Shown: piece after piece, positions 1 through 44,622 of the stretch
Layout: every line of letters begins with the position of its first letter
Position numbering within the stretch: position 1 is the first letter of the stretch
Sequence record: OZ035754.1
Length of the DNA: 44,622 nucleotides
Source of the DNA: Kagunavirus BCH953P1
Strand: one strand, 5' to 3'
Position numbers and translations under genes: made by a program
Notes under the pieces: generated by a model
Seen by the model: the letters and a program-made list of their open reading frames with translations, nothing else
What the model was told of the DNA's origin: nothing
Databases searched by the model: none

Positions 1-30
1 GTTAAGGCTGTTAAACCGGGGGGCGAGTAA
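1..30 (+). CDS. terminase small subunit, last 9 codons plus stop (continuation of the ORF that runs off the window end at 44622)
   Basis: Frame of the 44140..44622 ORF continues in phase into 1..27 (VKAVKPGGE) with TAA at 28-30 overlapping the ATG of the large terminase at 30 (TAATG); implies a circular or permuted molecule. Confidence 0.55.
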   Translation, partial: VKAVKPGGE

Positions 31-1265
31 TGGATATCCCATTAACAGAACCCCAACAGGACTTTGTATTCAGTACAAAGACACACCCAGCTATTGTCGC
101 GGGACTGGGGGCGGGCAAGTCCCGCGCGGCAACGATTCGCCTTTTGTATCTTATGTTGCGCGAGCGCGGGATAAACACTCTATACACTATGCCTACGTAT
201 GACCTGTTGAAGCTGCGCGCCATCCCTGGTGTGGTTGATGACCTGAATATGATGGGGCTTAAGTACGACCTCAACAAATCGGAATACAGTATCCATGTTA
301 GGGGGTACGGTACTATGTTTTTCAGGTCATACGATAACCCGAACCGTCTAATCGCTTTTGAAGTAGCTCATTCTGTCGCGGATGAACTTGACGTTCTTAC
401 TAAAGAACAGGCGTCCCTGGTGTGGCGTAAAATTTCAGAGCGTACCCGGCAACCATGTAGGGGCGGGAACAGTATTGCCGCCGTGACTACACCTGACCAG
501 GGATTCTCTGGATTTGTGTATGACTATTGGGTTACTAACGCCGACAGTTCTACGGAACTGATTAAGGCGTCTACATTGTCGAACCCATATTTACCTGAAG
601 GCTATGTCGAACAGATACGCAGGAACTACGACGCGGCTTTGGCTGATATGTATATTAACGGTGAATTTGTCAGTTTGACGGCCAATAAGGTGTATCACTA
701 TTTCAAACGAAGCACACATGACTCCACTCGCACCTTGCAGAATGGAGACGCTCTGCATATAGGGCTGGACTTTAATATCGGCGGCTGTTGCGCCACCGTG
801 AGCGTTATCGAAGACGGCAACCCGACGGTTGTTGATGAGTTTGTCAGCCATAATACCGACGACTTCGTCAATAATGTCAGGATACGGTATTCGGGCCATA
901 CGGTTACGGTTTACCCCGACGCCTCTGGTCGCTCAGGCCACACTAACGCATCATTATCCGACATAGGTATCATCGAAAAGGCCGGCTTACGTGTTAACGC
1001 TCCAAGTAAGAACCCATTCGTTAAAGACAGAATAAACGCGGTTAACGCTCTTCTGTCGCATAGCCGTTTGAGGGTTAACACTTCAAAATGCCCTAAATTA
1101 ACGCAGTCACTGGAGACGCAGGGGTATAACGATAATGGCGAACCGGAGAAGTTTAAAACTCACCCAGCTATCGACGACTGGAACGACAGTTTAGGTTACT
1201 GTATGCATAGGTTGTTCCCTGTTGTCCGCCCTGTTATCAATACACCAGTTCGTTTCGCACTTTAA
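30..1265 (+). CDS. terminase large subunit (ATPase/nuclease)
   Basis: 411 aa; Walker A-like GLGAGKSRAA near N-terminus; first gene of the structural block directly after the small-subunit ORF. Confidence 0.85.
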   Translation: MDIPLTEPQQDFVFSTKTHPAIVAGLGAGKSRAATIRLLYLMLRERGINTLYTMPTYDLLKLRAIPGVVDDLNMMGLKYDLNKSEYSIHVRGYGTMFFRSYDNPNRLIAFEVAHSVADELDVLTKEQASLVWRKISERTRQPCRGGNSIAAVTTPDQGFSGFVYDYWVTNADSSTELIKASTLSNPYLPEGYVEQIRRNYDAALADMYINGEFVSLTANKVYHYFKRSTHDSTRTLQNGDALHIGLDFNIGGCCATVSVIEDGNPTVVDEFVSHNTDDFVNNVRIRYSGHTVTVYPDASGRSGHTNASLSDIGIIEKAGLRVNAPSKNPFVKDRINAVNALLSHSRLRVNTSKCPKLTQSLETQGYNDNGEPEKFKTHPAIDDWNDSLGYCMHRLFPVVRPVINTPVRFAL

Positions 1266-1277
1266 GAGGATTATTCA

Positions 1278-2759
1278 ATGTTAACTATGAACGGTCAGAA
1301 TCAGGGTGTTAAGACAAAACACCGGGAATGGCTGCATCACTTCGATAAATGGCAGAAGGTACGCCATGCGCTGGAGGGTGACCTTATTCGCTATCTGCGC
1401 AACGTCGGGAAGAATGAGCCTGACCCGGCCTACGCAGCACAGCGCCAGGAAGAATACGAGAACGGCGCTATCTGTTACAACTTCACCAAGAGAACGCTGG
1501 CGGGGATGGTTGGTAGCGTCATGCGCAAGGACCCCGAGCAGATTATTCCGCCTGAGCTTGAGTACCTGTTACGTAATGCCGACGGTTCAGGCGTCGGGCT
1601 GTGGCAGCACGCGCAGGATACACTAATGGAGATTGACTCAGTAGGTCGTGGCGGGTTGCTGGTGGACGCCCCGGAGACAGCCGCGGCAACGGCGGCAGAG
1701 CAGAACGCTGGATTATTAAACCCGGTCATTGCATTCTATACCGCAGAGAACATCATCAACTGGCGACTGACCCGCACCGGTTCCGTTAACCGCGTGACGA
1801 TGGTTGTATTGCGCGAGGCATGGGAATACTCAGAACCGGGCGCAGAGTTCGAAACCAAGTTCGGTGAGCAATACCGCGTTCTTGATTTGATTGACGGGCG
1901 CTACCGCCAGCGCATTTACCGCTTCGACGCCGAAGGTGGTGCTCAGGGTGAAGTAATCGAAATATTCCCTGAACTTGGCGAACAGTTACGCGGCAAAATT
2001 CCGTTCACGTTCATTGGTGCAAGCAACAATGATGCAACCATCGACGACGCCCCTTTGCTGCCGTTGGCTGAGATTAATATCGGGCATTTCCGTAACAGCG
2101 CGGACAATGAGGAGTCCAGCTTCGTTGTAGGCCAGCCAACTCTGTTCATCGCCCCAGGCGAGAACATGAGCATGGAGCAGTGGAAAGAAGCCAACCCCCA
2201 CGGTGTGCGCATGGGGTCGCGTTCAGGCCATAACATTGGTTACGGCGGCAATGCGTTTCTGGTTCAGGCGGGAGAGAACAACCTGGCCAAGCAGAACATG
2301 CTGGATAAAGAGAATCAGGCCATCCAGATTGGGGCGCAGCTTATCACCCCGACGCAGCAAATCACCGCGGAATCGGCCCGCCTGCAACGTGGAGCGGATA
2401 CATCCGTTATGGCAACAATTGCACGTAACGTAAGCATGGCGTATACCGATGCGTTGCGCTGGGTAGCTGCGATGCTGGGGCTGCGTGAAGGGGTAGAGAT
2501 TGAGTTCAAGTTGAATATGGAGTTCTTCCTACAACCGATGACCGCTCAGGACCGTGCACAGTGGATGGCGGATATTAACGCTGGCCTGCTACCGGCTACC
2601 GCTTATTACGCAGCATTGCGTAAGGCGGGGGTAACTGACTGGACCGACGAGGATATTCAGAACGCTATTGAGGATGCGCCGCTGCCGTTAGGCGCGGTTA
2701 CTCAGGTAGAAGGAGATATTCCGTGGTCGGCGCAGCAACAGGACACCACTCAGCAGTAA
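1278..2759 (+). CDS. portal protein
   Basis: 493 aa ORF immediately after large terminase, SD AAGAGGA upstream; size and position typical of portal. Confidence 0.75.
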   Translation: MLTMNGQNQGVKTKHREWLHHFDKWQKVRHALEGDLIRYLRNVGKNEPDPAYAAQRQEEYENGAICYNFTKRTLAGMVGSVMRKDPEQIIPPELEYLLRNADGSGVGLWQHAQDTLMEIDSVGRGGLLVDAPETAAATAAEQNAGLLNPVIAFYTAENIINWRLTRTGSVNRVTMVVLREAWEYSEPGAEFETKFGEQYRVLDLIDGRYRQRIYRFDAEGGAQGEVIEIFPELGEQLRGKIPFTFIGASNNDATIDDAPLLPLAEINIGHFRNSADNEESSFVVGQPTLFIAPGENMSMEQWKEANPHGVRMGSRSGHNIGYGGNAFLVQAGENNLAKQNMLDKENQAIQIGAQLITPTQQITAESARLQRGADTSVMATIARNVSMAYTDALRWVAAMLGLREGVEIEFKLNMEFFLQPMTAQDRAQWMADINAGLLPATAYYAALRKAGVTDWTDEDIQNAIEDAPLPLGAVTQVEGDIPWSAQQQDTTQQ

Positions 2760-2769
2760 GTTCACCTAT

Positions 2770-2790
2770 AGCCCCGAAAGGGGCTTTCTT
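2770..2790 (+). terminator. stem-loop after portal gene (agcccc-gaaa-ggggct then ttctt)
   Basis: GC stem with GAAA loop followed by a short T-rich run; seen directly. Confidence 0.3.
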
Positions 2791-2795
2791 ATAGT

Positions 2796-3872
2796 ATGCT
2801 ATTAACTTTAGCGCCACAGGGTTTATCTATGAGATTACTTACATCCCTAATCAGCCACCAGATTTGGCTGCAACGCACCGCATCGGGCGAAGTGAAAGAC
2901 CTTGCGCCTTTCATTAAGGAGATGCGGGACGAAATCAAACGGCAGGTGCTGCTGTTCGGTGACGATGGGCGTAGCACCGCGCGACTGAATAAACTGTTAC
3001 GCGACCTGGAAGAAGCACTGAGCGGACTTACGGGCGACTGGCAAACAAAGCTGACGGAAGACCTTAAGGAACTGGCGGAGTATGAAGCAGAGTGGAACGT
3101 AAAAACGCTGACGGCTAACGTTAACGCGGAATTTGTTACACCCGCCGCCGAGCAGGTGTGGTCCGCTGCCGAGTTTCAGCCTCTGTCGCTAAGCGACAAG
3201 CCTGTCGATTTCACCAAGCTGATGTCGGACTGGGGTGAAACGGAGGTTGCGCGCCTGGTAACTGGTGTTAAGATGGGTTTCGTACAAGGGCAAACCACAC
3301 GGCAGATTGTTAAGAATGTTGTAGGCGCTGGCGGACTGGCCGACATCTCAGAACGTAACGCAGCTACCGTAATCCGCACCGCGCTGTCGCACGTATCCAA
3401 CGAAGCCCGTAACGAGACGTACCGCCAGAACGACGACATCATCGAGAAATACGAATGGGTATCAACGCTGGACAGCCGTACCAGTACGATTTGCAGAGCC
3501 AGAGACGGAATGACGTGGGAAATCGGTAAAGGGCCGATGCCCCCCGCCCATCCGAACTGTCGATCGTGCACGGCACCGGTAATCAGTTCAGAGTTCGATT
3601 TCCTGGATAAAGGCGCGAAACGCGCAGCTAAGGGCGCAGAAGGTGGTACTCAGGTAAGCGCAGACACCACTTACTACGAGTTCCTGAAACAACAACCGGC
3701 ATGGTTTCAGGACCAGGCTCTCGGGCCAACCCGCGGTAAGATTTTCCGCAACAGCGGTATATCGCCGGAGGAGTTTCGCGTAATATCTGTAGATGGTTTC
3801 GGGAATCCGCTCACGCTTAAGCAGATGGCGGAACTCGATAAACGTGTTGCTGATTATCTGAAAGGGGAATAA
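2796..3872 (+). CDS. head morphogenesis protein (MuF / SPP1 gp7-like)
   Basis: 358 aa after portal; conserved gene order; start uncertain (alternative ATG at 2829). Confidence 0.65.
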   Translation: MLLTLAPQGLSMRLLTSLISHQIWLQRTASGEVKDLAPFIKEMRDEIKRQVLLFGDDGRSTARLNKLLRDLEEALSGLTGDWQTKLTEDLKELAEYEAEWNVKTLTANVNAEFVTPAAEQVWSAAEFQPLSLSDKPVDFTKLMSDWGETEVARLVTGVKMGFVQGQTTRQIVKNVVGAGGLADISERNAATVIRTALSHVSNEARNETYRQNDDIIEKYEWVSTLDSRTSTICRARDGMTWEIGKGPMPPAHPNCRSCTAPVISSEFDFLDKGAKRAAKGAEGGTQVSADTTYYEFLKQQPAWFQDQALGPTRGKIFRNSGISPEEFRVISVDGFGNPLTLKQMAELDKRVADYLKGE

Positions 3873-3955
3873 TGATGGGCTTTTTCAAAGTAACTGATTC
3901 CTAAGGGTAGAGGCGGTAAGCAAGGCGGCGAAGGTTACTAAGCCAGAATGATATG

Positions 3956-3985
3956 AGGCCCCGTTAAGGGGCCTTAGTTTTATTT
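3956..3985 (+). terminator. rho-independent terminator (aggcccc-gtta-aggggcct then T-rich)
   Basis: GC hairpin followed by tagttttattt; sits after the head morphogenesis gene and overlaps the 3' end of the minus-strand ORF 3964..4200. Confidence 0.55.
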
Positions 3986-4200
3986 AAAGAATATCGCGAA
4001 CTTCTTGTAACCCGCTGGCTCGTTGCGCTGACCATGTTCGATAGCAAAACGTTGAACGTTGTTAAAATCGTTCTCTTCCATACCGTCGGTGCAAAAGGTA
4101 AAAAAAAGTTACGTTTGTTTCCGATAAGCACACGGCTCGCAACATCAATGCTGTAAAGTTCTTCGATAGCGCGTACCACGTTTGCAGTAGCTTTGTTCAT
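3964..4200 (-). CDS. hypothetical small protein (78 aa as read; contains an internal A8/T8 homopolymer, alternative frame possible)
   Basis: Track ORF; reverse-oriented inside the structural block; preceded by conserved promoter P1; C-terminal half runs into the terminator hairpin. Confidence 0.4.
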   Translation of the reverse strand: MNKATANVVRAIEELYSIDVASRVLIGNKRNFFLPFAPTVWKRTILTTFNVLLSNMVSATSQRVTRSSRYSLNKTKAP

Positions 4201-4235
4201 TTCTAAATTCCTTATCTCTCGTTTCGATGTAATGA

Positions 4236-4264
4236 ATAGTACCCTATTATATTGGGGTGCGCAA
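4236..4264 (-). promoter_or_regulatory. sigma70-type promoter P1 (TTGCGC-N17-TACTAT), B-family
   Basis: On minus strand TTGCGCACCCCAATATAATAGGGTACTAT; identical over about 33 nt to the copy at 13781..13809; immediately upstream of the minus ORF 3964..4200. Confidence 0.6.
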
Positions 4265-4539
4265 ACTGTTTATTCACCTATTTCAGTTATTCCACTTGAT
4301 TGTAAATGTCGGAATAAACTATTCGAATAGTTGACTTTTCACTGAAAATATGATAAGCTCCACCTGAGCTTGTGAAGTATGAACAAGCGACCGCGGCGCG
4401 GGCAGGTAACGGAGCGGGACGTAAGTCCTGAGTGTAGTTACGCTGACGCGTTCGGAAGGGTCATACTATATTGCTTGTGTAAAAAGTAACTGGTTTACTG
4501 AGATTACGCCGTTTCTATGTTTAAATGATAAGGACTAGC

Positions 4540-4567
4540 GCCCCGCTTTACGGCGGGGCTTTACTTA
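4540..4567 (+). terminator. hairpin (gccccgc-tttacg-gcggggc) followed by tttactta
   Basis: Seen directly; lies just upstream of the spanin gene start. Confidence 0.4.
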
Positions 4568-4583
4568 TCGAGAAAGGAGAAAC

Positions 4584-4970
4584 ATGAATCTTAAAGCAAC
4601 TGTCGTAGCAGGAGCATGTTTCATCGTCCTGGCTTACGCACACGGCATCTACCAGTATCGCAGCGGCTGGAACGAAGGCCGGGCGAATCTCGTTTCGCAG
4701 CAACAGCAGAAGGCGCAGGCTGAGTTAGCGAAGAAAACACAACGGCAGCAGCAGGACGAATCAAAGGCTGCCGCTGCTGACAACGAAGGCAAGACGAAAT
4801 CAGAGGTGATTACCCGTGAAGTCGTTAAGTACATTAAAACGCCTGGCCGCAGCGTGTGCACTTTTGACCCTGAGCGCGTGCAGCTCAAGTCCCGCGCCGT
4901 CGCAAACGCAAATTCCATCCCCGGATACGACGATGATGCAGCCACCGTGCAAACTGGCACCGCCAAGTAG
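4584..4970 (+). CDS. i-spanin (Rz-like inner membrane spanin)
   Basis: 128 aa; N-terminal TM segment (VVAGACFIVLAYAHGIY), Q-rich coiled-coil middle; SD AAAGGAGA; contains the embedded o-spanin ORF. Confidence 0.65.
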   Translation: MNLKATVVAGACFIVLAYAHGIYQYRSGWNEGRANLVSQQQQKAQAELAKKTQRQQQDESKAAAADNEGKTKSEVITREVVKYIKTPGRSVCTFDPERVQLKSRAVANANSIPGYDDDAATVQTGTAK

Positions 4971-5079
4971 CGACGCTGACGAGGATTTGGCTATCGACGT
5001 TCAGAATGCCGAATGTGTACGGCAATTGAGACTGAAAGTGTTCATGTTGCAGGATTACGTGAGGAATATTCTGGAATAG
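4816..5079 (+). CDS. o-spanin (Rz1-like outer membrane lipoprotein), overlapping the i-spanin gene in another frame
   Basis: 87 aa; signal peptide with lipobox LTLSAC, proline-rich mature part; GTG start preceded by GAGGTG; overlapped Rz/Rz1 architecture. Confidence 0.6.
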   Translation: MKSLSTLKRLAAACALLTLSACSSSPAPSQTQIPSPDTTMMQPPCKLAPPSSDADEDLAIDVQNAECVRQLRLKVFMLQDYVRNILE

Positions 5080-5161
5080 TTGCCTTGCATGTTGGAATAA
5101 TTTATTCTTGACATGTAAATCCGGGTGGCCCGGATTCCAACGTCCAGGGGACATACTGACT

Positions 5162-5863
5162 ATGAATCGTTTTTTACGTTATCCGTTCCAGGAAGAAGCT
5201 GGAGCAGAAGATAAATCTGGCGGCGGTGACGCGCCGAAAATGTTCACCGCCGAAGAAGTTCAGGCGCTGATTGAGAAAGAAGTCGCCGGACTTAAGGCCA
5301 ATCAGGAAGCGTTGCTGGCGGAGAAGAAAGAAGCCGCCCGTAAAGCAAAAGAGGCCGAAGAAGAACGGCAGCGCGCACACCAGGAGGCGTTAAAAGCCGC
5401 TGGTAAAATGGACGAGTTCGAAAAGACTATTCGTAGCCAGTATGACCCGGTGTTAGCTGAGAAAGATGGTCGCATCTCCAGAATGGCAGAGCGCATCCTC
5501 GGCAGCGAACGTAAAGCAGTGTTAGGCTCTTTCGCAGGTGACTTCATCACCCCGGAAGCAGTGGACATTCTTGCGCCGTTCGTTAAAACTGAGTTTGAAG
5601 GCGATGATGTGGTTACTAAGTTTGTTGGCGCAGACGGTAATGTAATCACGACTGACCCTGAACAGTTCCGCAAATACCTGCGCGAACATAAAGCGTTTTC
5701 GCATTTGATTAAAGCAAATGCAGCTTCCGGCGGCGGGGCTTCCGGTAGCAAAGGCGGCGGGGCCGCACCAGCGTTTAAAGACATGAGTGAAGCGGAGCGT
5801 TTAGCTCTGTATAAATCGAACCCTGCCGAATTTGAACGGCAACTTAAAGCCCTGAGGAAATAA
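5162..5863 (+). CDS. scaffolding protein
   Basis: Ala/Glu/Lys-rich predicted coiled coil, directly upstream of the major capsid gene; start taken at internal ATG (track ORF begins 5108). Confidence 0.65.
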   Translation: MNRFLRYPFQEEAGAEDKSGGGDAPKMFTAEEVQALIEKEVAGLKANQEALLAEKKEAARKAKEAEEERQRAHQEALKAAGKMDEFEKTIRSQYDPVLAEKDGRISRMAERILGSERKAVLGSFAGDFITPEAVDILAPFVKTEFEGDDVVTKFVGADGNVITTDPEQFRKYLREHKAFSHLIKANAASGGGASGSKGGGAAPAFKDMSEAERLALYKSNPAEFERQLKALRK

Positions 5864-5865
5864 TA

Positions 5866-6915
5866 ATGGCAATTACCACTATCGGCGATATCGTAACTGG
5901 CAACATCCCGGTCCTGGCGTCTTATATGACCGAGGACCCGGTAGAAAAAACCGCGTTCTTCCAGTCCGGTATTCTGACCCCGACTCCGTACGCCGCTGAG
6001 ATTGCCCGCGGCCCGTCAAACATCGCTAATATTCCTTTCTGGAAAGCGATTGATACGTCTATCGAACCTAACTACTCGAACGACGTATACCAGGACATCG
6101 CAACCCCTCGTAACGTGCAGACCGGTGAGATGATGGCGCGCGTAGCGTACCTGAACGAAGGTTTCGGCCAGGCGGACCTGACCGCTGAACTGACCAGTCA
6201 GAATCCGCTGCAATCTGTGGCTTCTCGCCTGGATAACTTCTGGCAGCGTCAGGCACAACGCCGTCTGATTGCCACCGCGCTCGGTCTGTACAACGACAAC
6301 GTAGCCGCTACCGATGAATACCATACGCGGAACGATATGGTTATCGACGTGTCTGCTTCTCTGGGCTTCGACGCTGGCGCATTCATCGACGCTACCCAGA
6401 CTATGGGCGATGCGCTGATGGGCAACGGCGGTGAAGTGCTGGGCGCTATCGCGATGCACAGCTTCGTTTATGCGCAGGCGCGTAAGCAGCAACTTATCGA
6501 CTTCATCAAAGACGCCGACAACGACACCTTGTTCGCCACCTACCAGGGCTACCGTGTGATTGTTGATGACAGCATGACTGTGGTCGGAACTGGCCTGAGC
6601 CGTAAGTTCATCTCCATCATCTTCGGCAACGGAGCTATCGGTTACGGTGAAGGCAATCCGTCTAACCCGCTGGAATACGAACGCGAAGCGTCTCGTGGTA
6701 ACGGCGGCGGCGTCGAAACCCTGTGGACCCGTAAGACCTGGCTGCTGCATCCATTCGGCTACAGCTTCACCAGTGCAGTAATCACCGGCAACGGCACCGA
6801 GACGGTCGCACGCTCCGCTTCCTGGCAGGACCTGGCGAACGCCTCTAACTGGAACCGCGTTGTTGAGCGTAAGCACGTACCGATTGCCTTCCTGGTAACT
6901 GGTGTAGGAGCTTAA
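5866..6915 (+). CDS. major capsid protein
   Basis: 349 aa, follows scaffold, followed by strong terminator; high-expression context. Confidence 0.8.
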   Translation: MAITTIGDIVTGNIPVLASYMTEDPVEKTAFFQSGILTPTPYAAEIARGPSNIANIPFWKAIDTSIEPNYSNDVYQDIATPRNVQTGEMMARVAYLNEGFGQADLTAELTSQNPLQSVASRLDNFWQRQAQRRLIATALGLYNDNVAATDEYHTRNDMVIDVSASLGFDAGAFIDATQTMGDALMGNGGEVLGAIAMHSFVYAQARKQQLIDFIKDADNDTLFATYQGYRVIVDDSMTVVGTGLSRKFISIIFGNGAIGYGEGNPSNPLEYEREASRGNGGGVETLWTRKTWLLHPFGYSFTSAVITGNGTETVARSASWQDLANASNWNRVVERKHVPIAFLVTGVGA

Positions 6916-6930
6916 GGTTAAGATATAATC

Positions 6931-6958
6931 GAGAGGGACTTCGGTCCCTCTTTTCATT
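6931..6958 (+). terminator. rho-independent terminator after capsid gene (gagagggac-ttcg-gtccctc then ttttcattt)
   Basis: Stem with TTCG tetraloop followed by T-run, seen directly. Confidence 0.65.
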
Positions 6959-6974
6959 TACTAAGAGGTAAACT

Positions 6975-7274
6975 ATGGCTAAGACCGGAAAAGGCTTACC
7001 GCGCAGCCTTCATAATACCGACTTCAGCGACCTGGATATCCCAGTCACGCCAGCTACTACCAGCGTAGTTGGAGGGGTTAAAAAGTCAGCTACTGTGGCT
7101 GCACCCGCGGCCATTACCGCCGCCGCCGGGGCGCAGTCCGCTGCGGATCCGACTAAAGCCGAGTTCGATGCGCTTGTAGCGGAGTACAACAAACTTCTAA
7201 CTGATGTTACCGCGCTGCGCACTACCGTAGCAAATCTGTTGACTGCGCTTAAAAACGCAGGAACTGTAAGCTAA
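6975..7274 (+). CDS. hypothetical head-associated protein (Ala-rich, C-terminal helical region)
   Basis: 99 aa track ORF with SD AAGAGG; position between capsid and neck genes. Confidence 0.5.
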   Translation: MAKTGKGLPRSLHNTDFSDLDIPVTPATTSVVGGVKKSATVAAPAAITAAAGAQSAADPTKAEFDALVAEYNKLLTDVTALRTTVANLLTALKNAGTVS

Positions 7275-7286
7275 AGGAGCTTAAAA

Positions 7287-7640
7287 ATGGTTGATGTAAT
7301 CAAACGTCGCGTTACTGGCGTCTCTGACGACTCCCCGGCCGATGGTCAGGTAGAAATCGATATGGCAAATATCTCGCCAGCATCTTTTTCTACCCCACTC
7401 AATGCTACCACCACTGTTAGTGCACCCGCCGCATTGACGCTTACCGTTGAGGCAACTGGCGGGATGGCACCTTATTCCTACCAGTGGTTCAAGGATAACA
7501 ACGCCATTGCAGGCGCTACCTCAGCTACGTACACCAAAGCCACCACTGTCGCGTCTGTCGATTCAGGCACGTATAAAGTGGTTGTTCACGATGTGTATGG
7601 TAATATTATCTCCAGTAGCACTGTAGCAACTGTATCTTAA
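7287..7640 (+). CDS. Ig-like domain protein (possible capsid decoration)
   Basis: 117 aa; beta-rich Ig-like signature (YSYQWFKDNNAI...SGTYKVVV); SD AAGGAG. Confidence 0.5.
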   Translation: MVDVIKRRVTGVSDDSPADGQVEIDMANISPASFSTPLNATTTVSAPAALTLTVEATGGMAPYSYQWFKDNNAIAGATSATYTKATTVASVDSGTYKVVVHDVYGNIISSSTVATVS

Positions 7641-7676
7641 TACAACGGCCCTTCGGGGCCGTAATAAGGAAAGGTC

Positions 7677-7856
7677 ATGGCAGATAATTATGTAATCCGC
7701 GAAAAGTACACCCACGTTGATATTGTTGACGGTCAGGTGATGCCTGTTCGCGGTGTGGTAGAGGCGGATGAACTGGTCGCTACTCAACCGGACAACGAAG
7801 AAGCGCACAACAACGGCGGTGGTACTAAGCGACGCCGCCGTAAGTCAGAGGAATAA
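7677..7856 (+). CDS. hypothetical small protein (59 aa, basic C-terminus)
   Basis: ORF below track threshold read from sequence; SD AGGAAAGG before ATG; fills the gap between flanking genes. Confidence 0.35.
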   Translation: MADNYVIREKYTHVDIVDGQVMPVRGVVEADELVATQPDNEEAHNNGGGTKRRRRKSEE

Positions 7857-7859
7857 TTT

Positions 7860-8372
7860 ATGCCGCTAATCGTGGAAGATGGGTCGATAGTACCTAACGC
7901 TGACAGTTACGTTAGTCTGGCTGACGCCCGCGCGTTAGCGGCTAAATACGGCCTTGAGCTGCCGGCGGATGATACCGCCGCCGAAGTTGCCTTACGTAAC
8001 GGTGCTACTTATGTCGGGCTTGCAGAACCGCAGATGTGCGGTCGTCGTGTATCCGCCGAACAGTCCCTTGCATACCCTCGCACTGGCGTAACGTTAAACG
8101 GGTTCCCTGTAGCGAACAATGTCATTCCGAAACAGGTAATTCTTGCGCAGGTAATCGCTGCCGCTACATATGGTACGGGTGCAGAAGTGCGGGCCAACTC
8201 GGACGGTCGTTCCGTGCAGACTGAGCGTGTCGAGGGTGCAGTGACCGTTACGTACTTCAACAACGGCAACAGTGGCGCTACAACCGCGATTACCGCGGCG
8301 GACGACGCCCTACGCCCGTTACTGTGTGGTGGTCTTAACAATGGCTTCTCGTTTAACGTGTACCGGGGTTAA
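7860..8372 (+). CDS. putative head-tail connector / neck protein
   Basis: 170 aa; position in the head-to-tail joining cluster; SD GAGGAA. Confidence 0.4.
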   Translation: MPLIVEDGSIVPNADSYVSLADARALAAKYGLELPADDTAAEVALRNGATYVGLAEPQMCGRRVSAEQSLAYPRTGVTLNGFPVANNVIPKQVILAQVIAAATYGTGAEVRANSDGRSVQTERVEGAVTVTYFNNGNSGATTAITAADDALRPLLCGGLNNGFSFNVYRG

Positions 8373-8374
8373 AA

Positions 8375-8989
8375 ATGGCTAAGACTAAAACAGAGATGTT
8401 TACCCTTATCGGTGCGAATCTTCCGGATAACACCGCCGGAGCTATTACACCTGCGAAGCTACGCGAAGTAATGACCCAGATGGCGGATTCGCCTATTTAC
8501 GCCACTCCCGGTGTTAAAGAGGTTGAAGTTCTCCGCGCTGCGTCGACAGTAACACAAGCGCCTACCGCAGTAGATACAGCATTGCAGGTATCGTTCGGCT
8601 CTGCTCAGGGAAGCGCATCTGACCCGGTAATGATTAATGCTGCAGGGCTTGTTACGTTCAACACCGCAGGTAACTATGCTGTTCGCATCAAGTTACAGGC
8701 TGGGCGCACAGGGGCCAGCGGCACATCCATCCTTTTATCGCGCATTCTTCTGAACGGTTCTCAGTACGGGTCACCCGCAGCTACTAAACTGGTAAGCGCC
8801 GATATTACAATCCCGATTGAGTCTCGCGTAGTTATTAACCCGACCGCAGGCCAGACGTTTGCCGTTCAGATTATGCGGGATAGCGCCGGGAGTGACTTTG
8901 GCGGCGTATATCCGCAAGCGGCTACTGTAACTGCATGGGGTACAGCGCCTTCTGCGCTACTGGTTATCTCGAGACTGGAGGCCGCGTAA
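8375..8989 (+). CDS. hypothetical structural protein
   Basis: 204 aa track ORF tightly packed in the neck cluster. Confidence 0.45.
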   Translation: MAKTKTEMFTLIGANLPDNTAGAITPAKLREVMTQMADSPIYATPGVKEVEVLRAASTVTQAPTAVDTALQVSFGSAQGSASDPVMINAAGLVTFNTAGNYAVRIKLQAGRTGASGTSILLSRILLNGSQYGSPAATKLVSADITIPIESRVVINPTAGQTFAVQIMRDSAGSDFGGVYPQAATVTAWGTAPSALLVISRLEAA

Positions 8990-9348
8990 TGGGTACAGCT
9001 TTCAGCAAACGTATGCAAGGCGTGGGCACGCGCCTGCTAACCAAATTTGGTAGCACGGTATCTCTGATTCGCGCCGGCTCGAAAGTATGGGATGAAGTTC
9101 TCGGCGAGTACGTCTGGTCCGCGGATGAAGTGTTGCCGTTGAAGGCCGTTCCGGTTCCGGTAAACGCGGGACTGGTAAACGGTACGACGATTCAGGCTGG
9201 TGACATGATTGTTAAAGCCAATCACAGCGTCGTTCCGAAGATGGAAGACAAGGTGCAATTCGGAGGCGAGCAATGGTCTGTCGTAGCCATCGAGAAGAAG
9301 ATGGTTAACGATGATGTCGTGGCATACTTTATCCAGGTGAGAAAATGA
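8989..9348 (+). CDS. putative head-tail joining / head closure protein
   Basis: Start at internal ATG overlapping upstream stop (TAATG); 119 aa. Confidence 0.45.
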   Translation: MGTAFSKRMQGVGTRLLTKFGSTVSLIRAGSKVWDEVLGEYVWSADEVLPLKAVPVPVNAGLVNGTTIQAGDMIVKANHSVVPKMEDKVQFGGEQWSVVAIEKKMVNDDVVAYFIQVRK

Positions 9349-9740
9349 GTTTCGCGCTCGATGTCTCTAAGTTCGTGGAAAAGGCGAAGAAGAATCCCGA
9401 GAAGGTGATTCGTCAGGTGTCTATCAAGCTGTTTTCCGCTATTATAAATGCGAGTCCAGTAGATACGGGTCGCTTTCGTATGAACTGGATGGCATCTGGT
9501 GGCACTCCTGCTTTCGGAACTACAGACGCTACGGATAAATCAGGAAACACGGCAACAGGAAACGCTACAAGTTTCGTACTGAAAGCCACCGACTGGCGCG
9601 AGTTCACGCTGACTAATAACCTGCCGTATGCGCAACGGCTGGAGTACGGTTGGTCGCAACAGGCTCCACAAGGCATGGTCAGGACTAATGTGTCACGCTT
9701 CCAGCAACTAATTAACGAAGAAGCCAACAAGGTGAAATGA
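9345..9740 (+). CDS. HK97 gp10-like neck / tail-completion protein
   Basis: 131 aa; motif PVDTGRFRMNW resembles the HK97 gp10 family signature; ATGA overlap with upstream gene. Confidence 0.5.
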   Translation: MSFALDVSKFVEKAKKNPEKVIRQVSIKLFSAIINASPVDTGRFRMNWMASGGTPAFGTTDATDKSGNTATGNATSFVLKATDWREFTLTNNLPYAQRLEYGWSQQAPQGMVRTNVSRFQQLINEEANKVK

Positions 9741-10153
9741 TGGGCTACTTTGAGGACTTAACAAAAGCGTTCGATGTGCCGCTGGTAGCCTTCGGAACCA
9801 CCAACGGCATCAGGGTAGCGCTTGAAAATATCGACGCGCCGACGTCAACCGATACGCCGTATCTGGCAAGTTACATGTTGCTGGCGGATACGGAACAGGC
9901 TGACCTATTCTTCACCGAGCAACGCGCCGGTGTTTATCAGGTCGACATTAACTACGCATCGGTGAAAGGTAGCGCGCCAATCAATAAAATGGCAGACTTA
10001 CTCAACACGGCGTTTAAAGCAGGTAAGTCATTTTCACGTAACGACATCTGCGCCGAGGTTCAATCGGTTAGCCTGGGGCCGCTGATTGTAGAAAACGGAT
10101 GGGCCAAACGACCATTGTCAATTAACTTTATTGCATTCACCAAGAGGCTGTGA
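9737..10153 (+). CDS. putative tail terminator / tail completion protein
   Basis: 138 aa; directly upstream of the major tail gene; ATGA overlap. Confidence 0.45.
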   Translation: MMGYFEDLTKAFDVPLVAFGTTNGIRVALENIDAPTSTDTPYLASYMLLADTEQADLFFTEQRAGVYQVDINYASVKGSAPINKMADLLNTAFKAGKSFSRNDICAEVQSVSLGPLIVENGWAKRPLSINFIAFTKRL

Positions 10154-10155
10154 AT

Positions 10156-11322
10156 ATGGCTACAACTCCTTTTAAGGGCGCGAATACCGCGCAATTCTAT
10201 GTGGCGGAAACTACCCCGGGCGTAACACCGACTAACCCGGTCTGGTCGCCGTTGCGTAACACAGGCGGCGTCCCTGCTATTACCCGAGACACGCTGACAT
10301 CCAACGAACTGGACGGCAGCCGCGAAACTACATCCATCCGCACCGGTAACAAACAGGTTAGCGGAGAATACGCCATCGAGCTTAGTTCGAAAAGCCAGGA
10401 TGACTGGCTGGCAGGTGCCTTAGGCTCTGCGTGGCAATCAGGTGTATCCTTGACTGACCTGTCAATTACCGTCGCACCGGCGGGCAAGACGTTCACCCGT
10501 GCTGATGGCAGCTTTATTTCTGATGGCGTTGAAGTGGGCGACCTGATCGCGTTCACCGACTTAACGGGCGACAACGCTAAACCGTTCATCGTAACCGAGG
10601 TAAGTGCGACTGTTGTCACCGGCGCTGGTATCCAACATACTCTGACCACTGAGACAGTAACTACCGCCGCTAAGACCGGAGACAAACTGGAAACCGGTAG
10701 CCAGTGTAAGACGTTCTCTATCCTCACCTGGTACAAAGGACAGTGCGGCGGCGCCAGCGCATACACGTTGACCAAAGGCGTAGAAGTTTCTGGGTTCACA
10801 GTTGAACAGGCTGTTAATGCGATGGTAACAGGCAGCTTCCCGTTTATCGGGCGTACCCAGGAGATTCTTACCGAGCCACCGTCTGGCTCTGATTTCTCCT
10901 CTGTTATGTTCGAGGATGAGCCGTTCTCCTCTGTTGACGTTTCCGTGTTTGATGGCTCTACGCCGTTACGCTGTGATAGCCTGACCATCACCAACGATAA
11001 CAGCGCGTCCGCACAGTTCGAACTCGGCAACACTAACGTAGCGTTTGTGGAGCGTAGCCGCGCGGCTAATACCTTCTCCATCTCCGGTAAGCTGTACGAC
11101 ATGGCGATGATTCAGAAGTTTATCAACGAACAGCAGGTAGAGATTAACTCTATTCTGGCGGGGGTAAATGGGGCTATGTCTTTTAGTTTGAAACGTGCAG
11201 AACTTACAGCAGTCACACCAGAGATTGGCGGGCCCGAGTCAATCACTCAGAGCATAGAAGGCCAGGCTACGGGAAACCAGTACCAGTCGTCTATTGTTAT
11301 CCAGCGTATCACTTACGCATAA
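10156..11322 (+). CDS. major tail protein
   Basis: About 388 aa; SD AAGAGG 8 nt upstream of ATG 10156 (track ORF starts at GTG 10150); followed by strong terminator. Confidence 0.6.
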   Translation: MATTPFKGANTAQFYVAETTPGVTPTNPVWSPLRNTGGVPAITRDTLTSNELDGSRETTSIRTGNKQVSGEYAIELSSKSQDDWLAGALGSAWQSGVSLTDLSITVAPAGKTFTRADGSFISDGVEVGDLIAFTDLTGDNAKPFIVTEVSATVVTGAGIQHTLTTETVTTAAKTGDKLETGSQCKTFSILTWYKGQCGGASAYTLTKGVEVSGFTVEQAVNAMVTGSFPFIGRTQEILTEPPSGSDFSSVMFEDEPFSSVDVSVFDGSTPLRCDSLTITNDNSASAQFELGNTNVAFVERSRAANTFSISGKLYDMAMIQKFINEQQVEINSILAGVNGAMSFSLKRAELTAVTPEIGGPESITQSIEGQATGNQYQSSIVIQRITYA

Positions 11323-11326
11323 AACT

Positions 11327-11351
11327 AAGGCCCCTTTCGGGGCCTTTTTCT
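11327..11351. terminator. terminator hairpin between convergent genes (aggcccc-tttc-ggggcct then ttttc)
   Basis: Seen directly; separates the plus major tail gene from the minus-strand cassette. Confidence 0.6.
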
Positions 11352-11905
11352 TACAAACCTAATTTTAAAGCAATGTCTATAACGTTGGATTTAACGTCAC
11401 CCGGTATGATGTAGGTGTCGTAATCTTCTACACCATCAACGCCGTACAGATAACCGCGGCTGTCCCCCTCAAACGTATAGCCTTCTCGGTGCAAGCGAAC
11501 GATTCTTACATCATGACCCGCGGTGACGATAGGGGTTACTTCGCTGGAGAACCCGCCATCAGACACCACAAAAACTTCGTCGCCGTCGGGCAAGTTTCCG
11601 GCAAGATACTTACCGAAATAATCATCACCGAATACCGGTTTAATGAATTGCTCCGAAATGGCAATCATGAACTGACGACGGGACAACCCATTAAGAAAAC
11701 CCTCTGGCTTTTCTTTCCGCGCCCGGTCGTCGTAGCCGTCGAGAAATTCGTGGTAAGCATCCGGGCCTAACGCTGCCAGAGCAATATTGAACATTGGATT
11801 CTTGAAACTGGTAGTTCCTTTTGCAAAGCCCATTTCTACCAGCGCCATAGCAAGCGTGTCTTTCCCGCAACCCGCAGGGCCATTAAGAATAATTACCTTA
11901 GCCAT
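11351..11905 (-). CDS. P-loop deoxynucleoside monophosphate kinase-like protein
   Basis: 184 aa; N-terminal Walker A LNGPAGCGKDT resembles the T4 gp1 dNMP kinase P-loop. Confidence 0.55.
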   Translation of the reverse strand: MAKVIILNGPAGCGKDTLAMALVEMGFAKGTTSFKNPMFNIALAALGPDAYHEFLDGYDDRARKEKPEGFLNGLSRRQFMIAISEQFIKPVFGDDYFGKYLAGNLPDGDEVFVVSDGGFSSEVTPIVTAGHDVRIVRLHREGYTFEGDSRGYLYGVDGVEDYDTYIIPGDVKSNVIDIALKLGL

Positions 11906-12393
11906 TATTTATCGCTCCCGTGTGATTTTAAGTATGTAGAGTTCCCGTTACAGTCATATTCAGTGACCGCGTGTGTCGTGATTCCTAAGCCGCGGAAATG
12001 CTTTATTACCGCTGGAGAGTCGTCGAATGCGCACAAGATTCTCTCCAGCCCAATAGCACGCAACACCTCTTCTTTAATTACGATGTCTTTTCTGTTGTCG
12101 TGTTTGCTGCGCATTAACAGAACGTCGAACTTGACATTGTTTTTACGTAACCACTCGCGAGTTTCTTCCTCGGCGTCGTCGCTTCGCCCGGTAAGGATGA
12201 TTACGGTCATCCCGGTATGCCACAACGTGTTGCACAAGTGAATGTTGTCATATATCGGCGAATCATCTTTGCAGGCCATGTTAAAAGGCTTCCACGCCCA
12301 GGTTTCGCCGTAGTTATCTTTTGGCAGCAGGTGTAAGCGATGAGTTCCGTCGGCTAATGTTCCATCTAAATCGAAAATCACAATATCTTTCAT
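11905..12393 (-). CDS. HAD-superfamily phosphatase (nucleotidase / polynucleotide phosphatase-like)
   Basis: 162 aa; N-terminal DLDGTL HAD motif I; ATGA-type overlaps with both neighbours. Confidence 0.65.
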   Translation of the reverse strand: MKDIVIFDLDGTLADGTHRLHLLPKDNYGETWAWKPFNMACKDDSPIYDNIHLCNTLWHTGMTVIILTGRSDDAEEETREWLRKNNVKFDVLLMRSKHDNRKDIVIKEEVLRAIGLERILCAFDDSPAVIKHFRGLGITTHAVTEYDCNGNSTYLKSHGSDK

Positions 12394-13520
12394 CCCAGCA
12401 TCTCCGGTGAAATAGTTAAACGTGCGACCTCGCCATATTCGGCGCTATAAGTAATTACATTTGCACTACGGCCTGACATCCATCCGCCGCGAGAGGCGTA
12501 TGCGTCTTTAGCCGCTAAGGTGCGGTGTTGCTCAACAATCATGTTACGGCTTTCTACAATCTTTTGATGGTGCAGGTGGCCTACGTGGGCGTAGCTGTAA
12601 ACACTCTCGCCGAATGCTTTGCGGAACTTGGCAATCATAACCGGTTCGATAGCGTCGAAGCGTGCTTTATGTCCGTGATGGAAGAACAGCGTAGTTTTGC
12701 CGTGTTGTACCATCTTGTAAACATCCGGCGACGTATCGACAACCACTCGGCTGTCGTTCGAATATAAAACTGTGAACATTTCTGCCAGCCACACGGACCC
12801 TACAGGGTCGTGATTTCCTTGCACGATAAGCAAGCGAACGGTTTTATGTTTAACCAGCGCCATATCAACAACACGGCGCACCATACGAATCATGTAGCGG
12901 ACAAGTTTCTGGTAGCGAGTGTCCGCGTCCAACACATGACGTGACTCAGGAGTAACGGCATCCAGACTATCGAAGTGCGCGAAGTCGCCTAGCAGGTTAA
13001 TAACTCCCGTTCCTGCATCCGGTGCTTTCTGAAACGCCGCATCGAACCAACGGGAGAACAGGTCTTCCGCAATTTTCATGTCCCAGTCGTCGCCACTCTC
13101 GTCGGCCCATGCCAGCATACCGAGATGGAAATCAGATACCGTGTAAAGATTGAGTAGCTTGTCGTCGCGTTTAGCGCGAACGGCTTTAACAGGTGCAACG
13201 GGTGTAATCTCTGACTTCATGCCTTCAATTACGGCTTTCATCAACTCTATCTGACGTTCGGCGTCAGTATCGGTCTTAACCCATTGCAACTTAGTGTTGC
13301 CGAACTCGTCCACAAGTGACGACGTGCCTTTAATTTTGTAGCCGTCCGGGACAAGGTGGCTAACGTCGCGCCCGTGGCCTACGCCTTTCTTAGCCAGCTT
13401 CGCTTTACGGATGCGAATAACGCGGTCTGAGATGCCATATTTACGGGCTATATCGATAGTTTTAACTCCGGCGTTCAATTCTTCCTGTAACTGCTCGTCG
13501 GTTATTTTCTTCCGGGCCAT
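12390..13520 (-). CDS. HTH domain fused to calcineurin-like metallophosphoesterase
   Basis: 376 aa; N-terminal HTH-like segment (IARKYGISDRVIRIRK); phosphoesterase motifs GDFAH, GNHD, GHLH. Confidence 0.65.
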   Translation of the reverse strand: MARKKITDEQLQEELNAGVKTIDIARKYGISDRVIRIRKAKLAKKGVGHGRDVSHLVPDGYKIKGTSSLVDEFGNTKLQWVKTDTDAERQIELMKAVIEGMKSEITPVAPVKAVRAKRDDKLLNLYTVSDFHLGMLAWADESGDDWDMKIAEDLFSRWFDAAFQKAPDAGTGVINLLGDFAHFDSLDAVTPESRHVLDADTRYQKLVRYMIRMVRRVVDMALVKHKTVRLLIVQGNHDPVGSVWLAEMFTVLYSNDSRVVVDTSPDVYKMVQHGKTTLFFHHGHKARFDAIEPVMIAKFRKAFGESVYSYAHVGHLHHQKIVESRNMIVEQHRTLAAKDAYASRGGWMSGRSANVITYSAEYGEVARLTISPEMLG

Positions 13521-13558
13521 GCTTACTTCCTCGTGTTTAGGATTTGTCCTATGCTAGC

Positions 13559-13765
13559 TCACTTCTCGTTAACATTCGAGTTGCACGCCCAGATTAAAAT
13601 AAATACCCACGGCAGCAGAATCCAACCAAGAAACAGGTTGGCCATGAATATCGCTAACTTCGCTTTATGGTTACGGAAGTACGCAACCAGGAAAGGTGCG
13701 AAATAAGCGAGAAGTGCAAACAGAATTAAGGAAACCGGTAAACTTGACATTTTAAACCCCTTCAT
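13559..13765 (-). CDS. small membrane protein (two predicted TM helices)
   Basis: 68 aa hydrophobic ORF; first gene downstream of promoter P2. Confidence 0.5.
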   Translation of the reverse strand: MKGFKMSSLPVSLILFALLAYFAPFLVAYFRNHKAKLAIFMANLFLGWILLPWVFILIWACNSNVNEK

Positions 13766-13780
13766 TGTTGGTGTAAGTGA

Positions 13781-13809
13781 ATAGTACCCTATTATATTGG
13801 GGTGCGCAA
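13781..13809 (-). promoter_or_regulatory. sigma70-type promoter P2 (TTGCGC-N17-TACTAT), identical copy of P1
   Basis: Same about 33-nt sequence as at 4236..4264; precedes the minus-strand cassette 13765..11351. Confidence 0.6.
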
Positions 13810-13917
13810 GTAATGTGATAGAATAATTTTGCGCCTAGTGTCGCACACGAAAAGCGGGTGGTTCCCGTCTGGCGCATTTACCCTTAACCTGTAACCTCTT
13901 AACCAAAGGATTAAAGA

Positions 13918-14337
13918 ATGAAACTTTCTGATTTCTATTTCGAAGAGAAAGCACTGGTAGGCAAGAAGATGCCGATTCTGCTACCAAACGGCGAAGACTC
14001 CGGTGAGTGGCTTAATGTTGTAAGTCCGGATGCCGATGTCGCCGTTAAAGCGGGGCGTGCTTTCATTATCGCATACCGTCGCGGGCTGGCGCGTTTCGAA
14101 GAACTGGAAAAAGCTGCCAAAGAATCCGGCGACTATACTGAATATAACCTGGCGATTAATGAGCTAGCGGAAGACCTCAACCGGCAACTCGCGGCGGAAG
14201 TCGTAAACGGCTGGAGCTTCGACGACGAGCCTTTCTCTAAGGAAGCGTTTAACAAATTGCTCGACCAGTTTAAAGGGCTTGGAACCCAGGTAGCAGCGTT
14301 CCATAACGCTGAGCGCAAAGCATTACAGGAAAAGTAG
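13918..14337 (+). CDS. tail assembly chaperone (G-like)
   Basis: 139 aa immediately upstream of the tape measure gene; SD AAGGA. Confidence 0.55.
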   Translation: MKLSDFYFEEKALVGKKMPILLPNGEDSGEWLNVVSPDADVAVKAGRAFIIAYRRGLARFEELEKAAKESGDYTEYNLAINELAEDLNRQLAAEVVNGWSFDDEPFSKEAFNKLLDQFKGLGTQVAAFHNAERKALQEK

Positions 14338-14702
14338 ACGCGCTGTACAGGTTCGCCACCTACGAGTTCGTTGATAAGCATAAAATCAGAGAGTTTGATT
14401 CTATAGCTGACGGACACGAACAGGCGCTTATCGCGATGGGTGTAATCGATAAGAAAAAACGTGCAGCGCGACGGGGTGGGCCAGAATGCCCGCCCCTTTT
14501 TATATCCACCTTTGAGACGTACTGTGACATTAAGTTTACGCGACACGTGCGCGAGGACGCTGTAGTATTGTTTGCAAGAGAATCCGTTACGTGGCAAGAC
14601 CTGAAAGCCTATCTCGATGTTACGCAAAAACAGCTTAGCCTGTTCGAGATAGACATTATCATGGGCTTAGAAGCAATCTTTGAAGGTAGAAATCATGGCT
14701 GA
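14313..14702 (+). CDS. tail assembly chaperone -1 frame extension (T-like domain, expressed as a G-T fusion by programmed frameshift)
   Basis: The -1 frame is open from 14313 to 14702 and overlaps the last codons of the chaperone gene; A-AAG slippery context (GGAAAAG) at about 14328..14334; canonical position before tape measure. Confidence 0.5.
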   Translation, partial: AQSITGKVDALYRFATYEFVDKHKIREFDSIADGHEQALIAMGVIDKKKRAARRGGPECPPLFISTFETYCDIKFTRHVREDAVVLFARESVTWQDLKAYLDVTQKQLSLFEIDIIMGLEAIFEGRNHG

Positions 14703-16968
14703 TACCGCTAGCTTGATAGTACGAGTATCTTCGACCGGCGTCGATAAAACCACATCACAACTGAACGGGCTTACCAAAGCCGCAGGTGCCGCCGCGGCTG
14801 CCGTTGTCAGTCTGGAAACCGCTAAGCAGGTGTTCAGCGCGCTGGTGGACTCTCAGCGCAACTTCGATAAGCTGAACTCCGGCCTCATCACAATGACCGG
14901 TAGCGCTGAGAACGCGGCTAAGGCTTTCAGCGTCCTGCAACAGTTCGCAAAAGAAACCCCGTATGGTCTCAATCAGGCGGTAGAAGGTTTCACTAAGCTG
15001 GTTGCCCTAGGCCTGAACCCCAGCAAAGAGGCGTTAATCTCCTACGGCAATACCGCTGCCGCGATGGGTAAAGACCTTAATCAGATGATTGAGGCCGTAG
15101 CGGACGCCAGTACATTTGAGTTTGAACGACTAAAAGAGTTTGGCATCAAGTCGTCACAGCAGGCGGATACCGTTTCTTTCACGTTCCGCGGCGTAACAAC
15201 TACTGTCAAAAAGAACTCCGAAGAGATTCAGAAATACCTGCTAAACATCGGTAACACTGATTTCGCCGGGGCGATGGAGACGCGTTCGAAGACCTTAGAT
15301 GGTCAGTTATCCAGCCTGGCGGACTCTTTCGATGGCCTTGTTCTTGCGGTAGCGCAATCCGGTTTTGGCGATGCCGTAGGTGAGCAGGCCGCGATGGCAG
15401 AAGACGCAGTAACGGCGCTTACCGACGCCATCGCGTCTAATGAGATAGCTGCCACACTCCAGGACTGGGCGACGCTGTTCAATGAGTCGTTCAAGTTTAT
15501 TTCTGACGCCTTGAATGACCTGGCATACGACACCGAGGACAAATCCGCAGACATGTCTGACTCGCTGGGGACTATACCGGATGCTATCCGTGAGTGGTTG
15601 CCTGAGATTCAAAGAATAGCGAAGGATATGTATGTAGAGTTCCAGGCTATTGACATGCAAGCGGCGCTTCTGGCGCAGTCTATTAAAGCCGCCTTCACCC
15701 CAGGTGAAACGGCGGCGGGTACATTTGCCGCGGGTCAGGCCGCCGTTCAGTTCTTCAAAGACACTGAAAAGGCGAAAAACAAGGCTGAGGCGGACGGGAT
15801 AACCCAACGCTCGAAGCAGCGTAAGAAAGAAATTGAGGAACAGCGCAAGCAGTACGACGAGCGCAAGAAGCAAGAAATTGACTTAGCCAGCCTTGTTAAT
15901 AAAAAAGGTGGAACTGGCGGCACCGGTAACGCCGACGATAAAGCGGCAAAAGCAGCCGCTAAGAAAGCTGAGCAATTGCGAAATCAGGCGCAGGATTACC
16001 TCGACACTTTGGCCCGTCAGAACAACGACGAGTTAAAGGCTATTGACGCGCAGGAACAGCAGAAACTGGCTAAAGCAAAAGAGTTCTACAGCCAGGGTGC
16101 GTTGTCTCTGAAAGAATACGAACAAGCTAAAACAGCTATCGTCCTCGAAGCCGGACAAAAACGGCAAGATGAACTGGATAAACGCCAGAAAGAAGCCCTG
16201 GAAAAGCAGCAGAAAGGTGACGACTTCATGGCCCAGATTATGGGCCAGAACGCTACTGAGCTTGAGCTTCTCGACATCCAGGAACAGCAGAAACTGGCGG
16301 TAGCCGATAAGTACCGGGAGCAAGGGCTTATTAGCGAGAAGCAGTATCAGGCCGCGCTTAACGCCATCAACGAGCAATATGCCACCAAGCGCGCCGACGC
16401 AACGGCAACCGCCTTCGGTAACATGGCCTCAAACATCGGGTCTGCGTTGGGGGAGGCTTCCGGTGCGTATAAGGCATTCGCTATCGTACAGGCCACTATC
16501 GCCACGTACACCGCAGCTATTGAGGCGTACAAGTCAACGGCTGCTATCCCTGTTGTTGGCCCGTTCCTTGCCCCTGTAGCCGCTGCCGCTGCCGTTGGGG
16601 CGGGTATGGCGCAGGTTTCCGCTATCAGGTCTGCGCGTGAGCAGGGGGGCCAGTTATCCGCGGGGCAGGCTTCCACCATCGCCGAACGCGGTAAACCCGA
16701 AGTTATCATGCCCGCTGGCGCATCGCGTGTGCGCACCGCGCAGCAGATGAAAGAAATTATGGGGCAAAACGGGTCTTCTTCCGGACCATCTAATGTTACT
16801 ATCGTAAACAACACGAGTTCTCAAATCGGCAATGTATCCACCGAACAGGATGATGAGGGCCGTCTGCGTATCATCATAGAAGAGCAAGTTGCTGCATCTT
16901 TGCAGAACAGCAACAGTAAGATTAGCAAGGCCCGCAAGGCCACAAGAAATGCGCCGGGGTTTAAATAA
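14680..16968 (+). CDS. tail tape measure protein
   Basis: 762 aa, coiled-coil rich with internal repeats and hydrophobic C-terminal segment; follows chaperones. Confidence 0.85.
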   Translation: MKVEIMADTASLIVRVSSTGVDKTTSQLNGLTKAAGAAAAAVVSLETAKQVFSALVDSQRNFDKLNSGLITMTGSAENAAKAFSVLQQFAKETPYGLNQAVEGFTKLVALGLNPSKEALISYGNTAAAMGKDLNQMIEAVADASTFEFERLKEFGIKSSQQADTVSFTFRGVTTTVKKNSEEIQKYLLNIGNTDFAGAMETRSKTLDGQLSSLADSFDGLVLAVAQSGFGDAVGEQAAMAEDAVTALTDAIASNEIAATLQDWATLFNESFKFISDALNDLAYDTEDKSADMSDSLGTIPDAIREWLPEIQRIAKDMYVEFQAIDMQAALLAQSIKAAFTPGETAAGTFAAGQAAVQFFKDTEKAKNKAEADGITQRSKQRKKEIEEQRKQYDERKKQEIDLASLVNKKGGTGGTGNADDKAAKAAAKKAEQLRNQAQDYLDTLARQNNDELKAIDAQEQQKLAKAKEFYSQGALSLKEYEQAKTAIVLEAGQKRQDELDKRQKEALEKQQKGDDFMAQIMGQNATELELLDIQEQQKLAVADKYREQGLISEKQYQAALNAINEQYATKRADATATAFGNMASNIGSALGEASGAYKAFAIVQATIATYTAAIEAYKSTAAIPVVGPFLAPVAAAAAVGAGMAQVSAIRSAREQGGQLSAGQASTIAERGKPEVIMPAGASRVRTAQQMKEIMGQNGSSSGPSNVTIVNNTSSQIGNVSTEQDDEGRLRIIIEEQVAASLQNSNSKISKARKATRNAPGFK

Positions 16969-17468
16969 TGAGCGACTTATATTTCCCACGTAGCCTTAAG
17001 CCGGTGGTGTCGAAAGGCTACTCAATGACCAGACGCAACAACGTCTGGAGTGTCGATTTAGCGGGCGGCGGTGTACGTCAGGGGCGCGACACATATTACG
17101 ACGTGTTTCCGATAAGCGTAACCCTGATTACATCAGCGCTGGGGCGACAGGCGTTTCTGTCGTTCCTCGAAAAAGTAGACGGCGGCGCGTCAAGTTTCTG
17201 GATGGCGCACGACTTCGGCATGGGTATTGAGGACTATCAGGTAACCATTACGTCCACCATCGCCGAGTCCACCGAAGATGGTATTAACTGGACGATTACT
17301 TTCACGGCAACCGCAGAGAAATCGCCGTTCCAGGATGAAGATAATAAGTGCCTTGTTAACAATCTGCCAGATTTGTATGGCTGTTATGGTGACGGGCTGG
17401 GATGTTTCCTTAAAGCCTACGGAACCGCACAATCAACGTTCCCACGAATTTGGGATCCGATGCAATGA
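16968..17468 (+). CDS. minor tail protein (distal tail component)
   Basis: 166 aa directly after tape measure; TAATG overlap. Confidence 0.5.
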   Translation: MSDLYFPRSLKPVVSKGYSMTRRNNVWSVDLAGGGVRQGRDTYYDVFPISVTLITSALGRQAFLSFLEKVDGGASSFWMAHDFGMGIEDYQVTITSTIAESTEDGINWTITFTATAEKSPFQDEDNKCLVNNLPDLYGCYGDGLGCFLKAYGTAQSTFPRIWDPMQ

Positions 17469-17581
17469 CAGAACAAGAGATAAAAGACCTGAGAGAATAC
17501 CTGAAGGACTGGTATTTAGCCATTAAGAAGGGACGTGATATCGAGAACGCCTACTCTTGGTTACGAGGGTATGTGTCATGA
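17465..17581 (+). CDS. hypothetical small protein (38 aa)
   Basis: Short ORF read from sequence, ATGA overlaps at both ends. Confidence 0.25.
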   Translation: MTEQEIKDLREYLKDWYLAIKKGRDIENAYSWLRGYVS

Positions 17582-18093
17582 GTCTGGAATCAGTAGAAGC
17601 CGCCTATCGCCGTAAGCTGGCCTCAAATCCCGACGGCGAGATGGATTACATCACATTACAAATCAGTCACCCGTTGCTATCGAAGACGTACTATCTTGTG
17701 CGCGGGCTACAGGAACTCACAGCAACACTGGAGACAGGCGAAACAATCACGTTCGAACCCACCCCGATGGAGGCGTCGGGGGCTTCAAACAACAGCGATA
17801 TGGACCAGACGACTACGTTTACTCTACCGGATATTCTCAATCAACTGGATGATGAGATGGATAAAATCCCGATGAGTAACACCGAGTTGCCGAAGTTCGT
17901 CTTCCGCCGTTACGTCAGCACCGACCTGTCTTATCCGGCTGACGGCCCGGTAGTGTACGAGTTGCAGGCCATCAACCAGGAGAAAGGCGAGTTCTCTGCG
18001 GATGTCGGTACACCTATGCTGAACCAACGAAGCACTGGTATACTTATGACACCTAAAGAGATACCGTTATTACGCGGCCTGTTGACCACATGA
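17578..18093 (+). CDS. minor tail protein
   Basis: Track ORF 17557..18093; start taken at internal ATG overlapping upstream stop. Confidence 0.5.
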   Translation: MSLESVEAAYRRKLASNPDGEMDYITLQISHPLLSKTYYLVRGLQELTATLETGETITFEPTPMEASGASNNSDMDQTTTFTLPDILNQLDDEMDKIPMSNTELPKFVFRRYVSTDLSYPADGPVVYELQAINQEKGEFSADVGTPMLNQRSTGILMTPKEIPLLRGLLTT

Positions 18094-18455
18094 ATATTAA
18101 CGACTACACGGGTATACCTTACGACTTTCGCAAGCGCAATTGCTGGCATCACGTGCGCATTGTACGGGCGGATGCCGGGTTAGAAACTCCGGCGTTCGAT
18201 GTTACAAGCCCAACGGCGATTAACGAAGCGTTTGACGAAGGCCACCGCGACACGAAGGGGCTTACGAAAATTGATAAGCCTGAAAACTTCTGTGCGGTGC
18301 TTATGGGGTATCGCCGTGGTGGTCGTATAGTGTGGCACGCAGGAGTTTACTTCGACGGGATGGTGAGTCATTGTGAGCTTGCTTCCCGCCAGGTACGGCT
18401 TGACAGGCTGGCGGACCTCAGAGACACGTACACGGAGATTGAATTTTGGCGATAA
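18090..18455 (+). CDS. NlpC/P60-family tail assembly / tail-associated peptidase
   Basis: 121 aa; candidate catalytic Cys in RKRNCWHHV and His in VWHAGVY; ATGA overlap. Confidence 0.55.
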   Translation: MNINDYTGIPYDFRKRNCWHHVRIVRADAGLETPAFDVTSPTAINEAFDEGHRDTKGLTKIDKPENFCAVLMGYRRGGRIVWHAGVYFDGMVSHCELASRQVRLDRLADLRDTYTEIEFWR

Positions 18456-21001
18456 TCCTGCACTACACTCGAAATGCGGAAGGCGCTTTCGACCGTACAA
18501 AACACGTCGGGATGCCGATGGAGTTTGTCGTTAACCGTATTCCTGACGGCGTGCCGGTGCGCGTCTACCTCGGCGAGATTGGCGATGATACAGATGTAAC
18601 CGACGACTTCGAAGCGCTCAAAGACGAAGATGCCGTGTACCACATTATCGAAGGTGCGGGTAGCGGGGCGCTTGGTGCGGTTAGTAAGGTGTTCGGTTTT
18701 ATCCTTAAGCCAATCGCTAAGTTGTTTGGGTTGAACATGTCCGCAAACGCCAACTACACGGCGACTAACAACCAGACAACGTCACCGAATAACAGCCTCA
18801 CAGACCGCTCCAACAAGCCGCGTCCTTACGAGCGTTCTTATGACATCTGCGGTACTGTGCAGACAATCCCTAATGACCTGATGCAGACGTACAAGGCGTT
18901 CAACTCAACGGGTGCTTTGCTGGAGTATTCGTACTATGACGCAGGGCGCGGGCATCTGCATATTGAGGCTGATGGCGTCACGGAAGGTGACACTCTGATA
19001 AGCGACATCACAGGTTCCTCTGTTGCCGTGTATGCGCCGTATACTTCCCCGAACAACACCGCATCTCCGCAGCTACAAATCGGCGACGTCATTGACCAGA
19101 AACTCTATGTGACATATTCCAATGACGACGTTGACGGTATTGTACTGAAAGCGCCAAACGACATCGGAGCTAACCCAAGCGCTGACGGTACAGCAAAACG
19201 TATATCAAACACCGGCTACATCTATGACCCGTCGGGCGACTCTGCTTTTTCTGAGTTTCTTAGCGTTGGTGATGTGGCGGTGCTTAGCAACTTTGACGTT
19301 GCTGACGTCACTAACCTGAACGGCTCGTTTGAGGTTTTATATGTCGACGACTTCGAGGTTCGGTTGTACGTCGGGAATATAGGTAATTGGGGAAACCTTA
19401 ATAGCGGAGAGACTTACGCACTTACAGAGCGTTCAGATACGTTTATCGGCCCGAGCAACACCTATGACGTATCCCTGACCGACTGGTATTACATGGTGCG
19501 CGGAGAAGTTGACCGGGTGCTTGCTAACGTTGCCGGGCAGAACGGCCTCTACAAATACGACGGTGGGTATAACCGCACCAGCGTAACGGTGGAACTCCAG
19601 TACCAAATGATTGATTCTCAGCGTAACCCGTTGAGCGACATTTACACAGTACAGGCCACCATTACAGGCAACAATACGGATTACGTCGGTACGTCCATTT
19701 ATGGGCAGTTACCGACGGCGTCCCGTTTCCGCGCCCGTATGCGCCGCATAACGAATTATGACAAGGACTACGACGGAACAGTAAGCGACGAGATAACGTT
19801 CATTAACCTGTATGGGCAGTCACTGGACACCACACCGCACTACGGCAACAGAACTACCGTACATTGCGCCCGTAAACAGACGCCGCGCGCCGCCAGCATA
19901 GACAACCCGGAACTGCGCATGATTGCGACCGAGATGTGCTACAAATACTTAGGCAATGGAGTATTCGATACGGTAATGTCGCCAAATACTCAGGCTGTGC
20001 AGTCGCTAATCAGACTGGCACGTGACCCGGCGGTGGGTAATCTGCAACTGACAACGGCAAACATGGACAAGTTACTCGCCGTGCAGGAAGAGATTGAGTC
20101 CTATTTCGGAAGTGAATTAGCGGGGCAGTTCTGCTACACGTTCGACGACTACGACACCACGATGCAGGACATCGTTCAGACTATAGCGGAAGCCGTGTTC
20201 TGCACCGCGTACCGTAAAGGCGCGGATATTATGCTGCGATTCGACCGTCCGGTTGCTGGGCCTGAGATGGTGTTCACACACCGCAGCAAAACTACCGGTA
20301 CGGAGAAGTGGTCCCGCACGTTCAACGATTCGACGACCTACGATAGTCTGTCATTCTCGTACATCGACCCGGATACTAACGTACAGGAAACGATTTATAT
20401 CCCGGAAGAACTCGGAGCAAACACCGAGGAATACGAATCGAAGGGCGTGCGGAACTATCAGCAAGCGTACTGGCTGGCGTGGCGTCGCTACCAGCGCAAC
20501 ATGTTAAGTAAAGTTGTCGTAGAGTTCGAAGCGACCGAAGAGGGGGCACTCGCTACACCGGGCGGCGTAATCAGTGTGGTTAAAGGATCTCGCATCGCTC
20601 CTCAGGACGGCTATGTTGTTGCCGTTAATGGGCTTACGCTTACGCTGTCTCAGCCTGTTACGTTTACCCCAGGGGATGGCCATTCCATCATACTCAAGAA
20701 GCGCGACGGCTCGGTGCAGAGTATCTCTGTTATCAAAGGAAGTCACGACCGTGAGGTGATTATGCTCTCCGCGCCGGAGGAGGCAATCTACACAGGGAAT
20801 AGTGCACTAAAAACTGAGTTTTCATTCGGCAACGAAGCAAGGCATAATGCTCAGAAGATAGTTGTTTCCTCAATCGACCCGGGCGACGACCGCACGGTCA
20901 GGATTACTGGTTACAACTATGACGACGGATTCTATAAATACGACGGCGTCGCGCCATACGGCAGCGGTTTCTCCGACGGATACAGCAACGGTTTTTATTA
21001 A
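18446..21001 (+). CDS. tail tip / central tail fiber protein (host-specificity J-like)
   Basis: 851 aa, large beta-rich protein in distal tail cluster; likely TTG start at 18446, start uncertain. Confidence 0.6.
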   Translation: MAIILHYTRNAEGAFDRTKHVGMPMEFVVNRIPDGVPVRVYLGEIGDDTDVTDDFEALKDEDAVYHIIEGAGSGALGAVSKVFGFILKPIAKLFGLNMSANANYTATNNQTTSPNNSLTDRSNKPRPYERSYDICGTVQTIPNDLMQTYKAFNSTGALLEYSYYDAGRGHLHIEADGVTEGDTLISDITGSSVAVYAPYTSPNNTASPQLQIGDVIDQKLYVTYSNDDVDGIVLKAPNDIGANPSADGTAKRISNTGYIYDPSGDSAFSEFLSVGDVAVLSNFDVADVTNLNGSFEVLYVDDFEVRLYVGNIGNWGNLNSGETYALTERSDTFIGPSNTYDVSLTDWYYMVRGEVDRVLANVAGQNGLYKYDGGYNRTSVTVELQYQMIDSQRNPLSDIYTVQATITGNNTDYVGTSIYGQLPTASRFRARMRRITNYDKDYDGTVSDEITFINLYGQSLDTTPHYGNRTTVHCARKQTPRAASIDNPELRMIATEMCYKYLGNGVFDTVMSPNTQAVQSLIRLARDPAVGNLQLTTANMDKLLAVQEEIESYFGSELAGQFCYTFDDYDTTMQDIVQTIAEAVFCTAYRKGADIMLRFDRPVAGPEMVFTHRSKTTGTEKWSRTFNDSTTYDSLSFSYIDPDTNVQETIYIPEELGANTEEYESKGVRNYQQAYWLAWRRYQRNMLSKVVVEFEATEEGALATPGGVISVVKGSRIAPQDGYVVAVNGLTLTLSQPVTFTPGDGHSIILKKRDGSVQSISVIKGSHDREVIMLSAPEEAIYTGNSALKTEFSFGNEARHNAQKIVVSSIDPGDDRTVRITGYNYDDGFYKYDGVAPYGSGFSDGYSNGFY

Positions 21002-21013
21002 AGAGGATTCTAT

Positions 21014-22960
21014 ATGTCAAGCGGATGCGGTGACGTTTTATCGCTGGAAGATCTGAAAACGGCCAAGAAGCACCAGACCTTTGAGGCCGAAGTCATTACA
21101 GGGCGCGCAGGTGGTATATCATCCGGCGCGGAGATTGACTTTGCGACTAACCAGGTTACCGGACAAGTACAAAAAACTCTTCCGGCGATCCTGCGTGACA
21201 TGGGCTTTGACCCCGCGGCATTTGATTTCACCACCGGCGGCACTGTAACAGCACGTGACACCGTGGTTTACAATTCGGCGGATAATAACTGGTATTCGTG
21301 GGCGGGAGCGCTGCCGCATGTTGTTGTGCCGGGCACTGACCCGACGGCGGACAGTAACTGGAAACCGCGCACGGATCAGTTATTGCGGCAAAACCTGGCA
21401 TCATCCGTGATTCCGGGGACTTCGTTAGTGACCCACTCCGACGGTATTCCGCTTGATGATTATATAGAGATTTTTAACAGAAGAACTAAGTTTGTAATGC
21501 CCGAGGATTTTTCCGGCACTGACACCGAACAGTTACTGGCTGCAAACAGCTATGCGAAAGCAAATAGTGTTAACTTAGTTCTGCAACCAGGAAAGACATA
21601 TATCCTTACTGGTTCTACTGGCCTGGACATTGATTTAGGGTATTTTTCTTTTGGGTGTCCTTTTGGGCGTGCGGGTATCGACGCAACCGGTTTTACAGGT
21701 GATGCCCCGATATGGGTGCATTCCTCGGCGCCGTACTCCGTAGGTTATCGGGTGCATTCTAATATCATGCGCGGTGTATCAGTCGTTGGTAGCCTGAAAG
21801 GAACAGGGCAAGCAGGGATAATCATTGGTAATAAAAATAATAACGCCAATGGGACATATAACGGCGATTGCAACATAATGCATTGCAGTTTCAAAAACTT
21901 TGACAAATTACTATTAGCCACTAACTCAACTTGGCGTTATAAATTCACCGATTGCGGTTTTACCACAGAACTGACGGGAACAACGCACGCTATGCACTTC
22001 CCTTCGGGGCTTTCCGATTCTGGGGAGAGTATCAGTTTTGACAACTGTAAGATCTACGATACTAAGGGCGCTAAAATTCTGCTGGAATGCGCCAACTTCT
22101 CAATAGGTATGTCCGGCACATCCATCCTCAACTGCCCGGTAGAAATAACGGGCGCCGGTGCTTTAATAAATCTCGATAAAACCAGCAATATAGAGAATCC
22201 TGTAGCATCTGCATGGTATCGTTATGTTAAAGTTACGGGCGTGGGTGCTCGATTTAATTTTAACGGATGTACTATTGTCTGTAACAACATGTCTGTACAA
22301 ACACAGCCACTGTTTGAAGTTGGGCCAAATGCGTTTTTGGATTTCAGCCACGTTAAAATGCCGGGTAATAACTATCTTTTCCAGAACGGGACAGAAGGGC
22401 TAAGAACTTTTGTTGAGGGTGACGGATATGTTATCGCGACATCTGTCATCGCTGACATTGCTTCAGGAGCAGGAAATATTCCGCTACATAAATCATTAAA
22501 CCCTACCCGAAACTCAGGTTTTGAGACTGGTGATTTATCATCGTGGTCATTTAATAATCAGGGGTCTGCTAGTCAAACATGCGTAGTTGGTACAGCATAT
22601 AAGAAAACAGGTACCTATGGTGCGAGAATGACATCGTTCGGGTCATTAAGTTGTTTCTTAACTCAAAATGTAAAAGTAACACAGCATAATTATTACACGG
22701 TAACGTGCCAAATCAATACAATAACGGCAGGAGCAGGAACAACGGCAGGGGCGCTAACCGTTACATTTTACGATAGGGCTGGTAGCGCCATCCAATCAGG
22801 TGCAAGTAGTTCTTTTACTAATACACCTAGTGGATGGCAATCTGTAGGACAGTTCATACAAGGCCGAGTGCCGCAGGCCGCGGAATACTGCGAAGTGTCG
22901 ATACGCTGCCGTGAGGGTGCCGTTATTGACGTTGATAATTTTATTATTAATTTTACATAG
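21014..22960 (+). CDS. receptor-binding tail fiber / tailspike (possible beta-helix with C-terminal carbohydrate-binding region)
   Basis: 648 aa, last large late gene; SD AGAGGA; 3' two-thirds visibly AT-richer than the rest of the genome. Confidence 0.6.
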   Translation: MSSGCGDVLSLEDLKTAKKHQTFEAEVITGRAGGISSGAEIDFATNQVTGQVQKTLPAILRDMGFDPAAFDFTTGGTVTARDTVVYNSADNNWYSWAGALPHVVVPGTDPTADSNWKPRTDQLLRQNLASSVIPGTSLVTHSDGIPLDDYIEIFNRRTKFVMPEDFSGTDTEQLLAANSYAKANSVNLVLQPGKTYILTGSTGLDIDLGYFSFGCPFGRAGIDATGFTGDAPIWVHSSAPYSVGYRVHSNIMRGVSVVGSLKGTGQAGIIIGNKNNNANGTYNGDCNIMHCSFKNFDKLLLATNSTWRYKFTDCGFTTELTGTTHAMHFPSGLSDSGESISFDNCKIYDTKGAKILLECANFSIGMSGTSILNCPVEITGAGALINLDKTSNIENPVASAWYRYVKVTGVGARFNFNGCTIVCNNMSVQTQPLFEVGPNAFLDFSHVKMPGNNYLFQNGTEGLRTFVEGDGYVIATSVIADIASGAGNIPLHKSLNPTRNSGFETGDLSSWSFNNQGSASQTCVVGTAYKKTGTYGARMTSFGSLSCFLTQNVKVTQHNYYTVTCQINTITAGAGTTAGALTVTFYDRAGSAIQSGASSSFTNTPSGWQSVGQFIQGRVPQAAEYCEVSIRCREGAVIDVDNFIINFT

Positions 22961-22969
22961 GGGCGTGAA

Positions 22970-23143
22970 ATGTTAAAAGTAAATGTGTGGTTTATGTCAA
23001 CTGGCAATCTTCCTGTCACGGTGGACATAGATGCTGGCGAATTATCATTTTCTGATGAAATTGAAAAACAAGATTATGTGTTGGATTACTTAATGAACAA
23101 TGGATTTTCCGACAAAGAAGGATTGACGTTTAAAATAGATTAA
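22970..23143 (+). CDS. hypothetical small protein (57 aa), AT-rich
   Basis: ORF read from sequence just after the fiber gene and before the late terminator. Confidence 0.3.
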   Translation: MLKVNVWFMSTGNLPVTVDIDAGELSFSDEIEKQDYVLDYLMNNGFSDKEGLTFKID

Positions 23144-23175
23144 GGGGCGCAAGCCCCTTTCATTTTAAATTTTTG
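23142..23175 (+). terminator. rho-independent terminator at end of late operon (aggggc-gcaa-gcccct then T-rich)
   Basis: Hairpin followed by ttcattttaaattttt, seen directly. Confidence 0.6.
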
Positions 23176-23214
23176 CGTTATGATTTAGCGTGAAGTCTAA
23201 ATCTCAGCCAAAAT

Positions 23215-23343
23215 CTAGCACCTTGCACATTTCCTGACCGGCTTCTGGCACATTTTAACCGGAGTGACCGCCGTGGCGAAACCGGCATACGAGCAGCCCA
23301 GAACGGCGGCCAGAGTAATCGCGACAGCGGTAATACGATTCAT
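23215..23343 (-). CDS. hypothetical small lipoprotein-like peptide (42 aa)
   Basis: Read from sequence; N-terminus MNRITAVAITLAAVLGC resembles a signal peptide with lipobox; weak. Confidence 0.25.
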   Translation of the reverse strand: MNRITAVAITLAAVLGCSYAGFATAVTPVKMCQKPVRKCARC

Positions 23344-23385
23344 TGTGTTTGCTCCTGAAAGTAGGCCCCGAACGGGGCCTTTTCT

Positions 23386-23523
23386 CTACTCTTCTGATAA
23401 CTTCTCCAGTACAAACGCCAGTTGCGCGTTAGCGGCGTCTCTTTGCTGTCGTAGTCGTAGAACCTCCTCTTCGAGTTCCTTGATACGTTTTTGCAATGCC
23501 GGAATCGGAGCTATGATGTTCAT
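23386..23523 (-). CDS. hypothetical small coiled-coil protein (45 aa)
   Basis: Read from sequence; ATGA overlap with upstream ORF 23520..23705. Confidence 0.3.
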   Translation of the reverse strand: MNIIAPIPALQKRIKELEEEVLRLRQQRDAANAQLAFVLEKLSEE

Positions 23524-23705
23524 TTCTTACCTTCACTTTTCTTGAAACTGCGCTTTATATCCGGCAGCGTGTAGCACCGTGATTTTTCGTATTTACCGTC
23601 CGAGCTTACCAAAACAAAGCTGTTGCCGTCTCTTGATATGTACTCGATGGTGAAAATATTGAATGAATGTACGCTGTATATTTCATCGCCAACATTAAGT
23701 TTCAT
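23520..23705 (-). CDS. hypothetical protein (61 aa)
   Basis: Track ORF; ATGA overlap with the helicase gene upstream. Confidence 0.45.
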   Translation of the reverse strand: MKLNVGDEIYSVHSFNIFTIEYISRDGNSFVLVSSDGKYEKSRCYTLPDIKRSFKKSEGKK

Positions 23706-25126
23706 TTCTTACCTCGTCTCTTCATGTAATTTAGCAATTCTTCCTGGACCGATTTCTTCTCGTCCGTACGCGCAGCGACAACCTCATCCAGCGTGTCTTT
23801 AGCGACGATATGATAGAGGAACACCGGGCGCTCGTGGCCCGCCTGCTTCTGACGGACCGGGCCTATACGCTCAACAACCTGCAAATAGTGCTCAAGGTTC
23901 CAGCCTTGCGAAATAAACGCCAGATGATGGCCGCCGTCCTGTAAATTCAAACCATGACCGGCTGACGCAGGGTGAACGCATAAGATTTCGATTTCCCCAC
24001 GGTTCCACGCTTCCATCTGCTTATTACCCTTAGCACCTTTTGCGAACGCCTGCGCCTGCGGGAATCGCTTAAGGATGCGCTCAAGTTCGTGCTTGAACTG
24101 ATAGGCGACCAGCAACGGCGCTCCCTGTAACTCCTCGACAATCGACTCCAGCGCATCAAGTTTCGTGTCGTGCACTTTCTCCCAGTCTTTGGTTGCTTCG
24201 CCATCCGGTCCTGATACATACACGGCACCGGATGCAATCTGCAGACACTTCGACGTCTTCGCTGCGGCGTTAGCCGCTTCAACTTCTCCGCTCTCCAGTT
24301 CCGCGAATAACTTTTCCTCCATATCGATGTACGCCTGACGCGCCTTCTTCGGCAGGTCGATTTCAACCGGTACGATAACGGGCGCTTCACAACCGAACCA
24401 CTCAGCGGCATCAATCGTAAGGCTGATGTCCTTCATCTTCTGGTGAATTTCATTATCCGCACCCGGGCGGGCGTGGTACTCACGCGCCATCACCGACTTA
24501 CCTTTCTGTACCGAGTTAAACCATCGGTCGGTGAACGCGGTGTATGAAGAACCAAGTCGCTCGCCAGCGTCGATAAACCAGTTCTGCCCCCACAAGTCCT
24601 TGAGGCCGTTTGGCGACGGTGTACCGGTCAGGTTAATGAAGCGCTTAACCTTTCCAAATGCCACTTTGCTGAGCGCCTTAGCCCGCTTGCTCCCACCAGA
24701 ACGGCTACGGAATGATTTCAGTTTCGTGCTTTCATCAGCAACGATAACCGTAAAAGGCCAGTCGTCTTTGCCGTAGTAGTCAATTAGCCACTCGATAACT
24801 TCGTAGTTAGTACACACCACGTTAGCGTCCGACTCCAGCGCCGCGATGCGGCGCTTCTCTGAACCGGTCGCATCGACGACACGTAGACAAGGGAAGTTCC
24901 ATTTCTCTTGTTCTGCAGGCCATGTACCTGACGCAACACGTAAGGGGGCGAGGATTAACACACGGTCGTCGTCCGTAAGTTGCCCATTACGAAACAGGCG
25001 GTTTAGCACCCACATAGTAGAGGAGGTTTTACCCCCTCCCATGCCGCACCAGATATTACAGCGCGGATGTTGTAGCATGAACGAAGTCATGAGCTTCTGG
25101 TACTCTCGACGGATAAATTTAGACAT
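23702..25126 (-). CDS. SNF2/DEAD-like superfamily 2 DNA helicase
   Basis: Walker A GMGGGKTS, DExx motif VIVADEST, C-terminal helicase domain; start at internal ATG 25126 (MSKFIRRE) 2 nt after the methyltransferase stop; track ORF extends to 25444. Confidence 0.8.
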   Translation of the reverse strand: MSKFIRREYQKLMTSFMLQHPRCNIWCGMGGGKTSSTMWVLNRLFRNGQLTDDDRVLILAPLRVASGTWPAEQEKWNFPCLRVVDATGSEKRRIAALESDANVVCTNYEVIEWLIDYYGKDDWPFTVIVADESTKLKSFRSRSGGSKRAKALSKVAFGKVKRFINLTGTPSPNGLKDLWGQNWFIDAGERLGSSYTAFTDRWFNSVQKGKSVMAREYHARPGADNEIHQKMKDISLTIDAAEWFGCEAPVIVPVEIDLPKKARQAYIDMEEKLFAELESGEVEAANAAAKTSKCLQIASGAVYVSGPDGEATKDWEKVHDTKLDALESIVEELQGAPLLVAYQFKHELERILKRFPQAQAFAKGAKGNKQMEAWNRGEIEILCVHPASAGHGLNLQDGGHHLAFISQGWNLEHYLQVVERIGPVRQKQAGHERPVFLYHIVAKDTLDEVVAARTDEKKSVQEELLNYMKRRGKK

Positions 25127-25802
25127 GATTAGCCCCGTAAACTGCTTTTGCGAAACCACGCGGAGTAAGGCTGCGGATTGTTTTTGTTCTGGCGCTCTTT
25201 CCGCCGAGTTTAGCCCAACCAGGGTTATCTCCACTACCCACGGCAACCTCGGCAACGTCGGGCATAACAAACCCATTTCCGGCCCACAGGCACGTCTTTT
25301 TAACATATGCATCTCGCGCCGGGATAACATCCGGGAACATTGGATGTGTGTCGTCTTCGGGTAAATAGCCGCCGTATTCGTACGGATTGAACGCGTAGTC
25401 AGGCTTACGCCATAAAGACGAAAGAACGCTAACCGGGTTCTCAATCATATACGGTACGTTGTACTTTTTAGCCAGACGCGCAGCCACTTTGCATGTAATC
25501 ACGGCCTCTACCTGAAACGTTGGGTTCCTTCTCCGCTTCGTTTCGAAATGGGCCGCGCCGCTAACGGCTAAATCTGTGCATGGGGGGAACGCGAAAATAA
25601 TATCCGGCGCAACGTCGAAGTCGAATTTATTATCAATCCACGCGTTTATATAGTGGATGTTCTCGTGTTCAACTTTTGCGCCCAATCGTGCATAGTCTCC
25701 GTGGTCGGCGCCATCGTAGTTGAAACAATAGCAAGTATGGCCTGCTTCCGCCCACGGCTGGGCCATAAGGCCCGAACCGTCAAACAATGACCAGACAATC
25801 AT
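25119..25802 (-). CDS. DNA (cytosine-5) methyltransferase-like protein
   Basis: 227 aa; motif I-like LFDGSG, motif IV-like FPPCT (PC dipeptide), motif VI-like ENP; short for a full C5-MTase. Confidence 0.5.
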   Translation of the reverse strand: MIVWSLFDGSGLMAQPWAEAGHTCYCFNYDGADHGDYARLGAKVEHENIHYINAWIDNKFDFDVAPDIIFAFPPCTDLAVSGAAHFETKRRRNPTFQVEAVITCKVAARLAKKYNVPYMIENPVSVLSSLWRKPDYAFNPYEYGGYLPEDDTHPMFPDVIPARDAYVKKTCLWAGNGFVMPDVAEVAVGSGDNPGWAKLGGKSARTKTIRSLTPRGFAKAVYGANHV

Positions 25803-25990
25803 TTCGCCACCAGAACTAGCTCTTTACGTCCGAACGCCGTAACGTTACCCGTTACATCTTCGATAACCAGTTTACCGTTCGACTCGACGAACACCGTATC
25901 AACGGCAACAGGACGACGTGTCTTAACGTTGAAAATCATGTCGCCTGGTACGATGTCACGTGCTGGTTTGCGGTCATATTCGTGTTTCAT
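25799..25990 (-). CDS. hypothetical protein (63 aa)
   Basis: Track ORF with ATGA overlap. Confidence 0.45.
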   Translation of the reverse strand: MKHEYDRKPARDIVPGDMIFNVKTRRPVAVDTVFVESNGKLVIEDVTGNVTAFGRKELVLVAK

Positions 25991-26029
25991 TTCTCAATTC
26001 CTTATAGTTAAGGCCCAGAAGGGCCTGTA

Positions 26030-26284
26030 TTAGTTAGATAATTCGGCTTGAACTTGCTTAATAAGTTCTCCAGCCGTTGTGAAGTCTACAGACAGCCCTT
26101 TAGCGACGTCTTCCGCAAGCACCTTGCGGCCAACTGACCCGAAACCCAGGGTACGGTTTACTTCCGAAACCTTCATAGACCATGAGTAATTAGCCGACGC
26201 CCCTGTGTATTTACAGATGCGAACAGATGAATCGATTGAACCGAGAATCATGGTGTTTACTGACAGTTGAAGTTCGATAGCCAT
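26030..26284 (-). CDS. hypothetical protein (84 aa)
   Basis: Track ORF downstream of promoter P3. Confidence 0.5.
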   Translation of the reverse strand: MAIELQLSVNTMILGSIDSSVRICKYTGASANYSWSMKVSEVNRTLGFGSVGRKVLAEDVAKGLSVDFTTAGELIKQVQAELSN

Positions 26285-26285
26285 T

Positions 26286-26600
26286 TTATAATTCCTTATA
26301 TTGTTGGGGTATGTGCTTACTATAATAGTCTGCTATTAGGGTGTCAACCTGTTTTATAGAGCCAACCACAAAAACATTTGCGCCGCGTTTGCGCATCCGC
26401 TCATGTTCTCGTAGCTGGTGCGGGTCTGGCTTCGTGTTTTCGTCTTTCTTAACCTCGACAAACCATATGATGCCGCCGGGGAGCATTACCAGCAAGTCGG
26501 GGGCGCCGGAGCGCCCCTCGTAGGAAAGTTTACGAACGAGGCCCCCCAGGGCCTCGAATCGGTCTTTCGCGTATTTCTGTACGCGGCCCTCTTTAGTCAT
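26286..26600 (-). CDS. VRR-NUC domain nuclease (PD-(D/E)xK)
   Basis: 104 aa; GAPDLLVM ... FVEVK pattern typical of VRR-NUC. Confidence 0.55.
   Translation of the reverse strand: MTKEGRVQKYAKDRFEALGGLVRKLSYEGRSGAPDLLVMLPGGIIWFVEVKKDENTKPDPHQLREHERMRKRGANVFVVGSIKQVDTLIADYYSKHIPQQYKEL
26319..26347 (-). promoter_or_regulatory. sigma70-type promoter P3 (TTGACA-N17-TATAGT), A-family
   Basis: On minus strand TTGACACCCTAATAGCAGACTATTATAGT; lies in the 3' end of the VRR-NUC gene, upstream of 26030..26284. Confidence 0.55.
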
Positions 26601-26749
26601 GGCCGCAGAGCCCAGGTTATAAACGCCCCACCGAGAACGGCAACGCCAACAAACTTAAAGAACAGGCCATAACAGAACATCGCAGCTATTCCAGCGCCGA
26701 GTAATAGTGCGAGCAGGGCTACTATCGTCCAAAATACAAGCATTGTCAT
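26597..26749 (-). CDS. hypothetical small membrane peptide (50 aa)
   Basis: Read from sequence; hydrophobic (MTMLVFWTIVALLALLLGAGIAAMF...); SD GGGAGGGG; stop overlaps VRR-NUC start. Confidence 0.3.
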   Translation of the reverse strand: MTMLVFWTIVALLALLLGAGIAAMFCYGLFFKFVGVAVLGGAFITWALRP

Positions 26750-26831
26750 AATATGCACCCCTCCCGTTTCGTATGCTCAATCCCGCATCGCGGACAGATT
26801 CGACAGTCTTCTTCATAGACCCAGTAAATTT

Positions 26832-26963
26832 TCACTCCAGCACCCACAGATAAATTGCGATAAACATACCTAATACGGCGACCATCATGCCGTATTGACC
26901 CTCGTGACAGTAGACACCGGCGGCGAATCCCGCCAGTACCGCGATAATCAGTTTACTTAGCAT
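26832..26963 (-). CDS. hypothetical small membrane peptide (43 aa)
   Basis: Read from sequence; hydrophobic; start overlaps DNA polymerase stop. Confidence 0.3.
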   Translation of the reverse strand: MLSKLIIAVLAGFAAGVYCHEGQYGMMVAVLGMFIAIYLWVLE

Positions 26964-29154
26964 AACGCTTCATCTCCGCACCTTCTGCCACAAGAGGGAA
27001 CCCCTCGGCCCAATCAGGTAATTCGCACATTAATTTCTCCAGTTCGGCCACCGTGTACTCGGGGGTGTCCGGAGTTTCGCACACCAGTTCATCGTGTACA
27101 GAAAGCACGATGGGATACCCGCCACCCTCAACATTAATCATTGCATATGCGAGTAAATCACGGCACAGCGCCTGAACAATGTTTTCGCAGGCTTTGCCGC
27201 CGTGCGTGTACAGGGTAGTCCATTGGCGGGTTAACTGGTTTTCACCCTGATACTTGATTCTCACATTCGTGTTTACCCGTCCGTCTTCGTCTGTTTCCTT
27301 TGTCACACTAACGCCGATTCCCGGATACGAGAGGATGCGACCTGACGGCAACTCCATACATAACCACCAACCGGGAACCTTCCTACCGGATGAATCAAAT
27401 TCTACTGTTCTCCAGATTCGGATAGCGCGCTCGCCATTCTTGCGCAGATGTGCCCCCGCCCAAAATTCACGACCCGGATTTCTTACAGCGGCTAAAATAC
27501 CGTCTTTGAGGTCGCGCCAGAACGCTACTGTTTCCGGGTGTGACTCGCGCCACATACGCTTGATTGCGTCGCAGGTGCGCCACACTTTCTTGTCCAGAAT
27601 ATACGATGGTCGGTCATCCTTCTCACCTGGATGCGGGGGGCGCTTGGCTTCCTGAATACGCGCCCACTCATACCCACGTGCGGTAGCAGCCCATATGTGG
27701 TCAGGGAATGTACCGTCCATTGTTTTAGTCATCTCAATAAGGTCGAGGCCTAAGTTTTTGGCGAACGTAACGAACGCTCCTACACCCCCCTCATAGCCGA
27801 GGCCAAGCTCGCAGGCCTTGCCTATCTGTCTGATTTCCTTGAAGTTTTTCTTAATATCATCTGGGTCCATGCCGAACATCTTACCCGCGGTTACGCAGTA
27901 AATATCAAGGCCGGCGCGGAACGTATCGAGCGCGGTTTCTTCACCGGCCAGCCACGCTAAACCGCGACCTTCGACGTTAGAATAATCGGCAACAACAAAC
28001 TTATGTCCTGCTTCCGGTATGATGCAGCTACGCACCGTCGATGCCGTCAGCTTGGCCACGTCGAAACGGCGGTGCGCGCGGCCTTTAAGTAGCGCAGAAA
28101 TGCCTTTATCCAGTTCATCATCGTGATAGTACCCGCGCGCCAGGTTCTGCGGCTGGAAGCCTTTACCTGCCCATCGCAGAGTACGTTTTGCCCCGCCGTA
28201 CTGTAAACACCCCCGACGGCGGTCGTCCGAAGAGCGGCCTAACAACAGCGGGTTATATTTCGTTGATGCGGTGGACGCGGCCCCGAGGCGCATTTCGATA
28301 ATCGTGCGGGCGTCATCCGGTAAGTCCTCGTCCGCCAGCAGGTCGTTAAGGGTAGACTTCTGTGCGTTGTGAATGCGGTGCGCGGGGGCGAGTTCACGCA
28401 GAATCGGAAGGAAGTCCTTTCCGGTAAGCGAGCCGCCGTATTTGCGTTGTGCTTCTTCCTGTAACTGCGCCTTGTGTTTCTCTACGGCTTCAATCGCGGC
28501 TTCCGCCAGTGCAACGTCAACCTTAAACCCGCGGTCGTTGATTAACTGGTCCAATTCCAGTACCCGGTCTTCGAACTCGGAATTACCCCAACGCGGCAGC
28601 TTATGGAATACTTCTCGCATCGCAGTGATGTCGCTCACGGCGTACTTGATGAACAGCGCCCACTCGTCCGGGTGTGTTTCTGCGGTGTAGCGGCGAATTT
28701 TGTAGTTCTTCGGTGTCGGTTTAGAGAAACGCTTAATCAGTGCCTTGCCGCGCTTATCCTTCGCATTGTCAGCGGACACGCCCAGCACTTCGCACAACGC
28801 ATCAAGTGACCCCGGCAGCGCGTGACGAAACGCCCAAATCATCGTATCAATGGTGTTGCTTACCGGAATATCAAAGCCCCAGCAGTGTTTCATGATAAGG
28901 CGATCGAAAAGTCCACCGTTGTGCCACACCATCTTGATGCGGCTGTTTGGCTTAACCAGACGGCGTAACGCGCGGTGCAAATCGCCCGGCATGTCGCTGC
29001 CGTCGGTGCAATCCCATACCTGCACCGGCTCGTCGTCAAAAGCATAGGTACAGATAAGCACTTCGGTAGTTGGGTGTTCAGCGTAGGCGTAGGAACCGAC
29101 TTTCTTTAAATTGGCTTCGGAGAATGTTTCAAAGTCTAAGAACAGGTAACTCAT
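26953..29154 (-). CDS. DNA polymerase, family A, with N-terminal 3'-5' exonuclease domain
   Basis: 733 aa; N-terminal exo I motif LFLDFETFS; C-terminal LSVHDELV motif C-like. Confidence 0.85.
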   Translation of the reverse strand: MSYLFLDFETFSEANLKKVGSYAYAEHPTTEVLICTYAFDDEPVQVWDCTDGSDMPGDLHRALRRLVKPNSRIKMVWHNGGLFDRLIMKHCWGFDIPVSNTIDTMIWAFRHALPGSLDALCEVLGVSADNAKDKRGKALIKRFSKPTPKNYKIRRYTAETHPDEWALFIKYAVSDITAMREVFHKLPRWGNSEFEDRVLELDQLINDRGFKVDVALAEAAIEAVEKHKAQLQEEAQRKYGGSLTGKDFLPILRELAPAHRIHNAQKSTLNDLLADEDLPDDARTIIEMRLGAASTASTKYNPLLLGRSSDDRRRGCLQYGGAKRTLRWAGKGFQPQNLARGYYHDDELDKGISALLKGRAHRRFDVAKLTASTVRSCIIPEAGHKFVVADYSNVEGRGLAWLAGEETALDTFRAGLDIYCVTAGKMFGMDPDDIKKNFKEIRQIGKACELGLGYEGGVGAFVTFAKNLGLDLIEMTKTMDGTFPDHIWAATARGYEWARIQEAKRPPHPGEKDDRPSYILDKKVWRTCDAIKRMWRESHPETVAFWRDLKDGILAAVRNPGREFWAGAHLRKNGERAIRIWRTVEFDSSGRKVPGWWLCMELPSGRILSYPGIGVSVTKETDEDGRVNTNVRIKYQGENQLTRQWTTLYTHGGKACENIVQALCRDLLAYAMINVEGGGYPIVLSVHDELVCETPDTPEYTVAELEKLMCELPDWAEGFPLVAEGAEMKRYAK

Positions 29155-29170
29155 TATTTTCGACCCTTAG

Positions 29171-29194
29171 TAAAAAGGCCCAATGAAGGGCCTT
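29171..29194 (-). terminator. rho-independent terminator after SSB-like gene (minus strand aaggccc-tcatt-gggcctt then TTTTT)
   Basis: Seen directly between 29214 and 29154. Confidence 0.5.
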
Positions 29195-29213
29195 AGTTAA
29201 ATTGATTCGGATA

Positions 29214-29837
29214 TTAGCGGCGACGACGTTCGCGGCGCGGTGCTTCATCTTCGTCGTCTTCGAGGTCATCGACACTTGCAGCAACTTTAGAGCCACCGAA
29301 CGCTTTACCTTCGCCTACGTATTTAATCGCCAGCAGGTTAACACCGAGAACTTTGTATTTCTGGCTGAACCAAATTTCAACGCTTACGTTAGCGACGCAG
29401 CCGCTGTAAACCTGTTCACCTTCAATCTGTTCGCCGTCTACATTGAAGTCCTGCTCTACCTGAGTCTCGCCTTTTTTAGAGGTTACAATCAGCGGTTGTT
29501 TCTGTGCCTTCGCTTTGAAGTAGAAGCCTTCGGGGAAGTCTTCAAACGGATTGTCGCGCTCTGCAATATCTTTAATCGCGCATTTATCCATGTGCTTACC
29601 TTCGCCGTAGTTGGACTTCATCCATTTCTCGGCAGCGGCTGCGCCTAACGCTTCTTCAACTACAGCGTAAACGGTGTCGTAAAGCGCGTCGATTTGAGCA
29701 TGGCCAGACGGCAGGATAATCGTCGCGCTGTACTGGCCTTTAGTGATTGAACCATCATCGTTTTCACGGTCTTTTTCGCGTTCGAATACGTTAACCCATG
29801 CAGTGTTTACTTTACGCAGATTCAGTTTAATACCCAT
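29214..29837 (-). CDS. putative single-stranded DNA-binding protein (DUF2815-like), acidic C-terminal tail
   Basis: 207 aa; acidic tail DDLEDDEDE near C-terminus; sits between polymerase and exonuclease genes; own promoter P4. Confidence 0.45.
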   Translation of the reverse strand: MGIKLNLRKVNTAWVNVFEREKDRENDDGSITKGQYSATIILPSGHAQIDALYDTVYAVVEEALGAAAAEKWMKSNYGEGKHMDKCAIKDIAERDNPFEDFPEGFYFKAKAQKQPLIVTSKKGETQVEQDFNVDGEQIEGEQVYSGCVANVSVEIWFSQKYKVLGVNLLAIKYVGEGKAFGGSKVAASVDDLEDDEDEAPRRERRRR

Positions 29838-29890
29838 CGTGATTTCTCGCTTTTCAGTTTACTCCGGGAACTGCCCGGCCAGTGATTAGA

Positions 29891-29919
29891 ACTATAATAG
29901 CTAACTATTCAGGTGTCAA
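29891..29919 (-). promoter_or_regulatory. sigma70-type promoter P4 (TTGACA-N17-TATAGT), A-family
   Basis: On minus strand TTGACACCTGAATAGTTAGCTATTATAGT in the intergenic gap upstream of 29214..29837. Confidence 0.6.
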
Positions 29920-29923
29920 CACT

Positions 29924-30415
29924 TTATTTGCCGTGATTTTCGTGGAAACCGTACTTAACCTCTGCGGCCTTTCGCGCTGCTATTGCGCCGTCGATAGTTT
30001 CAAAACGTCCGAGATGAATTAGTTTCTTCTCAACTTTTATCTCAGCTCGCCATTTGCCGCGGGTTTTATCGAAACTAACACCCGTCACCCCTGACGTGTT
30101 GTTGCGGGCTAAAGATAAATTACGGCTGTTCTCTTTTCGGGTTGTTTTCCTTAAATTAGAAAGAAGATTATTTTCCCGATTATGGTCAATATGGTCTATC
30201 TCCTCTCCAGGTTGAAGTTTATTTTCAGGGTTCATCATATCCCATATAATTCTATGCGCCAGAAATGTCCTTCCACGTAAACGTACGCACACATAGCCCC
30301 AATTACGGACAGACGCGACCTCGCTCCCAGCGGGTGCACGATTGCTGTTAGTTACGCGCCAATACAACTTACCGGTATTGGTATCATACCTAAAATAATC
30401 TTCCCATTTAATCAT
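29924..30415 (-). CDS. HNH homing endonuclease with AP2 DNA-binding domain (copy 1)
   Basis: HNH motif EIDHIDHNRENN; AP2-like SGVTGVSFDKTRGKWRAEI; start at internal ATG 30415 in ATGA overlap with exonuclease stop. Confidence 0.75.
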   Translation of the reverse strand: MIKWEDYFRYDTNTGKLYWRVTNSNRAPAGSEVASVRNWGYVCVRLRGRTFLAHRIIWDMMNPENKLQPGEEIDHIDHNRENNLLSNLRKTTRKENSRNLSLARNNTSGVTGVSFDKTRGKWRAEIKVEKKLIHLGRFETIDGAIAARKAAEVKYGFHENHGK

Positions 30416-31653
30416 TCCAAATCCTCCTCTGTTACCCCCTTCCACTCAGGTCGTTTGTCGTCCGCCGTTGTAACGCATGGGGCTCCGGGCTTACGCGTGA
30501 TGAAGTTTTTTAGTTCTTCTTCTGGGATAACTTTCAAGGCTGCTGTAGGGGTCATGATTGACTTAGTCATAACTTTATCACCAAATTTAGCAATAACGGC
30601 ATCGGGGTCCGCCCAGGAGCGATTGCCATCCCGCCCTTCAACCAGCTTGTACCCCGGAACTTTCTTACCGGAATGCAACGCGGCAGCCATAGCTTTCTCA
30701 ACCTTGTCGATGTGCTGGCGCAACAACGGCAGCTTCTCATACTCGGCGACGAGTTGCTCTGGCGTCAATTCCAGCGCAAAGTCGTCCTCAAGTTCTTCCG
30801 CCAGTACCGCGTTAACGGTTTTTGTACGCGCGGCGCACTGTTCGGAGAACCGACACCACTGGCAACCATCTACTGACGGCTTGAAGTCCGACGCTTTCAG
30901 GTTCTTCTTGCCACGGAAATACGCATCAAGAGCTAACAGCGCACGTTTCTGTGCAAACTTAGCGAACAGTTCCAGACCTTCAACCGAGATGTCCCACTCC
31001 GACGCACCCCCAGCGTACGGCTGGAAGATGACCAGACGAACCATTGTTATGTTATAACGTCTCTTTAGTCGGCGATAAACACCGAGAGCGTAAAGCATAA
31101 GCTGCTTGTTTTCTTTCGCTTCGACACGATGTCGTCCTGTTTTCAGGTCGCCGATGATAAGCATGTGCTCTTCGGTGTTCGCCAGTTCCTGGACGGCAAC
31201 AAGGTCAGCGGTTCCGAACGTCTCGACACCTTCGTAACCAGGATGCAATACCTCAGTAAGATTGACGCGCATTTCCAGCTTAGCGTAAGTCGCTACGTCC
31301 ATAATCGCTTTGCAGTAGTCGGTGTACTTTCGCACCTGCTCAATCATGTCAGCCGTAATCAGCACCGCGCCTTTCATCGGGCTGATTAGCGCCTTAATCT
31401 GGCCTTTACCCTCATCCAGCACGTAAGCACCGACTTCGCGCTCTAACGGCAGTGCAGTGCCTTTTATGTACTGGTTTAAATGTACCTCAGCTATGGTGTG
31501 ACACGCGGTCCCTGTAACGGCGGCTTTACCTGACGTGTTGGGGATATCTTTTTCACAGGCCAGTGATGCACTGCACGCCAACCATTTCTTAGCACCGGAC
31601 GGTGACAACAGCGCGTGCACATCGTTATTGCCCCTGCGTTCTTTTAATTTCAT
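30412..31653 (-). CDS. PD-(D/E)xK exonuclease (Cas4/RecB-like, DUF2800-like) with C-terminal Cys cluster
   Basis: 413 aa; IIGDLKTGRH...EAKENKQLMLYALG nuclease core; Cys cluster CQWCRFSEQC. Confidence 0.6.
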   Translation of the reverse strand: MKLKERRGNNDVHALLSPSGAKKWLACSASLACEKDIPNTSGKAAVTGTACHTIAEVHLNQYIKGTALPLEREVGAYVLDEGKGQIKALISPMKGAVLITADMIEQVRKYTDYCKAIMDVATYAKLEMRVNLTEVLHPGYEGVETFGTADLVAVQELANTEEHMLIIGDLKTGRHRVEAKENKQLMLYALGVYRRLKRRYNITMVRLVIFQPYAGGASEWDISVEGLELFAKFAQKRALLALDAYFRGKKNLKASDFKPSVDGCQWCRFSEQCAARTKTVNAVLAEELEDDFALELTPEQLVAEYEKLPLLRQHIDKVEKAMAAALHSGKKVPGYKLVEGRDGNRSWADPDAVIAKFGDKVMTKSIMTPTAALKVIPEEELKNFITRKPGAPCVTTADDKRPEWKGVTEEDLE

Positions 31654-32144
31654 CTTTTAACCCCATGATTTTTGTGGAACCCGTAAATCTCTTCTGCTTT
31701 CTTTCTAACGTTTACCGCATCGTCGAAGCTGTCGAAGTATCCTAAATGCTTCAATACCTTGTTTATTTTTATACTTGCCCGCCATCTACCGCGCCTACGG
31801 CACCATGAAACTCCGGTCACACCTGACGTATTTAGCGACGACATTCCAGAATTACGCCGGTTGCCTAGACTGTCAACTTTACGAAGATTAGATATGCGAT
31901 TATTCCTTCTGTCATGGTCTATATGGTCAATCTGGTCGCCGCTACTTAAAACATCATTAGGATTACAAAGTTCCCATATAACACGGTGCACTTTATAGAC
32001 CTTACCTAACACTTGTACCTGTTTATAGCCGTGAACATCATTCGACCCCGCCTCTTGGCCTACCTTTACCTTATCCGAAGGGCTTATCTTCCAAAATAAT
32101 TTACCGGTATCAGGGTCATAGTCAAAAACTTCATGCCAATTCAT
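31650..32144 (-). CDS. HNH homing endonuclease with AP2 domain (copy 2, paralog)
   Basis: HNH motif QIDHIDHDRRNN; AP2-like SGVTGVSWCRRRGRWRASI; ATGA overlaps at both ends. Confidence 0.75.
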   Translation of the reverse strand: MNWHEVFDYDPDTGKLFWKISPSDKVKVGQEAGSNDVHGYKQVQVLGKVYKVHRVIWELCNPNDVLSSGDQIDHIDHDRRNNRISNLRKVDSLGNRRNSGMSSLNTSGVTGVSWCRRRGRWRASIKINKVLKHLGYFDSFDDAVNVRKKAEEIYGFHKNHGVKR

Positions 32145-32413
32145 ACTCTGTTCTCCCACTGGTCGATTAAATGTCTGGTCCGGTGATGACAATGCATAGC
32201 CCAGCCATACATCGACTCGAAGACATAAAAGTCAGGCTTGGCGAATGTCGTGCGCTTAATCTGCGACAAGTGACGGCCTATATCTTTAGGCCGTGGCACT
32301 TTGCCTAAGTACGCCATCTCTTCCATCTGGTGCGCACCGGATGGCGCACGCAATAGCCATAGCGCCTCTGTGCTATCCCGCCGGTCTACGGCGCGGTAGA
32401 GTTGGTAAATCAT
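32141..32413 (-). CDS. hypothetical protein (90 aa)
   Basis: Track ORF. Confidence 0.5.
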   Translation of the reverse strand: MIYQLYRAVDRRDSTEALWLLRAPSGAHQMEEMAYLGKVPRPKDIGRHLSQIKRTTFAKPDFYVFESMYGWAMHCHHRTRHLIDQWENRV

Positions 32414-32456
32414 AATTCCGACCCTCAGTTAAAGCGGCCCGAAGGCCGCGGGATAG

Positions 32457-32975
32457 TTATTCTTCTTCGAAATACTTGTTCTTGATTGCTGTCAGGCGCT
32501 CCAGATACTCAGCCAGGTCTTCGTCTTTAATCGCAGCAATCTTCATCTTCTTACCGGTAAACTCTTCCAGCAGTTCGTCAGAATCGTCGCATGCGGCATC
32601 GCTTGGGCCTTCGTTAATCGCATCGTCGATGGCCTGAATCTGGTTACGAAGAGACTGGTAATCGACTTCTTCTTTATCTTCTTCCGGTTCTGGCGCAGGT
32701 TCCTCTACTTTAGCTTTACGCGGCTTGCGTTTCGGCTTCTCTTCTTCTGCCGGTTTAGTGTCAACTACGTCTTCACCCTCGACCGGGATTTCTTTTGTTT
32801 CTTCTTTTACAACAGTAGGCGTGATTGTTGCAGTTTCTGCGACACCACTGTCGACGTCTTTACCATATGGCGCCGTGATAGCCTTCGGCAGTTCAGTACG
32901 GCGTGCACTGTTCGCAGCAATCAGTTCATGTGCAACTACGAAACGTTCCAGTAATTTTAAGAATTGGTCTAACAT
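32457..32975 (-). CDS. hypothetical acidic protein (172 aa)
   Basis: Track ORF; highly charged central region; first gene downstream of P5. Confidence 0.5.
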   Translation of the reverse strand: MLDQFLKLLERFVVAHELIAANSARRTELPKAITAPYGKDVDSGVAETATITPTVVKEETKEIPVEGEDVVDTKPAEEEKPKRKPRKAKVEEPAPEPEEDKEEVDYQSLRNQIQAIDDAINEGPSDAACDDSDELLEEFTGKKMKIAAIKDEDLAEYLERLTAIKNKYFEEE

Positions 32976-33006
32976 TTGTTTCTCTCCTCTCGTTTGGTAT
33001 GGGCTA

Positions 33007-33035
33007 ACTATAATAGCGAACTATTCACTTGTCAA
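33007..33035 (-). promoter_or_regulatory. sigma70-type promoter P5 (TTGACA-N17-TATAGT), A-family
   Basis: On minus strand TTGACAAGTGAATAGTTCGCTATTATAGT; perfect -35. Confidence 0.6.
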
Positions 33036-33045
33036 TGGGCTTTTC

Positions 33046-33068
33046 TAAAATAATTAATATGGTACTAT
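33046..33068 (+). promoter_or_regulatory. promoter-like element for the HTH gene (B-family -10 block GGTACTATTCAC without a recognisable -35)
   Basis: TACTAT at 33063..33068 with the same flanks as P1/P2/P6; divergent from P5. Confidence 0.4.
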
Positions 33069-33099
33069 TCACATATCAACTGACTAAGGAGTAATTGAC

Positions 33100-33315
33100 A
33101 TGCAACCATCTGAACTAGGCATCCGTGTAGAACAGCGCCGTAAAGAACTCGGCATTTCCCAACGCCGTCTGGCTGTCCTGGCCGGTGTTTCCCAGGGCGC
33201 GATTAACCAGCTGGCACTCGGTGTAACTAAGGACGTCCGCCCGTCGACGTTGTTTAAGCTGGCGGAAGTGCTGCAAGTAGACGCCAAGTGGCTGGCGTTC
33301 GGTGAAGGGGCTTAA
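33100..33315 (+). CDS. XRE-family helix-turn-helix transcriptional regulator (Cro/CI-like)
   Basis: 71 aa; HTH ISQRRLAVLAGVSQGAINQL; SD AAGGAG; opposite orientation to flanking genes. Confidence 0.75.
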   Translation: MQPSELGIRVEQRRKELGISQRRLAVLAGVSQGAINQLALGVTKDVRPSTLFKLAEVLQVDAKWLAFGEGA

Positions 33316-33330
33316 CGCCCCTTTCTTTTT
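33306..33330 (+). terminator. rho-independent terminator (aggggc-ttaac-gcccct then tttcttttt)
   Basis: Seen directly, between convergent HTH and primase genes. Confidence 0.6.
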
Positions 33331-33332
33331 AC

Positions 33333-35573
33333 CTACTCCAAATCCTCCTCTGTCACCACCAGCATTTCATTCGGTTCGTATATTGTCTTCGGCCTTAGTC
33401 TATCCCCTATTCTTTCAGGTATACGATATGTTCTCGGTACTACTTCGCCATTAGCGTCGCAGCCTAGCATCAACTCACCGTCTTTCAGCATTTTATCAAG
33501 ATGGGTGTTAGTCACAGAAAAGTCACCGGAACGGGCCACTATCTGCTGCTGGGTAAAACCGCGACCTGTATCATCTGACTGTTGCAGGTCTTCCAGTGCT
33601 GAAAGTATTGACTCCTTCCTTACTTCATCCCTGCCGCGTTTAACTTCTTCCTTTACTTTTTGTTTACCTTCGTTAGTTAACCCTTCTTCCCGCTCTTTCT
33701 CCTCGTCAGTTTTGAACGGCTCGAAACCCCACGGCATAAGCACAAGCGCCTTGTGCGGCTCCGGCAGGTCGAGGTTTACTATTGTGCCGTATTCCTCTGT
33801 GCTACCGAGGAACTCAACCGCGCGATACTCTTTCGGCGGAGGAGCTTCACGAAACTGTACAGACTCCAGCACCATACCAACCGTTTTCTGTTGAGGCCCG
33901 TGCTTAAATTTCGAATGGTATACGTTTATCTGGCGGTCGGTTGCACGTTCAATTGTCAGTTCCACGTCGACGCCCGCATACAGCGCCCCACTACCACGGG
34001 CTTTCTTTCCGCCCTTCGGCGTATGGTGGACGACGCCAACCGCAGCTTTAGTCGCGTCGCGTACTTCTTTCAGTATGGCGATAACTTTACCCATGCCAAT
34101 CGCCGTTGATGAACTGTTTTCGTCGAACTTATCAATCGTCAGGGCCAGCGTCTGGTTTAGGGTGTCGAACGCAACCATACCGATTGGCTCGTCGCCGGCG
34201 GTTTCACGCATCAACTTAATAAGGCTTTTCAGTTTGCCAACTTCGCCCATGTCGATGACATGTACATAATCTTTACCTTCCTCGCCGTATTTAGCCGCGA
34301 GTGCGTCAATACGTGTGCGTGTAGCTGCGCCGCCCTCACCGTCAATATAGAAATGGTGGCAACGCTGGGTATCCGCCCCTGCAAACCGGTATCCGGCGGC
34401 GCTCAGGTACATCATCCCCAGCGTATAGAACGATTTGTACGTGCCGGATTCCCCAACAATATCCCAGATACAATCTGACGGCATGTACCCCTCAACGACG
34501 AAATCAGCCTTTACCGGTTCCGGTAGCTCGTCCTCTTCTGAGTCATCATCGTCTTCCAGGTCGTCGAGGCTGCATGAAACAGATTCACGCGCACCCCATC
34601 CGATAGCCTCGGCGACTTCACTGAACGGCAGCCCGGTCGCATCACACGCGTATTTCCACACTTCTTTCGGTGACATGCCTTCGGTCGCCGCAATGTCGGT
34701 GTCGTGAATCATGGTTACGTTAGGTGCGGCGTAGCCCTCACGTGGGAAGCACAGCAGGAAGTCGTCCGGACGCGGTGTCGGGTCGCTGTAGTTTTCTGCA
34801 TGCTCTGGTGTGGCTGGCATCTTAAGGCCGCGTGGTGTCATAGCACCGCCGTACTCGAACGCCAACGCCTCAAAAGCGTCCGTAAACGCTGTGCGTAGTT
34901 CTTCCGGTATCTGGTAGTCAGATGCGCTGCTCACCTCGTAATCCGGGATGCCCTCCAGTAACTCGTCCGGGTCAATCAGGTCGTTACGGCGCGACCAGAT
35001 AACCTGCGAGCCGACCGGCGGCAGGTACATCGGCTGAGACAGAGTGAACCCGCTGCGGTCCGCACCCATGCCTTTGAAGAAGTGTTCCAACAATCCATGA
35101 CGAACGCGGATGATGTCACCGCCCTCAACCGTTCGGGCCAGCGGCATGACGACGCGAAAGCGCGGGGCTTCGTCTGTGTGTGATGCCGTGGTGTAGAGGC
35201 ACATGGCTTTACGGCTGCGCTTAACCAGGCGCACAGCTTCCTGATACTCTTCCAGGGTTGCGCTGTCGAAGTCCAGGTACGTCAGCGACGATTTGTTTAC
35301 AGACGCGTCGCAGCGGTAGAAGAAGCCCCGGCGCGCTTGCTTAAAGTCACCGGTTTCCGGGTCTTTTACGGTGCTGTGCGTAGAATCGCACGCGGCAGTA
35401 ATATAGCCCGGCGCGGTCTTCGGATTAATCCCGTCACGAACGGCATCGAGCGGCTGGATTAACTCTTTCAGGTCGTCCAGTGTTGCCGTGTGAGTGGTTC
35501 TGACGTTTATATCCTTTTTCTCTGCCCGCGCGTTGCGACGAGACCACGAGTAGGATAAAATTACATCGGACAT
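33333..35573 (-). CDS. DNA primase/helicase (RecA-like AAA_25-type ATPase domain in C-terminal half)
   Basis: 746 aa; Walker A-like VGESGTYKS, Walker B-like region; N-terminal half unassigned (primase-like by position). Confidence 0.6.
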   Translation of the reverse strand: MSDVILSYSWSRRNARAEKKDINVRTTHTATLDDLKELIQPLDAVRDGINPKTAPGYITAACDSTHSTVKDPETGDFKQARRGFFYRCDASVNKSSLTYLDFDSATLEEYQEAVRLVKRSRKAMCLYTTASHTDEAPRFRVVMPLARTVEGGDIIRVRHGLLEHFFKGMGADRSGFTLSQPMYLPPVGSQVIWSRRNDLIDPDELLEGIPDYEVSSASDYQIPEELRTAFTDAFEALAFEYGGAMTPRGLKMPATPEHAENYSDPTPRPDDFLLCFPREGYAAPNVTMIHDTDIAATEGMSPKEVWKYACDATGLPFSEVAEAIGWGARESVSCSLDDLEDDDDSEEDELPEPVKADFVVEGYMPSDCIWDIVGESGTYKSFYTLGMMYLSAAGYRFAGADTQRCHHFYIDGEGGAATRTRIDALAAKYGEEGKDYVHVIDMGEVGKLKSLIKLMRETAGDEPIGMVAFDTLNQTLALTIDKFDENSSSTAIGMGKVIAILKEVRDATKAAVGVVHHTPKGGKKARGSGALYAGVDVELTIERATDRQINVYHSKFKHGPQQKTVGMVLESVQFREAPPPKEYRAVEFLGSTEEYGTIVNLDLPEPHKALVLMPWGFEPFKTDEEKEREEGLTNEGKQKVKEEVKRGRDEVRKESILSALEDLQQSDDTGRGFTQQQIVARSGDFSVTNTHLDKMLKDGELMLGCDANGEVVPRTYRIPERIGDRLRPKTIYEPNEMLVVTEEDLE

Positions 35574-35631
35574 ATTGTATATTCCTTCAGCAAGTAATTT
35601 GGCCTCGGCGCTCTAACGTCGGGGCTTTCTT

Positions 35632-35865
35632 TTATTCCAGGTCTTCTAAAGTAGCGGCCATTCCGCGAACTTCAGCAACAGCACTATATTTCCCACCAAC
35701 ATTTTTCACGACACCAGATTTAACCAGCACCTTCAACGACCCTTCAATAATGGCGGAACTATAGTACCTAAAATAACTACGGCGCAAGTCGATAACGCTG
35801 CACGACCCTTTTTTACGTGTTAACGAAACGACTGCCGTGAATACGCGTGACTGGAACTCGGTCAT
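35632..35865 (-). CDS. hypothetical protein (77 aa)
   Basis: Track ORF; C-terminus ends EDLE like two other proteins in this block. Confidence 0.5.
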   Translation of the reverse strand: MTEFQSRVFTAVVSLTRKKGSCSVIDLRRSYFRYYSSAIIEGSLKVLVKSGVVKNVGGKYSAVAEVRGMAATLEDLE

Positions 35866-36032
35866 TTCACATTCTCCTTAATCCACGCTTCCACTTTCTC
35901 CGGGTCAAACGTACCCGGCTGACGGCGGCCCATAATGCGGATACAACAATCCGGGAACTTCCCGCTCTTTAGCCAGTTATTCAGTGTGCGACGAGTAACC
36001 CCGATACGCTCGGCTACTTCATTCTGTGTCAT
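35862..36032 (-). CDS. small HTH DNA-binding protein (AlpA/excisionase-like fold), probable early regulator
   Basis: HTH MTQNEVAERIGVTRRTLNNW; start taken at internal ATG 36032 because the predicted promoter P9 lies at 36066..36093 (track ORF extends to 36065). Confidence 0.5.
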   Translation of the reverse strand: MTQNEVAERIGVTRRTLNNWLKSGKFPDCCIRIMGRRQPGTFDPEKVEAWIKENVK

Positions 36033-36065
36033 TCTCAAACCCTCAGTATCAGTTAACGAAACCAA

Positions 36066-36093
36066 GTATACATTGCGAATAATGGGAAATCAA
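36066..36093 (-). promoter_or_regulatory. candidate sigma70 promoter P9 (TTGATT-N16/17-TATACT) for the minus-strand replication operon
   Basis: Read on minus strand; moderate match. Confidence 0.35.
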
Positions 36094-36182
36094 ACATAAT
36101 CGCACCTATTGACATTATGAAAATCTTCGTTTAAGGTGCTTCTATATCTTAGTTACTTTGATTCCTGTTCACCTTGTAAGAA

Positions 36183-36216
36183 TGTTTAACCCGTGCGTCA
36201 AGCAAAGGGTTAAACA
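36183..36216. promoter_or_regulatory. inverted repeat tgtttaaccc / gggttaaaca (10-bp arms, 14-nt spacer) in the early control region
   Basis: Seen directly. Confidence 0.4.
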
Positions 36217-36370
36217 CAGGCTTACTGAACACGAGAATTATCATAACTTTCCTTCCTTAGTATCTCCGGTTGCCCTGGGCAAGCTATATTCTCATCAACG
36301 GCATATCTCTTAAGTATCTGATTTTCTTAATGTGCCGTAGATTCGCAACCGTAAAAATGTAACCCTTACC

Positions 36371-36394
36371 GGGCGGGCTTAAGGCCCGCCCTTT
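36371..36394 (+). terminator. GC-rich hairpin gggcgggc-ttaag-gcccgccc followed by TTT
   Basis: Seen directly, in intergenic region upstream of P6. Confidence 0.4.
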
Positions 36395-36464
36395 AGTTAC
36401 AAAGTAATAAGAATAAAGGCACGACCCTGCCTGAAGAATCACAACGGCAACGTAACTATTCTCT

Positions 36465-36493
36465 TGCACACCCCAACATAATAGGATACTATT
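36465..36493 (+). promoter_or_regulatory. sigma70-type promoter P6 (TTGCAC-N17-TACTAT), B-family
   Basis: TTGCACACCCCAACATAATAGGATACTAT; near-identical to P1/P2; 25 nt upstream of the first plus-strand early gene. Confidence 0.6.
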
Positions 36494-36517
36494 CACTTAT
36501 CGTAACGAGACAGAGGA

Positions 36518-36712
36518 GTGAGGGTTATGTTTAAGAAGGGTCAGTTGGTGAAGATTTTGGAGACCGGAGAGTTAGCGGTTATCTCATTTATGCACCACAG
36601 AGAATATGAGGTCTATTTTGCTAAATCTTTAACGGAGTCCTATCTCACCGTGCTATACGCGCAAGATATGAAACTCATCGGCAACAATTTTAAATTCAAA
36701 GGGGCGAAGTGA
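36518..36712 (+). CDS. hypothetical early protein (64 aa)
   Basis: Track ORF; SD GGAGTGAGGG. Confidence 0.5.
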   Translation: MRVMFKKGQLVKILETGELAVISFMHHREYEVYFAKSLTESYLTVLYAQDMKLIGNNFKFKGAK

Positions 36713-36912
36713 TGGAAGAATTATTTGAGGAACTGAAACATCATGAGTTCGAGGAGATATATTTTGTAGCTGGACGCTACGAGGCGCATTTAGTGGACGG
36801 GATTACACTTATTACGGTGGATAGCCTGCAAATGTTAAATAGCTTACGTGCGCTACGAACGGCATCGAATCATGATGCTCGTGCCGACGACTCTGAGGGA
36901 GGTTGCCGTTGA
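36712..36912 (+). CDS. hypothetical early protein (66 aa)
   Basis: Track ORF 36709..36912, start set at ATG overlapping upstream stop. Confidence 0.45.
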   Translation: MEELFEELKHHEFEEIYFVAGRYEAHLVDGITLITVDSLQMLNSLRALRTASNHDARADDSEGGCR

Positions 36913-37169
36913 TGAATAATACTGAACTGAAAACAGTAGCGGAATATAACCGTAAAATACGGGTCATGCGTCGTGGTGCGGGGCTGGAGCAGTTCTATAA
37001 CATGTGGCGCATTGCGACGCGCGACCCTGAGTTTCTTCAGACAGGTTATTATTCCATTAAAGGCATTATCCCGATTCGTGCACGTAAGGATTATGGTTGG
37101 GTTCGTGAGACCCCTAATCTTTTGTGGTGCTGGTATTGTGGTGAATTCTGGGTAAGGGTTAAGGACTGA
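36912..37169 (+). CDS. hypothetical early protein (85 aa)
   Basis: Track ORF 36903..37169, start set at ATG in TGATG overlap. Confidence 0.45.
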   Translation: MNNTELKTVAEYNRKIRVMRRGAGLEQFYNMWRIATRDPEFLQTGYYSIKGIIPIRARKDYGWVRETPNLLWCWYCGEFWVRVKD

Positions 37170-37240
37170 GTTATGAATAATTACCCGTTTATTTTAATCG
37201 TCAGCGTCGTTTATGTGGCGCACGTGTTGTGGGGTTTGGT

Positions 37241-37441
37241 ATGAGCAAGTGGATTAAGTGTAGTGAGCGGATGCCGCGCTGCGAGCCGGGTAGGTGGTCA
37301 AAAGATGTTATTGCACTAAGTGATACTGGGGAGGTGTTTCGTCTGGCCTGTCAAGGTGAATACTGGCAAAGAACGTCAGCGTTCGTTGAATCAGGTTCAG
37401 AAAAAGTGGTTGCATGGATGCCGTTCCCTGATGAGGACTAA
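37241..37441 (+). CDS. DUF551-like protein (copy 1)
   Basis: MSKWIKCSERMP...W..WMPFP pattern typical of the DUF551 phage family; paralog at 37592..37777. Confidence 0.55.
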   Translation: MSKWIKCSERMPRCEPGRWSKDVIALSDTGEVFRLACQGEYWQRTSAFVESGSEKVVAWMPFPDED

Positions 37442-37444
37442 GTT

Positions 37445-37588
37445 ATGAGAGAAGCATTTGAACGGTGGGCCGTCATCGAGGGTCTGCCGGTCAACAAGGG
37501 TTCAAAGAAAGAGTACCTGAACGTTAAGACCCGTCTCGCGTGGCGGGCGTGGAGAGCTGGTGTGCAAGCGGTTATGGACCGGGGGTGA
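37445..37588 (+). CDS. hypothetical small protein (47 aa)
   Basis: Read from sequence, fills the gap between the two DUF551 genes. Confidence 0.3.
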   Translation: MREAFERWAVIEGLPVNKGSKKEYLNVKTRLAWRAWRAGVQAVMDRG

Positions 37589-37591
37589 GAT

Positions 37592-37777
37592 ATGGGCGAG
37601 TGGATTATGTGTAGTGAACGGATGCCGGAGCCTTATGAATACGTTCTTGTAACTGATTGTTTTGTTGGCTGTGAGGTTATGCGTGTTAATTCAGATGGCT
37701 ACTGGGGGCCCGCAAAGAGTTTATATCACGGTGATATCACCCACTGGATGCCATTACCGGAGCCGCCAGAAGCGTGA
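37592..37777 (+). CDS. DUF551-like protein (copy 2)
   Basis: EWIMCSERMPEPYEYVLV...HWMPLPEPP. Confidence 0.55.
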   Translation: MGEWIMCSERMPEPYEYVLVTDCFVGCEVMRVNSDGYWGPAKSLYHGDITHWMPLPEPPEA

Positions 37778-37818
37778 TGTTATATTGTAACAATAGCTTG
37801 GGATTTTACTGAGTGACT

Positions 37819-37840
37819 TACGCTGCTGTGCAGCAGCGTA
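37819..37840. repeat. near-perfect palindrome TACGCTGCTG-tg-CAGCAGCGTA
   Basis: 10-bp perfect arms seen directly in a 227-bp intergenic region. Confidence 0.6.
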
Positions 37841-37944
37841 CAACTTTAACTTAGTGTCGTCAAAAGGTGACACTTTTCACCAAACGCAACAATCGAGGCG
37901 ACTATTGCAGGAGATGCAACAATACAAACACCAATAAAATTTAC

Positions 37945-37973
37945 TTGCACACTGAGATAGAATAGGCTACTGT
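37945..37973 (+). promoter_or_regulatory. sigma70-type promoter P7 (TTGCAC-N17-TACTGT), B-family
   Basis: TTGCACACTGAGATAGAATAGGCTACTGT followed by TCATTTACAC as in the other B-family copies. Confidence 0.5.
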
Positions 37974-38004
37974 TCATTTACACAAACGAGAGGAGAGATA
38001 GAAG

Positions 38005-38154
38005 ATGGTTACTTTGATGGTTATGGAGTTTGAAAACAGCGTAGCAACTTACCGTGAGATGACTATGGTGCAGGCGTATCACCTGGCATCAAACGGCAAC
38101 TTCTACAAGGCTCAAATCATCAACGAGTTCGGGGTAATTGACTATGAATTTTAA
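38005..38154 (+). CDS. hypothetical small protein (49 aa)
   Basis: Read from sequence; SD GAGGAGAG. Confidence 0.35.
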   Translation: MVTLMVMEFENSVATYREMTMVQAYHLASNGNFYKAQIINEFGVIDYEF

Positions 38155-38416
38155 CAGCTACACCGTTACCGTTGATTTTGAGGGGCTGGAGTTGCCCCTC
38201 CCCAACAACTACCGATATGTCACGCGCGACCGTAACGGGTTTATCCAGGGGTGGAGGAACAAACCGACAGATACTGAGTTCGGGATGTCGGGCGGCGAAG
38301 AGTTGCCGATCACTTTCGGGCATCAGAGTAGCAACGAAGAGCTTAAAACTGTGATTCGTAAGTATCGCCGCCGCGGTAACACTGGGCTTATAGCAATAAC
38401 AGGTGCTGTTGAATAG
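38144..38416 (+). CDS. hypothetical protein (90 aa)
   Basis: Track ORF 38138..38416; start at ATG 38144. Confidence 0.5.
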   Translation: MNFNSYTVTVDFEGLELPLPNNYRYVTRDRNGFIQGWRNKPTDTEFGMSGGEELPITFGHQSSNEELKTVIRKYRRRGNTGLIAITGAVE

Positions 38417-38434
38417 ACGAGAGGAGAGACAGAG

Positions 38435-38653
38435 ATGTTCCTGGAATGTAAATCCTATGATGGATATTGGGCGCTGACTAAAAATGACTTATACCACCTA
38501 AAAGAGGACGGCGACGAGAGCCGCTGCTACGTAATAGACGACAACGGCACTGAACTTGATGTCTATTACACCGGTTATGGCCGATGGGCGCTATCCGCTG
38601 ACGATGACTTTGTGTTCGAAGAATATAACGGAGAGGAATCAGAAGATGAGTAA
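38435..38653 (+). CDS. hypothetical small acidic protein (72 aa)
   Basis: Track ORF; SD GAGGAGAG; acidic C-terminus EESEDE. Confidence 0.5.
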   Translation: MFLECKSYDGYWALTKNDLYHLKEDGDESRCYVIDDNGTELDVYYTGYGRWALSADDDFVFEEYNGEESEDE

Positions 38654-39155
38654 CAAAAACGAAGTATTCGAGTACCTGATTGACCAGTTACGACAGCAGG
38701 TAACTAACAACCCGCACAAGCAACAGTGCGAAGACCTGGCGCATGAGGTGCAGTCGCTTAAGAATCAGTTACGTGATGCGTCGGCGCTGGTGGCTGAGTT
38801 GCAGGAAACAATAAAACTAATGAATGAGGACTTCGACAGTGTAACCAACCGCGGCGGCCCACTGCCTAAAGGGAAGAGCTACGTAGTAGGCGAACACGGA
38901 CCAGAGCAATCCGGTTGCCGTAAGGAAGATACTCAGGAATGCGAGCACTCTTGGATTATTATGCCTGGGTTGTTTCTCAGCGAAGGCAATACGAACAACG
39001 TTCCTGGTAGTGAGCTTTGCTCTAAATGTGGTAAACGTGAGTGGGACGACAAGGAATATAAACCGAAAAACGATACACAGGAGTGCGAGCATGAATGGGA
39101 ATATTATTACCCCGACGGTAGGCGTTGTACCAAATGCGGGGTGATAAACTTATGA
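38646..39155 (+). CDS. coiled-coil protein with two C-terminal zinc-ribbon-like repeats (QECEH-x-W ... C-x-KCG)
   Basis: Track ORF 38556..39155, start at internal ATG; repeats QECEHSW...CSKCGK and QECEHEW...CTKCG. Confidence 0.5.
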   Translation: MSNKNEVFEYLIDQLRQQVTNNPHKQQCEDLAHEVQSLKNQLRDASALVAELQETIKLMNEDFDSVTNRGGPLPKGKSYVVGEHGPEQSGCRKEDTQECEHSWIIMPGLFLSEGNTNNVPGSELCSKCGKREWDDKEYKPKNDTQECEHEWEYYYPDGRRCTKCGVINL

Positions 39156-39355
39156 CCAGCATCTTATTTATCTGGGTACTGTCAGCAGGCCAGATGCAAC
39201 TAGCGGCATCAGAAACGTTTTACTCGATGGAGGCGTGCCGGTCAGCGGCACGCGCCGCAGAGAACGCGCACTTCCTGTTTCAGGGCGACAAGCCAAACGA
39301 TTCAGAGGTACGCGCTATCTGCTCACCTAAGCGACTTGGTAAACAGGAGAAGTGA
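39152..39355 (+). CDS. hypothetical small protein with N-terminal signal-peptide-like segment
   Basis: ATGA overlap; MTSILFIWVLSAGQMQLAAS hydrophobic N-terminus. Confidence 0.4.
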   Translation: MTSILFIWVLSAGQMQLAASETFYSMEACRSAARAAENAHFLFQGDKPNDSEVRAICSPKRLGKQEK

Positions 39356-39357
39356 TT

Positions 39358-39537
39358 ATGGTGCAGAGGTACTTATTACAAGGCGGTTTAATCGGGCCGC
39401 ACGATGCGGGTGATTGGGTTGGCTACGAAGATTACGCGGAGCTGGAGCGCAAACTGCGTAACTTCGCCGACCAGGTATTGTACGCACCCTGTTCGAAAGT
39501 TACCGAAGAAATGGCCCGCGAGATTCTCGGAATATGA
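39358..39537 (+). CDS. hypothetical protein (59 aa)
   Basis: Track ORF 39352..39537. Confidence 0.45.
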   Translation: MVQRYLLQGGLIGPHDAGDWVGYEDYAELERKLRNFADQVLYAPCSKVTEEMAREILGI

Positions 39538-39827
39538 GCCTCGCAACTGACATCCTGAAACGAAGCGGCCTTGCGCCGCTGTCACCGAGAGCTAAAACAC
39601 AGATATACAAGCGCCGGGGTAATGCGCTGTTCCCTGAGATTCAGGCCCGACGCAAGGCTATCCGCGCCTGTGGATTCCAGAACGGGAAGGCCGTGAATCT
39701 CGGTGAGTTCAAAACACAGGAACGCGCAGCAATCGCTAATCGGTTATTTAATTACTGGAAATCGCTGGGGTACGATGATATTCCAACGAAACCGCAGAGA
39801 CGACAATACATCTGGAGACATAAATGA
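39534..39827 (+). CDS. hypothetical basic protein (97 aa)
   Basis: Track ORF, ATGA overlap. Confidence 0.5.
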   Translation: MSLATDILKRSGLAPLSPRAKTQIYKRRGNALFPEIQARRKAIRACGFQNGKAVNLGEFKTQERAAIANRLFNYWKSLGYDDIPTKPQRRQYIWRHK

Positions 39828-40264
39828 CTACAATCGCGTTTGACGGAAAGACAATGGCCTGCGACACCCGTGTTGTGTGCGGAAGTAACTGCTACAACAC
39901 TGACACAAAGATATACGAGAATGATTTTGCTGTTATTGGGGTGGCTGGTGATGCTGGAGTAGGGGCTATGCTTATCGATTGCTCTGGTATTCTTCTGGCA
40001 AAGCACTATGACTTCGATTTCGAAGCTCTGGTGTTCGTGAAAGACACAGAAAAGGTGTACAAAGTTGCGTTTTATAAATCATGGGATTGCGCACTAAGTT
40101 CGGTTATCCCTGTTGCCGATGTGCGCGCTGCCGTAGGGTCCGGCGCCCCTTATGCACTGGCGGCTATGTATTTGGGTGAAACCGCAACACGTGCGATTAC
40201 TGTAGCCGCGCAATTCGACACTAACACTGGGGGCAAGGTTATTACCAAACAACTATTAAGATAA
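39824..40264 (+). CDS. HslV / proteasome beta-subunit-like Ntn-hydrolase fold protein (truncated relative to bacterial HslV)
   Basis: N-terminus MTTIAF (Thr after initiator Met), segment KIYENDFAVIGVAGDAGVG and GSGAPYALAAMYL resemble HslV conserved blocks (recalled from E. coli HslV, not searched). Confidence 0.5.
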   Translation: MTTIAFDGKTMACDTRVVCGSNCYNTDTKIYENDFAVIGVAGDAGVGAMLIDCSGILLAKHYDFDFEALVFVKDTEKVYKVAFYKSWDCALSSVIPVADVRAAVGSGAPYALAAMYLGETATRAITVAAQFDTNTGGKVITKQLLR

Positions 40265-40278
40265 TTCCTACCCGTGCT

Positions 40279-40318
40279 ATCCTCCAGTTACTGCATACTT
40301 AATACGCACCTGGAGGAT
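40279..40318 (+). promoter_or_regulatory. stem-loop atcctccag ... ctggaggat (9-bp stem, 22-nt loop) whose 3' arm forms the GGAGGA ribosome-binding site of the holin gene
   Basis: Seen directly; could occlude the RBS. Confidence 0.4.
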
Positions 40319-40323
40319 TCATC

Positions 40324-40632
40324 TTGGATAAATTTACTGAAACAGTGACAGGCTGGCTTCTCGCTGCCGCGCTAGCCGGAGGGGTAATCGGACTACGACA
40401 ACATAAGTCCGTTATTTCTGGCCCTATCGACGGATTCTGCTTTATCGCAATGGGCTTCACTTGCGCCGTATTTGGAGCACCTCTCGCAGCTCAATGGTTC
40501 GGTATCACGGGCGACCGTGAAATCGCGGGCCTGGGCTTCATTATCGCCGTTCTCTGGATGCCTATCTATTCCCGTCTCTCCGGTATCGTCGCCGGAGAAT
40601 ACATCGCACGTCGAGGAGGCCCAGATGAATGA
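40324..40632 (+). CDS. putative holin (membrane protein, TTG start)
   Basis: 102 aa with about three hydrophobic segments; GGAGGA 6 nt upstream of TTG; immediately upstream of endolysin. Confidence 0.5.
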   Translation: MDKFTETVTGWLLAAALAGGVIGLRQHKSVISGPIDGFCFIAMGFTCAVFGAPLAAQWFGITGDREIAGLGFIIAVLWMPIYSRLSGIVAGEYIARRGGPDE

Positions 40633-40897
40633 GTTATTCTGGTTCGGTGGTATGCTGGCAATCGGAGGCACATCGCTGTTTAATGTGTACCATCCGAGTA
40701 TTGACGACGGGCTATTTGGCCGGGTGCTCTATATCCTGACTGCTATCGTCTGCGCTGCCGGATGTATCCACCTGTTACAGGGCAGCATGTCGCCAACGCT
40801 GCCTGAGACATTAATCACATTAGTTGCGCTGCGCCAGATTCGCCAGGCGTGGCTGGCATACGGAGGACATAAGCGTGTCTCGAAACATTTCAGATAA
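40625..40897 (+). CDS. second small membrane protein of the lysis cassette (holin/antiholin-like)
   Basis: 90 aa, two hydrophobic segments; start at internal ATG of track ORF 40472..40897. Confidence 0.45.
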   Translation: MNELFWFGGMLAIGGTSLFNVYHPSIDDGLFGRVLYILTAIVCAAGCIHLLQGSMSPTLPETLITLVALRQIRQAWLAYGGHKRVSKHFR

Positions 40898-41363
40898 TGG
40901 ATTGCATTTCACCGCCGCGTTTGAGGGGTTCCGCGGAACTGCGTACCGCGCTACGCCGAACGAGAAGTACCTGACCATAGGCTACGGTCACTACGGACCG
41001 GACGTAACACCTGGCAAGACCATCACGCCAGGTCAGGGCCTCCTGTTACTGAATCGCGATATGGCTAAGGCCGTAGCTGCGGTTGATGCGGCGGCGCACC
41101 ATTCACTGACGCAGGCGCAGTTTGATGCTGTGTGCGACCTGGTCTATAACGCGGGTGCTGGTGTGATTGCCGCTACTACCGGCACGGGCAAGGCGCTGCG
41201 TTCTGGAGATGTTACGACACTGCGGGCCAAGCTGGCGCTGTTCATCAACCAGAACGGCAAACCGTTACTCGGCCTGCGTCGCCGTACCGCCGGTCGTCTG
41301 GCTCTGTTCGACGGCAAACCATGGCAAGAGGCAGAGGCTATCGGGCGCGCGGTGAAAGGTTGA
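40875..41363 (+). CDS. endolysin, T4/lambda-type lysozyme (glycoside hydrolase family 24)
   Basis: Catalytic-region motif FEGFRGTAY...TIGYGH; GTG start with GGAGGA 7 nt upstream (track ORF starts 40824). Confidence 0.75.
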   Translation: MSRNISDNGLHFTAAFEGFRGTAYRATPNEKYLTIGYGHYGPDVTPGKTITPGQGLLLLNRDMAKAVAAVDAAAHHSLTQAQFDAVCDLVYNAGAGVIAATTGTGKALRSGDVTTLRAKLALFINQNGKPLLGLRRRTAGRLALFDGKPWQEAEAIGRAVKG

Positions 41364-41427
41364 CACCTGAGACTAATCCGACGATACTTAAATCACCTCC
41401 TGCTCCATCCCTCTACTCTCCAGTTTT

Positions 41428-41460
41428 ATCCCGGCCCTGACCCAGCCGGGATTTTTTTTT
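41428..41460 (+). terminator. rho-independent terminator (atcccggc-loop-gccgggat then T9)
   Basis: GC stem followed by nine T, seen directly after the endolysin gene. Confidence 0.75.
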
Positions 41461-41482
41461 ATCTATTTTCTGCAATGACTAG

Positions 41483-41511
41483 TTGACTATTACTCTCACA
41501 CCAATTATATT
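41483..41511 (+). promoter_or_regulatory. sigma70 promoter P8 (TTGACT-N17-TATATT)
   Basis: Strong consensus match, directly after the terminator and about 35 nt upstream of 41545. Confidence 0.55.
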
Positions 41512-41544
41512 TACTCCATCGACAACGAGAACGGAGTAGAGAAG

Positions 41545-41793
41545 ATGAGTAACGTATCGACGATAGAAATAACCGAGGAACTTGAAGCTAAATGCATCGC
41601 ATGGACTATGGATAACGACCCGGTTGCTATGCGTAAATTTCCAATGAAAATCACGGATACCGAGGCATTCAAAGACGCACAACTGATGGCACGTATCGCC
41701 GTTAGTAACCTGAGCAACAGCATTCCGGCAGATGCGTTCTGGTTCGCCGCGATGCAGACACTGAAAGCAGCTTATGCAGGAGAGAAGAAATGA
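41545..41793 (+). CDS. hypothetical protein (82 aa)
   Basis: Track ORF; SD GGAGTAGAGAAG. Confidence 0.5.
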   Translation: MSNVSTIEITEELEAKCIAWTMDNDPVAMRKFPMKITDTEAFKDAQLMARIAVSNLSNSIPADAFWFAAMQTLKAAYAGEKK

Positions 41794-41954
41794 TTAAGTT
41801 AGCTACTGATTTAGTCCCTGGCGATGTTCTATTCATAGATAACCGCGACGGCGGGTATTTTGTGGAGGTTAAACGCGTATTCGAGGACTCGGGTATTTTA
41901 GTTGTTAACGGTGACATTGTATTCCTGACTACCGATTATGTTGAGGTTAAGTGA
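41790..41954 (+). CDS. hypothetical small protein (54 aa), paralog of 42109..42279
   Basis: Read from sequence; ATGA overlap; shares L..D...GD...ID...GGY.VEVKR...D......V.......T.DYVEV pattern with the paralog. Confidence 0.4.
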   Translation: MIKLATDLVPGDVLFIDNRDGGYFVEVKRVFEDSGILVVNGDIVFLTTDYVEVK

Positions 41955-42112
41955 TGAGCGAACAAGGCCCGGCAAGCCGACCATTACGCGTAGGCCGTAA
42001 AGTTAGTCACACCCCGTTCCCGACACGCGAGGAACTGATGAAACGCAACAGTTTCCCGGGGCCGGACAAGAACAAGTATCTCAATCGCATGTGGGGAGAG
42101 CGTAAAGTATGA
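41954..42112 (+). CDS. hypothetical small protein (52 aa)
   Basis: Read from sequence; overlaps both neighbours. Confidence 0.3.
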   Translation: MSEQGPASRPLRVGRKVSHTPFPTREELMKRNSFPGPDKNKYLNRMWGERKV

Positions 42113-42279
42113 AAAAGTTAATTGCAGATGTTGAGCTGGGCGATGTTATCCGTATCGATGACGGCTACGGCGGCTACGATGTAGAGGTGAAGCGAATCGA
42201 TTGGGATTCTATGCTGCCGTTTGTCACTATTAATCGTGAAATCATGTTCGCCAAAACTGATTTAGTAGAGGTTCGATAA
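42109..42279 (+). CDS. hypothetical small protein (56 aa), paralog of 41790..41954
   Basis: Read from sequence. Confidence 0.4.
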   Translation: MKKLIADVELGDVIRIDDGYGGYDVEVKRIDWDSMLPFVTINREIMFAKTDLVEVR

Positions 42280-42503
42280 TGACTAACAACGAATACGAGA
42301 AACTTAGCGTCGAATCCGCGACTGGTGAATCTGAAATAGCGTGGATTGACGTCCACATCGAACACCACTTACGGCAGGTAGATAATCTTATGGAACGCCG
42401 CCGTGAACTGATTAACCGCTTCAACCTGAACAAGGGGTTCGCTATTTCTGATGATTTCGATGGAGATTACCGAAATGGCGATTTTTATGAGGGGGCTGAA
42501 TAA
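42279..42503 (+). CDS. hypothetical protein (74 aa)
   Basis: Track ORF. Confidence 0.5.
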   Translation: MTNNEYEKLSVESATGESEIAWIDVHIEHHLRQVDNLMERRRELINRFNLNKGFAISDDFDGDYRNGDFYEGAE

Positions 42504-42742
42504 TGCCTAAAATCACAATCGCATCGCTCGAGCGCCGTGTTCTGGTGCTTGAGTCGGAGAAACAGACGTTAGGCGGGCAACTGTCAATCAACGGTGAGTT
42601 TCAACTGGAGGCGTTTAAGTTGTTGCTTGATAAGTTGAAAGAGGGTGAAAAGCCTTGCGAGCATGATTACTATCTACATGTGGTTGGTGGGTTACATCGC
42701 GCCACGTGCATTAAGTGCGGTGAAGCGTATGGAGTTGCCTAA
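42503..42742 (+). CDS. hypothetical protein with zinc-ribbon-like motif (PCEH ... CIKCG)
   Basis: Track ORF; motif resembles the repeats in 38646..39155. Confidence 0.5.
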   Translation: MPKITIASLERRVLVLESEKQTLGGQLSINGEFQLEAFKLLLDKLKEGEKPCEHDYYLHVVGGLHRATCIKCGEAYGVA

Positions 42743-42911
42743 ACCAGTAGTTATCGATGGCGTACTGTGGAAACCCTACTCGGTTAACCACATCGACGCA
42801 GACGGGAAGAAGTTTAGCTTCTACATTTTTGCAATTAGCCGGGAGCACGCCGCCTGCGTGGTAGACGATATACGAGAAACGGCGTGGCTTGGTGATGAGA
42901 TAGTGGGGTAA
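42729..42911 (+). CDS. hypothetical protein (60 aa)
   Basis: Internal ATG of track ORF 42645..42911. Confidence 0.4.
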   Translation: MELPKPVVIDGVLWKPYSVNHIDADGKKFSFYIFAISREHAACVVDDIRETAWLGDEIVG

Positions 42912-42913
42912 TT

Positions 42914-43144
42914 ATGTTTCACGAACTGAAGATATTACCTGAGCATTTTGAGCCTGTTATGGCAGGAATCAAGCTGGCGGAACTTCGATTAAACGACCGC
43001 GACTTCAAGGAAGATGACACTCTGTGTCTGCGAGAATACGAAAACGGTGAATACACAGGCCGTATCGTTTACCGCCGCATCATTCATGTTGCGGACGTAG
43101 GGGTTTACCTACCCGGGTACGTGCTATTAAGTATGGAGGATTGA
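42914..43144 (+). CDS. ASCH-like (DUF3850-type) small protein
   Basis: 76 aa; ELKILPEHFEPVMAGIK..ELRLNDRDF..DDTLCLREY pattern typical of DUF3850. Confidence 0.5.
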   Translation: MFHELKILPEHFEPVMAGIKLAELRLNDRDFKEDDTLCLREYENGEYTGRIVYRRIIHVADVGVYLPGYVLLSMED

Positions 43145-43146
43145 TT

Positions 43147-43317
43147 ATGTTCAGCGACATCAACGCAGCAATCGAAGAGGCAATCTGGCGTCGTTACAAC
43201 GGCGAGCAACAGCGGCACTTCTGCCTGGTGCAACGCGGTAACATGATTGCCGTAGTGCAGGACCGCGATAACAAATATCCGAATGCGATGTGGACAACGA
43301 GGAATTTCTTAGAATGA
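43147..43317 (+). CDS. hypothetical small protein (56 aa)
   Basis: Read from sequence. Confidence 0.35.
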   Translation: MFSDINAAIEEAIWRRYNGEQQRHFCLVQRGNMIAVVQDRDNKYPNAMWTTRNFLE

Positions 43318-43550
43318 TTACCAGCATTCCGAACCTGATTAAAGAATTCGGCACGATGGCGGAGACATGCCGACAAACCGGCATCAACGAAATGACGATT
43401 GCGAAGTACAGCAAAGACGTGAACTGCGAGCGCCACGTAATTTATAACAACCGTCTGATGACGCACGTTAAAACAAGCCCGGTGTTATTCACGCGCCGGG
43501 GTATCACTAAAACTGAGCAACGCATCGCTAAAGAGGAGAGCGGAGAATGA
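43314..43550 (+). CDS. hypothetical protein with possible HTH (78 aa)
   Basis: Internal ATG of track ORF 43290..43550; ATGA overlap. Confidence 0.4.
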   Translation: MITSIPNLIKEFGTMAETCRQTGINEMTIAKYSKDVNCERHVIYNNRLMTHVKTSPVLFTRRGITKTEQRIAKEESGE

Positions 43551-43747
43551 GCGAAAAACTATTGTTACTTATGCTGCATACGCTTATTGATGACAACGGA
43601 CAGGTGGTATTCCAGTTTACCGGGCGAGATGACCTCCTAATCGACGTCTACGGTGGGACATTTGCTATTGGCGACGAGTTTGTAGAAAGAGGGGCTGCAT
43701 TCCAGTATCTAAGCGACAATTACGACGTGCTGGAAGATATTTGCTGA
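43547..43747 (+). CDS. hypothetical protein (66 aa)
   Basis: Track ORF, ATGA overlap. Confidence 0.5.
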   Translation: MSEKLLLLMLHTLIDDNGQVVFQFTGRDDLLIDVYGGTFAIGDEFVERGAAFQYLSDNYDVLEDIC

Positions 43748-43862
43748 TGAGACTACTAATCATCCCGAACGCCTGGGCTATCGCCGTAGCTAATGACCAT
43801 TACGGCGGCGACGGTAAAAGAGCACCGCGGCACCGCATATACAACTGATTGGAGAGTGAAAA

Positions 43863-44012
43863 ATGGTTGAATTCGATGATGTTTCATTTGAGGAGCGCAT
43901 AGACCGGGTTGTTTTAATAGTGTATTGGGGTTTTTACTCAAAAGCATTCGAAGGCGACACGAAAGCAGATTGCATAAATCAATTACTGCAATGGGCCGCA
44001 AGCCGAAAGTAA
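43863..44012 (+). CDS. hypothetical small protein (49 aa)
   Basis: Read from sequence; SD GGAGAGTGA. Confidence 0.3.
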   Translation: MVEFDDVSFEERIDRVVLIVYWGFYSKAFEGDTKADCINQLLQWAASRK

Positions 44013-44020
44013 CAACACCA

Positions 44021-44046
44021 AAAGCCCTCCGTAGAGGGCTTTTCTG
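44021..44046 (+). terminator. rho-independent terminator (aagccctc-cgta-gagggctt then ttctgt)
   Basis: Seen directly, closes the early plus-strand block before the terminase genes. Confidence 0.55.
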
Positions 44047-44139
44047 TACATCACGCCTAATCCCCTTATATAATCCATTTAGACGCGTAGGGCGCGTCTT
44101 ATGCGCTCTGATGGTCAGACGCATATGCAAGGGGATTCT

Positions 44140-44622
44140 ATGAAGCTGAAACTCAAGCAGCCATCGCCAGAGGTGGTGCAAGCTGCACATGAAGAAGCTG
44201 TTAGCGCGAACCGTCGCCGTAAACGACCGCGCGGTAAACAGAGCCTTTATCAATCGTCCCGTAATTCCGCCGCGTTGTGGGACCCGGATTATTGCGACGC
44301 GTTAATCGAGTTCTTCGACCGCACGTCATGGGAACTTGTGCCCACGTCTAAGGGTGACGAACGCCCGCTGATTCAGGATAAACCGCCGTCGCTAGCCCGC
44401 TTCGCCTTACATATTGGCGTCACTATCCCGATTATTAAGCTGTGGCTGCGCGAGATTCCCGCATTTGCAGAAGCCTGGGAGACAGCACAGGCACTGGAAG
44501 AGGCATACTTCACTGAGACAGGGGCCGCTGGCATCTCTGCTACGTTTGCCGCTGCGAAGCTGGGCCTGAATAAGAAAGAAGAATCGACTGGCGAGGGTTC
44601 TGAACCTATCGAGATTCGTTTC
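44140..44622 (+). CDS. terminase small subunit (N-terminal 161 codons; ORF runs off the window end and continues at 1..30)
   Basis: SD AAGGGGA before ATG 44140; HTH-like segment; no stop before window end; in-phase continuation at window start ending in TAATG overlap with the large terminase. Confidence 0.65.
   Translation, partial: MKLKLKQPSPEVVQAAHEEAVSANRRRKRPRGKQSLYQSSRNSAALWDPDYCDALIEFFDRTSWELVPTSKGDERPLIQDKPPSLARFALHIGVTIPIIKLWLREIPAFAEAWETAQALEEAYFTETGAAGISATFAAAKLGLNKKEESTGEGSEPIEIRF

Follow-up and report, generated by a model that had tools for sequence, protein, structure and literature searches.

Operators of the phage 434 system are 14 bp long, with two half-sites of 5 bp around a centre of 4 bp (5+4+5), and the A at position 1 is read by Gln28 (PDB 3CRO/2OR1). 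λ Cro, which turns off PL and PR in lytic growth, is a small early protein that damps divergent early promoters, including its own. In the P1 C1 regulon, one phage repressor serves many operators scattered genome-wide inside promoters; C1 maintains lysogeny, recognizes asymmetric 17-bp sites, and is unrelated in sequence to the protein described here. The C proteins, such as C.AhdI and C.BclI, are small HTH_3 dimers with paired operators upstream of their own gene and work as concentration-dependent timers. Closer to the present phage, a "phage promoter" motif, tgAATAGTa-ccTATTat-T, has been reported in the Kagunavirus fBC-Eco01, which is reported to lack lysogeny genes, and has been attributed to a phage-encoded RNA polymerase (PMC9825357).

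The window examined here is the whole 44,622-nucleotide stretch of record OZ035754.1, from Kagunavirus BCH953P1 (Guernseyvirinae), a virulent E. coli phage. Within the minus-strand block at 23.5-36 kb, the sole plus-strand gene encodes a 71-aa HTH protein (Table 1), and its equivalent in the curated relative Bas76 is likewise the sole plus-strand gene between about 24.2 and 36.6 kb. The initial annotation had it transcribed against its surroundings, as the minus-strand genes on either side confirm. Among the genera compared, this layout is confined to Kagunavirus and Jerseyvirus; the gene instead heads the helicase-primase operon, as cro is first in its own operon, in Cornellvirus (VSiA), PSDA-2, VLCpiS11a, and AH01. 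Judged from gene order, the opposed arrangement reflects a rearrangement in the former two genera alone, where the helicase-primase module would have been inverted relative to other Guernseyvirinae; this inversion would account for the solitary, opposed orientation of the HTH gene. The gene is present in every lineage examined, is found by tblastn in 572 phage records, and has been named "repressor", "DicA", "DNA-binding", or "hypothetical" in annotations. Literature searches found no functional work, on either binding or expression, on this regulator in the Guernseyvirinae.

By sequence and predicted structure, the gene product is a member of the phage 434 Cro family, in keeping with the XRE-family, Cro-like assignment made at the outset. 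Pfam HTH_3 matches residues 11 to 65 (E=7e-13; score 48.8, cut-off 23), and the best phmmer match in the PDB is 434 Cro (1zug; E=1.7e-7), with full-length similarity over residues 6 to 68 of two 71-aa proteins. The AF2 model (pLDDT 79.5) contains five helices, the fold shared by 434 Cro and the N-terminal domains of the 434 and P22 C2 repressors; a Foldseek search with this model places the 434 repressor NTD and 434 Cro on top (TM about 0.75, range 0.73-0.79), with C.AhdI and C.BclI among the close structural matches. The protein has the single-domain architecture of Cro-type regulators (about 60-75 aa, with neither a C-terminal dimerisation domain nor a peptidase domain). Its recognition helix, VSQGAINQLALG, is unchanged in homologues down to 76% identity, and the Gln corresponding to 434 Gln28 (Q32) is invariant in the family. 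A positive control is provided by the closest temperate homologue, in Klebsiella phage GZ7 (48% identity), whose helix, KQQTIQQ, is as in 434; this homologue occupies the cro position between cI and cII, and the intergenic region contains two perfect ACAA-N6-TTGT 14-mers and a partial third.

The window phage lacks the CI partner, PRM, and tripartite OR of 434. The initial annotation had noted the lack of a visible lysogeny module, and the annotated relatives agree, containing neither a CI homologue nor an integrase (Bas76, Jersey; PMC9825357); a 67-aa HTH_17 protein, an "excisionase-like" regulator, is the sole item of a related kind. There is no cI-type gene divergent from the HTH gene, the divergent neighbour being a 172-aa acidic protein, and the curated relatives list no CI. 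Again in contrast to 434, the gene is monocistronic, pointing toward the replication gene that follows it in other genera; in the window, it does not hold the first, cro-like place in an operon leading to replication genes. No restriction endonuclease gene is co-transcribed with it, as the terminator comes directly after it and its neighbours are replication genes, and, unlike the C protein genes, it adjoins no restriction-modification genes. Nor is there a co-directional gene beside it that could serve as a toxin partner, of the kind paired with HTH_3 antitoxins of the HipB or HigA type.

Table 1. Features of the HTH locus and candidate operator copies elsewhere in the window.
Feature	Coordinates	Strand	Description
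Candidate operator copy AATAG-TACC-CTATT	4235..4248		B-type promoter (-), upstream of gene 3964..4200
Weaker copy AATAG-TTGA-CTTTT	4326..4339		overlaps -35-like TTGACT on plus strand
376-aa protein gene	12390..13520		N-terminal HTH fused to Mre11/SbcD-like metallophosphatase
Candidate operator copy AATAG-TACC-CTATT	13780..13793		B-type promoter (-), upstream of small membrane-protein gene and 376-aa HTH-nuclease gene
Candidate operator copy AATAG-TCTG-CTATT	26324..26337		A-type promoter (-), within 3' end of gene 26286..26600
Candidate operator copy AATAG-CTAA-CTATT	29896..29909		A-type promoter TTGACA-17-TATAGT (-), upstream of ssDNA-binding protein and DNA polymerase genes
First gene under P5	32457..32975	-	172-aa acidic protein, phrog_3127, no Pfam match
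P5, σ70 promoter TTGACA-17-TATAGT	33007..33035	-	11/12 consensus matches; -35 at 33030-35
O1, perfect palindrome AATAG-CGAA-CTATT	33012..33025		14 bp, in P5 spacer; proposed high-affinity operator
O2, imperfect palindrome AATAT-GGTA-CTATT	33056..33069		14 bp, over HTH promoter -10; proposed autoregulatory operator
HTH gene promoter, extended -10 TGgTACTAT	33060..33068	+	-10 at 33063-68; without usable -35
Shine-Dalgarno AAGGAG	33086..33091	+	8 nt before HTH gene ATG (read from sequence)
HTH gene	33100..33315	+	ATG start, 71 aa, HTH_3 protein of phage 434 Cro family
HTH gene intrinsic terminator	33304..33330	+	hairpin 33304-33324, GAAGGGGC-TTAAC-GCCCCTT(T), then CTTTTT T tract
Helicase-primase gene (AAA_25)	33333..35573	-	convergent with HTH gene; co-directional in other Guernseyvirinae genera
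Candidate operator copy AATAG-GATA-CTATT	36480..36493		over -10 of B-type promoter TTGCAC-17-TACTAT (+), head of plus-strand early operon
One-mismatch copy AATAG-GCTA-CTGTT	37961..37974		B-type promoter (+); perfect in Bas76
Weaker copy ACTAG-TTGA-CTATT	41478..41491		upstream of plus-strand small-gene cluster; less clear promoter context

A generic promoter scan of the window gave 12 hits against 12.6 expected, which is not above chance, and thus only 11/12 matches to the σ70 consensus and cross-genome conservation were used as promoter evidence. The whole window holds only three 11/12 matches (0.48 expected in shuffles), all of them minus-strand promoters of one family, termed A-type. One is P5, whose earlier description as a strong, leftward-firing A-family promoter is borne out; it drives the gene for the 172-aa protein and, by inference, the replication/recombination genes that lie downstream. 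For the HTH gene, a promoter with a conserved B-family -10 and no recognisable -35 had been proposed, and this too proved correct. As read from the sequence, there is no acceptable -35 element 16-18 nt upstream of the extended -10, and Jerseyvirus has a full TTGCGT/TTGCAC-17-TACTAT at the same position. Support for this promoter comes from conservation over about 40 Kagunavirus loci and not from the generic scan: 37 distinct Kagunavirus sequences retain both TGn and TACTAT, and a 77%-identity lineage keeps the extended -10 (reading TGc). The block TACTATTCA is common to the "B-type" promoters at 4235, 13780, 36480, and 37961. The two promoters were originally called divergent and overlapping. 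They are divergent, but they stand back to back (33030-35 versus 33063-68), and only the polymerase footprints would overlap.

The Shine-Dalgarno sequence of the HTH gene is kept in all Kagunavirus and Jerseyvirus loci compared. The gene is closed by its own terminator, as first described, with the stop codon in the hairpin loop. Retention of this terminator was seen at 36 Kagunavirus and about 10 Jerseyvirus loci, the arm sequences differing between the genera; it is absent where the HTH gene and helicase-primase share a direction. Another plus-strand terminator, conceivably left over from the inversion, is present at 35601-35626, and no terminator matching it is found after helicase-primase in VSiA or AH01.

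Each of the two divergent promoters contains a 14-bp palindrome, O1 or O2. Across 37 distinct Kagunavirus sequences, the half-sites of O1 are 100% and 99.5% conserved; in the same sequences, conservation falls to 73% in the centre columns and to 68% in the 3 nt beside the -35. The single mismatch of O2, T at position 5, reads also as the T of the extended -10 "TG". In no lineage examined does O2 fit the lineage consensus better than O1. The two sites are 44 bp apart in the window and 43 bp apart in a related lineage, a spacing that does not suggest cooperative binding. Likeness to the 434 system is seen in the 5+4+5 pseudo-palindrome with A at position 1 and the matching Gln conserved, and in two candidate sites of unequal quality over the core promoters of a divergent pair. 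The differences are that the half-site is AATAG rather than ACAA, the helix reads Q-G-A-I-N rather than Q-Q-S-I-Q, the two sites are well separated where 434 has three adjacent ones, and further single copies lie in about six to eight other promoters. The AT-rich interval between O1 and O2 was also considered as a replication origin and rejected: cumulative GC skew follows gene orientation, with turning points at about 23 and 36 kb and nothing at 33 kb.

AATAG-N4-CTATT is the most enriched palindrome in the genome, with 11 sites at one mismatch or fewer compared to 1.06 ± 1.13 expected (0 of 100 shuffles reached 11), and it is the top palindrome both in the window and in phage Jersey. Besides O1 and O2, six copies lie inside other well-formed promoters and two more at weaker promoters; the eight sites inside well-formed promoters are 25-75 nt upstream of start codons, and all three 11/12 σ70 matches carry the palindrome. 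In Jersey, the site orthologous to 26324..26337 is annotated as a promoter, and that orthologous to 41478..41491 adjoins an annotated promoter. A site at 2790 (TATAGTATGCTATT) was rejected as an operator, since it overlaps a start codon right after a terminator and is probably a chance match. Half-sites are invariant, and the centre and adjacent spacer bases are variable, among orthologues and paralogues alike. The register of the palindrome relative to the -10 differs by 6 nt between A-type and B-type promoters, and polymerase contacts cannot explain both placements. The fBC-Eco01 motif is the same DNA motif at the same positions; it is read here as a palindromic operator embedded in σ70 promoters rather than as a phage-polymerase promoter. 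The motif AACGAGAGGAG, common to several 5' leaders, is not enriched (7 sites versus 10 expected), and no Rfam family matches any part of the window.

The interpretation favoured here, and held to be somewhat better than an even bet, is that the HTH gene encodes a Cro-type repressor without a CI partner, which is autoregulated and acts genome-wide through the AATAG-N4-CTATT candidate operators. The gene would be the remnant of a lambdoid-type early control region that lacks the CI partner. Host σ70 RNA polymerase would read it from the extended -10 promoter and stop at its own terminator, which would keep HTH transcription from running antisense into helicase-primase. Dimers of the protein would occupy the 14-bp operators and thereby shut polymerase out, since these candidate sites are placed within the spacer (A-type promoters) or across the -10 (B-type promoters). 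Occupancy would come first at O1 in P5 and at the perfect copies elsewhere; O2, which is imperfect and covers the -10 of the HTH gene itself, would be occupied later, and the gene would thus be under negative autoregulation. We infer that the 71-aa protein is the binder, that it represses, and that the sites fill in this order. Overall, early and middle transcription would be damped in a Cro-like way throughout the genome and not in the replication block alone. The proposed role is like that of λ Cro, although λ Cro has a different fold, is not homologous, and is confined to OL and OR, whereas the window phage is virulent and its candidate sites are genome-wide. A difficulty is that simple shut-off of all the operator-bearing promoters would be detrimental to the phage if lysis and structural genes, too, depend on them. 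The initial annotation had suggested an autoregulated switch controlling the replication genes: membership in the 434 Cro family and the placement of O1 and O2, which is what such a switch needs, support the switch itself, but the same candidate operator occurs in at least six other well-formed promoters, and thus any control would be genome-wide and not limited to the replication block.

Operator sequences change in concert between lineages. Perfect AATAG..CTATT sites number 6, 7, 4, 0, and 0 in the window, Bas76, Jersey, VSiA, and AH01, respectively; the corresponding numbers for AATAC..GTATT are 0, 0, 0, 0, and 5. In Pantoea phage AH01, the set is AATAC-N4-GTATT, with O1, O2, and the distant promoters all switched together, and in Cornellvirus it is ATTAS-N4-STAAT. 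The recognition helix reads SQGAINQ in Kagunavirus and SQSLITH in Jerseyvirus, both of which have AATAG, and TQSAISH in Cornellvirus, which has ATTAS. Covariation of helix residues with bases across genera was set aside as evidence; it is not clean, as Jerseyvirus combines the Kagunavirus operator with a Cornellvirus-like helix. A wider reading is that one 71-aa Cro-type protein without CI governs most σ70 promoters of the Guernseyvirinae through operators in the promoter cores, and that this protein and its full operator set switched specificity together between genera, from AATAG to AATAC (symmetrically, at position 5) and to ATTAS (at position 2). This is a tentative proposal, given slightly less than an even chance.

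Among the alternatives, one that is unlikely but survives best is that the palindrome is a real operator bound by some other factor, i.e., the 376-aa protein, an unrecognised small phage protein, or a host regulator, with the Cro-like protein having other or narrower targets. Consistent with this idea, changes in the HTH_3 recognition helix do not track operator changes cleanly, and the 376-aa protein occurs in each of the four lineages (80-85% identity), with an N-terminal HTH-like segment that varies between genera and a gene downstream of an operator-bearing promoter. However, this protein matches the DNA-repair exonuclease family phrog_704 (E=4e-162) rather than a transcription factor. The different half-sites of Jerseyvirus and Cornellvirus, which both infect Salmonella, argue against a host factor, and the 14-bp 5+4+5 geometry, together with two sites flanking the HTH promoter, fits a 434 Cro-type autoregulator. 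The HTH_17 protein (35862..36065) was considered as a general regulator and rejected: it cannot be detected in VSiA or AH01, where the operator system is retained, and its own promoter is without the palindrome. A 77-aa protein was rejected as the binder since it, too, is undetectable in these two phages.

It is improbable that the motif is a promoter feature only, arising from duplicated promoter modules or from promoters for a modified or phage-specific polymerase, with no dedicated repressor and with -10-like sequences on both strands giving the look of a palindrome. In B-type promoters, the right half-site does overlap the -10, the two promoter types clearly form paralogous families, and PHIRE gave the same 20-mer, which its authors called a phage-RNA-polymerase promoter (PMC9825357). 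Against this, neither the ORF list of the window nor the curated Bas76 annotation contains an RNA polymerase gene, and the window has no unassigned ORF of polymerase size. In addition to the difference in register, both A-type half-sites lie in the spacer, where they are not read by polymerase, and yet they are invariant while neighbouring spacer bases vary. Finally, the symmetric G-to-C change at position 5 in AH01, in both half-sites of every site, would not be expected from polymerase constraints or shared ancestry alone.

Little credence is given to the idea that the HTH protein binds the operators as a dual or positive controller in the manner of the C proteins, activating one promoter, repressing the other, and acting as a delay timer. 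O1 and O2 differ in quality, lie 43-44 bp apart between back-to-back promoters, and are located about 56 bp upstream of the HTH start and about 62 bp upstream of the P5 start, respectively, these starts being predicted, not mapped; the structural closeness of C.AhdI and C.BclI points the same way. A 'middle' rather than 'early' class was assigned to the HTH gene in an RNA-seq time course of a 92%-identical phage (PMC12645636), and this counts against the favoured interpretation and would suit a timer, but the paper gives only coarse classes and does not state library strandedness, and since a convergent gene is adjacent, the label is not decisive. Unlike the paired operators of C proteins, the candidate operators occur inside many core promoters. 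At every well-formed site, they occupy the spacer or the -10, which is a repressing position, and the A-type promoters, being near consensus with a 17-bp spacer, need no activator. A further possibility, that the gene merely survives from a lost lysogeny module and now has little function, is very improbable. In its favour, there is no CI or integrase, and outside the subfamily the nearest homologues are Cro proteins from temperate phages. Yet the gene has been retained in hundreds of phage records and in at least four genera examined, its helix is invariant over the range given above, and conservation extends to its promoter, its ribosome-binding site, and its terminator.

What is new here is the suggestion, from sequence comparison, that the 14-bp palindrome AATAG-N4-CTATT constitutes a genome-wide set of candidate operators; the finding opens no new category of mechanism. 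If the interpretation of the HTH protein as a Cro-type repressor is true, what was published as a phage-polymerase promoter motif would have to be re-annotated as an operator within promoters of host type. Phages of the genera Kagunavirus and Jerseyvirus have been isolated widely; they are used as candidates for therapy and biocontrol and serve as synthetic-biology chassis, and "repressor"-type labels on the HTH gene sometimes raise concerns about lysogeny. If the presumed binding makes this protein a Cro-only regulator of the lytic cycle, such a label need not imply a temperate lifestyle, and the promoters, operator, and repressor would provide a parts list for engineering these phages. The family would, in addition, be a convenient one in which to study how operator and regulator specificities change in concert. 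On the wider reading given above, the Guernseyvirinae would have a genome-wide transcriptional governor or timer of a lytic phage, and a compact natural system in which to follow the co-evolution of a regulator and its regulon.

The gene for the 71-aa Cro-like protein (the HTH gene) is, as the initial annotation proposed, a lone plus-strand member of the XRE family within a minus-strand block: the open reading frame matches Pfam HTH_3, its neighbors are on the minus strand, and in the curated annotation of the relative Bas76 its orthologue is the sole plus-strand gene of the 24-36.6 kb minus block (table). The control elements assigned to the locus were also recovered. The window contains three 11/12 matches to the σ70 consensus (0.48 expected), all of them minus-strand promoters of the A-type family (26347, 29919, and 33035), and the nearby leftward promoter P5 is one of these three. 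The HTH gene's own promoter lacks a usable -35 and has in common with the second family, the B-type promoters (TTGCRC-17-TACTAT) at 4235, 13780, 36480, and 37961, the block TACTATTCA. The hairpin of the gene's own terminator is retained in 36 Kagunavirus loci and also in Jerseyvirus, where the arms have other sequences (GGGGCC/GGCCCC).

Features of the HTH locus, the palindrome sites, and the gene-poor gap
Feature	Position	Strand	Description
HTH gene	33100..33315	+	ORF, 71 aa; Pfam HTH_3 E=7e-13
Shine-Dalgarno	8 nt upstream of HTH ATG	+	AAGGAG; sequence
172-aa gene	32457..32975	-	flanks HTH gene
Helicase-primase gene	33333..35573	-	flanks HTH gene on the other side
P5	33035..33007	-	TTGACA-17-TATAGT; promoter scan
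HTH gene promoter	33060-33068	+	extended -10 TGgTACTAT, no usable -35
HTH gene terminator	33304-33324	+	hairpin, then T tract; stop codon in loop
Palindrome, A-type promoters	26324, 29896, 33012		TTGACA-N4-AATAG-N4-CTATT-ATAGT
Palindrome, B-type promoters	4235, 13780, 36480, 37961		overlaps -10
Palindrome, HTH gene's own promoter	33056
Promoter-like site, gene-poor gap	36073-36100	+
Strong terminator, gene-poor gap	36371-36391	+

A 1.3-kb query around the locus matched 434 phage records, the top matches being the E. coli Kagunaviruses (Guernseyvirinae) hz69, UTI-CM001, and fBC-Eco01, with 89-95% identity. These Kagunaviruses have been characterized as strictly lytic, and fBC-Eco01 was reported to have no integrase or lysogeny genes (PMC9825357). 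The curated gene lists of Bas76 and of phage Jersey contain none either, in line with the earlier impression that the phage has no visible lysogeny module.

By sequence, size, and fold, the 71-aa protein belongs to the 434 Cro/HTH_3 family. Among PDB sequences, phage 434 Cro (1zug, E=1.7e-7) scores highest, in an alignment over the full length of both 71-aa proteins, followed by 434 repressor and P22 C2. An AF2 model has five helices (pLDDT 79.5), and with it Foldseek returns the N-terminal domain of 434 repressor and 434 Cro at the top (TM about 0.75, 37-42% identity). Homologues were found by tblastn in 572 phage records, with identities of 91-99% in Kagunavirus, about 51% in Jerseyvirus, 38-44% in other Guernseyvirinae, and up to about 47% for genes in the cro position of temperate phages; among homologues at least 76% identical, the recognition helix, GVSQGAINQLALGV, is invariant. 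The temperate Klebsiella phage GZ7 served as a positive control for the search for 14-bp operators beside Cro-like genes. Its 48%-identical homologue is placed between cI and cII-O-P and has a helix, KQQTIQQ, similar to that of 434, and the intergenic region contains two perfect 434-type 14-mers (ACAAACAAGTTTGT and ACAAATAACCTTGT) plus a partial third copy.

In the window, the intergenic repeat pair ACTATTCAC at 33020 and 33064 is part of AATAG-N4-CTATT, a palindrome of 14 bp. If one mismatch is tolerated, the window has 11 copies vs. 1.06 ± 1.13 expected, a count reached in none of 100 shuffles. In an unbiased scan of every 5-mer palindrome with gaps of 0-8, it came out on top for the window (6 perfect copies) as well as for Jersey (4 perfect copies), with shuffles giving 3 or fewer. 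Eight sites are within well-formed promoters, 25-75 nt 5' of start codons. The composite form of the A-type promoters places the palindrome in the spacer, and relative to the -10 hexamer its register differs by 6 nt between A-type and B-type promoters; polymerase contacts cannot account for both registers. The same 20-mer emerged from PHIRE in the fBC-Eco01 paper, where it was assigned to a phage RNA polymerase (PMC9825357); no gene for such an enzyme is present in the window's ORF list or in annotated relatives.

Two further observations concern these sites. A one-mismatch copy at 2790-2803 (TATAGTATGCTATT), immediately 3' of a terminator hairpin and kept in Bas76, overlaps the head-morphogenesis start codon; it is probably a chance match, yet it is the sole copy at a translation start. 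The B-type promoters at 4232-4262, 13777-13807, and 36466-36496 share a longer block between -35 and operator, TTGCRCACCCCAAyAT, which is not conserved in Jerseyvirus and could be a recent duplication or a second site.

Among 37 distinct Kagunavirus intergenic sequences, the half-sites of O1, the palindrome in the P5 spacer, are 100% and 99.5% conserved, with conservation down to 73% at its four central bases and to 68% at the three bases toward the -35, where length also varies. Paralogous A-type promoters likewise have identical half-sites and differ in their centers (TTCG, TTAG, CAGA) and in four -35-adjacent bases. O2, the site over the HTH gene's own -10, is AATAT-GGTA-CTATT, and its single mismatch is retained throughout. 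The mismatched T also serves as the T of "TG" in the extended -10, so that a stronger promoter appears to come at the cost of a weaker operator, and vice versa. In a lineage with 77% identity, TGn is kept (O2 is AATAT-GCTA-CTATT), and O1 and O2 are 43 bp apart instead of 44. The minus strand of the O2 region (33050-33079) also resembles a decayed A-type promoter, TTGATA-18-AATTAT (9/12), alignable with P5; thus, O1/P5 and O2 may derive from a 44-bp tandem duplication, and a weak second leftward promoter may overlap the HTH promoter at O2.

The half-site itself changes between genera. In the Pantoea phage AH01, whose HTH protein is 44% identical (helix TQGGIGH), the top palindrome excluding terminators is AATAC-N4-GTATT, with five perfect copies, located at O1 and at orthologues of the window's promoters, and one mismatch at O2. 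In the window, Bas76, Jersey, VSiA, and AH01, respectively, perfect AATAG-N4-CTATT sites number 6, 7, 4, 0, and 0, and perfect AATAC-N4-GTATT sites 0, 0, 0, 0, and 5; the Cornellvirus VSiA has ATTAS-N4-STAAT at orthologous promoters and close to the HTH gene. A symmetric change of both half-sites at every site of a genome points to a dimeric factor, encoded by the phage, with shifted specificity. A host factor is disfavored because Jerseyvirus and Cornellvirus differ in half-site though both infect Salmonella.

Two regulators are listed in the curated annotation: besides the HTH_3 protein, there is an "excisionase-like" HTH_17 protein of 67 aa. The HTH_3 gene is found in every lineage examined; the HTH_17 protein and its 77-aa neighbor are undetectable in VSiA and AH01. 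A minor rival as palindrome binder is a 376-aa protein (12390..13520, minus strand), conserved in all lineages (80-85% identical across four genera), which joins an N-terminal HTH-like segment that varies by genus to a highly conserved Mre11/SbcD-like metallophosphatase (phrog_704, E=4e-162) and is encoded downstream of an operator-bearing promoter. In its favor, the recognition-helix residues of the Cro-like protein track the half-site differences untidily. Nevertheless, three features favor the Cro-like protein. Like 434 operators, the palindrome is a 14-mer of 5+4+5 geometry that begins with A, and the Gln that contacts this A in 434 structures has an invariant equivalent here; the HTH gene's own promoter lies between two sites that differ in quality; and the temperate homologue in GZ7 has the same arrangement. 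Separately, the small membrane-protein ORF at 13559-13765 (minus strand) has no ribosome-binding site at its annotated first ATG; a second ATG five codons downstream, after GAAGGGG, is more likely the true start.

The gene's solitary orientation does not belong to the design of the switch as such. In VSiA, PSDA-2, the Klebsiella phage VLCpiS11a, AH01, and a metagenomic locus (L057), the HTH gene is first in a plus-strand operon that runs directly into helicase-primase, divergent from the minus-strand replication operon, and neither VSiA nor AH01 has a terminator 3' of it. Kagunavirus and Jerseyvirus have a terminator dedicated to the HTH gene; their helicase-primase module (33333-36065 in the window) is on the opposite strand, where the HTH_17 gene, the 77-aa gene, and a separate promoter-like site precede helicase-primase. 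The orientation therefore reflects a rearrangement, particular to certain lineages, of a layout like that of cro; either arrangement may be ancestral.

Other features of the region were noted. Between the 77-aa gene and the helicase-primase start, a plus-strand hairpin and T tract resembling a terminator (35601-35626; no U tract on the minus strand) could stop antisense transcripts escaping the HTH terminator; the genes on either side fall into different temporal classes in a relative's RNA-seq (PMC12645636). The 450-bp gene-poor gap between minus and plus blocks (36066-36517), which had no Rfam match, could encode a ~300-nt non-coding RNA or tiny ORFs. Two similar minus-strand ORFs within the replication block (29924-30445 and 31650-32192; 173 and 180 aa) resemble, by eye, HNH/AP2-type homing endonucleases and look like mobile insertions; the corresponding gaps of hz69 contain only small hypothetical genes, and in fBC-Eco01 HNH endonucleases are annotated elsewhere in the block.

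We infer binding, sign of regulation, and order of occupancy, and lean modestly toward a mechanism in which a Cro-like dimer fills dispersed operators and then its own O2. On entry, host polymerase would fire the A-type, B-type, and HTH promoters. As the dimer builds up, it would first occupy perfect operators (among them O1 in P5, along with the copies in front of the genes for ssDNA-binding protein and polymerase and of the plus-strand early operon); the weaker O2 would be filled next, limiting the protein's own synthesis. Operator quality is O1 ≥ O2 in every lineage examined. Repression is favored because all operator positions are within core promoters, in the spacer or the -10; a C-protein-like timer in place of Cro-like turn-off is an alternative. 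No functional studies of this HTH_3 regulator were found in the literature. Among close relatives, only vB_Eco_K1B4 (92% identical) has a transcriptome study, which used coarse time points and does not state strandedness; there the HTH orthologue (gene 004) is "middle" and the HTH_17 gene (008) "early" (PMC12645636), and antisense transcription running on from the convergent helicase-primase gene could confound this outcome.

A CI/Cro lysogeny switch does not describe the locus: CI, integrase, and a tripartite operator are absent, and in the window the HTH gene, unlike cro, does not head the replication operon. The closest likeness for the proposed role is the lytic turn-off by Cro, from which the window differs by a dispersed operator set that recalls the P1 C1 regulon. 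Should lysis and structural genes also be served by the operator-bearing plus-strand promoters, the regulator may tune transcription instead of shutting it off.

What the first reader, a model, noticed from the sequence alone, without database searches (positions are those of the whole stretch)
33337..33353. 17-nt exact repeat at the 3' ends of the primase and exonuclease genes: possible empty homing-endonuclease site
ACAGAGGAGGATTTGGA (read on the minus strand) ends both the exonuclease gene (30416..30432), where it encodes the C-terminal TEEDLE and provides the AGGAGG ribosome-binding site for HNH copy 1, and the primase/helicase gene (33337..33353), where it again encodes TEEDLE but is followed by a terminator, not an HNH gene. 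A third protein (35632..35865) also ends in EDLE. I estimate roughly a 0.1 chance of an exact 17-mer match arising at random in a genome this size (my rough calculation); the same coding position in both genes makes coincidence less likely. Candidate explanations are a remnant or target of HNH insertion, or a shared 3' regulatory element.
Basis: seen in the sequence. Interest (0 to 1): 0.5.

Follow-up and report, generated by a model that had tools for sequence, protein, structure and literature searches.

The report
Shared protein tail doubles as RBS
The repeated 17 bases encode the same short acidic tail on two phage DNA-replication proteins, spelled so that they also form a ribosome-binding site for any small extra gene plugged in behind (here a homing endonuclease); this is tidy but ordinary phage genome architecture, not an endonuclease target.

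Summary
The window is a Kagunavirus-like (Guernseyvirinae) phage. The repeat encodes T-E-E-D-L-E, the C-terminus of both the primase-helicase and the DUF2800 exonuclease. The peptide, not the DNA, is the conserved object. An acidic [ST][DE][DE]DL tail ends both proteins even in phages whose primase is only about 30% identical, with different codons and gene orientations.

The nucleotide identity comes from a second layer. Spelled GAG GAG GAT TTR GAA TGA, the tail is a Shine-Dalgarno sequence 7 nt before an ATG that overlaps the stop codon. In relatives the exonuclease 3' end has two states:
- 23 distinct "occupied" alleles carry this spelling plus a coupled downstream gene, from at least 7 unrelated families (the HNH is one).
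- 19 "empty" alleles read AGT GAA GAA ... TAA and run straight into the SSB promoter.

Six further look-ups matched this rule. The primase 3' end is a similar insertion hotspot, empty in this window. In relatives it holds small ORFs of unknown function and never an HNH gene.

The "shared 3' regulatory element" alternative is closest. Interest is low to moderate.

The parts
33337..33353 (-). 17-mer copy B: last codons (T-E-E-D-L-E) of the primase-helicase. This is the 'empty' state: GAG TAG stop, no downstream start codon.
   Evidence: The same spelling occurs in many HNH-free relatives. GAGGAG is present in 13 of 23 empty Kagunavirus-type alleles and in 13 of 13 occupied ones.
30416..30432 (-). 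17-mer copy A: last codons (T-E-E-D-L-E) of the exonuclease. This is the 'occupied' state: GAGGAGG (30423-30429) is the Shine-Dalgarno sequence 7 nt upstream of the HNH1 ATG, and the stop and start overlap as ATGA.
33333..35573 (-). Primase-helicase gene (746 aa, AAA_25 domain), ending VTEEDLE.
   Evidence: The acidic DL tail is kept in homologues down to 27-34% identity.
30412..31653 (-). DUF2800 / PD-(D/E)XK exonuclease gene (413 aa), ending VTEEDLE. The tail lies outside the Pfam domain (residues 13-402).
29924..30415 (-). HNH1 (163 aa, HNH_3 + AP2): the cargo gene occupying the socket behind the exonuclease gene.
   Evidence: The same gene sits at the same place in SHAK7693, Ivi, HSE2 and L169-L172.
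29891..29919 (-). Promoter (TTGACA-17-TATAGT) of the SSB gene. It forms the right-hand boundary of the exonuclease-site socket.
   Evidence: (repeat family D1).
29214..29837 (-). gp2.5/Enc34-type ssDNA-binding protein: the conserved gene downstream of the socket and a candidate partner of the tails.
31650..32144 (-). HNH2 (164 aa, HNH_3 + AP2), occupying a third ATGA junction between the 90-aa gene and the exonuclease gene.
32141..32413 (-). 90-aa gene. Its 3' end (..TGGGAGAACAGAGTATGA) always overlaps the start of whatever gene follows.
33304..33324 (+). Hairpin between the primase stop and the HTH gene stop. It is terminator-like on the + strand and forms the right-hand boundary of the primase-site socket.
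33100..33315 (+). Convergent HTH repressor-like gene.
35632..35865 (-). 77-aa winged-helix protein ending TLEDLE. It is the third bearer of the tail, with different codons (GAA GAC CTG GAA TAA), and is never followed by cargo.

Best explanation
The 17-mer is the coding sequence of a conserved acidic C-terminal tail (V-T-E-E-D-L-E-COOH). The primase-helicase and the DUF2800 exonuclease both carry it, and the small winged-helix protein carries it in other codons. Layer 1 (shown as conservation; function inferred): the tail is a selected peptide motif. It is most likely a flexible docking tail that brings these proteins to a common replisome partner, as the acidic tails of T7 gp4 and gp2.5 do with T7 DNA polymerase. 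The partner here is unknown; the family-A polymerase or the gp2.5-type SSB are the candidates. Layer 2 (shown by comparison): acidic tails are built from GAN codons. Choosing G-ending Glu codons and a GAA-TGA ending turns the tail into GAGGAGG-N7-ATGA. That is a strong Shine-Dalgarno sequence plus an overlapping stop and start, which translationally couples a downstream gene. Phages of this group insert variable small accessory genes, HNH endonucleases among them, exactly at these gene ends. When the socket is filled the tail has the SD spelling; when it is empty the exonuclease tail has the non-SD spelling and a TAA stop. In this window the exonuclease socket is filled (HNH1). The primase socket is empty but keeps the SD spelling that is commonest for this gene. 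That combination produces the exact 17-nt match.
For: Peptide layer:
- TEEDLE, TEGDLE or TEDDLE ends the primase, and [ST]E[ED]DLE ends the exonuclease, in all Kagunavirus and Jerseyvirus relatives, with synonymous variation.
- In more distant phages (primase 27-34% identical, exonuclease 45-58%) both proteins still end [ST/A][DE][DE]DL-x(0-3), although the genes lie on opposite strands.
- Across 11 such loci, 21 of the 22 ORFs with this tail (out of 833 frames) are the exonuclease or the primase.
- The DUF2800 family as a whole has an acidic-hydrophobic tail after the conserved DKRP motif.
- In the model of the 77-aa protein, residues 1-65 form a confident winged helix and the tail has low pLDDT.
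- T7 precedent: PMC12593628 and PMC5686142.

RBS layer:
- Exonuclease 3' end: 23 distinct occupied alleles all read GAGGAG or GAGGAT with an overlapping ATG; 19 empty alleles all read GAAGAA or GAAGAC. Fisher p = 2e-12, but the alleles are not phylogenetically independent.
- Six of six later look-ups chosen by tail type agreed with this rule.
- Primase: GAGGAG in 13 of 13 occupied versus 13 of 23 empty alleles (p = 0.006).
- Independent lineages make an SD with other bases. In Jerseyvirus one of the two intact occupied primase tails, and a third with a truncated downstream ORF, read GAAGGAGAT, whereas the five empty tails read GAAGGGGAT (one occupied allele does too). The Jerseyvirus exonuclease changes from GAAGAC to GAGGAG or GAGGAT. 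Distant phages read GATGAGGAT when occupied and GACGACGAT when empty.
- The occupied and empty exonuclease alleles differ only in the last ~20 nt.
- The always-coupled junction between the 90-aa gene and the exonuclease gene shows no such switch.
- The identical 18-mer precedes coupled genes in unrelated Gram-positive phage contigs.
Against: - No binding partner is shown, so the docking function is an analogy. The tail lacks the terminal aromatic residue that is essential in T7.
- The SD function is inferred from sequence and co-variation, not from expression data.
- Given the peptide, identical codons have a probability of only about 0.008 under this phage's codon usage. After fixing GAG GAG, my own arithmetic from the same codon frequencies gives about 0.03, so shared ancestry or recombination of the two tails may also contribute.
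- The perfect exonuclease association could partly reflect two old haplotypes that recombine as blocks, rather than repeated selection. The S/T difference (AGT versus ACA) that travels with the SD spelling is not needed for an SD.
Confidence: 0.75

Rival explanations
1. The 17-mer is the recognition or cleavage site, or a leftover, of HNH homing. On this view the primase 3' end is an unoccupied target of HNH1 or HNH2.
For: HNH1 starts immediately after the exonuclease copy. HNH1 and HNH2 are HNH_3 + AP2 proteins typical of free-standing homing endonucleases. HNH1-linked exonuclease alleles carry a private change (AAGGGG, 'KG', instead of AATCAG, 'NQ') just 5' of the tail in all 12 protein clusters and 7 loci seen. 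This could be a co-conversion tract or a self-immunity change. The primase 3' end is a real insertion hotspot.
Against: The same junction precedes at least 7 unrelated cargo families at the exonuclease site and 4 at the primase site, most of them ORFs of unknown function. No HNH gene directly follows the primase gene in about 100 related loci. No record in 50,697 phage genomes joins the primase end to HNH1 or HNH2; the joined hits that did appear have the HNH behind the HTH gene or at the junction between the 90-aa gene and the exonuclease gene. The 17-mer is the commonest primase spelling in HNH-free relatives. A target equal to the 17-mer would be present twice in the HNH-bearing genome itself.
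Confidence: 0.1
2. The identity is a DNA-level event. Either gene conversion or recombination occurred between the two tails, or the tail acts as a portable left-hand homology arm through which cargo cassettes are captured and exchanged, possibly by the phage's own exonuclease and annealing-SSB pair.
For: The nucleotide identity exceeds what the shared peptide predicts (P about 0.008). The occupied exonuclease block (GTA ACA GAG GAG .. TGA) differs from the empty block by six linked changes, with no intermediates. One of these is a Ser-to-Thr change that makes it look like the primase tail. Both tails use the rare codons GAT TTR, whereas the third tail uses GAC CTG. One cargo (L023, 60 aa) is flanked by a direct duplication of the tail: GAGGATTTAGAATGA ... 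GAAGATTTAGAATAA. It therefore itself ends KKEDLE. Two unrelated primase-site cargos share their last ~12 nt.
Against: No cargo family was found at both sites in the IMG/VR loci or in GenBank phages. The right-hand boundaries differ: a promoter at one site and a hairpin at the other. Thr is also the state in Jerseyvirus exonuclease tails whether occupied or empty, so it may simply be ancestral. SD-making changes recur with different bases in other lineages, which selection explains without exchange between sites.
Confidence: 0.12
3. The match is chance and has no meaning.
For: Some exact direct repeat of 17 nt or more appears in 6% of simulated windows.
Against: Both copies occupy the identical reading-frame position at two gene ends. 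The peptide is conserved across hundreds of relatives and in distant phages. The codon state tracks occupancy.
Confidence: 0.01

Closest known systems
Acidic C-terminal tails of T7 gp4 helicase-primase and gp2.5 SSB, which bind basic patches on T7 DNA polymerase
   Same: Short, acidic, C-terminal and probably flexible segments carried by more than one replication protein of the same phage. The phage here also has a family-A polymerase and a gp2.5/Enc34-type SSB.
   Different: The bearers here are the primase-helicase, a DUF2800 nuclease and a small winged-helix protein. The motif is [ST][DE][DE]DL-x, with Leu rather than a terminal Phe. The SSB itself ends in a basic RRERRRR stretch after its acidic run. 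No interaction has been shown.
Translational coupling through an overlapping stop/start (ATGA), with the Shine-Dalgarno sequence inside the upstream ORF (general bacterial and phage operon grammar; my own knowledge)
   Same: GAGGAGG lies 7 nt before an ATG that overlaps the TGA stop. The SD is present whenever a downstream gene is present.
   Different: The SD is spelled inside a functionally constrained peptide motif. The same solution therefore arises at two genes, and the codons toggle with occupancy.
Free-standing HNH homing endonuclease genes, and morons, inserted between conserved phage genes (for example the seg and mob genes of T4-type phages; my own knowledge). Jerseyvirus mosaicism with homing endonucleases is noted in PMC8425127.
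   Same: HNH_3 + AP2 genes are variably present between conserved replication genes. In this phage group they occur at six or more different intergenic positions.
   Different: The junction sequence is not specific to HNH genes. Most occupants are small ORFs of unknown function, and no target site has been defined.
Conserved boundary sequences flanking exchangeable gene cassettes (PeSL promoter-stem-loop cassettes in T4-type phages; lambdoid module boundaries; my own knowledge)
   Same: Variable cargo sits between conserved short sequences. The left boundary is the tail/SD/ATGA. The right boundary is the SSB promoter, a member of a repeated promoter family, or the hairpin.
   Different: The left and right boundaries are not copies of one element. 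No cargo has been seen at more than one site.

Membership tests
Homing-endonuclease target / empty homing site | The endonuclease gene occupies the homologous position in some relatives | tested here: not met
   For the primase 3' end, only non-HNH ORFs (65, 104, 135 and 191 aa) occupy it. Chimeric searches gave 0 records. The feature is met for the exonuclease 3' end, where HNH1 sits in a minority of relatives.
Homing-endonuclease target / empty homing site | The enzyme cleaves the intron-less or HEG-less allele at or near the insertion point | not testable with these tools
   This needs purified HNH1 or HNH2 and substrate DNA.
Homing-endonuclease target / empty homing site | Co-conversion or immunity polymorphisms flank the HEG | tested here: inconclusive
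   HNH1-linked alleles share AAGGGG (KG) instead of AATCAG (NQ) just upstream of the tail. This is compatible with co-conversion or with simple linkage.
Translationally coupled gene junction with an SD in the upstream ORF | An SD-like sequence lies 5-10 nt upstream of a start codon that overlaps or abuts the upstream stop | tested here: met
   GAGGAGG-ATTTGGA-ATGA at 30412-30429. The same junction occurs in 23 occupied exonuclease alleles and 15 occupied primase alleles.
Translationally coupled gene junction with an SD in the upstream ORF | The SD is maintained only when a downstream gene is present | tested here: met
   Exonuclease: 23/23 occupied versus 0/19 empty. Primase: 13/13 occupied versus 13/23 empty. 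Six of six prospective look-ups agreed. The alleles are not phylogenetically independent.
Translationally coupled gene junction with an SD in the upstream ORF | Expression of the downstream gene depends on the SD and on upstream translation | not testable with these tools
   This needs reporter fusions or ribosome profiling.
T7-type acidic C-terminal docking tail | A C-terminal, acidic segment outside the folded domain, conserved among homologues | tested here: met
   (outside DUF2800 residues 13-402).
T7-type acidic C-terminal docking tail | A terminal aromatic residue | tested here: not met
   The tails end DLE, DLS, DLxD and similar. Phe appears only in distant DUF2800 tails such as DDFEDL.
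T7-type acidic C-terminal docking tail | Binds a basic patch on the polymerase, or the SSB cleft | not testable with these tools
   No complex prediction or binding assay was available.
Mobile cassette with conserved boundary repeats (PeSL-like) | The same cargo is found at different sites bounded by the same sequences | tested here: not met
   No cargo is shared between the primase and exonuclease sites.
HNH_3 + AP2 free-standing endonuclease (for HNH1 and HNH2 themselves) | An HNH catalytic motif plus an AP2-type DNA-binding domain | tested here: met
   HNH_3 has E = 2e-12 and 1e-11, above the Pfam cut-off. AP2 matches fall below the cut-off (28.9 and 19.7 bits against 33.3).

The most novel reading that the evidence does not exclude
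The [ST][DE][DE]DL-COOH tail may be an undescribed replisome or recombination docking motif. It would be shared by the primase-helicase, the DUF2800 nuclease and a winged-helix protein across a broad clade of phages that have a Pol A and a gp2.5-type SSB. Because its codons are one synonymous step from a Shine-Dalgarno sequence, the ends of these genes would act as built-in expression sockets. The tail DNA itself might serve as the microhomology through which accessory genes, HNH endonucleases included, are captured. The tail duplication flanking the L023 cargo would be a footprint of that process.
Probability: 0.2. Interest if true: 0.5.

Novelty: new member of a known kind. Interest (0 to 1): 0.3.

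Why it matters
It replaces a speculative endonuclease-target story with a checked two-layer explanation. A conserved acidic tail is shared by replication proteins, and that tail is re-used as the ribosome-binding site for plug-in accessory genes. For phage biologists it offers:
- a testable candidate interaction motif for the poorly studied module of DUF2800 nuclease, Enc34-type SSB and primase-helicase;
- a simple sequence rule (tail spelling plus stop codon) that predicts whether an accessory gene follows;
- a map of three insertion hotspots in Guernseyvirinae replication modules, where accessory and possibly anti-defence genes accumulate.

None of this overturns current understanding.

Tried and rejected
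- Chance: rejected.
- An HNH gene directly after the primase gene. I searched with chimeric DNA queries (primase end + HNH1, primase end + HNH2) and a chimeric protein query. No adjacent case was found. The apparent joined hits (fBC-Eco01, SETP7, ZCEC5) have the HNH behind the HTH gene or at the junction between the 90-aa gene and the exonuclease gene.
- The same cargo at both sites. A chimeric protein query (exonuclease end + the two primase-site cargos) and its reciprocal found none.
- The 18-mer as a widespread mobile linker. An exact scan of IMG/VR found it outside this phage group only as ordinary RBS-like sequence and at the end of a MazG-like gene family of Gram-positive-type phage contigs.
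- Function of the cargo genes. PHROGs gave only 'unknown function' families or nothing.
- Identity of the 77-aa protein. There was no Pfam hit. The fold search gave only generic winged-helix matches, best E = 4e-3.
- The first homologue search for the exonuclease returned only relatives above 91% identity. The representative search was needed to see distant tails.
- I did not attempt a complex prediction, because the structure tool returns no interface measures.
Full report
**Observation.** The 17-mer ACAGAGGAGGATTTGGA occurs exactly twice in the window, on the minus strand at 30416-30432 and 33337-33353. No further copies appear at up to two mismatches. Both copies are the terminal codons ACA GAG GAG GAT TTG GA- of long minus-strand ORFs that end VTEEDLE. 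One ORF is a DUF2800/PD-(D/E)XK exonuclease (30412-31653). The other is an AAA_25 primase-helicase (33333-35573). At the exonuclease copy, the ATG of an HNH_3+AP2 gene (HNH1, 29924-30415) overlaps the exonuclease stop as ATGA, with GAGGAGG 7 nt upstream. At the primase copy the stop is TAG and a hairpin follows. That hairpin scores as an intrinsic terminator only on the + strand, so it serves the convergent HTH gene at 33100-33315. A 77-aa protein (35632-35865) ends TLEDLE. In the whole window these are the only three of 519 frames of at least 40 aa that end in [DE]L[DE]. Some exact direct repeat of 17 nt or more arises in 6% of simulated windows.

**Context.** The region matches 448 phage records, mostly Kagunavirus (E. 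coli) and Jerseyvirus (Salmonella), both in the Guernseyvirinae. I collected 3 annotated GenBank loci. I also collected 42 IMG/VR loci found with the primase protein, 51 found with the exact junction 18-mer, 68 more distant loci and 12 metagenomic loci. The module order is: winged-helix protein, primase-helicase, HTH (convergent), 172-aa gene, 90-aa gene, exonuclease, gp2.5/Enc34-type SSB, Pol A.

**The peptide is what is conserved.**
- The primase ends TEEDLE in Kagunavirus (rarely TEDDLE or TEGDLE) and TEGDLE in Jerseyvirus, with synonymous variation such as ACC GAG GAA, ACT GAG GAA and ACC GAG GAT.
- Nearly all of the 120 exonuclease protein clusters of at least 91% identity end in EEDLE; the only exceptions are single substitutions and one-residue truncations, preceded by T (about 70), S (about 45) or A.
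- The 77-aa protein keeps T[LP]EDLE with its own codons, GAA GAC CTG/CTT GAA.
- In more distant phages the primase is only 27-34% identical, the exonuclease 45-58%, and the two genes lie on opposite strands. Both proteins still end in [ST/A][DE][DE]DL-x(0-3). Examples are ASDEDLNS with ASDEDLS, AADEDLE with VSDSDLE, ATDDDLKD with ATDEDLSNE, and AGDEDLEN with ASDDDLAN.
- In 11 such loci, 21 of the 22 ORFs carrying this tail, out of 833 frames, are the exonuclease or the primase.
- Across the DUF2800 family down to about 33% identity, the segment after the conserved DKRP motif is an acidic-hydrophobic tail such as DDDL or DDFEDL.
- The tail lies outside the DUF2800 Pfam domain.
- In an AlphaFold model of the 77-aa protein, residues 1-65 form a confident winged helix and the last ~12 residues have low confidence.

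The natural reading is a flexible docking tail shared by replication and recombination proteins. This is inference by analogy. T7 gp4 and gp2.5 use acidic C-terminal tails to bind basic patches on T7 DNA polymerase (PMC12593628; PMC5686142). The partner here is unknown.

**The nucleotide identity comes from a second layer.** Given the peptide, identical codons would be expected with a probability of only about 0.008 under this phage's codon usage. The relatives explain the excess. The exonuclease 3' end exists in two states:
- *Empty:* ..GTT AGT GAA GAA GAT TTR GAA TAA, followed at once by AGTG and the TTGACA-17-TATAGT promoter of the SSB gene.
- *Occupied:* ..GTA ACA GAG GAG GAT TTR GAA TGA, with a downstream gene starting at the ATGA overlap.

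The occupants belong to at least seven unrelated families: HNH1, and ORFs of 52, 57, 60, 67, 78-83 and (in Jerseyvirus) 58 aa. Most have no known function. Among distinct alleles, 23 of 23 occupied ones have the SD-forming spelling and 0 of 19 empty ones do. The Fisher p-value is 2e-12, with the caveat that the alleles are not phylogenetically independent. The two classes differ only in the last ~20 nt; upstream polymorphisms are shared between them. As a prospective test I picked six exonuclease protein clusters by tail type alone. The three T/A tails had a coupled downstream gene (a 67-aa ORF, HNH1 and a 78-aa ORF). The three S tails ran straight into the promoter.

**The primase 3' end behaves in a similar way.**
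- Occupied alleles read GAGGAGGATTTRGAATGA and are followed by a 65-aa or a 104-aa ORF.
- Occupied Jerseyvirus alleles end GATTTAGAATGA and are followed by a 135-aa or 191-aa ORF; one of them spells an AAGGAG SD.
- Empty alleles end TAG or TAA before the hairpin, with relaxed spelling: GAGGAG in 13 of 23, against 13 of 13 occupied, p = 0.006.

Other lineages build an SD from different bases. In Jerseyvirus the primase tail reads GAAGGGGAT in the five empty alleles and GAAGGAGAT in one intact occupied allele and in one with a truncated downstream ORF, while the other occupied allele keeps GAAGGGGAT. The Jerseyvirus exonuclease tail changes from GAAGAC to GAGGAG or GAGGAT. Distant phages read GATGAGGAT when occupied and GACGACGAT when empty. 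A third junction, between the 90-aa gene and the exonuclease gene, always overlaps a downstream start. It shows no switch whether the next gene is the exonuclease, HNH2, or a 50-, 85- or 115-aa ORF.

The 17-mer match in this window is therefore an occupied exonuclease tail and an empty primase tail that keeps the commonest spelling for that gene.

**The homing-endonuclease reading.**
- HNH-family genes occur at six or more different intergenic positions in this phage group, but never directly behind the primase gene.
- Chimeric DNA queries (primase end + HNH1, primase end + HNH2) found no record with both parts adjacent among 50,697 phage genomes.
- A chimeric protein query also found none. 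Its joined hits place the HNH behind the HTH gene or at the junction between the 90-aa gene and the exonuclease gene.
- HNH1 itself is rare. It occurs in SHAK7693, Ivi, HSE2 and four metagenomic loci, always behind the exonuclease gene and always linked to a private KG (AAGGGG) variant just upstream of the tail. That variant could be a co-conversion or immunity mark, but it may be plain linkage.

The primase 17-mer is thus an empty accessory-gene socket, not a demonstrable HNH site. Cleavage was not testable.

**A DNA-level contribution cannot be excluded.**
- The occupied exonuclease block differs from the empty block by six linked changes. One is a Ser-to-Thr change that makes it resemble the primase tail, and there are no intermediates.
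- Both tails use the rare codons GAT TTR.
- One cargo (L023) is flanked by a duplication of the tail and therefore itself ends KKEDLE.
- Against exchange between the sites: no cargo family occurs at both sites, the right-hand boundaries differ, and Thr is also the Jerseyvirus state in both occupancy classes.

**Verdict.** The feature combines two known kinds of thing, acidic C-terminal tails on phage replisome proteins and translational coupling at accessory-gene hotspots. The specific motif and its toggling spelling have not, to my knowledge, been described for this group. Interest is low to moderate.

Noticed in passing
window 29214-29837 (-); also L097-L142: The gp2.5/Enc34-type SSB ends with an acidic run followed by a strongly basic C-terminus (..VDDLEDDEDEAPRRERRRR). 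The pattern 'acidic run then RPRRRRR/RKRRRR' is conserved in distant relatives. This is unusual for SSBs, which normally end acidic. The basic end could be the partner of the acidic DL tails.
   Followed up: partly
window 33333-35573 (-), internal linker; 29214-29837 (-): The primase-helicase has an internal acidic linker (..SLDDLEDDDDSEEDELPEP..) that shares DDLEDD with the SSB C-terminal region (SVDDLEDDEDE). Conservation and meaning were not examined.
   Followed up: no
window 26318-26347, 29890-29919, 33006-33035 (- strand promoters); 4233-4264 and 13778-13809: A repeated phage promoter family (TTGACAcCTGAATAGTTAGCTATTATAGT) lies in front of minus-strand gene blocks. A 32-nt exact repeat with the related core TGAATAGT..CTATTATAT lies on the + strand (repeat finder families D1 and D5).
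   Followed up: partly
L023 11230-11412 (same contig as L064): A 60-aa cargo gene behind the exonuclease gene ends ..KKEDLE. Its last 15 nt plus stop duplicate the native 'empty' exonuclease tail, so the insert is flanked by direct repeats of the tail sequence.
   Followed up: partly
L006, L026, L029, L032-L034 (Pol A gene): In several relatives the DNA polymerase match is split at about residue 446 by roughly 880 nt. This suggests an intron, intein or endonuclease insertion in the polymerase gene. The window's polymerase gene (26953-29154) is uninterrupted.
   Followed up: no
L049, L057, L063, L066, L083, L088, L091: Unrelated phage contigs of Gram-positive type carry a ~165-aa protein (MazG-like by eye) ending ..F[VI]KEEDLE, encoded by the identical 18-mer GAGGAGGATTTRGAATGA. 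It again overlaps the start of variable downstream genes (lipoprotein-like and YopX-like).
   Followed up: partly
L001 (OR594180.1, Escherichia phage vB_EcoM_SHAK7693): The GenBank record is classified as Autographiviridae/Kayfunavirus and named as a myovirus. Its replication module is nonetheless 92% identical to this Kagunavirus-like window. The taxonomy line looks wrong.
   Followed up: no
L011-L012, L017-L018, L022 (65-aa ORF) and L001, L020-L021, L024, L027, L039-L040 (104-aa ORF): The two unrelated cargo genes found behind the primase gene share their last ~12 nt (GATAAgkTGCAATAA) before the hairpin. This hints that cargo replacement happens between fixed boundaries that reach into the ORF ends.
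   Followed up: partly
L101 12393-12584: A 62-aa ORF downstream of the exonuclease gene in a distant relative also ends ..TATDEDLE. It is the only bearer of the acidic DL tail that is neither exonuclease nor primase among 833 frames in 11 distant loci.
   Followed up: no

Follow-up and report, generated by a model that had tools for sequence, protein, structure and literature searches.

Genomic context of the gap

The window, that is, the whole 44,622-nt stretch of DNA that was analysed, is essentially a complete genome of Kagunavirus (subfamily Guernseyvirinae) according to database matches, and a 450-bp gap in it separates a leftward replication operon from a rightward run of small early genes that starts at 36527. 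On its left the gap is bordered by the first gene of the replication operon (35862..36032, minus strand), whose 56-aa product is an HTH_17/AlpA-excisionase-like DNA-binding protein (Pfam HTH_17, E=2e-7; PHROG 66) and which is followed by the genes for a protein of 77 aa and for a helicase-primase of 746 aa that contains an AAA_25 domain; on its right lies the first early-right gene (36527..36712, plus strand; 61 aa, PHROG 12538). Positions 35500-37200 share 99.8% identity with OZ035805.1, and 238 phage records were matched, their hosts being Escherichia, Salmonella and a few others. Depositors and gene callers mostly annotate nothing in the gap, and the small CDSs, where called, vary between records.

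A gap query of 498 nt matched 446 phage records (in 298 the match spans 80% of the query or more), with identities of 87-100% in one Kagunavirus clade and 75-79% in Jerseyvirus (Salmonella). Kagunavirus of clades B and C have a different 5' domain, and their homology is confined to the middle and 3' parts. We collected 41 distinct versions of the gap from IMG/VR loci, metagenome loci, GenBank records and ten further public assemblies; a covariance model (R1) of the first structural domain described below served to produce alignment A5, of 35 distinct sequences, and a MAFFT alignment comprises 31 full-length RNAs. Among the E. coli genomes, plasmids, genome contigs and metagenomes searched, the element appears to have no homologue outside Guernseyvirinae: none turned up in 5,426 complete E. 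coli genomes; the one plasmid match is a 44-kb record that resembles a phage genome; the genome-contig scan returned a chance match and, within an assembly of Taishania, a Jersey-like contig that is presumably a contaminant; and in metagenomes the promoter block as query brought up no more than 11 loci, every one of the same family.

Two predicted divergent promoters and a separate early-right promoter

A sequence-only reading of the window had described the gap as an early control region with a minus-strand promoter (P9), a plus-strand promoter (P6), a plus-strand TTGACA with a weak -10, a 10-bp inverted repeat and a GC-rich hairpin followed by TTT, and each of these elements is found in the sequence where it had placed it. 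P9 (36065..36093, minus strand, read from 36093 to 36065) was recovered by promoter scan as TTGATT-17-TATACT, and neither its hexamers nor the block ATAATGGGAAATCAA varies among clade-A Kagunavirus and Jerseyvirus. Back to back with it stands the predicted promoter of the plus-strand transcript discussed below (36109..36137), hereafter the RNA promoter, which was recognised by direct reading and scores under the hexamer threshold of the promoter scan. It consists of TTGACA (36109-36114), a 17-nt spacer and TAAGGT (36132-36137), with a predicted start at ~36144, and it is kept in relatives. The -35 TTGACA is invariant in 41 distinct clade-A Kagunavirus/Jerseyvirus sequences; Kagunavirus has TAAGGT as its -10 and Jerseyvirus TAAGTT, with TAAGAT in metagenome variant L106 as the sole exception; and the spacer is 17 nt across the 41 distinct sequences, with 18 nt in one. 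The promoter block ATAATGGGAAATCAA-N-CACCTATTGACAT is invariant, and by eye it shows no conserved operator-like palindrome at which the two adjacent HTH proteins, candidate regulators in the sequence-only reading, might act.

The homologous site in Salmonella phage Jersey (record KF148055.1) is already annotated as a predicted promoter. In clade-B Kagunavirus, TTGACT-17-TAAGCT occupies the equivalent position, and in clades B and C alike the gap sequence is otherwise unalignable, yet TTGACT-17-TAAGCT is found at the same relative position. The consensus scan gave three promoter-like matches compared to 2.6 +/- 1.5 in shuffled sequences, so that the case for these promoters rests on their conservation, consensus matching alone being not above chance.

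The third promoter, P6, lies with the conserved block AAGAATCACAACGGCAACGTAACTAT at 36434..36492 (plus strand) and was likewise identified by direct reading and conservation. It comprises TTGCAC (36464-36469), a 17-nt spacer and TACTAT (36487-36492), matching 7 of the 12 consensus positions. The block 36434-36551 retains 95-98% identity, also in those Kagunavirus clades in which identity of the HTH gene falls to 73-81%. Moreover, near-identical copies of P6 occur on the minus strand at 4264->4233 and 13809->13778, where they precede two small genes, one for a 78-aa protein and the other for a 68-aa superinfection-immunity-like protein, which indicates that P6 is a genuine, reused promoter type with three copies in this genome.

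A predicted GC-rich terminator within a mosaic 3' end

The GC-rich hairpin with TTT that had been noted at 36371..36394 proved to be the top terminator-like site in a scan of 35000-37500, in which such sites are enriched (8 compared to 2.3 +/- 1.3 in shuffled sequences). The predicted intrinsic terminator (36371..36398, plus strand) has the stem GGGCGGGC / GCCCGCCC with the loop UAA. Its hairpin (36371-36391) contains nine pairs, eight of them G-C and one a U.G closing pair, and is followed by a short U tract, UUUAGUU (TTTAGTT in the DNA); it is flanked by GUAAC (36359-36363) and GUUAC (36396-36400). The hairpin is predicted at -18.6 kcal/mol, with a positive terminator discriminant by the d'Aubenton-Carafa formula, and its stem covaries, with two compensatory pairs (C-G to U-A in seven sequences and A-U to G-C in one). 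P6 sits ~70 bp downstream, between this terminator and the first early-right gene, and this arrangement would make the early-right genes independent of the upstream RNA promoter.

The 3' end is a mosaic, with four module types (T1-T4) among relatives. T1, the type in the window, combines UUUAGUU with a hairpin of -15 to -19 kcal/mol and alone among the four scores as a canonical terminator. In T2 another GC hairpin sits within a longer stem ending in UUUUAAG, and T4 has GGUGCCUUCGGCACC and (CUCA)n repeats with a GC hairpin; both are without a good U tract. In T3, the Jersey-type module, a ~190-bp deletion has removed the terminator as well as the P6-like promoter that follows it, and with no terminator, Jersey-type phages probably have a transcript that extends toward the early genes. 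A discrete 250-nt RNA thus seems well founded for the window, and the transcript may be longer in some members of the family.

Domain 1 is a covarying, rod-like hairpin

The plus strand from 36144 to 36400 has a predicted fold of -79.6 kcal/mol (z = -5.4), and no ORF on either strand of the gap is conserved by length or frame in 18 representative sequences. The 5' part is predicted, from covariation and per-sequence folds, to form a 99-nt rod-like hairpin of six helices, P1-P6 (domain 1; 36151..36249, plus strand; helix P6 is distinct from promoter P6). P1 is AGUUAC/GUAACU, P4 is GUAAG/CUUAC, and the apical helix P6 is UGC/GCA with the loop GUCAA, in relatives usually an NNCAA loop; P2/P3 have one extra U-A pair in Jerseyvirus, and a 4-nt bulge, CCUU, is conserved. 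The inverted repeat at 36183..36216, recovered by repeat search, is indeed present and perfect over 10 bp, with the arms TGTTTAACCC (36183-36192) and GGGTTAAACA (36207-36216), but it is not the separate item that the sequence-only reading had taken it for: it is helix P5 of the 99-nt hairpin and encloses helix P6.

Helices P5 and P6 are hypervariable in sequence, with complementarity always kept. At least six unrelated sequence versions of P5 occur, each fully paired (UGUUUAACCC / GGGUUAAACA; UGCUUAACCC / GGGUUAAGCA; CCGCUUGA / UUAAGCGG; CGCUUAA / UUAAGCG; CCGCC / GGCGG; CUUAGCG / CGUUAAG), and variants L109 and L112 show a clean single swap from U-A to C-G in this helix. The P5/P6 versions differ even among phages with an identical neighbouring HTH protein. 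Each variant folded alone, further metagenome variants included, gives the same domain-1 hairpin, and model R1 finds domain 1 in all clade-A and Jerseyvirus loci (33-121 bits); it does not detect it in clade-B/C Kagunavirus.

In A5 (35 sequences), 96.8% of the domain-1 cells are paired compared to 80.0% in column shuffles, none of 500 of which reaches 96.8%; these pairing percentages are somewhat inflated because A5 was fitted to the model, and the complementarity of P5 is also visible in individually folded sequences, independently of A5. When pairing partners were slid by 1-3 columns, a control that preserves relatedness, pairing was 28-44%. The covariation score of domain 1 is 0.453 versus 0.168. 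Covariance and structure prediction across relatives, the examination that the sequence-only reading had suggested, supplied the decisive evidence, with compensatory changes on both sides in 18 of the 36 domain-1 pairs, including all 10 of P5, and an excess of G.U pairs on the plus strand. In the paired columns, G.U/U.G occupy 48 cells and A.C/C.A only 5, which points to the plus strand as the one that folds. The consensus fold, at -28.9 kcal/mol for the plus strand compared to -18.3 kcal/mol for the minus strand, has the same polarity.

A linker predicted to be exposed and a sequence-conserved second domain

Domain 1 is followed by a pyrimidine-rich, anti-Shine-Dalgarno-like linker, UUCCUUCCUUAGUAUCUCCG (36250..36269, plus strand), which is predicted to be unpaired in both MFE and consensus folds. 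The pyrimidine-rich stretch between the domains, UUUCCUUCCUUAGUAUCUCC, is nearly invariant, and its changes are mostly C<->U. Domain 2 (36270..36345, plus strand) has a core that is conserved in sequence in the alignment, with the motif AAGUAUCUGAU; in a candidate helix of this domain (36270-36282 / 36289-36301) five pairs vary on one side only and are kept via G.U. The core CUAUU..AAUC..AAGUnACUGAU..UGCCGUA is the only part that recurs in clade-B/C Kagunavirus, in which the gap position is occupied by a sigma-70-like promoter and then ~250 nt of structured sequence.

Searches for targets of the linker in the phage genome gave little. Elsewhere in the genome no complementarity to the 26-nt linker region exceeds 10 nt, and 9-10-mers occur at about chance level. 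The best-scoring phage target, at -30.7 kcal/mol, is the start site of the PNK/HAD gene (minus strand, 12409-12388); we rejected it as a conserved target because this gene is absent from most of the relatives that bear the RNA, being present in few of them, whereas the linker is near-invariant. Complementarity to P6-type leaders was seen by eye, and those sites fell outside the top 15 target ranks.

Known families gave no match. Rfam 15 returned no hits for the whole window at gathering thresholds, and at permissive thresholds the best was Hrs12, with 21 bits compared to a threshold of 70 (E=0.7); the tRNA/tmRNA scan returned none. We found no description of this gap RNA in the literature. The only RNA-seq study of a Kagunavirus that we found, a time course of vB_Eco_K1B4 (PMC12645636), gives gene-level expression only.

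The gap probably encodes a free structured RNA

Altogether, the covariation, the G.U bias and the orientation of promoter and terminator point to an RNA from the plus strand, predicted to be non-coding and of ~250-255 nt (36144..36398), with both ends deduced from the promoter and terminator. We consider it probable that the gap encodes a free, early, structured and regulatory non-coding RNA of ~250 nt driven by sigma-70. Comparison among relatives shows the fold, the folding strand and the absence of a coding function; that the RNA is made, as a discrete species, and acts as free RNA is our inference, and it would then most likely be a riboregulator or a protein-binding RNA. As a prediction, the plus-strand RNA of roughly 260 nt that the sequence-only reading had put forward as a candidate, with the TTGACA promoter at one end and the 36371-36394 hairpin at the other, is well supported by the comparisons: its promoter is retained, its fold and its terminator stem covary, and no ORF is conserved.

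In the proposed sequence of events, host sigma-70 polymerase would start at the conserved TTGACA-17-TAAGGT, beside and divergent from the leftward promoter that serves the HTH/replication operon, and the transcript would fold into the 99-nt rod hairpin of domain 1, the exposed pyrimidine-rich linker and the sequence-conserved domain 2. In window-type phages it would end at the GC-rich intrinsic terminator, ~70 bp upstream of P6. The invariant single-stranded CCUUCCUUAG linker and the domain-2 core could provide the contact surface, with the hairpin as a scaffold or stabiliser. The RNA would diverge from the P9 transcript and does not overlap it, and the promoter scan found no promoter for an antisense partner.

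The alternative of a cis-acting RNA, serving the early-right operon as its 5' leader and with the terminator as an attenuator, strikes us as rather unlikely, though it accounts for several features. Such a leader could confer put-like termination resistance, be the target of a phage antiterminator, or carry an RNase III processing or stabilising hairpin. The terminator does lie between a promoter and a long plus-strand gene run, and its U tract is short; read-through is likely with T3, which has no terminator, and with T2 and T4, which have no canonical one; and the domain-1 rod, of ~36 bp, is long enough for an RNase III substrate. When the terminator 3' arm was left out of the fold, the linker paired with the G-rich 5' arm in some variants; however, in these MFE-only folds the partner of the 5' arm varies between variants, so that no consistent or conserved antiterminator helix emerges. 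The strongly conserved P6 between the terminator and the first gene would make a leader unneeded for expression, no leader peptide ORF is conserved, Rfam holds no riboswitch or known leader family for the gap, and among the genes examined none was recognised as encoding a Q-, N- or LoaP-like protein, though a protein acting as the sensor is conceivable. The sequence-only reading had left the choice between a small RNA and a leader or attenuator open; the structured RNA common to both finds support and the attenuator finds no consistent antiterminator, yet the other 3' modules are without a canonical terminator, which lends the leader some weight.

We regard as improbable a DNA-level element, i.e., a replication origin, an ssi signal for the helicase-primase or an IHF-bent region, with no selection on an RNA fold. 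The gap lies next to the helicase-primase operon, and the cumulative GC skew reaches its minimum there, but the reversal of transcription accounts for this minimum just as well, and the minimum by itself is no indication of an origin. An ssDNA hairpin would likewise tolerate G.T pairs on one strand. Moreover, a motif search with the IHF consensus WATCARNNNNTTR found a match (AATCAGATACTTA; 36311..36323, minus strand) inside the conserved core of domain 2, the most conserved one; it is the sole match in the gap and one of 6 genome-wide on both strands, it is kept in all clades as judged by eye, and it is a possible DNA-level signal. Against an origin, there are no iterons, direct repeats being only 9-12 nt in two copies and not beyond chance length, no DnaA box with fewer than two mismatches, and no marked unwinding stretch, the AT content being at most 0.72 per 40-nt window. 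A DNA-level element would also leave unexplained the flanking promoter and terminator, both on the folding strand, and the retention of a promoter here by clade-B phages despite their different 5' domain. The octamer TGTTCACC (36168-36175) matches what we take to be the P4 origin iteron; as a P4-type iteron it was rejected, being single-copy and absent from Jerseyvirus, and the helicase being a different one (AAA_25).

Still less credible is that the gap holds nothing beyond two divergent promoters and a spacer, with incidental hairpins and with conservation that reflects recent common ancestry. The chance-level consensus matching of the promoters and the close relatedness of many of the sequences would suit it; the 18 pairs changed on both sides, the perfect pairing of at least six unrelated P5 versions, even next to an identical HTH protein, and the drop in pairing to 28-44% in slid-partner controls that keep relatedness would not. 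We can hardly conceive of the gap as encoding small proteins. ORFs such as those of 51 aa (36158-36313, plus strand) and 70 aa (36496-36284, minus strand) do exist and some automated annotations call short CDSs there, but relatives retain neither the length nor the frame nor the start codon of any of them. The frames are disrupted by indels of 3, 10 and 12 nt and, in Jerseyvirus, by net differences in length not divisible by three; the gap ORFs have no Pfam match, and substitutions track base-pairing rather than codons.

The hypervariable yet always paired apical helix is the most intriguing unexplained feature of the locus. Beyond the free regulatory RNA that we favour, a more speculative extension, which we hold to be doubtful, is that the RNA is a specificity-bearing element of a virulent phage, with a constant base, linker and domain 2 and with apical P5/P6 helices replaced at least six times. 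It could be a self-acting, put-like antiterminator or a replication-priming or exclusion RNA whose apical stem sets compatibility between relatives in co-infection, or else the apical stem could be under diversifying pressure from an RNA-targeting host defence. If true, lytic siphoviruses would have RNA-based control of a new kind.

Implications

Guernseyvirinae such as Kagunavirus and Jerseyvirus are among the most often isolated phages of E. coli and Salmonella and are widely proposed for therapy and biocontrol. In hundreds of their deposited genomes this gap, of 450-700 bp, is empty or filled with spurious small ORFs. On the comparisons made here, the gap RNA most likely represents a new RNA family, matching no Rfam family and found in E. 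coli and Salmonella phages of Guernseyvirinae; recognising it would correct those annotations and supply an Rfam-type family. It would further draw attention to an RNA-level step, so far unstudied, that falls at the very start of infection and where transcription switches between the replication and early operons. Being compact, and offering handles for compensatory mutations in P4 and P5, the element should be easily tested genetically.

Comparison with known systems

RSF1010 ssiA/ssiB and the complementary-strand origin of phage G4 are examples of single-strand initiation signals. The gap is like RSF1010 ssiA/ssiB, ColE1 RNA II and the T7/T4 origin promoters in having a strand-specific hairpin or transcript beside a helicase-primase gene and at the GC-skew minimum, but differs in having no iterons, DnaA boxes, unwinding element or, in the promoter scan, antisense promoter.

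Lambda OOP, P22 sar, P1/P7 c4 and the P4 CI RNA are small RNAs of phages that possess both a promoter and an intrinsic terminator of their own. The gap RNA would resemble them as a short, structured, non-coding transcript made by host polymerase in a phage control region. However, they are antisense to, or processed from, the operon that they regulate, whereas the gap RNA overlaps no gene on the opposite strand; it is also 2-3 times longer, shows no sequence or Rfam relationship to them, and belongs to a virulent phage.

The lambda pR'-tR' '6S' transcript, of 194 nt, is the substrate of Q antitermination. With it the gap RNA would share a constitutive promoter and a terminated RNA of ~200-250 nt ahead of a long rightward operon; it differs in lacking an identified Q-like protein or a qut-type arrangement, in having a covarying body, and in the separate promoter P6 after the terminator. 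The body of 6S is not known to depend on a conserved fold.

The RNase III hairpins of T7 (R0.3/R1.1) and of the lambda N leader are, like domain 1, long, irregular and covarying and lie near the 5' end of an early transcript, but they are sited inside mRNAs with no terminator before the gene. Finally, putL/putR of HK022 are alike by position only, as structured RNA after an early promoter and before a terminator. Rfam has no put model for comparison. The put RNAs, of ~70 nt, form two adjacent stem-loops, in contrast to the single 99-nt rod and second domain of the gap element; a put-like role would nevertheless explain why selection in domain 1 acts on the fold rather than on the sequence.

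Exchange and variation of the RNA region among relatives

Within domain 1, the 99-nt hairpin (36151-36249) of the predicted plus-strand structured non-coding RNA (36144-36398), the apical part (36183-36216, with the P5/P6 homologues in L005-L015 and L104-L113) is swapped wholesale among otherwise near-identical phages, even between those whose HTH protein, encoded in the window at 35862-36032 (-), is 100% identical, while the flanking helices remain unchanged. Among the sequences examined, the apical version CCGCUUGA/UUAAGCGG is always paired with the T2 type of 3' module.

The 3' region varies as well. In clade-B/C Kagunavirus loci (L023, L026, L027, L032, L035 and L044), the 3' module of the homologous RNA region contains a (CTCA)n tetranucleotide run of variable length immediately upstream of a GGUGCC hairpin; most of the loci have 4 copies, and L023 has ~7. 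Jerseyviruses have a further module of ~100 nt (AAUGCCGAAAGAUUCUUAGUCUAC...UUGCCUUACGGCAAGCGC; ~1900-2100 in L002 and the same region in L020-L022 and L037), which in Jersey-type (T3) phages is joined directly to domain 2 (36270-36345 in the window). It has one P6-like promoter upstream and a second downstream, and may correspond to another small transcript. Some Kagunaviruses (L003, L004, L013, L104, L106 and L113) have an additional, inserted 50-aa gene that separates the HTH gene from the leftward promoter; their RNA region is intact.

Two matching records carry other labels: a 19-kb contig of a Bacteroidota assembly (L102; NZ_JACVEL010000022.1, Taishania pollutisoli) with a Jersey-type domain 1 (34.9 bits), and a 44,086-bp E. 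coli 'plasmid' (H91; CP088689.1) that matches the block upstream of the P6 promoter. Both look like Guernseyvirinae phage DNA.

Linker complementarity and short DNA motifs

The linker between the two domains (36250-36269), together with its 3' flank, is complementary to ACCGGAGAUGCUGGGAUGAAAG in the start region (12388-12409, minus strand) of a HAD/polynucleotide-kinase-like gene. At -30.7 kcal/mol, this pairing lies ~5 sd below the mean for 516 start regions. Because only a few relatives have the gene, the pairing is probably a coincidence or would reflect a lineage-specific target.

In the core conserved across all clades, AATCAGATACTTA (36311-36323, minus strand) matches the IHF consensus WATCARNNNNTTR, of which the entire genome has only 6 matches, and an A-rich tract lies 5' of it. 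Elsewhere in the RNA, the octamer TGTTCACC (36168-36175) is identical to the origin iteron of phage P4, to which the alpha primase-helicase binds. This identity is probably coincidental: the octamer occurs in one copy, forms part of helix P3 and is replaced by TGTTTCAC in Jerseyvirus, and the helicase of the present phage is of another type.

Repeated promoter families

Three minus-strand copies of a TTGACA-17-TATAGT promoter (26318-26347, 29890-29919 and 33006-33035; reverse complement TTGACACCTGAATAGTTAGCTATTATAGTT) are distributed along the leftward gene block, the last adjoining the Cro/CI-type HTH gene at 33100-33315. The other repeated family is that of P6, the promoter ahead of the early-right genes, whose cassette, TTGCrCACCCCAAyATAATAGGrTACTATTCA, is present three times in the window, at 4233-4264 (-), 13778-13809 (-) and 36462-36496 (+), accompanied by a leader of similar sequence (ATCGAAACGAGA...). 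The two minus-strand cassettes are identical 32-mers; one precedes a 78-aa gene (4200-3964, minus strand) and the other a gene (13765-13559, minus strand) for a 68-aa membrane protein with a match to PHROG 1039 (immunity to superinfection). Both genes are embedded in blocks otherwise transcribed from the plus strand, and a minus-strand cassette with a small gene inside a plus-strand block is a moron-like arrangement.

Follow-up and report, generated by a model that had tools for sequence, protein, structure and literature searches.

A lambdoid moron, in the concept of Hendrix and Juhala, is preceded by a promoter of its own and followed by a terminator of its own. The locus analyzed here is the gap at 37778-38004 of sequence record OZ035754.1 (Kagunavirus BCH953P1); the whole 44,622-nt stretch of this record is called the window below, and it is a complete phage genome of ~44.6 kb belonging to the genus Kagunavirus, subfamily Guernseyvirinae. 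Like a moron, the locus has a small accessory gene that is present or absent at a fixed intergenic position. Unlike in a moron, the predicted terminator lies upstream of the gene slot and the next operon's promoter downstream of it, and no promoter for the slot gene was found; because the order of terminator and promoter around the gene is reversed, we do not regard the locus as a moron.

The promoter-early stem-loops (PeSLs) of T4-like phages (Arbiol et al. 2010; Comeau et al. 2014) combine a stem-loop terminator, a sigma-70-type promoter, and a Shine-Dalgarno sequence with its ATG in composite intergenic elements that flank small orphan genes, non-essential and with functions not known, and they mediate gene insertion, deletion, and replacement via conserved linker sequence (PMC2839356, PMC4122927). 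Many recombining copies of these elements are found in each genome. The window site is similar to a PeSL in that a stem-loop and an early promoter surround variable open reading frames, with three unrelated genes, gene remnants, and an empty state all represented among its relatives. In contrast to the PeSLs, the hairpin block of the window is single-copy and only its promoter core is repeated, there is no sequence similarity between the two, and the variable gene lies inside the element rather than between two copies of it. The window site is closest to the PeSLs as an evolutionary device, but it is not a member of the PeSL family.

The stem-loop itself is like the intrinsic terminators of enterobacteria and their phages, being a GC-rich 9-bp stem with a tetraloop on the transcribed strand at the 3' end of an operon. 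It departs from the standard intrinsic terminator in that the U-tract is replaced in the window by a second hairpin and a short U run, and in that the stem sequence itself, and not the pairing alone, is invariant across genera. For Kagunavirus genomes, the genome papers offer only PHIRE and ARNold counts, and the one RNA-seq study of a Kagunavirus (PMC12645636) gives gene-level time courses only, without transcript boundaries. The paper on Kagunavirus fBC-Eco01 (PMC9825357) reports a PHIRE "phage promoter" motif, tgAATAGTa-ccTATTat-T, and ascribes it to a phage RNA polymerase. The promoter that we call P7 carries this motif as AATAGGCTACTGTT, with one mismatch, but every window copy of the motif sits inside a sigma-70-like -35/-10 frame, and thus the host polymerase is a likelier user than a phage RNA polymerase.

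Our analysis describes the gap as an ordinary boundary of two early operons, consisting of a terminator-type hairpin, an empty gene slot, and the promoter of the next operon. The site is probably a composite junction of two rightward early transcription units, in which a terminator or attenuator, the empty slot, and P7 are combined. The initial annotation had taken the gap for a site of transcriptional punctuation with a real promoter, and this general view is borne out.

Genome context and conservation of the gap

Genes to the left of ~36100 in the window are encoded on the minus strand, and plus-strand genes extend from 36518 on. The promoter core of the first rightward early operon is found at 36480-36493, and the plus-strand open reading frames that occupy 36518-37777 overlap or abut, in agreement with the tight early block described initially. 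The last gene of this operon (37592-37777, plus strand) encodes a 61-aa protein with a match to Pfam DUF551 (E=9e-15), and the first gene of the next operon is a DUF7170 gene (38005-38154, plus strand). The interval between these two open reading frames, 37778-38004, is non-coding and exactly 227 bp long, as first described. No conserved coding frame continues through the gap, because two types of hairpin tail found among the relatives (types a and b, below) differ by 10-11 nt. A 37-aa "hypothetical protein", Bas71_0061, has been annotated across the hairpin in a BASEL-collection record; its open reading frame is not conserved and we reject it.

The 1-kb stretch around the gap gave a match of 99.8% identity to Kagunavirus BCH953P1 and has matches in 357 phage records, nearly all of which are Escherichia Kagunavirus or Salmonella Jerseyvirus (Guernseyvirinae), and a sensitive BLAST search with the gap itself recovered homologs in 445 phage records of Kagunavirus and Jerseyvirus. 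Approximately 300 Salmonella Jerseyvirus genomes are among these, with ~75-80% identity over 37770-37923; in the genes that they have in common, the window phage and Jerseyvirus genomes show a background identity of 68-86%. The set used for comparison comprises 46 loci, made up of 14 annotated GenBank loci and of IMG/VR loci from two exact-motif scans that returned 25 and 31 stretches, mostly overlapping.

A tRNA/tmRNA scan identified no candidates. Rfam searches returned no match at gathering score over the whole window and no match at E<=10 inside the gap, and the search of 37600-38200 gave just two matches below threshold (E 0.7 and 1.7), both of them outside the gap. Folding the whole gap as RNA on both strands gave z-scores of only -1.9 and -2.8, and beyond two hairpins the structures in these folds are not conserved.

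A subfamily-wide hairpin with two alternative tails

Hairpin 1 is located at 37819-37840 on the plus strand. As DNA it is the palindrome TACGCTGCTG-tg-CAGCAGCGTA, which had been described as near-perfect; the palindrome is real, but its two 10-nt arms are 100% complementary, with 2 nt between them. As RNA it forms a 9-bp stem, TACGCTGCT/AGCAGCGTA, closed by the loop GTGC, with a folding energy of -13.2 kcal/mol. The 44.6-kb window contains no more than two perfect inverted repeats whose arms reach 9 bp or more across a spacer of 8 nt or less (37819-37840 and 44020-44043). Dinucleotide shuffles contain 1.5 +/- 1.1 repeats when the arms must reach 9 bp and 0.3 +/- 0.5 when they must reach 10 bp. 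Taken alone, the palindrome is modestly above chance, and it is its conservation in ~445 phage records that provides the decisive evidence.

The stem of hairpin 1 is identical in 46/46 loci. Its 18 positions and at least the 9 bases preceding them (..TGAGTGACT) never change, not even to G.U, unlike the loop, the tail, and block C (below), which all carry genus-specific differences. No compensatory changes are available in the stem, as every stem pair is invariant. The stem is equally constant in the 77 records with a type-b tail, where hairpin 1 has no U-tract. This invariance of the stem and its 5' bases across two genera is beyond what a purely structural terminator role predicts.

The loop reads ACAC in 25 loci, GAGT in 16, GTGT in two, ACTC in two, and GTGC in the window only. 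ACAC and GTGT are reverse complements of one another, as are GAGT and ACTC, and the loop has therefore been inverted at least twice; inversions of this kind are a known signature of template switching at palindromes. The GTGC loop of the window is a single T>C step away from GTGT. This step adds a tenth pair to the original nine, and the 10-bp palindrome has thus arisen from the conserved 9-bp/4-nt hairpin.

Immediately upstream lies block A (CAATAGCTTGGGATTTTACTGAGTGACT; 37791-37818, plus strand), a conserved non-coding segment of which the last 9-18 nt are invariant among relatives. The layout in the aligned loci is ..CAATAG-TT-GGATTTTACTGAGTGACT, followed by TACGCTGCT-NNNN-AGCAGCGTA. The 5' part of block A looks like a degenerate version of the promoter core AATAG-N4-CTATT, and this core is intact in phages AMO_3701M and phiSD1. 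Block A is single-copy in the window, and in IMG/VR its motif occurs only in Guernseyvirinae-type contigs of 41-45 kb. A search of 596 Gb of bacterial genomes with hairpin 1 gave 15 matches, which is about the number expected by chance by our own estimate; 13 of these are in unrelated taxa and two in mis-binned Guernseyvirinae phage contigs.

The sequence 3' of hairpin 1 is dimorphic, and each of the two tail types is present in both genera. In ~351 records (type a), hairpin 1 is directly followed by the T-rich sequence TCATTTTTCTCATTTTTGTTCTA or CCATTTTTGTTAATATTTTTCTA. Scored with d'Aubenton-Carafa T-weighting, the tail of type-a relatives (TCATTTTTCTCATTT / TCATTTTTCTCATTTTT) reaches 2.29 and contains a U-tract, and from its sequence the type-a module would be a textbook intrinsic terminator. 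One GenBank record, MK931438 (phage Schulenburg), annotates the orthologous hairpin as "terminator". A terminator, one of several roles first suggested for the gap, is the best-supported reading of the palindrome, but the proposed dependence on a factor is mostly not upheld, as the ~350 relatives with a U-tract and the MK931438 annotation point to an intrinsic terminator or attenuator.

The type-b cassette is carried by 77 records, including the window, K1G, and Salmonella phage sidste, and has the form CA(A/C)CTTTA(A/G)(C/A)TT, a second hairpin, and TTT(T)CAC; this second hairpin is missing from ~80% of relatives. In the window the cassette spans 37841-37877 (plus strand) and consists of the linker CAACTTTAACTT, hairpin 2 at 37853-37874, and a T run at 37874-37877, which together replace the T-rich tail. 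Hairpin 2 corresponds to the AGTGTC...GACACT repeat reported initially, which is real and longer than first given (AGTGTCGTC-AAAA-GGTGACACT, 37853-37874) and is kept in all cassette carriers. As RNA it has nine pairs including a G.U (-8.0 kcal/mol), a C>T change in the window having converted a G-C pair to G.U; RNA pairing is retained, and the stem is weakened from -12.8 to -8.0 kcal/mol. The further repeat GGTGA...TCACC (37866-37870 / 37877-37881) is indeed present, but only in the lineage of the window's phage, with relatives reading GGCGA or AGCGA, and it is a by-product because a single C>T change made it. The consensus fold contains hairpin 1 as well as hairpin 2.

The tail after hairpin 1 in the window (CAACTTTAA) has a T-score of 0.36, equal to the median of random 15-mers, and contains no U-tract, while the tail after hairpin 2, TTTT then CACC (TTTCACC), scores 2.44, at the 97th percentile of window 15-mers and on a par with the type-a tail. 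A consensus terminator scan makes no call at the site in the window. The type-b cassette with hairpin 2 is a probable weak intrinsic terminator, and termination in the window phage may be inefficient, with four U's and a weakened stem at hairpin 2 and no U-tract at hairpin 1. An rrn-boxA-like CUUUAAC after hairpin 1 was considered and dropped, as the Salmonella type-b copies read CUUUAGA and the element is not conserved.

The accessory-gene slot and promoter P7

Block C (TTCACCAAACGCAACAATCGAAGCGACTATTGCAGGAGATGCAACAAT; 37876-37924, plus strand) is the orphan translation-initiation region of an accessory-gene slot, with a mean column identity of 93% among 31 distinct sequences. It contains the direct repeats GCAACAAT at 37886-37893 and 37916-37923, 30 bp apart (seven copies in the window vs 1.9 expected), and a Shine-Dalgarno sequence, AGGAGA, at 37909-37914. 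In most relatives block C ends in an ATG located 7 nt after AGGAGA, which opens a gene of 54-76 aa; the ancestral start codon position in the window, 37922-37924, reads ATA. The occupants of the slot in relatives are unrelated and comprise a 57-aa DUF7438/phrog_653 gene (in K1G, phiSD1, and many others), a phrog_9384 gene of 54-56 aa, and a 76-aa open reading frame (AMO_3701M).

In relatives, these slot genes have GCAGGAGATGCAACAATG as their boundary on the left and AACACCAATAA-P7 as that on the right, and all three unrelated genes terminate in AACACCAATAA, directly before promoter P7. The right boundary of the slot in the window, CAAACACCAATAA (37925-37937, plus strand), preserves the last codons of the occupants (..K/T-H-Q-stop), including a relic TAA stop at 37935-37937. 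In the window and in 11 others of the 46 loci, one boundary runs straight into the other (..GCAACAAT-A-CAAACACCAATAA..), with an ATA start. The empty junction has matches over >=80% of its length in up to 96 phage records, a figure that includes some occupied alleles joined from two BLAST pieces. Independent decay products are found in Salmonella phages, as MKQDKLIV.. in TUMS_E19 and sidste and as a truncated remnant in LSPA1.

In the window phage the slot stands empty: its ATG has become ATA, the gene is absent, and a small accessory gene has been lost. The gap is unusually long because this gene is missing and not because extra regulatory sites are present. An operator cluster had been proposed as the cause of the gap length; a lost accessory gene, whose ribosome binding site and stop boundary remain, takes its place. 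Both tail types occur with both slot states, so that all four combinations exist, which indicates recombination within short conserved blocks.

A scan of five representative variants detected no acceptable sigma-70 promoter between hairpin 1 and the slot ATG. The best candidate, TTCACC-18-(G/A)ACTAT, has 7/12 matches and non-optimal spacing, and the second position of its "-10", normally A, is G in several phages. A slot gene with no promoter of its own would be expressed mainly by read-through, and for this reason we infer that the upstream module is best termed a terminator/attenuator.

Candidate RNA structures in block C were not retained. For both a 10-bp helix (GCAACAATCG/CGACTATTGC) and a helix that places the Shine-Dalgarno sequence in its loop (TTGCA/TGCAA), covariation was not beyond that of shuffled controls, and RNAalifold on block C retained no more than a helix of 3 bp in which a single pair covaries (C-G/U-A), too little to support a structure. 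Those positions of the 10-bp helix that are not Watson-Crick pairs would be G.U when read on the minus strand, but no minus-strand promoter or gene was found that would make this meaningful.

Promoter P7 (37945-37973, plus strand) has a -35 element, TTGCAC, at 37945-37950, a 17-bp spacer, and a -10 element, TACTGT, at 37968-37973. It had been assigned to a promoter family in the initial annotation and is real as a member of such a family, TTACTTGCAC-N12-TAGGCTAC having three matches vs 0.04 expected. The palindromic core of the family, found with one mismatch at 37961-37974, lies over the P7 -10, and the core AATAG-N4-CTATT has 11 matches at up to one mismatch vs 1.1 expected. Sister copies of P7, TTGC(A/G)C-17-TACTAT, are located upstream of genes at 4235(-), 13780(-), and 36480(+), and the leader AACGAGAGGAGAG follows all of them. 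The replication genes on the minus strand have the same core in the opposite orientation, within very strong TTGACA-17-TATAGT promoters. The palindromic promoter core may be an operator.

P7 is kept at the same place in relatives, mostly with the -10 sequence TACTAT, from which the TACTGT of the window is a single change. Its hexamers match the consensus weakly (6/12), and it is predicted to act as a weak sigma-70-type promoter with a transcription start near 37980. The 5' untranslated region that follows (..TTTACACAAACGAGAGGAGAG..; 37975-38007, plus strand) is typical of the promoter family, with a Shine-Dalgarno sequence, GAGGAG, at 37990-37995 ahead of the DUF7170 ATG at 38005-38007.

Transcription across the gap and competing interpretations

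In the mechanism that we propose, host RNA polymerase would start at the family promoter at ~36464-36492, transcribe the small genes of 36518-37777, and then reach the subfamily-wide stem-loop at 37819-37840, which is directly followed by a U-tract in most relatives. Termination in the window phage would probably be partial and occur mainly after hairpin 2 (37853-37874) and its UUUU. The module would act as an attenuator, a role suggested because the next gene in relatives has no promoter of its own. The segment 37876-37937 is vestigial in this phage, being the conserved ribosome binding site, start, and stop boundary of a hypervariable slot for accessory genes that is empty here, and P7 (37945-37973) would re-initiate transcription for the operon starting at 38005. 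The position of the hairpin module, after the last gene of the 36518-37777 block and before a promoter, fits the end of a transcription unit. The arrangement of these parts, their conservation, the two types of tail, the unoccupied slot, and the family membership of P7 can be read directly from the aligned records, and from them we would predict termination, its efficiency, and the activity of the promoter.

An additional or different role can be envisioned for 37795-37840, the ~45 nt that comprise ..GATTTTACTGAGTGACT and the palindrome. This segment might be a sequence-specific element conserved Guernseyvirinae-wide, either bound by a protein as DNA or as RNA or forming the body of a 3' UTR-derived riboregulator, or it might be a linker for cassette exchange, suggestions that we rate as rather unlikely. 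As a linker, it could serve as the fixed left-hand boundary, and block C and P7 would provide the remaining anchors.

Considered more narrowly, the palindrome and its invariant 5' bases may form a double-stranded DNA site for a phage protein, as an operator or otherwise, with terminator activity being secondary. The arms are a perfect and invariant dyad, and the freedom of the central 4 bp to vary, and even to be inverted, would be tolerable to a dimer that contacts the arms. The stem also remains unchanged in the 77 records without a U-tract, and candidate binders are available in the small HTH proteins encoded at 35632-36065 and in an HTH_17 protein among the nearby genes. However, the palindrome has no second copy in the genome at up to three mismatches and overlaps no promoter on either strand, its equally invariant flank is asymmetric, and a canonical U-tract directly follows it in ~350 relatives, all of which leads us to consider such a site unlikely. 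One promoter-like match on the minus strand, 37832>37803 (TGCACA-18-TAAAAT), was rejected, as it takes its -35 from the variable loop and lacks conservation.

Rho-dependent termination could complement the intrinsic hairpins if 37878-37940, which is A/C-rich, G-poor, and left untranslated by the loss of the slot gene, were a Rho-utilization site. In the 100-nt segments 37800-37899 and 37850-37949, C is at least as frequent as G, with a GC skew of 0 to -0.15 and 40-46% GC; CAA/ACA runs can be read in the A/C-rich stretch, which the ATG to ATA change leaves untranslated, and the intrinsic signals in the window phage are weak. The untranslated stretch before P7 is only ~60-100 nt, however, and relatives with an occupied slot translate the same sequence from 37922 on, making a contribution by Rho quite doubtful.

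The layout of the block also brings to mind the Hfq-binding module of enterobacterial sRNAs, in which a U-rich stretch, a hairpin, and a U-tail follow one another. The invariant block and hairpin could be viewed as the 3' end of a functional RNA. This might be an sRNA that comes from the 3' UTR of the upstream operon, or an element for stability or chaperone binding; GGAUUUUACUGAGUGACU would then be a single-stranded seed beside a terminator hairpin. Two genera share the single-stranded segment 5' of the hairpin without any change, and their loops, tails, and neighboring genes diverge, which would suit such an RNA. Against this, it has no Rfam family, no promoter of its own was found, and no covariation is seen; no complementary target of at least 15/18 nt is present in the window, no match of ~20 nt or more, as a host homolog or a long antisense target, was found in 5,426 E. 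coli genomes, and hairpin 1 of type b has no U-tail. We consider a functional RNA very unlikely.

A replication origin or a processive-antitermination (nut/put-like) site, suggested by the long non-coding gap, its several inverted and direct repeats, the two copies of GCAACAAT, and an order of genes, linear element plus hairpin, and terminator that superficially recalls lambda cro-nutR-tR1, is highly improbable: the region, at 37-46% GC, has no DnaA boxes or TTWTNCACA matches, no iterons or tandem repeats, and no strongly AT-rich stretch, and the GC skew switches at ~36450, where the divergent promoters are located; boxB-type recognition needs loop bases, but the loop of hairpin 1 varies freely and is even inverted between phages, the boxA consensus CGCTCTTA is absent on reading the sequence, and a put-like two-stem RNA is not conserved, given the absence of hairpin 2 from most relatives. 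The origin and the antiterminator offered in the initial annotation are for these reasons set aside in favor of the operon junction.

In conclusion, for purposes of annotation the gap can be read as the place where the first rightward early operon ends, followed by an accessory slot without a gene and the start of the next operon. The BASEL record's 37-aa protein, which spans the hairpin, serves as a caution against open reading frame calls in this gap. Side results of modest interest are the cassette slot, the two alternative tails, the inverted loops, and the constancy of the stem. A search for a phage-specific RNA- or DNA-binding factor would have an inexpensive target in the invariant bases of the hairpin and just 5' of it, and the slot would be a natural insertion site for payload genes in the engineering of Guernseyvirinae phages. 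Hundreds of genomes carry the locus, with three or more unrelated occupants, several losses that arose independently, and two alternative terminator tails, and it offers a compact natural case of cassettes being exchanged at regulatory linkers that are conserved, in a subfamily of siphoviruses that is used in phage therapy.

Signatures of template switching at the terminator hairpin, and other palindromes in the genome

Comparison of the hairpin loop (window 37828-37831) with the orthologous loops in the relatives' phage loci (L001-L045) shows that it is inverted between phages, with ACAC exchanged for GTGT and GAGT for ACTC. In the window the loop has been "corrected" from GTGT to GTGC, with a longer palindrome as the result. 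As read from the sequences, these inversions and the GTGT to GTGC change are signatures of template switching at the palindrome. A similar swap of AATAG and CTATT is found just 5' of block A, the segment directly 5' of the hairpin (CAATAGTTT vs CAACTATTT).

The sole other perfect palindrome with 10-bp arms in the genome, AAAAGCCCTC-CGTA-GAGGGCTTTT at 44020-44043, is shaped like an intrinsic terminator that works in both directions. A strong plus-strand hairpin, GGGCGGGCT-TAA-GGCCCGCCC followed by TTTAGTT (36371-36391), is located upstream of the rightward promoter within the divergent intergenic region 36066-36517, a 450-bp segment of 33-45% GC at the GC-skew switch. For a regulatory hub, an origin or a small RNA, this region is a stronger candidate than the 227-bp gap itself.

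Sequences flanking the hairpin and records of the orthologous loci

In alignment A1, which covers the orphan ribosome-binding site and start region of the accessory-gene slot (block C), column 10 (window 37885) covaries with column 25 (window 37900): the pair is C-G in 18 sequences, U-A in 10 and U-G in two, and never C-A. The states track genus, and the helix that can be drawn around the two columns is only 3 bp (CGC/GCG). In some relatives (L009, L025), three tandem copies of the 12-nt unit GGTGTAACAGGT, encoding TGGV repeats, form the 3' end of the gene that precedes the hairpin, and this repeat extends into the conserved block.

In Bas71 (PQ850615), the annotated 37-aa "hypothetical protein" Bas71_0061 (544-657 of the compared locus L003) spans both the terminator hairpin and the unoccupied gene slot; this call is probably spurious, as relatives that carry the alternative tail 3' of the hairpin do not keep its reading frame. 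The complete Guernseyvirinae terminator block is also present in two contigs filed as bacterial, JAEWLW010000073.1 ("Bacillota MAG"; L054) and NZ_JACVEL010000022.1 (Taishania pollutisoli; L058), both of which are probably of phage origin and either were mis-binned into these assemblies or contaminate them. Position 1 of NC_073314.1 (fEg-Eco19) corresponds to window 37877, within the studied region, and several other records begin 0.2-1.5 kb from it; these starts are probably arbitrary linearisation points.

Promoters with a shared palindromic core

The core AATAG-N4-CTATT occurs in the window at 4235-4248, 13780-13793, 26324-26337, 29896-29909, 33012-33025, 33056-33069, 36480-36493 and 37961-37974, with weaker copies at 2790, 4326 and 41478. 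A 32-nt exact direct repeat, TGAATAGTACCCTATTATATTGGGGTGCGCAA (4233-4264 and 13778-13809), yields a pair of identical promoters on the minus strand, separated by 9.5 kb. Two promoter classes contain the core, in opposite orientations: a strong class (TTGACA-17-TATAGT), serving the minus-strand replication genes, carries it inside the spacer, and in a weak class (TTGCRC-17-TACTAT) it overlies the -10 element. The motif has been termed a "phage RNA polymerase promoter" (PMC9825357), a label that seems doubtful because sigma-70 frames surround every copy. The core has the look of an operator, common to these promoters, to which a dimeric phage regulator would bind.

Follow-up and report, generated by a model that had tools for sequence, protein, structure and literature searches.

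A proteasome/HslV-like peptidase homolog upstream of the lysis cassette of a Kagunavirus is a typical member of the phage family PPH

Why does a Kagunavirus carry, at the edge of its lysis genes, a small protein with sequence blocks resembling those of HslV, and could such a protein still be a peptidase? The question is raised by one ORF in the stretch of DNA analysed here (44,622 nucleotides, referred to as the window), the genome of a Kagunavirus (Guernseyvirinae). The first-pass annotation had described a 146-aa product starting with MTTIAF, and the ORF is indeed there (Table 1), encoding the N-terminus MTTIAFDGKTMACDTR. A protein of 100% identity is encoded in Kagunavirus BCH953P1 (OZ035805.1). 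This is a genuine gene, for which chance occurrence of the reading frame is ruled out. It has a dN/dS of 0.185 with respect to the ortholog in Raoultella phage RP180, and 303 close homologs were recovered from a collection of 5.8 billion proteins. A GGAGA Shine–Dalgarno sequence lies 6 nt 5′ of the ATG, which overlaps the TGA stop codon of the 97-codon ORF upstream. This ATGA start/stop overlap suggests that translation of the gene is coupled to that of the upstream ORF. Neither a membrane segment nor a signal peptide was found in the protein sequence.

Table 1. Features of the PPH gene and its surroundings (positions in the window)
Feature	Position	Strand	Remarks
Upstream ORF, 97 aa	39534..39827	+	phrog_9632; no Pfam match
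RBS GGAGA (39814-39818) and ATGA start/stop overlap (39824-39827)	39814..39827	+	direct sequence reading
PPH gene, 146-aa proteasome/HslV-like N-terminal-threonine peptidase homolog	39824..40264	+	ATG, 146 codons, TAA; stop included
Thr2 codon, predicted N-terminal nucleophile (Thr1 after Met removal)	39827..39829	+	aligned with HslV Thr1
Asp14 codon, equivalent to Asp17 of HslV and proteasome	39863..39865	+	aligned with HslV Asp17
Lys29 codon, equivalent to Lys33	39908..39910	+	aligned with HslV Lys33
Gly42 codon, equivalent to oxyanion-hole Gly47 of proteasome and Gly45 of HslV	39947..39949	+	
Short loop, residues 54-65 (SGILLAKHYDFD), replacing HslV helix H2 and pore segment	39983..40018	+	model, hhalign gap
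Gly105-Ser106-Gly107 codons, equivalent to HslV Gly123-Ser124-Gly125 and proteasome Ser129	40136..40144	+	
Asp132...Thr135 codons	40217..40228	+	spacing as in proteasome Asp166...Ser169
Intergenic hairpin, AUCCUCCAG / 22-nt loop / CUGGAGGAU, 9 bp	40279..40318	+	RNA fold -18.4 kcal/mol, z=-2.9
Holin 1 (TTG start)	40324..40632	+	phrog_2359 holin, E=5.8e-28
Holin 2	40625..40897	+	phrog_2508 holin, E=5.6e-33
Endolysin (start uncertain, ORF open from 40824)	40875..41363	+	PF00959 Phage_lysozyme, E=8.8e-27

The two HslV-like blocks pointed out in the first-pass annotation, YENDFAVIGVAGDAG and GSGAPYALAAMYL, are both present, and in profile-profile comparison they align with YNDKVIAGFAGGTADA and GSGGPYAQAAA of HslV. 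Taken as a single sequence, the protein resembles HslV only below the level of significance, and it takes a family profile or a structure model to make the likeness significant. When searched alone it matched the Pfam Proteasome family PF00227 with E=0.17 and 11.9 bits (gathering cut-off 22.4), while the best HslV match in the PDB (E=0.16) covered just the GSG motif. A shallow-profile hhalign comparison with HslV likewise produced a sub-threshold match on the GSG motif with a probability of only 35%. With a deeper alignment of about 100 relatives from the representative search, 29-41% identical to the query, the family profile matched T. maritima HslV (E=9e-13), human beta5 (E=1e-10) and BPH (E=6e-10). 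Against E. coli HslV, 135 columns were aligned by hhalign with a probability of 97.5%, and 60 out of 105 family members individually hit PF00227 at E<=0.01 (lowest E=1.4e-10). An AF2 prediction based on 22 close homologs reached a pLDDT of 34.8, compared with 93.2 (pTM 0.88) when 105 diverse sequences were supplied. This model and its structural comparison, a check proposed in the first-pass annotation, gave a proteasome/HslV-type Ntn fold in which the conserved beta-sheet core is present. Since the family-profile matches, the HslV alignment, the PF00227 matches and the high-pLDDT model agree, we regard the predicted proteasome-like Ntn fold as secure. HslV, 20S beta subunits and BPH all lie at roughly the same distance from the protein.

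In the model a single helix (residues 44-51) lies between strands 36-42 and 66-72 and is followed by a loop of 12-14 residues. Correspondingly, some 20 positions of the HslV stretch ~64-95, the H2 segment, face gaps in the hhalign alignment. Helices H3 (108-116) and H4 (121-131) are kept and closely spaced. The last strand comprises residues 139-143 and the chain ends three residues later, such that the C-terminal S12/H5 elements are absent from this compact protein of 146 aa.

The active-site residues were followed in a MAFFT alignment of the query with 135 family members (136 sequences) and in a second alignment, A2, of 105 sequences. There is no propeptide, the threonine coming directly after the methionine; from its established specificity, methionine aminopeptidase is expected to strip a methionine that precedes threonine. 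Met1 is present in 132/136 family members and position 2 is Thr in 131/136 and Ser in 3. Asp14 is found in 134/136, Lys29 in all 136 as well as in 105/105 rows of A2, and Gly42 in 135/136 and invariably in A2. Each of T2, D14, K29 and G42 of the window protein is thus shared by 96% or more of the family. Gly105 and Gly107 both occur in 136/136 sequences, with Ser106 between them being Ser in 123/136 and Thr in 10. The conservation of Thr1, Lys and Ser, which the first-pass annotation had recommended to verify, is therefore borne out. Asp132 is kept in 131/136 members and position 135 is Thr, Ser or Cys in 136/136. Their spacing and their position after H4 suggest that Asp132 and Thr135 correspond to proteasome Asp166 and Ser169. 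Judged from the alignments, the predicted set of active-site residues is intact with respect to the catalytic triad, the oxyanion hole (Gly47) and the nucleophile-positioning residues as defined for the proteasome family (PMC8665760).

The window protein is a typical member of the phage family PPH (PMC8665760), whose reference set includes, for example, WP_042125023.1. Members of that family are characterized by a length of ~140 residues, the absence of a propeptide, a beta-sandwich core, the lack of helix H2, by which PPH is defined, and carriage by tailed phages or prophages (PMC8665760). All these traits, together with the equivalents of Thr1, Asp17, Lys33 and Gly47, are found in the window protein and no difference between it and the PPH family was detected. 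It matches PHROG 1040 ("peptidase HslV family") over residues 1-143 with E=3.2e-35 and 123 bits, and many Kagunavirus and Jerseyvirus records in GenBank name the protein "peptidase HslV family", "ATP-dependent protease" or "NTN-hydrolase". Since the family has been described and such labels exist, the finding as such is already known. The PHROG 1040 profile has 277 positions, 14-155 of which are covered by the window protein, and BFVD holds phage homologs of 260-280 aa. The longer H2-less relatives share the same core, whereas the C-terminus of the window protein is not extended. The only facts that our analysis adds to the description of PPH are a conserved slot upstream of the Guernseyvirinae lysis cassette and a far larger metagenomic family. 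When 1.84 billion cluster representatives (50% identity clusters) were searched with a profile, 3487 were retrieved at E<=1e-3, compared with the 324 nr90 sequences reported previously (PMC8665760). Our literature search returned no paper giving the activity, structure or phenotype of any PPH, phage HslV-like proteins appearing in genome announcements only.

How does the protein compare with the known systems? HslV (ClpQ; MEROPS T1; TIGR03692/NF003964) is, as the first-pass annotation had estimated, some 30 residues longer, and exactly 30 if the E. coli protein (176 aa) is taken. PPH lacks the HslV hallmark of two apical helices, H1 and H2, with a basic pore cluster (Arg86/Arg89/Lys90), its H3-H4 link is shorter and it is not linked to a gene for the AAA+ partner HslU. 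Opposite HslV Lys28, which Sousa et al. are said to have found in 2000 to bind the C-terminal carboxylate of HslU, hhalign places a gap in PPH. With the HslV equivalog model TIGR03692 the window protein scores 12.3 bits (cut-off 157.75), and no match to the second equivalog model, NF003964, was reported for it. Because H2 and the pore segment are missing and the equivalog score is low, the protein is not HslV proper and canonical docking to HslU appears unlikely. In HslV itself, mutation of Arg86/Arg89/Lys90 cripples the enzyme, and HslU binding induces a structural change in this region (PMC5777263). BPH proteins measure ~185-200 aa, keep H2, possess a long acidic pore loop, form tetradecamers and are encoded on the chromosome in stress-related operons (PMC5777263). 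In contrast to BPH (PDB 5ovs, 5ovt, 5ovu), the window protein has 146 aa, is H2-less and is phage-borne. It differs from the 20S beta subunits (PF00227) by the lack of a propeptide, of H2, of the C-terminal S12/H5 elements and of an alpha-subunit partner.

Two candidates encountered on the way were set aside. The top BFVD match (263 aa, 57% identity) was considered as a fusion of PPH to another domain and rejected in favour of a mis-called start or a frameshift. We take it to be the protein of Salmonella phage SE40 (KY626163.1, 1096-1887), where the 263-aa CDS begins 405 nt upstream of the PPH-homologous region. The SE40 record is a low-quality 'complete genome' of 28.9 kb with a truncated lysozyme, and the 263-aa annotation is probably an assembly or annotation artefact. 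Gp16 of Microbacterium phage Cassita, looked at as a possible PPH in a host devoid of HslU, was dropped on account of its greater length and helix-rich middle region, and is probably a different type of proteasome homolog. The annotated GTG start of Cassita gene 16 ('protease', 3695-4234) cuts off an in-frame upstream sequence ending in ...ITTIAAKATNGK, similar to a Thr-Thr N-terminus, and is probably mis-called.

In the window, PPH closes a block of small ORFs pointing rightward, and those upstream of it have no assigned function. The first-pass annotation had placed it among early genes. This agrees with its position at the end of the small-ORF block but not with what follows directly downstream, namely two holin genes and an endolysin gene. 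RP180, Jerseyvirus Ent3 and Bas73 share the arrangement PPH, holin, holin, endolysin. It is conserved across the Guernseyvirinae, where PPH is a core gene, even though PPH identity between Kagunavirus and Jerseyvirus is only ~64%. The PPH block and the lysis cassette are divided by a hairpin that lies between the PPH stop codon and the TTG start of holin 1. Its 3′ arm holds the GGAGGA Shine–Dalgarno sequence of holin 1 and it is identical in RP180. In Ent3 a different hairpin occupies the same place (3475-3512) and is followed by UUUUUU, which resembles an intrinsic terminator. The hairpin in the window may thus control translation of the holin or act as a transcription boundary. Between 35.4 and 44.6 kb, predicted sigma-70 promoters and terminators were no more numerous than in shuffled sequence. 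In Bas73, whose genome is complete, the rightward block carries on with further small ORFs and then the genes for terminase, portal and head, a layout resembling the nin-lysis-terminase arrangement of lambda, and no AAA+ unfoldase is annotated in this Kagunavirus. According to temporal RNA-seq of Kagunavirus K1B4, 42/57 genes including the lysozyme gene fall into one 'middle' class (PMC12645636).

Several observations concern the genes around PPH. The two holins belong to different families and their genes overlap by 8 nt (40625-40632). The endolysin likely starts with GTG (40875), which implies a 23-nt overlap with the end of holin 2; the form annotated in RP180 and Ent3 has 162 aa. Bas73 has an extra annotated ORF of 34 codons between holin 2 and the endolysin. 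Its Rz-like spanin genes (5509-6004) are annotated within the head module, between head decoration and scaffold genes; on the circular map this is ~8 kb past the holin and endolysin genes rather than next to them. At the corresponding position the window contains an ORF (4584-4970) of 387 nt, the same length as the Bas73 counterpart. A split lysis system with distant spanins is unusual. On the other side of PPH, the ORF that overlaps its start codon contains a segment, GKAVNLGEFKTQERAAIANRLFNYW, which we take to resemble an AP2/integrase-type DNA-binding motif. A 519-bp segment (39178-39696) is missing from the otherwise 99.8-100% identical Kagunavirus BCH953P1, with flanks overlapping by 8 bp at the junction. 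It spans most of ORF 39125-39355 (phrog_3766), all of 39352-39537 and the 5′ half of 39534-39827. Since this segment can be absent from a genome that retains both PPH and the lysis cassette, the small ORFs just 5′ of PPH appear to be dispensable or variable.

In all, we counted 364 phage records with a homolog and 398 IMG/VR stretches encoding a relative. Outside the Guernseyvirinae, PPH is found in a variety of positions. A bacterial copy is flanked by terminase and portal in a region resembling a prophage, and the homolog of Erwinia phage Gungnir39 by head-tail adaptor and head-closure genes; a Skatevirus has it in a group of small genes 5′ of the portal, and a jumbo phage beside a tRNA cluster. 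On metagenome contigs it occurs next to the small or large terminase, after the portal, after a P22-type stabilisation protein or, in some cases, in nin-like regions. For a census of neighbours the 398 IMG/VR matches were reduced to 80 loci, 67 of them with a PPH ORF and 53 left after de-duplication at 70% identity. The 105 immediate neighbours were scanned against PHROGs with simple gene calling, so that the counts are approximate: those annotated were mostly packaging and connector genes, with nine large terminases, four portals, three head-tail adaptors, three head-closure proteins and one each of scaffold, neck and holin. Neither an AAA+ unfoldase nor a single recurring partner was among the families listed for these 105 neighbours at 53 loci, and the homologs on the metagenome contigs described above had no unfoldase gene beside them either. 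PPH hence travels alone and tends to occupy the edges of late modules. Such edges are classic slots for accessory genes.

What could the protein do? We lean towards the view that PPH is a propeptide-free Ntn threonine peptidase of the cytoplasm that works without a phage unfoldase and without canonical HslU docking. Methionine aminopeptidase would take off Met1 and leave the threonine as the N-terminal nucleophile. Lys29 and Asp14 would complete the catalytic triad, Gly42 would provide the oxyanion hole, and Ser106, Asp132 and Thr135 would position the nucleophile, the mechanism being that of HslV and the 20S beta subunits. The enzyme would then act as a threonine peptidase in the cytoplasm of the infected cell. 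It should need no phage-encoded unfoldase, and its independence from HslU is suggested by the missing helix H2 and basic pore segment. Self-assembly seems possible because H3 and H4, the helices that join the rings of the proteasome, are retained; they make the ring-ring contacts in proteasomes (PMC8665760). The likeliest substrates would be polypeptides of the host or the phage that are short or unfolded. A word of caution comes from BPH: its active site is perfect and the protein binds epoxomicin, but neither casein nor standard peptides were turned over (PMC5777263), so that conserved residues are no guarantee of general peptidase activity. Proteasome subunits on their own, not assembled into the ring, show no activity (PMC8665760). 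A bolder version, which we find rather doubtful, is that of a self-sufficient viral mini-proteasome, an oligomeric (ring or novel) unfoldase-free threonine peptidase with a dedicated role late in infection. Such a role, for instance the removal of a host defence or stress protein or an action on a lysis or morphogenesis factor, would explain why PPH is kept beside packaging, connector or lysis genes in many tailed phages.

Other explanations have to be weighed against a free-standing peptidase. PPH could serve as a replacement for HslV, its rings docking host HslU and either redirecting ATP-dependent degradation to targets useful for the phage or simply titrating HslU. We judge this unlikely, given that H2 and the Arg86/Arg89/Lys90 pore segment are absent, that the presumed HslU-carboxylate binder Lys28 faces a gap, that the equivalog score of 12.3 bits is far from 157.75 and that the likeness of PPH to HslV is about equal to that to 20S beta and BPH. 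Even BPH, a closer descendant of HslV, failed to pull down HslU (PMC5777263). The first-pass annotation had also left room for an inactive decoy, and a dead or purely structural PPH, poisoning host HslV rings or sequestering HslU, would be compatible with the truncation relative to HslV and with the lack of activity reports for any member in our literature search. This idea is strongly disfavoured by the catalytic residues, each of which is either invariant or conserved to 90% or more in a family that is otherwise divergent (29-41% identical to the window protein). A decoy would have no reason to keep the whole set of Thr1, Asp, Lys, Gly and Ser, nor is it favoured by the dN/dS of 0.185, and we consider it highly improbable.

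The location of the gene in Guernseyvirinae invites a further proposal, that PPH cleaves or breaks down a holin, an antiholin or another lysis regulator and in this way contributes to the timing of lysis. The PPH-hairpin-holin-holin-endolysin order, maintained in Kagunavirus and Jerseyvirus in spite of the divergence of PPH, speaks for such a link, as does the holin found once among the 105 neighbours in other phages. However, the usual neighbours outside Guernseyvirinae are terminase, portal and connector genes or nin-like regions, and within the subfamily the hairpin, terminator-like in Jerseyvirus, parts PPH from the holin gene while PPH appears coupled to the upstream ORF instead. The absence of a membrane segment or signal peptide also weighs against a function in lysis, which we therefore regard as improbable. 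Finally, PPH might be a non-degradative Ntn enzyme that acts specifically on one phage or host protein, by transpeptidation, ligation or cleavage at a single site. The precedent is connectase, a proteasome homolog that acts as a protein ligase and owes its specificity to a helical insertion between S3 and S4 (PMC8665760). This insertion is missing from the PPH model, and no constant neighbour gene hints at a dedicated substrate, which makes a connectase-like role unlikely.

The window copy is one more PPH gene and nothing new in itself. The family it belongs to is very common, with 3487 clusters at 50% identity in metagenomes, and the Guernseyvirinae, in which PPH is a core gene, are much used in phage therapy and biocontrol. 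Should the mini-proteasome idea turn out to be true and the loss of H2 entail a new quaternary structure, PPH would represent a new architectural type in the proteasome superfamily. Kagunaviruses grow on O-antigen-restored E. coli K-12 (BASEL collection), which makes knockout and biochemical studies practical, and the value of the gene described here is that of a convenient experimental entry point into PPH function.

Follow-up and report, generated by a model that had tools for sequence, protein, structure and literature searches.

The window analysed here, a stretch of 44,622 nucleotides from Kagunavirus BCH953P1 (sequence record OZ035754.1), carries two tiny genes, A and B, that resemble each other and lie on either side of a third gene, a member of DUF2737 (PF10930), to which both are unrelated in sequence, charge and predicted structure. 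How did such an arrangement come about, and what do A and B do? A first-pass annotation, made from the sequence alone, had proposed a local duplication of a tiny early gene and had assigned no function. We find A and B to be previously uncatalogued small accessory genes that are mobile and lie in a hypervariable region of the phage.

Table 1. Features around genes A and B, numbered from the first nucleotide of the window.
Feature	Position	Strand	Description
Endolysin (Phage_lysozyme)	40824-41363		upstream of the small-gene operon
Intergenic region 3' of the endolysin gene	41360..41511	+	two sigma-70-like promoter matches
Sigma-70-like match TTGACA-17-GATACT	41360-41388		consensus only
Sigma-70-like match TTGACT-17-TATATT	41483-41511		consensus only
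82-aa ORF	41545..41793	+	C-terminal residues 29-82 are phrog_2180 (E=2.5e-28)
Gene A	41790..41954	+	54 aa, pI 4.2; divergent upstream-type member of family X, HMM 79.9 bits
DUF2737 gene	41954..42112	+	52 aa, pI 11.0; PF10930 E=8.6e-10, phrog_4684 E=6.6e-32
Gene B	42109..42279	+	56 aa, pI 4.5; downstream-type member of family X, HMM 110.5 bits
74-aa gene MTNNEYEKL... (phrog_1402)	42279..42503	+	default downstream neighbour of DUF2737
ASCH-like DUF3850 protein	42914-43144		76 aa, E=1.8e-18; operon member; its family, phrog_986, is labelled 'RNA-binding protein'
NinH-like protein	43290-43550		86 aa; operon member; 21.8 bits, below the Pfam threshold of 29.8
Hairpin AAAAGCCCTC-TACG-GAGGGCTTTT	44020-44043		perfect 10-bp GC-rich stem, A/T runs on both sides; directly after the small-gene cluster

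The three short reading frames lie where the first-pass annotation had placed them and give exactly the translations it listed, and the overlap of start and stop codons that it described extends to all four junctions. The stop of the upstream gene and the start of A share ATGA (41790-41793), the stop of A and the start of DUF2737 form TGATG (41952-41956), ATGA is again shared between the stop of DUF2737 and the start of B (42109-42112), and the stop of B meets the start of the next gene in TAATG (42277-42281). Ahead of every start stands GGAG or GAGG, which the last codons of the preceding gene encode. The relationship between A and B, which carry charges of -5.5 and -4.5 at pH 7, also holds: BLASTP aligns the two proteins over their full length with 27 of 56 residues identical (48%), 66% positives and an E-value of 9e-13. 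Comparison with orthologues from other contigs gives dN/dS ratios of 0.10-0.17 for A and 0.08-0.21 for B, indicating purifying selection, and B shares 86% protein identity with a copy in a 125-kb T5-like contig, a comparison in which synonymous sites are saturated. Given this purifying selection and an AlphaFold model with a pLDDT of 94.4, A and B are genuine coding genes. The reading of these frames as chance open frames or a non-coding repeat, to which we give almost no credence, can draw on their very short length, on their annotation as 'hypothetical protein' or not at all and on their lack of a database family, but it has to contend with the strong purifying selection, with conservation across phage genera, with the confident fold of the family and with the Shine-Dalgarno-like motifs and coupled starts. 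We conclude that A and B are real, coupled protein-coding genes and that A, DUF2737 and B are part of a translationally coupled small-gene operon between endolysin and terminase.

Profile searches, put forward earlier as a check, assigned the middle gene to DUF2737 and gave nothing above threshold for A and B. The middle gene scores 38.8 bits against PF10930, for which the gathering threshold is 25. Its length is taken as 52 aa from the ATG because homologues begin MSEQG; starting at the GTG at 41951 would make it 53 aa. About 550 phage records contain DUF2737, with nearly every Jerseyvirus and Kagunavirus genome and many lambdoid phages among them, for example HK620 (hkaI), HK97 and P22 (in the ea region, next to eaE); in lambdoid phages it likewise sits amid non-essential small accessory genes. 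Our search of the literature on DUF2737 returned one incidental mention.

In metagenomic proteins DUF2737 is fused to at least five unrelated downstream sequences besides the relatives of A and B. This suggests either frequent read-through at overlapping junctions or a role for DUF2737 as an N-terminal module, with a conserved P-[ST]-REEL-x-RNSF motif that resembles a short linear motif; the overlapping junctions of this gene evidently give rise to read-through fusions often. Metagenomic proteins with such C-terminal fusions (P0067, P0068, P0071, P0072, P0077, P0096, P0112, P0116, P0126, P0149 and P0174) have as partners a transmembrane segment, helical tails, the MTNNEY gene or an internal repeat of the DUF2737 motif itself.

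We name the family to which A and B belong X; its members are acidic proteins of 53-63 aa. An alignment of 33 sequences was assembled, and HMMs built for X and for DUF2737 were run over every fetched locus; a six-frame HMM scan of the window found no copies of X besides A and B. The earlier description of tiny genes with overlapping codons and no assigned function holds. In the database searches A and B match no Pfam, PHROG, NCBIfam or PADLOC family (PHROG at E≤0.01, NCBIfam and PADLOC at E≤1). A PHROG scan across the whole family gave only scattered matches with E>0.002, and a profile search of PDB sequences gave nothing above threshold. Membership of DUF7454 (PF24253) did not hold either, as B scores 15.7 bits (E=0.014) against a gathering threshold of 27 and A has no match; sub-threshold similarity to DUF7454 was seen in 7 of the 33 X members (best E=5.8e-4), and a literature search found nothing on that family.

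The codons for the C-terminal V-E-V-(K/R) residues of X (GTTGAGGTTAAG at 41940-41956 and GTAGAGGTTCGA at 42265-42281) include a GAGG Shine-Dalgarno-like motif for the next gene, so conservation of this C terminus may in part reflect a nucleotide-level constraint.

X accounts for 56 clusters in 5.8 billion proteins. Its profile makes 15 matches at E≤1e-3 among 1.84 billion representatives, and several of these are long proteins with four to seven matched stretches, which we take to be spurious. Among 50,697 phage records, two have an A-type match and seven a B-type match, from six distinct cultured phages, and X was not found in GTDB species genomes, complete E. coli genomes or plasmids. X is a new and very rare family, uncatalogued in Pfam and PHROGs, that combines a confident fold with strong purifying selection.

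Rare as it is, X is carried by Kagunavirus, Jerseyvirus, Cornellvirus-like contigs, Hafnia phage TS33, Klebsiella Jedunavirus, Pantoea phage AAM22 and the 125-kb T5-like contig, and it has spread horizontally among unrelated virulent enterobacterial phages. In the complete genome of Klebsiella Jedunavirus 1611E-K2-1, X lies between a helicase and a nuclease and DUF2737 is absent; in Pantoea phage AAM22 and the T5-like contig, X occurs with no DUF2737 within ±3 kb. The nuclease, a PD-(D/E)xK-like protein of 159 aa, was considered as a general neighbour of X and rejected, being found beside X in Jedunavirus-like phages only, which form one syntenic lineage; the link fails again in the T5-like contig, where the neighbour of X has no BLASTP match to the Jedunavirus nuclease. 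Among Jedunavirus-like loci, positions 1-2645 of L025 and L026 hold, upstream of X, an SNF2/ResIII helicase with Hom_end_hint and Hom_end intein/homing-endonuclease domains. The T5-like contig (L021; Logan SRR31228211) carries its B-type X near a split nrdD, the NRDD (anaerobic ribonucleotide reductase) gene calls being separated by genes that match HNH_3.

The AlphaFold model of X, computed from the 33-sequence alignment, consists of seven short strands with no helix of four or more residues, and X is predicted to be an all-β small barrel of SH3/Tudor-like form. When this model was compared with the PDB by Foldseek, the best matches were Tudor, chromo and KOW domains, none of them significant (E≥0.48, TM 0.4-0.54). 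SH3, Tudor, chromo and KOW barrels, with 53BP1, UHRF1 and the Spt5 KOW domain as neighbours, come closest to the compact short-strand topology that is predicted for X, but no match is significant at query-normalised TM values of at most 0.54 and no sequence signature is shared; furthermore, X is strongly acidic, whereas nucleic-acid-binding barrels are not. This negative charge argues against nucleic-acid binding. Foldseek against BFVD returned many uncharacterised small viral proteins, of which A0A6G5YBQ9, V5R996 and Gp52.1 of Streptomyces phage BT1 share the predicted X fold with TM values of 0.78-0.92. A0A6G5YBQ9 is itself a member of family X (48% identity); for most BFVD matches homology to X is uncertain because identity is below 25%.

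Our best guess is that X has a protein-binding accessory role. Each X protein would be soluble and would bind or modulate a partner protein of positive charge, serving host take-over or counter-defence and acting alone, with DUF2737 not an obligate partner; A and B probably have diverged specificities. Accessory regions of phages typically hold genes for host take-over and counter-defence (bioRxiv 10.1101/2023.04.06.535777). The accessory genes of Silas et al. (10.1101/2023.04.06.535777) are, like X, small, present or absent in collinear genomes, bounded by exact borders, replaced by many alternative occupants and spread horizontally between unrelated phages; they differ in that no counter-defence or other phenotype is known for X, and a peptide-string search of the supplements of that screen did not find X sequences. 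Its rarity, fold and selection make X a reasonable candidate for accessory-gene screens directed at host take-over or anti-defence.

Within Guernsey-like phages, X keeps to one place. In 18 distinct contigs all 20 X genes or domains abut DUF2737, with codons that overlap or lie at most 6 nt apart. A-type genes lie directly upstream of DUF2737 in the window and in contigs L003 (Salmonella phage L223), L008, L009, L010 and L019, and B-type genes directly downstream in the window, L007, L012, L013, L014, L015 and L027. A is precisely absent from L007, L012, L013, L014 and L027, and B from L019, L001 and L002, the breaks falling on the ATG overlaps. By BLASTN, the phrog_2180 gene of L014 and L027 adjoins DUF2737 and A (41790-41953) is cleanly missing, as is the B segment (42113-42276) in L019. 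Cornellvirus-like contigs carry a third type, as C1 upstream of DUF2737 (L022, L023, L024) and C2 downstream of it (L016, L022, L024), L023 and L016 being single-sided. Two of these contigs, both metagenomic, contain a second X-DUF2737-X sandwich (L022, 3001-3531; L024, 205-735).

Other genes also occupy these positions. Across 51 Guernsey-like loci DUF2737 has at least 11 types of upstream neighbour and at least 8 types downstream. The default upstream neighbour is the phrog_2180 gene (MKITDTEAFKD...), and among 30 loci sampled by DUF2737 similarity alone it fills the upstream position in 14, with the MTNNEY/phrog_1402 gene downstream in 26; X takes the upstream slot in three of the 30 and the downstream slot in one. 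Both flanks of DUF2737 are hypervariable slots and general insertion hot spots, which explains part of the adjacency of X and DUF2737 without invoking function. Three slot alternatives from other Kagunaviruses, phiSD1 gp42, gp43 and gp45, were considered as remote homologues of X and rejected (hhalign probability ≤0.3% each).

A and B thus show the behaviour of accessory cassettes: exact presence or absence in collinear relatives, alternative genes in the same slot and horizontal spread. Since the cassette borders fall at overlapping stop and start codons and the GGAG or GAGG is encoded upstream, insertion keeps translational coupling. X would be a mobile accessory-gene cassette of virulent Enterobacterales phages that, in Guernseyvirinae, would fill one or both of the slots beside DUF2737, between the lysis genes and terminase. 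The locus offers a clean example of tiny phage genes moving as exact cassettes beside an anchor gene with their coupling kept.

How, then, did one phage come to hold two? A is 94% identical to its counterpart in L019 and B 95% identical to that in L027, against 48-50% between A and B themselves, whose DNA reaches 71% identity over a 56-nt stretch only. In a neighbour-joining tree the A clade branches outside the rest of family X, which includes the copy from the T5-like contig, and B-type sequences fall together with those of Jedunavirus, Pantoea and the C type. As A is outgroup to copies in unrelated genera, A and B parted no later than the family spread. Both have closer orthologues in single-copy phages, A-type in five other contigs and B-type in six. 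The best relative also changes along the locus: the A-only contig L019 is best for the promoter region, the phrog_2180 gene, A and the 5' half of DUF2737 (93-96%), and B-only contigs are best for the 3' half of DUF2737 (95-100%) and for B (89-95%). Of the local duplication proposed at first, the paralogy stands; a simple local event is not supported, A and B not being sisters and each having its closest relatives in single-copy phages. The marks of a recent local duplication, copies that are nearest relatives and keep similarity in their DNA, were found in the separate C1/C2 pair of L022 and were missing from A and B, which, on these comparisons, we regard as old paralogues. The window would instead hold an A-type and a B-type copy joined by recombination of an 'A-DUF2737' and a 'DUF2737-B' genome, the exchange having taken place in the conserved DUF2737 gene or at its junctions. 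Recombination is the most likely origin of the pair, and a recent duplication in place is unlikely.

An older duplication is a more serious competitor, although we still consider it unlikely. Here X would have been duplicated in place across DUF2737 long ago, the window would have kept the double state, single copies would have arisen by differential loss, and B-type genes would have been exported to other phage groups. Paralogues on both sides of one gene speak for such a history, as does the clade-specific position, A-type being always upstream and B-type always downstream. So do C1 and C2, sisters (73% identity) around DUF2737 in L022 and L024, which we attribute from their sequences to a separate duplication or gene conversion; such events across DUF2737 therefore do occur. 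Against this, two copies are rarely found (in the window, its twin, L022 and L024), a single one being the rule, A and B have almost no DNA similarity, the mosaic segments find their best matches to left and right in different genomes, and the A clade branches off outside copies from unrelated phage genera. Differential loss from an ancestral double state matches the tree as well as recombination does, and it is a possible history because the shortness (159 nt) and conservation of DUF2737 preclude a breakpoint test. Overall we lean towards a joint reading in which A and B are functional, anciently diverged members of X that travel as mobile cassettes and the window is a recombinant.

A functional bond between the neighbours could also account for their adjacency. 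X and DUF2737 might form a two-part module in which the acidic barrel acts on the basic, mostly disordered DUF2737 as binder, chaperone or antagonist; we rate this as quite improbable. It would fit the contact with DUF2737 in 20 of 20 cases in the Guernsey-like contigs, the appearance of the sandwich in two lineages and the opposite charges of the partners (pI 4.2 and 4.5 against 11.0), as well as the in-frame DUF2737::X fusions of Hafnia phage TS33 and P0047. At these fusion loci (L005 and L020/P0047), in the Hafnia phage and a related contig, DUF2737 and X make up one ORF of 106-107 aa. Yet a complete Jedunavirus genome and other phages have X but not DUF2737, over 95% of the phages with DUF2737 have no X, and the fusion partners of DUF2737 include many unrelated downstream genes, so that fusion is not specific to X. 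AlphaFold of the natural fusion P0047 gave no confident docking (pTM 0.47; pLDDT about 90 for X and 47-69 for the DUF2737 part), and the flanks of DUF2737 are general insertion hot spots. A fuller version is very doubtful: the acidic mini-barrel would bind the DUF2737 peptide as chaperone, antagonist or specificity subunit, and selection for a second, diverged X would have produced the A/B and C1/C2 sandwiches, with gene fusion in the Hafnia phages. We prefer to see X as a protein-binding accessory that would act by itself, and its recurrent flanking of DUF2737 as a mildly intriguing pattern. Were the link functional, it would give a first handle on DUF2737, a family that hundreds of phages of Salmonella and E. 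coli carry, P22-like and HK97-like ones among them.

Similarity searches with positions 41400-42800 gave 99.9% identity to Kagunavirus BCH953P1 OZ035805.1 and piecewise matches to over 440 Escherichia and Salmonella phages of the Guernseyvirinae, and in relatives the small-gene cluster continues to the small and large terminase genes. The operon likely starts in the region 3' of the endolysin gene, at predicted promoters. This region is 89-96% identical in most related phages and 76% identical in Jerseyvirus L223, and the annotation of phage fBC-Eco01 predicts host promoters at the equivalent place; sigma-70-like matches upstream of the small genes are not enriched (8 against 6.0±2.3 in shuffles). 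In the transcriptome of Kagunavirus vB_Eco_K1B4, lysozyme (gene 018) and NinH (gene 023) both belong to the 'middle' class (PMC12645636, the sole Kagunavirus time course that we found), and the NinH-like gene of the window lies within the post-lysis cluster that also holds A, DUF2737 and B. These data do not confirm the 'early' label of the first-pass annotation. The hairpin that follows the cluster may be a bidirectional terminator before the terminase genes.

The 82-aa ORF upstream of A resembles an in-frame fusion. Its first 19 or so codons match the 5' end of the 65-aa phiSD1 gp40 (MGNVSTIEITEELEVKCIA...), and about 40 nt of unique sequence separate this gp40-like start from a complete 49-aa phrog_2180 gene. 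In L014 and L027 the phrog_2180 gene begins at the start position of the 82-aa ORF, without the 95-nt insert.
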